Below, one piece after another: positions 1 through 13,001 of a stretch of 13,001 bases of DNA. The notes below the pieces were generated by a model that did no database searches, was not told the DNA's origin, and saw nothing but the letters and a program-made list of their open reading frames with translations. The translations under genes were made by a program, and so were the position numbers. The stretch covers positions 1 through 13,001 of the forward strand of contig JBDLKA010000092.1 of the NCBI GenBank assembly GCA_039714075.1, in the 5' to 3' direction. Position 1 is the first letter of the stretch. Each line of letters opens with the position of its first letter. Source of the DNA: Candidatus Krumholzibacteriota bacterium. Lineage in GTDB: Bacteria > Krumholzibacteriota > Krumholzibacteriia > LZORAL124-64-63.

Positions 1-372
1 GATATCCTCGAAACGGGTCAGCCAGATGTGATCGGGCATGGCCCGGTTCATCTCGTCCATCAGGTGCACCCGGAAGTAGCGGTCCCTGTCGAGCCTGGTG
101 ATGACGTCAAGACGGTCATTCAGGTCCTTGCGCTGCTGGTTCAGCCTCTTGATCTTGGCGATCTCGGGAGCCAGCCGGCGGGTTTCCGCCTCTTCCTCGA
201 CGATGATCTCTTTCAGCGCCTTGATCTGGTTGGACTGGTGTATGTACACCGCGCCGATACCGACGGCCGCGACAAACACCAGGACCAGGGGCGCGAAATT
301 TCCGACGTTGGGCAGGTTGATCCTGCTGGCGGCCGGCATTTCATCGCGGGGCAGAAGATTGATGCGAATCAT
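1..372 (-). CDS. pilN: Type IV pilus alignment protein PilN, 5' part (runs off the window's left edge)
   Basis: Manual translation from ATG at 372 (ATGA overlap with the pilM stop): MIRINLLPRDEMPAASRINLPNVGNFAPLVLVFVAAVGIGAVYIHQSNQIKALKE...MPDHIWLTRFEDI. It shows the INLLP PilM-binding motif, one TM helix, a coiled coil and a P-x-x-I-W-L motif. Open to base 1. Confidence 0.95.
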   Translation of the reverse strand, partial: MIRINLLPRDEMPAASRINLPNVGNFAPLVLVFVAAVGIGAVYIHQSNQIKALKEIIVEEEAETRRLAPEIAKIKRLNQQRKDLNDRLDVITRLDRDRYFRVHLMDEMNRAMPDHIWLTRFEDI

Positions 373-1556
373 GCTCCCACCGCCTCTCTGAGAGCCAGCC
401 CGACGCTCACCGTGAGCAGGGGACTCAGCTCCTCGGCCTCTCCCTCAGCGAAGAGGTCAGGGTTGTAATCCAGCCCGGCCAGAGGATCGGCCATCTCGCT
501 GGGAACGTTGTAGCTTTCGGCCAGGTATTCCCGCAGGCCCGGCAAGTGGGCCCCGCCGCCGCTCAGGACGATCCGGTCGATGCCGTCGGCTTCGCCGGAT
601 GTCTTGAGGTAGGACAGGCTGGGTTCGAGACCCTGGTAGATTTCGGAACCGACGGAACGAACGATGTCGGTGACCAGCTGGTCGTCCACCTCTTCGGTGT
701 GACCGCGGGCCACGTCGTGCGCCGTCTCGTAGGTCAGGCCCAACTGCTTCTGGAACTCTTCGATGAAGTGCGCCACGCCGATGGGCAGATCGCGGGTGAA
801 GTACGGCACGCCGTCCTTGACGATGTGCACGTTGGTCACCCCGCCGCCGACATCGAGCAGGGCCACGAATTCATCGCCCCGTGTTTCGGCGGCAGCCGCG
901 GCGGTGTCCTGGTCTCCTTCGTCGAAGGGGTCCAGTTCGTCCACGGAATCCATCGCGTCGTTGGACTCGGGTTCGGCGATCAGTTCGGGCAGGTTCTCGA
1001 AACCGCCCTGTCCCTTCATGTACTCCCAGGTGTTCTGGTTGGCGAAGGAAGCGACGTCGATCACCAGGGGCCGGAAGCCGGCGTCCCTGATCAACTCGGC
1101 ATGACCGAGGATCATGTCCTTCTTCGCGGCCACCAGCAGGAGTTCCATCTGGTCGGCCCCGATGTCCTCCTGGAGAATCTGGAAGTCCAGGGTGATGTCG
1201 TCGATGTCGAAGGGGACGTGCTGTTCGGCCTCCCAGTAGATGGCCTCCCTGGCGTCCTCCTCGGACATCTTGTCCATGACGATTTTCTTGACGATAACCG
1301 CCCGGCCCGCCACGGCGCTGGCCACGGGTTCATCAGGGATGCCCGCCTTTTCAGCCGCGCTGCGGATGGCCTCGATCACAAGTTCACGGTCCATGATCTC
1401 GCCGTCGACAATCGCCTCGGGCGGTAGATCAGCCATCGCGAAATGGGTGATCACCGGTCGATCGTTGGAAAGATCGAGCCGGAGGCACTTGACGACATTG
1501 GAACCGATGTCCATGCCGATAAGTGATTTTTGTTTCCCTTTAAGGAATCCGAACAT
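369..1556 (-). CDS. pilM: Type IV pilus assembly protein PilM (actin-like ATP-binding fold), about 395 aa
   Basis: IGMDIGS and LLDVGGG phosphate loops, EAEQHVPF, LLVAAKK, LSGGGA, VSVGLALR. Start moved to ATG 1556 (MFGFLKG, GAGG upstream) because the longer ORF runs across the promoter. Confidence 0.96.
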   Translation of the reverse strand: MFGFLKGKQKSLIGMDIGSNVVKCLRLDLSNDRPVITHFAMADLPPEAIVDGEIMDRELVIEAIRSAAEKAGIPDEPVASAVAGRAVIVKKIVMDKMSEEDAREAIYWEAEQHVPFDIDDITLDFQILQEDIGADQMELLLVAAKKDMILGHAELIRDAGFRPLVIDVASFANQNTWEYMKGQGGFENLPELIAEPESNDAMDSVDELDPFDEGDQDTAAAAAETRGDEFVALLDVGGGVTNVHIVKDGVPYFTRDLPIGVAHFIEEFQKQLGLTYETAHDVARGHTEEVDDQLVTDIVRSVGSEIYQGLEPSLSYLKTSGEADGIDRIVLSGGGAHLPGLREYLAESYNVPSEMADPLAGLDYNPDLFAEGEAEELSPLLTVSVGLALREAVGA

Positions 1557-1629
1557 GTCAAGCCTGCCTCGCTGTTCGTGCGTTTCTAGTGGGGAGACCC
1601 ACTCCCAATCGGGTATCCCTCGGGCCAAC

Positions 1630-1645
1630 CGCAACATGCGTGCCA
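1630..1645 (-). promoter_or_regulatory. Sigma-54 (-24/-12) promoter for pilMN...
   Basis: Minus strand TGGCACGCATGTTGCG matches TGGCACG-N4-TTGC, about 75 nt upstream of the pilM ATG. Confidence 0.82.
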
Positions 1646-1651
1646 CAATGT

Positions 1652-1678
1652 TCATCGGCCGCGCCGGGGACGCCTTGA
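1652..1678 (-). promoter_or_regulatory. Putative sigma-28-family promoter for pilM
   Basis: Minus strand TCAA-N15-GCCGATGA (TCAAGGCGTCCCCGGCGCGGCCGATGA) versus consensus TAAA-N15-GCCGATAA. Confidence 0.6.
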
Positions 1679-1786
1679 GCCCAAATCGCGGGAAATATTC
1701 GGGTATTCAGGCAAGGGGAAAATCAGGTGAAAATGCGGGTCGGGCCGGAACCGGCGGCCAGGGGGTGGAAGATTTGCCGCCGGGGA

Positions 1787-2563
1787 TCAGAATCGTGACA
1801 GGTACCAGGTGAAGATGTGGTCGCCAAACATGAGAACGACCACCGCCGCGGCGGCCAGGAAGGTCCCGAAAGGCAGCTTGGAACCACCCTCGAGGCTCCC
1901 CCGGCCCGCTGTAACTGCGTACAGGGTACCGAACAGGGCGCCGCCGAACAGAACCGCGGGCACGCCCCAGGGCCCCAGGAAAACGCCCACCATGGCCATC
2001 AGCATGACGTCTCCCCCGCCCATGCCTATCACGCCCCGGACCAGTTTGTAGCCGTACGAGACGGCCAGGACGGCTCCGGCGCCGATGGCTGCTCCCAGCA
2101 GGGCTGAAGGTAGCGCGGGATTCCCGAAAAGGGACAAAACCAACCCGATGACCATGCCCCCGACGGTCAGGGTGTGGGGAATAATCATGTGCCGCCAGTC
2201 GATCATTGCAATATCCAGCAGGATTATCAGGAAAAATGATGCAGAAAGCCCTTCCAGGGTCCACCCGAACCTCCAGATCGAGGCCAGGACGCAGGCGGCG
2301 CCGGCCAGTTCGACCAGGAGATAACGGACCGGGATGGGCGCCGAGCAGCCGCGGCAGCGTCCGCGCAGGAAAAGCCAGCTGAAAACCGGGATATTGTCGT
2401 ACCAGGCCACCGTCTTTTCACAGGAGGGACAAAAGGACCGCCCCGCCACCACGTTGAGATTGCGCGGCAGCCGGTAGATCAGGACGTTGGAAAAACTGCC
2501 GAAGCAGGCGCCCAGCCAGGCGGCCAGGAACACGGGCAGGATACCGAGGGTGGCGATCATCAT
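1787..2563 (-). CDS. pilD: Prepilin peptidase/N-methyltransferase (A24A), about 258 aa
   Basis: GSFSNVLIYRLP, Zn-binding CPSC and CRGC pairs, catalytic Asp motifs AMID and GMGGGD, LPFGTFL, multiple TM helices. Start set to ATG 2563, one base after the upstream stop, with GGAG RBS. Confidence 0.96.
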   Translation of the reverse strand: MMIATLGILPVFLAAWLGACFGSFSNVLIYRLPRNLNVVAGRSFCPSCEKTVAWYDNIPVFSWLFLRGRCRGCSAPIPVRYLLVELAGAACVLASIWRFGWTLEGLSASFFLIILLDIAMIDWRHMIIPHTLTVGGMVIGLVLSLFGNPALPSALLGAAIGAGAVLAVSYGYKLVRGVIGMGGGDVMLMAMVGVFLGPWGVPAVLFGGALFGTLYAVTAGRGSLEGGSKLPFGTFLAAAAVVVLMFGDHIFTWYLSRF

Positions 2564-2564
2564 C

Positions 2565-3278
2565 TCAAATCTCCGGGATGGGACCGATGAAATCCTTGCC
2601 GTAGATTTTCTGGATTTCAATTTTTCCGGTAATGATGTCGATCATCTTGAGAGCCAATTCCTTCATATGCGGGCTGTCAGTCGATTCGTAGAGATTTTTC
2701 CAAAGCGCCAGGGAAACGCGCTTGTCGCCGCCCTTGTAGCGGGCAAAAGCGGCAAAGCGGGATTCCTTGTCCGTGGCATCGGAACAGCGCCCGGCCATCT
2801 CGAACCAATGACCCGCCCGTTTGTAATCGTGTTCGATCACATAATAGATGAAACCGATTTGAAATGGCAGCTTGGCCTTGTCGGGGTTGGCCAGGATACC
2901 ACGCTTGAGCATCTCGATGGAACCATCTATGTCACCGAAACTGGACCAGCGGACCAGGGAGGCGAAGAAATAGGCCTCGACGAACTGCGGGTCGAGTTTG
3001 GTGATGCCGTCGATCAACAAATCGAAATAGCGCAAATCGTTTTGCCCCATGGAGTAGGCTCCATAGTACTGGATAAAGCGAAACCACAGGTAGTCGGCCG
3101 CGGCCTCACGGAACCCAAGAGTCGATTCCACCAGGAATTTCCCGGAGGGGAAGTAGAGCCTTTCCTGTTGGTCAGCCTGCTCCTGTTGGCCGTCGTACTC
3201 ACGTAGGGACAGGAAGATGACCAGGGTAAGGACCACAACGGCCAGTCCCCGGAACAGTGTTTTCGTTCGCGACTTCAT
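2565..3278 (-). CDS. Membrane-anchored helical-repeat (TPR-like) protein, myxobacterial PilG-like accessory of the pilus ABC module, 237 aa
   Basis: N-terminal basic plus hydrophobic anchor, ADYLWFRFIQYYG, LDPQFVEAY, and TPR-like helices (LKRGILANP...IGFIYY...DYKRAGHWF). ATGA-coupled to the permease. Confidence 0.7.
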   Translation of the reverse strand: MKSRTKTLFRGLAVVVLTLVIFLSLREYDGQQEQADQQERLYFPSGKFLVESTLGFREAAADYLWFRFIQYYGAYSMGQNDLRYFDLLIDGITKLDPQFVEAYFFASLVRWSSFGDIDGSIEMLKRGILANPDKAKLPFQIGFIYYVIEHDYKRAGHWFEMAGRCSDATDKESRFAAFARYKGGDKRVSLALWKNLYESTDSPHMKELALKMIDIITGKIEIQKIYGKDFIGPIPEI

Positions 3279-4051
3279 TCGCCCCGCAACTCCTTGCGCG
3301 AGAAAATGGAACCCGCCACAACAAGCAGCAGAATGGACCAGGCCAGGCTGTAGACGGTGGCCATCACCAGGTGTTCCCCCGACACGGCGGTACCGTGTAC
3401 CACCGCACCGCGCAAGTTGAACACCTCGAGGTTGGGGGTCAGGTAATATACCAGTTCGGACATCTGCCGCTGGAACACGCCGTCCTGCAGTTGGCCGAAA
3501 TCGCGGATGGACTGGCTCAGATGCCCAACGGTGAACACACCGAGCGTGAACACCGCGGCCAGAACCGGCGAAACACTTGTTGAGAAGAATACCACTACCG
3601 CGTTGATCAGGGTAAGCTCCAGAAATGTCAGATAGAATGCGCCCAGAAAGCGCAGGGAAAACGAACCCGGCGCAAGGAACAGCATCAACAGGAACAACAA
3701 TCCCATGACCGCCAGCATCGAGATCAGGGTCAGGTTCAGACCGAGGAACTTCCCGATCAGGTATTCACGGCGCCCGACTGGTTTGGACAGGATGGTCACG
3801 ATGGTCCCCTTGTCCAGCTCCTTGCGCACCATGCTGCTTCCGACAAAGACGACGACCAACAGGCCGAAGATGACCATCGAAGCCAGGCCGACATCCGCCA
3901 TGATCTTCCCCTGGGCCCCCACCGTCAGCGGCGACAGGATTGCCGTGCTGGCCAACATGATGAAACCGAAGAGGGCCACCAGGTAGAAGATCCTGTCCCG
4001 AACGGTCTCCAGAAAGGTGCTGCCCGCCAGGGTCATGATGTTGCTCGTCAT
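3275..4051 (-). CDS. ABC-2 type transporter permease (myxobacterial PilI-like), 258 aa
   Basis: About 6 TM segments, ELDKGTIVTILSKPVGRREYLIGKFLG permease loop, C-terminal FSRKEL. ATGA overlaps with both neighbours. Confidence 0.88.
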   Translation of the reverse strand: MTSNIMTLAGSTFLETVRDRIFYLVALFGFIMLASTAILSPLTVGAQGKIMADVGLASMVIFGLLVVVFVGSSMVRKELDKGTIVTILSKPVGRREYLIGKFLGLNLTLISMLAVMGLLFLLMLFLAPGSFSLRFLGAFYLTFLELTLINAVVVFFSTSVSPVLAAVFTLGVFTVGHLSQSIRDFGQLQDGVFQRQMSELVYYLTPNLEVFNLRGAVVHGTAVSGEHLVMATVYSLAWSILLLVVAGSIFSRKELRGE

Positions 4052-5109
4052 CGGCCGACCTCCCGCTTGACGGGAATTTCCCGGTTGATTTCCATGAACA
4101 GTTCCTCCAGGCAGGATCGGTGAGTCTCCAGGGATTCAACGGGAATCGCTTCTCGATGGCAGTCATTCAGAAGTTTTCTCAAATCACCCACGCTGTCTAT
4201 CTGGACGCGGACCTTGCCCTCTCCCAGGCTCCGGCATCCGGCCGGCAACCAGGTGGGATCCGTGGCGCCAAGATGCAGATCACCGGTGTAGGAAAAACCC
4301 TGGGTCAGTTCGGTCAGATCACGGACCGCAACCAGGCAACCCTCCTTGAGGACACCCACGGTGTCGGCGATCATCTCCACGTCGGGCACGATATGACTGG
4401 ACAGGATAATGGTCTTGCCTGCGTTTTTCAGGTCCATCAGCAGTTGACGGATTTCCCGGCGGCCGATGGGGTCCAGACCCGACATGGGCTCGTCGAGGAT
4501 CAGAATATCGGGGTCGCCGAGGATGGCCTGGGCCAAGCCGATCCGCTGCAGCATCCCCTTGGAAAATTTCTTCAGGCGGCGTCCAGCGAATTCGGTCATA
4601 CCAACCATGTCGAGAACTTCGTCGATGCGCGCGACCCGGCGATCCTTCGGCAAATCCAGGAGGCGGGCATAGAACTTCAACAATTCCCGTCCGGTCAGGT
4701 GCTCGAAGAAATAGGGTCTCTCCGGCAGATAACCGACACGGCTACGCGAGCTGGGATCCCGGTGGTCCATCCCCATTATGGATACCTCGCCCCCGTCGGC
4801 ATGGACCAGATCCAGGATGCAGTTGATGGTGGTTGTCTTTCCGGCCCCGTTGTGGCCGATCAGGGCAAAAACGCTGCTCTGGTTGACCGAAAACGAAACG
4901 CCCTCCACACCCCTGATGCGGCGCTTCAGGAATCCTGACCTGAACGACTTTTGGAGATCACGCACTTCCAGGACCACCGCCGGTGAACCGGCTTTTTCAG
5001 GGGACGAATCCGGTACCTGCGTCTGCACCCGGGAAGGTCGATCGACCAGGATGGTCCCCCGGGAATCACGATCCAGTGTCCTGTTTTTTACCGGCACTTG
5101 AATAATCAA
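4048..5109 (-). CDS. ABC transporter ATP-binding protein (myxobacterial PilH-like), about 353 aa
   Basis: Walker A GHNGAGKTT, signature FSKGM, Walker B ILILDEP, H-loop SSH. Start placed at TTG 5109 behind GGAGGT; the start is uncertain and downstream GTGs are possible. Confidence 0.9.
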   Translation of the reverse strand: MIIQVPVKNRTLDRDSRGTILVDRPSRVQTQVPDSSPEKAGSPAVVLEVRDLQKSFRSGFLKRRIRGVEGVSFSVNQSSVFALIGHNGAGKTTTINCILDLVHADGGEVSIMGMDHRDPSSRSRVGYLPERPYFFEHLTGRELLKFYARLLDLPKDRRVARIDEVLDMVGMTEFAGRRLKKFSKGMLQRIGLAQAILGDPDILILDEPMSGLDPIGRREIRQLLMDLKNAGKTIILSSHIVPDVEMIADTVGVLKEGCLVAVRDLTELTQGFSYTGDLHLGATDPTWLPAGCRSLGEGKVRVQIDSVGDLRKLLNDCHREAIPVESLETHRSCLEELFMEINREIPVKREVGR

Positions 5110-5178
5110 CGTCCACCTCCGGCCTAAATGGCCTGCCAAGGGCTCCAATTGGGGTTTAACTATTGTTGCGGGGGGATT

Positions 5179-5194
5179 TGCAACTAAGATGCCA
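5179..5194 (-). promoter_or_regulatory. Sigma-54 promoter for the ABC-TPR-pilD operon
   Basis: Minus strand TGGCATCTTAGTTGCA with correct GG-N10-GC spacing. It lies downstream of the pilA2 terminator and about 70 nt before the ATPase start. Confidence 0.8.
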
Positions 5195-5243
5195 AGGAAG
5201 TTGTTTTGAGGAGACACGGTCGACTATCAGGCGAACGGACATG

Positions 5244-5275
5244 AAAGAAGGGCGGCGCCAATCGCAGCGTCGCCC
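5244..5275 (-). terminator. Probable intrinsic terminator after pilA2 (imperfect)
   Basis: GGGCGACGCTG-CGAT-TGGCGCCGCCC followed by TTCTTT. The stem has one mismatch and two G-U pairs. Confidence 0.6.
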
Positions 5276-5297
5276 ATTGTCTTTTCCCTGTTTTCTA

Positions 5298-5723
5298 CTA
5301 GATGCCATTATCCAGTACGACCACTTCATCAAGCTCCCCCCAGCCATTGATTGAATATCCGGAGGGTGTGCCCGTAGCGTCATCGACGGTGACGATTCCA
5401 ACCTGCCCTGGTGTTGCGGCAAGGCCGGCGAACTGGGGTTCGGTCCAGGCTCTGGTGAAGGCGTTCTGCAGGACTCTGCCATTGTTCACTTCATTGGGCA
5501 GCAACGGCTGGATATCAGCCACCTCGTCCGAGTAAACGCCACCGTTACGGACGGCGAAATCCTCGGCCGCCAGCTGCACCGTGTGGGCAGCGCCCTTGAC
5601 CTTGGCTTCTTTGGCCCGTACCTGAAGCTTGATAAAGTTTGGGATGGCGATTGTGGCCAGGAGGGCCAGAATGACGACCACTATCATCAACTCGATCAGT
5701 GTGAATCCTTGGCTGTTTCGCAT
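5298..5723 (-). CDS. pilA: Type IVa pilin, second paralog (PilA2), 141 aa precursor
   Basis: MRNSQG|FTLIELMIVVVILALLATIAIPNF class III signal with G-1/F+1/E+5 and P22. GGGAG RBS. Confidence 0.93.
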   Translation of the reverse strand: MRNSQGFTLIELMIVVVILALLATIAIPNFIKLQVRAKEAKVKGAAHTVQLAAEDFAVRNGGVYSDEVADIQPLLPNEVNNGRVLQNAFTRAWTEPQFAGLAATPGQVGIVTVDDATGTPSGYSINGWGELDEVVVLDNGI

Positions 5724-5772
5724 TATTAATCTCCCAATCTACTCACAGGTCCGGAGGACATCCTCCATACGT

Positions 5773-5799
5773 TTTTCGGCCAAAAACCTTCCCCCTTAA
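5773..5799 (-). promoter_or_regulatory. Putative sigma-28-family promoter for pilA2
   Basis: Minus strand TTAA-N15-GCCGAAAA (TTAAGGGGGAAGGTTTTTGGCCGAAAA), immediately after the pilA1 terminator. Confidence 0.6.
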
Positions 5800-5803
5800 T
5801 ACG

Positions 5804-5833
5804 AAAAGGGCGGCGCCGTTGCCGGCGCCGCCC
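5804..5833 (-). terminator. Intrinsic terminator after pilA1
   Basis: Perfect 11-bp stem GGGCGGCGCCG-GCAA-CGGCGCCGCCC (GNRA loop) followed by TTTT. Confidence 0.85.
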
Positions 5834-5855
5834 ATCCATCGAATCGGACTGATTC

Positions 5856-6290
5856 CTACTGGCCACTGCTCAGCGTGAGAATGACAGTGTCCTTACCGTA
5901 ACCGGTAATGCTGTAACCCACAAGAACACCGCCTGCAGTGGGATCCGGAATACCCGCGATGCCGACCTGACCCGGGCTGGCAGCAACGGCGCCACCGTAC
6001 TGGGGCTCGGTCCACAGAGCGGTGAAGGCGTTCTGCAGGTTCAGACCATTGACCGGGTCATTGGGCAGCAGGGGCTGGATGTCAGCACCAAGGTCGGAAT
6101 AGACGCCATCGTTTCGAACGGCGAAATCCTCGGCGGCCAGCTGCACGGTGTGCGCGGCGCCCTTGACCTTGGCTTCCTTGGCCCGGTCCTGCATGCTAAT
6201 GAAGTTGGGGATGGCGATGGCGGCCAGAATACCAATAATAACGACCACGATCATCAGCTCAATCAGAGTAAATCCCTTACGATTCAACAC
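5856..6290 (-). CDS. pilA: Type IVa major pilin (PilA1), 144 aa precursor
   Basis: GTG start at 6290 after AAGGAG. MLNRKG|FTLIELMIVVVIIGILAAIAIPNF. Directly downstream of pilR with a sigma-54 promoter. Confidence 0.95.
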   Translation of the reverse strand: MLNRKGFTLIELMIVVVIIGILAAIAIPNFISMQDRAKEAKVKGAAHTVQLAAEDFAVRNDGVYSDLGADIQPLLPNDPVNGLNLQNAFTALWTEPQYGGAVAASPGQVGIAGIPDPTAGGVLVGYSITGYGKDTVILTLSSGQ

Positions 6291-6395
6291 ATCGGTCTCC
6301 TTCGATTCGGCCCACGTACCTCTATGTATCGTAGACCTCTTGGTGCTAGCTGCCGGGTTGTCCGGCTCTCTACCTGCCAACGGCAGTCCTTACGA

Positions 6396-6411
6396 AGCAA
6401 TGGCCGTGCCA
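6396..6411 (-). promoter_or_regulatory. Sigma-54 promoter of pilA1
   Basis: Minus strand TGGCACGGCCATTGCT, a full TGGCACG-N4-TTGCW match. This is the expected target of PilR. Confidence 0.92.
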
Positions 6412-6493
6412 TTTGCCTCTTTGTCCGTCCACATTTGCAAATACATGCATTTGTGGAACTTACATGCCAACAATTTGAACTTGCGGCATTCCG

Positions 6494-6515
6494 GTTGCAG
6501 GAATTTCCATGCAAC
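6494..6515. promoter_or_regulatory. Candidate upstream activator sequence (enhancer) for the pilA1 promoter
   Basis: Inverted repeat GTTGCA-GGAATTTCCA-TGCAAC, about 85-105 bp upstream of the -24 element. Confidence 0.5.
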
Positions 6516-6563
6516 TTGCCCATTTCCACGCCTTGCGGCGTGCGAATCAAAAGCCGGGCCATC

Positions 6564-8057
6564 CTAGACCCCGGTGGGTTCGCCGACTTTTTCACCCGTT
6601 TCCCGAATGACCGTCTCGACGGCCTCGAGCAGTTCCTCGCCGGGTACGTCCTGCTTGTCCTCGGCGGCGAAATCGTCGCCCGCACCGGAGTCCTGAAGTC
6701 CGTATTTCTTCAGTTTCCGGTACAGGGTCGATGCGTTGATGCCCAGAATTTCAGAGGTCAGCTTGCGGGCCCCGTCGGTGGCCTCGAGCACACCCAGGAT
6801 GTGGGCCTTTTCCAGGTCGTCGAGGGTGACCCGGCCACCCACGGCCAGGTTCGAGGCGGATGTTTCCGCCCCCACGCCGTTGGTCACGAACGGCGGCAGG
6901 TCCTTCAGGGTGATCCGATCGGAATCCCGAATGATGCTGGCACGTTCGATGACGTTTTCCAGTTCCCTGACATTGCCCGGCCATTCATAACCCTGCAAAG
7001 CGGTGAGGGCCTTGTCCTCGATGAGGGAGCCCAGGTTGCCCTGGTACTCGTCCGGACAGCAGCGTTTCAGGAAATGATCCACCAGCAGGGGGATGTCCTC
7101 GCTGCGTTCGCGCAGGGAGGGCAGATTCATCGGAATGACGTTCAACCGGTAATACAGGTCGGTGCGGAAGTTGCCTTCGCTGACTTCCTTTTCCAGATCA
7201 CGGTTCGTCGCCGCGATAACGCGCAGATCGACCTTGACCGGACTGCTGCTGCCCACGGGATAGACCTCCCGCTCCTGAAGCATGCGCAGAAGCTTGACCT
7301 GGATGGCGTGCGGGGTCTCCCCGATTTCGTCCAGGAAGATGGTGCCGCCTTCGGCCTGCCGGCAGAAACCGTCATGGTTCCGGTCGGCGCCGGTGTAGGA
7401 GCCCTTGATGTGGCCGAAAAGCTGGCTTTCCAGCAGGGTCTCGGGAATGGCGCCGCAGTTGATGGCCACGAACGGTCCGTCCGCCCGGGCGCTCCTATGG
7501 TGGATGGACTGGGCGATCAGTTCCTTGCCCGTGCCGCTTTCCCCGTTGATGAGCACCGTGGCGGCCGTCGCGGCGATCTTGTCCACCATCTTGTAGACCG
7601 ACCGCATGCGGGCGCTCTGGCCGATGATGTTCTTGCGCCGCTTGTTGCGCGTCAGTTCCTTCTTGAGCTTGATGTTCTCGGTCTTGGCCTGGCCCAGCGC
7701 CAGCGCGTTGCGGACCACCATCTTGATCTCGTCGTTCTTGCAATGCTTCTGCATGTAGGAGAACGCGCCCAGATTCACCGCGTCGATGGCCGACTGCTCG
7801 CTGGCATAGGCGGTCATGATGATCACCGGGGTGGTCGGGTCGATGCTCTTGATGCCCTTCAACAGCTGGATGCCGTCCATCTTGGGCATCTGGATATCGG
7901 TCATGACTACGTCGAAAGAATCCTTTTCTACGACCTGGAGGGCCTGCACTCCCGAATTGACGGTCGTAACCTCGTAGCCCTCTTTCTGCAGCAGAATCGA
8001 GAGGTACTGACACATCGATTCTTCATCGTCAACGACCAGGATCTTGCCCAGGGCCAT
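6564..8057 (-). CDS. pilR: Sigma-54-dependent response regulator (REC-AAA+-Fis HTH) PilR, about 497 aa
   Basis: ILVVDDE, phosphoacceptor TDIQMP, Walker A GESGTGKE, GSYTGA loop, Walker B FLDEI, DLYYRL, WPGNVREL, HTH LGINASTLYRKL. Start at ATG 8057 after AAGGAG. Confidence 0.92.
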   Translation of the reverse strand: MALGKILVVDDEESMCQYLSILLQKEGYEVTTVNSGVQALQVVEKDSFDVVMTDIQMPKMDGIQLLKGIKSIDPTTPVIIMTAYASEQSAIDAVNLGAFSYMQKHCKNDEIKMVVRNALALGQAKTENIKLKKELTRNKRRKNIIGQSARMRSVYKMVDKIAATAATVLINGESGTGKELIAQSIHHRSARADGPFVAINCGAIPETLLESQLFGHIKGSYTGADRNHDGFCRQAEGGTIFLDEIGETPHAIQVKLLRMLQEREVYPVGSSSPVKVDLRVIAATNRDLEKEVSEGNFRTDLYYRLNVIPMNLPSLRERSEDIPLLVDHFLKRCCPDEYQGNLGSLIEDKALTALQGYEWPGNVRELENVIERASIIRDSDRITLKDLPPFVTNGVGAETSASNLAVGGRVTLDDLEKAHILGVLEATDGARKLTSEILGINASTLYRKLKKYGLQDSGAGDDFAAEDKQDVPGEELLEAVETVIRETGEKVGEPTGV

Positions 8058-8101
8058 TGAATTCTCCTTGTTGGTGGAGGCATGTTGCGTTGTTGAATTT
8101 G

Positions 8102-8128
8102 ATATCGTCAAAAAGGCGGGCCGCTTTA
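8102..8128 (-). promoter_or_regulatory. Putative sigma-28-family promoter for pilR
   Basis: Minus strand TAAA-N15-GACGATAT (TAAAGCGGCCCGCCTTTTTGACGATAT), between the terminator and the pilR RBS. Confidence 0.55.
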
Positions 8129-8160
8129 ACGCGAAATGCGAAAAACCGGCGTTCTTTTCC

Positions 8161-8188
8161 AAAAAAATGCCATCCGTGCACGGATGGC
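8161..8188 (-). terminator. Intrinsic terminator between pilS and pilR
   Basis: Perfect 20-bp palindrome GCCATCCGTGCACGGATGGC (8169-8188) followed by A and 7 T on the minus strand. Confidence 0.75.
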
Positions 8189-8240
8189 TGACCATTCCTC
8201 ATTGCGATGTGCAAGATCGGGGGGAAAATTCTGCCCCTGC

Positions 8241-10049
8241 TCAACCGACCGGCAGCTGTTCTTCCGCCTCGACAGCGACGGCGCCTTCATCTTTTTCCGC
8301 ATCTTTTTCCGCATCTTTTTCCGCGACATTTTCCGCAACGGCCTTCTTGTTCTCTTCGAGCAGGTCCCGGTCCAGCGGCCAGCGAATCCGGAATATCGCC
8401 CCGCCGGCGGGATTGTCCTCGGCCTTGACGCTGCCCCCGTGGGCCGTGGCGATGCGCGCGACGATCGACAGACCCAGCCCCGTCCCGCCTTCCTTGGTGG
8501 TCTTGAAGGGGGAAAACAGGTCCTCGCGGATATCCGGTTCGATACCCGGACCGGTGTCCGTGACCACCAACTCGTAGGATTCGCCGTGGCCGACGAGATT
8601 CAACCCGATTCTCAACTCACCGGCATATCCCATTGCTTGACAGGCGTTTATCGCCAGATTCAGGGTCATCTGGGTCAATTGCCCGGGGTCCGCGACCACG
8701 GCCATGTCCGCCGGCGCGACATCACAGAACACCCGCACACGGCCATCCTTGGCCGCCACGTGCTGATTGATCTGCAGCGATATCTGTTCCCGGAACTCCT
8801 GAGCGCCGAAACACGCCTTCCTGGCCGCGGGCATGCGTGAGTAGGCCAGAAAGTCGTTGATGATCGTGTTGACCCGGGCGCTCTCCTTGAGCACCAGCCC
8901 CAGCAGCTGGTCCTGGTATCCTTCCAGCTCCACTTCGCCGGCCAGGATTTCGACGCTGCCCCGGATGCTCGCCAGGGGATTGCGGATTTCGTGGGCGATG
9001 CTGGCGGCCAGCTCGCCGATGGCGGCCAGGCGGTCGGATTCCCTGATCCGCGCGCTCATTTCCTTTTCGCGGGTCAGGTCGGTAAAAATCGTGATGGCGC
9101 CGATGATCCGGCCCCCCGGTGCGGTCACGTGGTTGACGTTCAGGCCCAAGGGGGTGCGGGAGCCCCGGCGGTCGATGTGGATCTCCCCGCGCGACACCGT
9201 GGCTCCGCCGCGGGCGACCGGAAGAATGACGTCCGCCAGCTCCTGCATGCCCTCGGCCATCACCATGGTGATGTCCCTTTTCAAAAGTTGGGACGGCGTC
9301 ATTTGCAGAACATGACAGGCGGAGGGATTGACCCGGGTGATGATGCCCCTGCTGTTGACGGTGATCAGCCCGCTCTGGATGTTGTCCAGGATATTGCGTA
9401 CCTCGCAGCGGGCATGCATGGCCATGCTGTGGCTGCGCGCCTGGTCCTTTTTGCGGGCCGCCAGCCGGCGGGCCAGCCCGCTGCTGATCATTCCCGTCAC
9501 CAGGAACACGGCCATGTGCAGGGCGGTGACCAGGACGGGCCAACCCTGCAGGTAGTTCAGGGTGGACTCGGTCCCGGTCAGCAGCCAGCCCAGCGCCAAC
9601 CCGAAGTGGCCGCCTCCGACCAGGATGGCCGCGGTGCCCGCGATGGCCATGGACCAGCGGGCGTCCAGGTAATAGGCCCCCAGCATGATCGGCACCAGGA
9701 ACACCAGGGGAAACGCGGAAAATGGTCCTCCGGAAAAGTGAACCAGCAGCCCGATGCACAACGTGTCCGACGCCAGCTGCACCGCCAGCAGCACCCGCCG
9801 GGGCGCCCGCGCCATGTAGGCCGCCCAGGCCACCGCAATGGAGGTGTAGAGAAGACCAAGGGACCCCATCAACCCGGAGGTCGACACGTCCGCGGAACCG
9901 AAATAGTAGACGAAGAGGGAGGAAACGGTCAGAAAGGCGGCCGAAATCAGCCGCCAAACCAGGAGTCTTGCGTTGGGATCACGGCCGCCGGGCCCGACGG
10001 AATTCGTCGGAGCCCGGCGGCTGCTATTCGGTGCGGTCAATCCGCTCAC
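8241..10049 (-). CDS. pilS: Membrane sensor histidine kinase PilS (TM - PAS-like - HisKA - HATPase), 602 aa
   Basis: Multi-TM N-terminus, PAS-like ILDNIQSGLITVN...VNPSA, H-box AHEIRNPL, N-box NLAINA, DTGPGI, FSPFKTTK, GTGLGL. GTGA overlap with the pilC stop. Confidence 0.9.
   Translation of the reverse strand: MSGLTAPNSSRRAPTNSVGPGGRDPNARLLVWRLISAAFLTVSSLFVYYFGSADVSTSGLMGSLGLLYTSIAVAWAAYMARAPRRVLLAVQLASDTLCIGLLVHFSGGPFSAFPLVFLVPIMLGAYYLDARWSMAIAGTAAILVGGGHFGLALGWLLTGTESTLNYLQGWPVLVTALHMAVFLVTGMISSGLARRLAARKKDQARSHSMAMHARCEVRNILDNIQSGLITVNSRGIITRVNPSACHVLQMTPSQLLKRDITMVMAEGMQELADVILPVARGGATVSRGEIHIDRRGSRTPLGLNVNHVTAPGGRIIGAITIFTDLTREKEMSARIRESDRLAAIGELAASIAHEIRNPLASIRGSVEILAGEVELEGYQDQLLGLVLKESARVNTIINDFLAYSRMPAARKACFGAQEFREQISLQINQHVAAKDGRVRVFCDVAPADMAVVADPGQLTQMTLNLAINACQAMGYAGELRIGLNLVGHGESYELVVTDTGPGIEPDIREDLFSPFKTTKEGGTGLGLSIVARIATAHGGSVKAEDNPAGGAIFRIRWPLDRDLLEENKKAVAENVAEKDAEKDAEKDEGAVAVEAEEQLPVG
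8288..8335. repeat. 12-bp in-frame tandem repeat in the pilS 3' end
   Basis: (CATCTTTTTCCG)x3 at 8288-8323 plus a degenerate CGACATTTTCCG. Encodes AENV-AEKD-AEKD-AEKD. Confidence 0.95.
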
Positions 10050-11257
10050 CCCACGACGCTGGACATCTTGAACATCGGCAGATACATGGCGATCAACATA
10101 CCGCCGACCATGGTGCCCATAAGCACGATCATCACCGGTTCGATGGCCGCGGTCAGGGCGTCGACCGCCGCGTCGACCTCGTCATCGTAGAAGTCGGCGA
10201 TCTTGGACAGCATCTCGTCCAGGGCGCCCGTCTGCTCACCGATCCCGATCATCTGCACGACCATGGGCGGGAACACGCCGCTTTCCCTCAGGGGGGCGGC
10301 GATGGTATCACCCTGGGCGATGCTCTTCCCGGTCTCGTCGATGGCTTCCTGGATCACCCGGTTGCCCGCGGTCCGGGACGTGATTTCCAGTCCCTGGAGA
10401 ATGGGCACACCGGAACCGATCAGGGTTCCCAGTGTCCGGGTGAATCGCGCCACCGCGGACTTCAGCAGGACCGTTCCGATGATGGGGATCTTCATGCCCC
10501 AGCGGTCGGTGTTACGACGGCCGGTGACGGTGTTGCGGTACTGCTTGAAGGCCCAGCCGAAGCCGATCGAGCCGCCGAGCAGCGCCCACCAGTAACCCCG
10601 GATGAAAGTCGAGATGTTCATCACGAACTGCGTCGGACCAGGCAACTCGCCGCCGAAGTCCGAGAACATCTTGGCGAACACCGGAATCACGAACATCAGC
10701 ATGAAGATGCAGGCGCCGCCGGCCACCGCCAGTACGATGGCGGGATAGGTCATGGCACCCTTCACCTTGCGCTGCAGGGCGTCGGCCTTTTCCAGGAACA
10801 CGGCCAGACGGCTGAGGATGACGTCGAGGATACCCCCGGCCTCACCCGCGGCGATCATGTTGACGTACAGGTCGGAAAAGATCCGGGGATGCTTCTCCAG
10901 GGCCTCGGCCAGGGTCGAGCCGCCTTCAACGTCGGCCGTCACCTTCAGGACGACCTCCTTGAAGTGGGGCTTTTCCAGCTGCCGGCCCAGGACGTCGAGG
11001 CACTGGACCAGAGGCAGACCGGCGTTGACCATGGTGGCGAACTGCCGGGTGAAGACCGAAAGGTCCTTGACCGAAACTCCCTTTTTCTGCAGGAATTTGA
11101 TCTGGATGTCCTTCGGCTTCTTCTTGATCGAAGTGATCACGATCCGGCGTTTGCGCAGGTATTCCCCCACGGCCGCCTTGTCGGTCGCTTCGTATTCGCC
11201 GTTCAGGGTTTCGCCTTTGGCGGTCTTCCCTTTCCAGAGATATGTCGTGGCGCTCAC
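10046..11257 (-). CDS. pilC: Type IV pilus inner-membrane platform protein PilC (GspF family), about 403 aa
   Basis: FTRQFATMVNAGLPL, AGEAGGILD, KVKGAMTYP, GEQTGALDEML, IEP, MYLPMF. Start placed at GTG 11257 just after the pilT stop. Confidence 0.96.
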   Translation of the reverse strand: MSATTYLWKGKTAKGETLNGEYEATDKAAVGEYLRKRRIVITSIKKKPKDIQIKFLQKKGVSVKDLSVFTRQFATMVNAGLPLVQCLDVLGRQLEKPHFKEVVLKVTADVEGGSTLAEALEKHPRIFSDLYVNMIAAGEAGGILDVILSRLAVFLEKADALQRKVKGAMTYPAIVLAVAGGACIFMLMFVIPVFAKMFSDFGGELPGPTQFVMNISTFIRGYWWALLGGSIGFGWAFKQYRNTVTGRRNTDRWGMKIPIIGTVLLKSAVARFTRTLGTLIGSGVPILQGLEITSRTAGNRVIQEAIDETGKSIAQGDTIAAPLRESGVFPPMVVQMIGIGEQTGALDEMLSKIADFYDDEVDAAVDALTAAIEPVMIVLMGTMVGGMLIAMYLPMFKMSSVVG

Positions 11258-11273
11258 GGGATTTTCCCCTTCC

Positions 11274-12350
11274 TCAAGTCGGCATGCCGGCTGGTTCACC
11301 GAGCATGGCCAATAGTTCCTGGGCGTCGCTGGTTCGGCCCAGGGCTTCATCCAGAGTGATCCATTTGTTCAGCACCGCGTGGTGCAAGGACTGGTTCATG
11401 GTCTGCATGCCGTGCTTCTGCCCGGCCTGCATCAGACCGTAGATCTGGTGCGTCTTGTCGTCGCGGATCATGGCCTTGATACCCGGCGTGCACACCATGA
11501 TCTCCATGGCCATGCACCGGCCGCCGCCGCGGGCCCGCGGGATGAGCTGCTGCGTCAACACACCGCTCAGCGAGAACGCCAGCTGCGACCGCACCTGGTT
11601 CTGCTGTCCCGGAGGGAACACGTCGACGATACGGTTGATGGTCTCGAAGGTGCTGTTGGTATGCAGCGTAGCCAGCGCCAGGTGACCGGTTTCGGCGATG
11701 GTCAGGGCCGCACCGATGGTCTCCTTGTCGCGCATCTCCCCGATCAGGATCACGTCGGGATCCTGGCGCAGCACGTACTTCAAGGCATCGGGGAAGCTGT
11801 GGGTGTCGCTGTTGACCTCACGCTGGTTGATGATGCAGTTCTTGTGCTGGTGCACGAACTCGATGGGGTCCTCGATCGTGATGATGTGACCCTTTTTCTG
11901 GGTGTTGATGGTGTCGACCATCGTGGCCAGGGTTGTTGATTTACCGCTGCCGGTGGGGCCGGTGACCAGGATCAGTCCCTGCTGCTTGGTAATGAGCTCA
12001 CGGCAGATCGGCGGCAGCCCCAGTTCCTCGAAGGTGTTGATCTCGTAGGGAATCTGGCGAATGGCCAGGGCCGTCACACCGCGCTGCTGAAACACGTTGG
12101 CACGAAAACGGCTGATGCCCTGCACCCCGAAGGAGAAGTCCAGTTCCTTGTCGTTCTCGAAGCGCTTCTTCTGCTCTTCGTTGAGGATACTGTAAGCCAG
12201 ACGGCGTGTTTCATCGCCGGTCATGACCGGGAACTGCGAGGTCACAACCAGACCGTCGACCCGGTATTGGGGCGGCACACCCGCCGTCAGGTGGAGATCG
12301 CTGGCACCCTTGGCCACCATCTCTTCGAGAAGCTCGCGCATTCCTATCAC
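11274..12350 (-). CDS. pilT: Type IV pilus retraction ATPase PilT, 358 aa
   Basis: ASDLHL, RFRANVF, Walker A GPTGSGKST, TIEDPIEF, LRQDPDVILIGEMRD, AETGHL..TLHT, GMQTM. GGAGG RBS. Confidence 0.97.
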   Translation of the reverse strand: MIGMRELLEEMVAKGASDLHLTAGVPPQYRVDGLVVTSQFPVMTGDETRRLAYSILNEEQKKRFENDKELDFSFGVQGISRFRANVFQQRGVTALAIRQIPYEINTFEELGLPPICRELITKQQGLILVTGPTGSGKSTTLATMVDTINTQKKGHIITIEDPIEFVHQHKNCIINQREVNSDTHSFPDALKYVLRQDPDVILIGEMRDKETIGAALTIAETGHLALATLHTNSTFETINRIVDVFPPGQQNQVRSQLAFSLSGVLTQQLIPRARGGGRCMAMEIMVCTPGIKAMIRDDKTHQIYGLMQAGQKHGMQTMNQSLHHAVLNKWITLDEALGRTSDAQELLAMLGEPAGMPT

Positions 12351-12398
12351 TATATCTCTCCTCCGACTTGTCGTGCGGTTGAGCGGTTCACCGTTCCC

Positions 12399-13001
12399 CT
12401 ATTCGGCCACGGCGGTTTCGCGCAACACTTCCTCGACTGTGGTGACACCCTTGGCGACCTTTATCAGGCCATCCTGCCGCAGGGTCAGCATCCCCTGCTT
12501 GATGGCCAGTTTCTGGATTTCCGAAGTCGGCGCCCGGTCCAGGATCAACTCGCGGATCTCCGGCGTGATGGGCATGACTTCGTAAAGACCCTGTCGTCCG
12601 GAATACCCGGAACCGTTGCACTGGTCACAGCCCTTGCCCTTGTAGACACTGGTGCCGGGTTTCAGGGCAAGATCCTTGAGTGCTTCTTCGGACAACTTGA
12701 GCTCTTCCTTACAACTATTACAAACGCGCCTGACCAGGCGCTGGGCCATGATCAGAACGGTCGATGAAGCGACCAGAAACGGTTCAATGCCCATGTCGAT
12801 CATCCGGTTGATCGTGCTCGGGGCATCGTTCGTATGCAGGGTCGACAACACCAGATGGCCCGTCAGGGCCGCTTTGGTGGCGATGCCACCGGTTTCCAGG
12901 TCACGAATCTCACCAACCATGACGATATTCGGATCCTGGCGCAGGAACGCCTTCAGGGCCGAAGCAAAAGTCAGGCCCACGTCGTCACGGACCTGGACCT
13001 G
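12399..13001 (-). CDS. pilB: Type IV pilus extension ATPase PilB, C-terminal part (starts beyond the window)
   Basis: Frame open to the window edge: [54 protein letters not shown], Zn tetracysteine CNSC/CDQC, GYSGR. Confidence 0.96.

Follow-up and report, generated by a model that had tools for sequence, protein, structure and literature searches.

Organization of the pilus locus

The window, i.e., the whole stretch of 13,001 nucleotides that was analyzed, carries a type IVa pilus gene cluster in the Myxococcus/Geobacter-style order pilB-T-C-S-R-A1-A2-H-I-G-like-D-M-N (Table 1). The names of the pil genes are presumed from Pfam matches and the known gene order of such clusters. The nearest relatives bearing a name are Candidatus Krumholzibacteriia. 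PilB, PilT, PilC, PilD, and PilM are all encoded alongside both pilins, and PilS has a PilS-like domain with six transmembrane segments (6TM). A short acidic repeat (AEKDAEKDAEKD) is present at the C-terminus of PilS (window 8241-8330, minus strand).

Table 1. Genes and regulatory elements of the window and of contigs C19 and C1 of the host genome.
Feature	Position	Strand	Details
pilM and start of pilN	1..1562	(-)	PF11104
Sigma-54 site before pilM	1630..1645	(-)	covers predicted sigma-28 start
Sigma-28 site before pilM, strong	1652..1679	(-)	CTCAAGGC-N12-GCCGATGA; 20.2 bits
ABC ATPase, ABC-2 permease, membrane protein without Pfam match, prepilin peptidase pilD	1787..5217	(-)	
Sigma-54 site heading the pilH-pilI-pilG-like-pilD unit	5179..5194	(-)	
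Terminator-like hairpin behind pilA2	5250..5275	(-)	
pilA2, second type IVa prepilin	5298..5723	(-)	PF07963 above cut-off
Sigma-28-type site of pilA2	5773..5800	(-)	ATTAAGGG-N12-GCCGAAAA; predicted start 5766-5767
Intrinsic terminator behind pilA1	5804..5833	(-)	hairpin 5833-5808, 11 G-C pairs, T run, -28.7 kcal/mol
pilA1, type IVa prepilin, presumed major pilin	5856..6290	(-)	PF07963 38.6 bits, cut-off 21.2
Sigma-54 (-24/-12) site of pilA1	6396..6411	(-)	TGGCAC-N5-TTGCT; predicted start about 6385
pilR, sigma-54 activator (receiver, AAA+, HTH)	6564..8057	(-)	Pfam domains
Sigma-28 site before pilR	8102..8129	(-)	TTAAAGCG-N12-GACGATAT; 11.1 bits
Terminator-like hairpin between pilS and pilR	8169..8188	(-)	
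pilS, pilC, pilT, 3' part of pilB	8241..13001	(-)	rest of pilB on contig C19
Sigma-28 site before pilB	C19:1349	(-)	13.3 bits
fliA	C1:36321-36995		269.8 bits, TIGR02479 cut-off 189.6

Properties of PilA1 and PilA2

The pilA1 gene begins with a GTG codon and encodes a leader of 6 aa and a mature product of 138 aa, and pilA2 encodes a mature product of 135 aa; neither contains a cysteine residue. Both prepilins have a short class III leader, a cleavage site between G and F, and E5, and PilA2 retains P22 and what appears to be a full globular domain as well. A previous inspection of the DNA without database searches, termed here the sequence-only reading, had described two adjacent intact type IVa pilins with 74 identical residues among the first 91 of the mature proteins, and an ungapped alignment gave the same count. 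The C-termini, described there as divergent, do show some difference, but less than claimed, as they can still be aligned (68% over 141 aa).

Within the first 91 codons, pilA1 and pilA2 differ by 24 silent and 17 replacement changes, indicating that the duplication is old. The variable region of pilA2 is 0.58 identical to that of pilA1 in the same genome which, together with the silent differences in 24 of 91 codons, argues against a recent conversion in the host genome. Signs of recombination between the paralogues were found in two of seven pairs, none of them in the host genome and one being a possible assembly artefact. The variable-region DNA identity to the genome's own pilA1 was 0.79 at one locus of G001 and 0.93 in G002, where the two pilin genes lie on separate contigs and misassembly is possible, compared with 0.62 across genomes. 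G001 contains two different pilA1-pilA2 loci (L077, L017) and may represent mixed strains. In G050, three tandem pilin genes are present (L079), the first of which is frameshifted in the assembly.

The N-terminal helix of PilA1 is near-invariant across the class, and that of PilA2 is paralogue-specific (ILALLATIAIPNFIKLQ), the changes I13L, G14A, I15L, and A18T in the membrane helix being conserved in PilA2 relative to PilA1. A structural model of PilA2 of low confidence (pLDDT 62, too poor for a fold search) predicts a helix from residue 3 to 53 and three strands; sequence matches to solved pilins span the helix only. A C-terminal disulfide is common in type IVa pilins, though not universal. 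None of 14 pilins of the genus contains a cysteine, so this disulfide is lacking in all of them. A function of the pili in conductance was considered and set aside, the aromatic content being only 6.5-6.7%. Elsewhere in the host genome, a lipoprotein-like gene (L088; C98:8760-9270, minus strand) encodes a protein that lacks the pilin helix and is similar to the globular domain of pilins over its last 70 residues (E 4e-7).

Promoter elements of pilA1 and pilA2

The perfect sigma-54 promoter motif that had been proposed for pilA1 is indeed present and is one of 13 perfect sites genome-wide. The pattern GG-N10-GC in a TGGCAC/TTGC context was found at 6411-6396, 5194-5179, and 1645-1630. The terminator behind pilA1 is the first-listed of 25 in the window, and a hairpin is present in all eight orthologous pilA1-pilA2 intergenic regions. 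Upstream of the sigma-54 site, the region 6440-6530 (minus strand) is AT-rich with repeated TGCA words and is a candidate region for PilR binding. The leader of pilA1 (window 6291-6385, minus strand) can form several hairpins (-31.6 kcal/mol); its first 50 nt appear near-identical across the genus, and a GGA at a hairpin is a candidate CsrA site.

For the evaluation of sigma-28 sites, 32 flagellin upstream regions of relatives were used as training set, which contained no pilus genes. A motif search with two 8-mers, a spacer of 10-13, and 150 random starts yielded CTCAAGTT-N12/13-GCCGATAA as the best two-box motif, which is the sigma-28 consensus given in PMC8325347. The scoring matrix is based on 23 of the 32 regions; nine were dropped for low score or position.

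Upstream of pilA2 and behind the strong terminator, the proposed element TTAA (5799-5796)-N15-GCCGAAAA (5780-5773) was found as described, and a motif search likewise agreed that this region has no sigma-54 motif. The site deviates by one mismatch per box from the TAAA-like -35 and the GCCGATAA-like -10 consensus, with the boxes 15 nt apart. With the flagellin-trained matrix it scored 9.3 bits, and 6.8 bits when flagellins of the same genus were left out of the training; it is the weakest site of the set. As 878 sites genome-wide reach at least 9 bits and the loose pattern with one mismatch per box occurs 101 times, the single pilA2 site is unremarkable when taken alone. A score of 9.3 bits was reached by 0.9% of 4000 random windows of 135 nt, and the shuffle p value was 0.013 (300 shuffles), with values of 0.007-0.017 in five of six pilA2 loci tested.

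Conservation of the motif in relatives had been set beforehand as a test that could refute the claim, and boxes and spacing were kept in the eight orthologous loci. These loci, from seven genomes, scored 9.3, 10.3, 9.2, 7.0, 0.8, 8.7, 9.5, and 7.5 bits, i.e., seven of eight reached 7 bits or more, the exception being G003 with 0.8 bits. The spacer comprised 12 nt in all eight loci and was variable in sequence; column conservation was 0.83 for both boxes versus 0.66 for the spacer and 0.53 for the downstream region. In seven of seven loci of the genus, pilA2 is followed by a hairpin and then by a sigma-54 site. The -35 regions of pilR (8102-8129) and pilA2 (5773-5800) are alike within the genus; judged from this likeness, the pilA2 promoter may be a captured copy of the pilR promoter.

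Sigma-28 and sigma-54 sites of the other pil genes

The sigma-28 site upstream of pilM is the strongest of the window and ranks sixth among 8.1 million positions. It was found in 17 of 17 genomes with upstream sequence from the host's own family of uncultured bacteria (9.2-20.2 bits; 300 shuffles each; two truncated loci left out), whose members are not independent of each other, so that this and the following family counts overstate the support. In the same 17 of 17 genomes, a sigma-54 site follows the sigma-28 -10 box at a distance of exactly 6 nt. The pilM upstream regions of 11 genomes of other families reached a sigma-28 maximum of 6.2 bits.

All 21 family genomes carry a sigma-28 site before pilB (10.9-27.1 bits); in other families, such a site was found in one of five genomes with and none of eight without fliA. 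All 13 of these other-family genomes have a sigma-54-like site (≤ 2 mismatches) at pilB. A degenerate sigma-54-like match is still found in 7 of 21 family genomes, in three of them nested over the -35 box. For the pilB-pilT-pilC-pilS operon of the host genome, the motif search detected the sigma-28 site and no sigma-54 site. Across families, the pilB upstream region presents the steps of an apparent rewiring: sigma-54 only, dual, nested, and sigma-28 only. At L331, L332, and L333 (before pilB) and at L247 (before a pilin gene), the sigma-28 -35 box consists of the inner bases of a sigma-54-like 16-mer. At L351 (G027, a member of another family), pilB is preceded by a sigma-28 site of 19.7 bits with a sigma-54 site 23 nt upstream of it, which is possibly a separate gain.

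At pilR, a sigma-28 site of at least 7 bits was found in 18 of 20 homologues with ≥ 72% identity versus 1 of 44 more distant ones. The arrangement, a terminator followed by a sigma-28 site, is the same as at pilA2. For the minor-pilin operon, located on contig C53 in the host, 19 of 30 loci have a sigma-28 site of at least 9 bits and 27 of 30 a sigma-54-like site, the wrong gene having been picked in one of the 30 rows.

The pilH-pilI-pilG-like-pilD unit is headed by a sigma-54 site that the sequence-only reading had missed. It was present in 37 of 37 close homologues, none of which had a sigma-28 site of 7 bits upstream of pilH; this region therefore served as internal negative control. The prepilin peptidase gene pilD follows a terminator and a promoter with a sigma-54 site only. 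A 12.2-bit sigma-28 site before pilD (2651) was discarded, as it falls within a coding region and showed no conservation in five loci of the same genus or in most others. High-scoring intergenic sigma-28 sites are also present at C3:57009, C6:38714, C71:10784, and C31:20727 of the host genome; judged from their first residues only, the genes behind them appear to encode a CheY-like receiver and other signalling-type proteins.

FliA, RpoN, and the loss of flagellar genes

The absence of a sigma-28-family gene had been named as a finding that would speak against the proposed promoter, and the host genome encodes one FliA protein above the family cut-off. The next-best five matches, all RpoD/RpoS-like, scored below the FliA cut-off and were dismissed as readers of the sigma-28 sites. 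A single rpoN gene is present, plus the gene for the enhancer-binding activator PilR. The PilR loop of the host genome reads GSYTGA, which is rare (4 of 85 rows), GSFTGA being found in 76 of 85 (duplicates included); functional activators have a loop of the GAFTGA type.

Of the 91 genomes of the family, 87 have a fliA match, among them all 55 good ones, and 84 have a flagellin match, among them 53 of the 55 good ones. The host genome (G000) gave no flagellin match. On its contig C1, no match was found to the relatives' genes for rod, hook, ring, filament, and cap, and the flanks are contiguous. It is unlikely that flagellin was merely unassembled, as four gene blocks are absent between intact flanks on one contig. 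The remnant at C1:9200-37200 (L075, L076, L089) comprises the export gate, the motor, flhF, fliA, fliW, csrA, and a weak flgM match. The flgB gene of the host is an 86-aa stub. In G013, flagellin and export genes are lost from contig C16 (L285, L286, L291) and matches to fliF, fliG, motAB, fliM, fliN, flhF, and fliA are kept; this loss is independent of and deeper than that of the host. Both G000 and G013, good genomes with separate deletions, thus have no flagellin, yet kept fliA and the sigma-28 sites of pilB and pilM.

Distribution of sigma-28 and sigma-54 pilin genes in the family

The comparison of upstream regions covered 54 family genomes with 101 pilin genes, selected for similarity of the encoded proteins irrespective of their promoters; about nine further genomes with matches lie outside this sample. 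Fifty pilA1-type genes had a sigma-54 site, and their sigma-28 scores were all ≤ 6.3 bits. A sigma-28 site of at least 9 bits was found for 29 pilin genes in 27 genomes, and only one of these genes also had a sigma-54 match. Three further sigma-28 pilins lay outside the 101-gene filter. Of the 36 family genomes for which at least two pilins were examined, 27 combined a sigma-54 pilin with a sigma-28 pilin.

In genomes from outside the genus, the gene of the sigma-28 pilin usually lies at another locus or 600-730 nt further downstream. Among the matches from the genus itself there is no further sigma-28 pilin, whereas sister genera have one. Among 31 distinct gaps between directly tandem pilin genes, six were of the pilA1-pilA2 type, 24 others scored ≤ 4.5 bits, and one was too short to score. 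The low-scoring gaps include those of the family members G013, G016, G022, and G052, from which we conclude that a sigma-28 pilin is not required family-wide, and that before the second pilin of G006, which is cut by the contig end and has no sigma-28 site.

In a quick tree of 44 rows, seven of eight pilA2-type genes formed a clade among the pilA1 genes of the genus, and a common origin of all sigma-28 pilins was rejected on the same rows (AU test, p = 0.003). Taken together, these two results point to pilA1 as the probable source of the tandem pilA2 gene, either by descent or by overwriting; pilA2 probably took a role that is filled by another gene in sister genera.

A predicted FliA-then-PilR/sigma-54 cascade

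The promoter motifs suggest that pilA1 with its sigma-54 site and pilA2 with its conserved sigma-28-type site represent the late and the early tier of one FliA-then-PilR/sigma-54 cascade, a model that we consider rather probable. In the first tier, FliA would transcribe the pilB-T-C-S, pilM, and minor-pilin operons together with pilR and, at a low level, pilA2. PilS would then activate PilR, and phosphorylated PilR together with sigma-54 would transcribe pilA1, the pilH-I-G-D unit, and the dual promoters. PilA2 might serve as an early or basal subunit, present in smaller amount because of its weak sigma-28 site, and PilA1 as the regulated bulk subunit, with the PilA1:PilA2 ratio set by PilS/PilR. 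At pilM, where the predicted sigma-28 start falls within the sigma-54 site, the two polymerases would be expected to exclude each other, and the operon would be handed from one tier to the other. A second sigma-70 or ECF promoter at pilR or pilD would loosen this hierarchy and speak against the cascade. The low score of the pilA2 site, the relatedness of the genomes compared, and the rare loop of the host's PilR also weigh against it.

The proposed sigma-54/sigma-28 split of the pilins was thus supported by the motifs, their conservation, and the presence of fliA, whereas the switchable alternative filaments proposed with it appear less likely than a hierarchy. Such an either/or switch, in which a sigma-28 programme leads to PilA2 pili and an independent sigma-54 programme to PilA1 pili on the same machine, could draw on the fact that the sigma-28 sites span a near-full kit (pilB, pilM, minor pilins, pilA2), that the interlocked sites at pilM suggest mutual exclusion, and that Thermus makes two pili from two pilins (PMC7203116). 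However, pilR and pilB-T-C-S of the host carry only sigma-28 sites, so that the sigma-54 arm looks FliA-dependent, and pilD lies behind a sigma-54-only promoter and a terminator, the additional site before pilD not being conserved. As the sigma-54 activator and the motors seem to need FliA and the peptidase sigma-54, we regard this switch as unlikely; an ordered cascade fits better with a pilR gene and motor genes that look sigma-28-driven. A chance origin or decayed relic of the pilA2 motif, with pilA2 expressed only by read-through from pilA1, would agree with the many comparable sites in the genome (878 of at least 9 bits, 101 loose matches), the orthologue with 0.8 bits, and the tandem pairs of other genera that have a hairpin and no promoter. 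We judge it very improbable in view of the conserved boxes and the fixed 12-nt spacer of variable sequence in eight loci, the shuffle p values of 0.007-0.017 in five of six loci, and the terminator-then-site layout shared with pilR; moreover, the genus has no other sigma-28 pilin among its matches where sister genera have one.

The role of PilA2 itself could also be a different one. Instead of building filaments, it might be a low-level modulator or reserve copy that is held in the membrane and tunes PilS, or that acts as recombination donor like Campylobacter flaB. The weak sigma-28 site, the conserved substitutions I13L, G14A, I15L, and A18T of the membrane helix, the sensing of pilin by P. 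aeruginosa PilS via membrane contacts (PMC6058289), and the raised variable-region identity to the own pilA1 in G001 (0.79) and G002 (0.93) are in line with this idea. On the other hand, PilA2 has kept the cleavage site, E5, P22, and apparently the full globular domain, there was no sign of recent conversion in the host genome, and the G002 pair is possibly misassembled; a non-filament role therefore seems to have a small chance of being correct. It concerns only the role of PilA2 and is compatible with the cascade.

A wider scenario, which we put forward as a tentative one and hold to be doubtful in its entirety, is that control of the type IVa pilus in this family shifted from sigma-54 to an inverted cascade, FliA first and sigma-54 second, in which dual promoters interlock; that a sigma-28 pilin was recruited on at least two occasions; and that two pilins form filaments that are ordered in time or zoned. 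FliA, FlgM and, in the host, a shaft-less export core would have outlived the flagellum as master switch of the pilus. If the FliA-then-PilR/sigma-54 cascade holds true, the classical PilR/sigma-54 switch is subordinate to the late sigma factor of flagella, opposite to the order known from flagellar genes, and paralogous pilins are assigned to two tiers of one type IVa pilus cascade. This would also provide a testable reason for the retention of FliA in genomes without flagellin.

Comparison with known systems

Control of pili by sigma-28-family factors, a sigma-28/sigma-54 split of flagellins, and cells with two pilins are known already; the split cascade was not found reported. Full-text searches of open papers gave neither a sigma-54/sigma-28 pilin pair, nor pilus regulation in Krumholzibacteriota, nor a FliA-above-PilR cascade with split pilins. 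Pseudomonas stutzeri pilAI/pilAII is another two-pilin pair. Thermus PilA4/PilA5 (PMC7203116) and Streptococcus sanguinis PilE1/PilE2 (PMC5389465) are similar in that two related pilins per cell form separate or mixed filaments, but the accessible text of these papers describes no sigma-28/sigma-54 split.

As in Rubrobacter and Actinoplanes with WhiG/FliA-type factors, sigma-28-family promoters head several pil units here; in Rubrobacter, they have been confirmed by transcriptional start sites (PMC8325347, PMC12871210). These species are Actinobacteria, however, and the accessible parts of the two papers describe neither a sigma-54/PilR tier nor split pilins. In Bdellovibrio, too, FliA reaches pilin genes (flp1/flp2, Tad) and paralogous pilins are under different control, but these are type IVb/Tad pilins, and flp4 and the type IVa pilA gene are described as FliA-independent (PMC5430801). 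The SigJ-SigF cascade of Nostoc punctiforme is comparable in that a late tier of a sigma cascade supplies the major pilin; it differs in consisting of cyanobacterial SigJ and SigF, with no sigma-54 and no FliA in the part of the report that is accessible (PMC6495340).

With the PilS-PilR systems of P. aeruginosa and Geobacter, the locus shares a pilS-pilR pair adjoining a sigma-54 pilin gene and a PilS-like 6TM domain (PMC6058289). In these organisms there is one major pilin, pilB is reported to be sigma-70-dependent, and no FliA tier above pilR is described in the accessible text (PMC6058289). For Campylobacter jejuni, PMC5126078 describes the tandem flagellin genes flaA/flaB, which are split between sigma-28 and sigma-54 and for which recombination between the copies is reported. 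The locus resembles this system in having tandem structural paralogues divided between the same two sigma factors. It differs in that the paralogues are pilins and that the presumed major copy is under sigma-54 here and under sigma-28 there. In C. jejuni, sigma-54 stands higher in the hierarchy, whereas here the gene for the sigma-54 activator bears a sigma-28 site, i.e., the order appears reversed.
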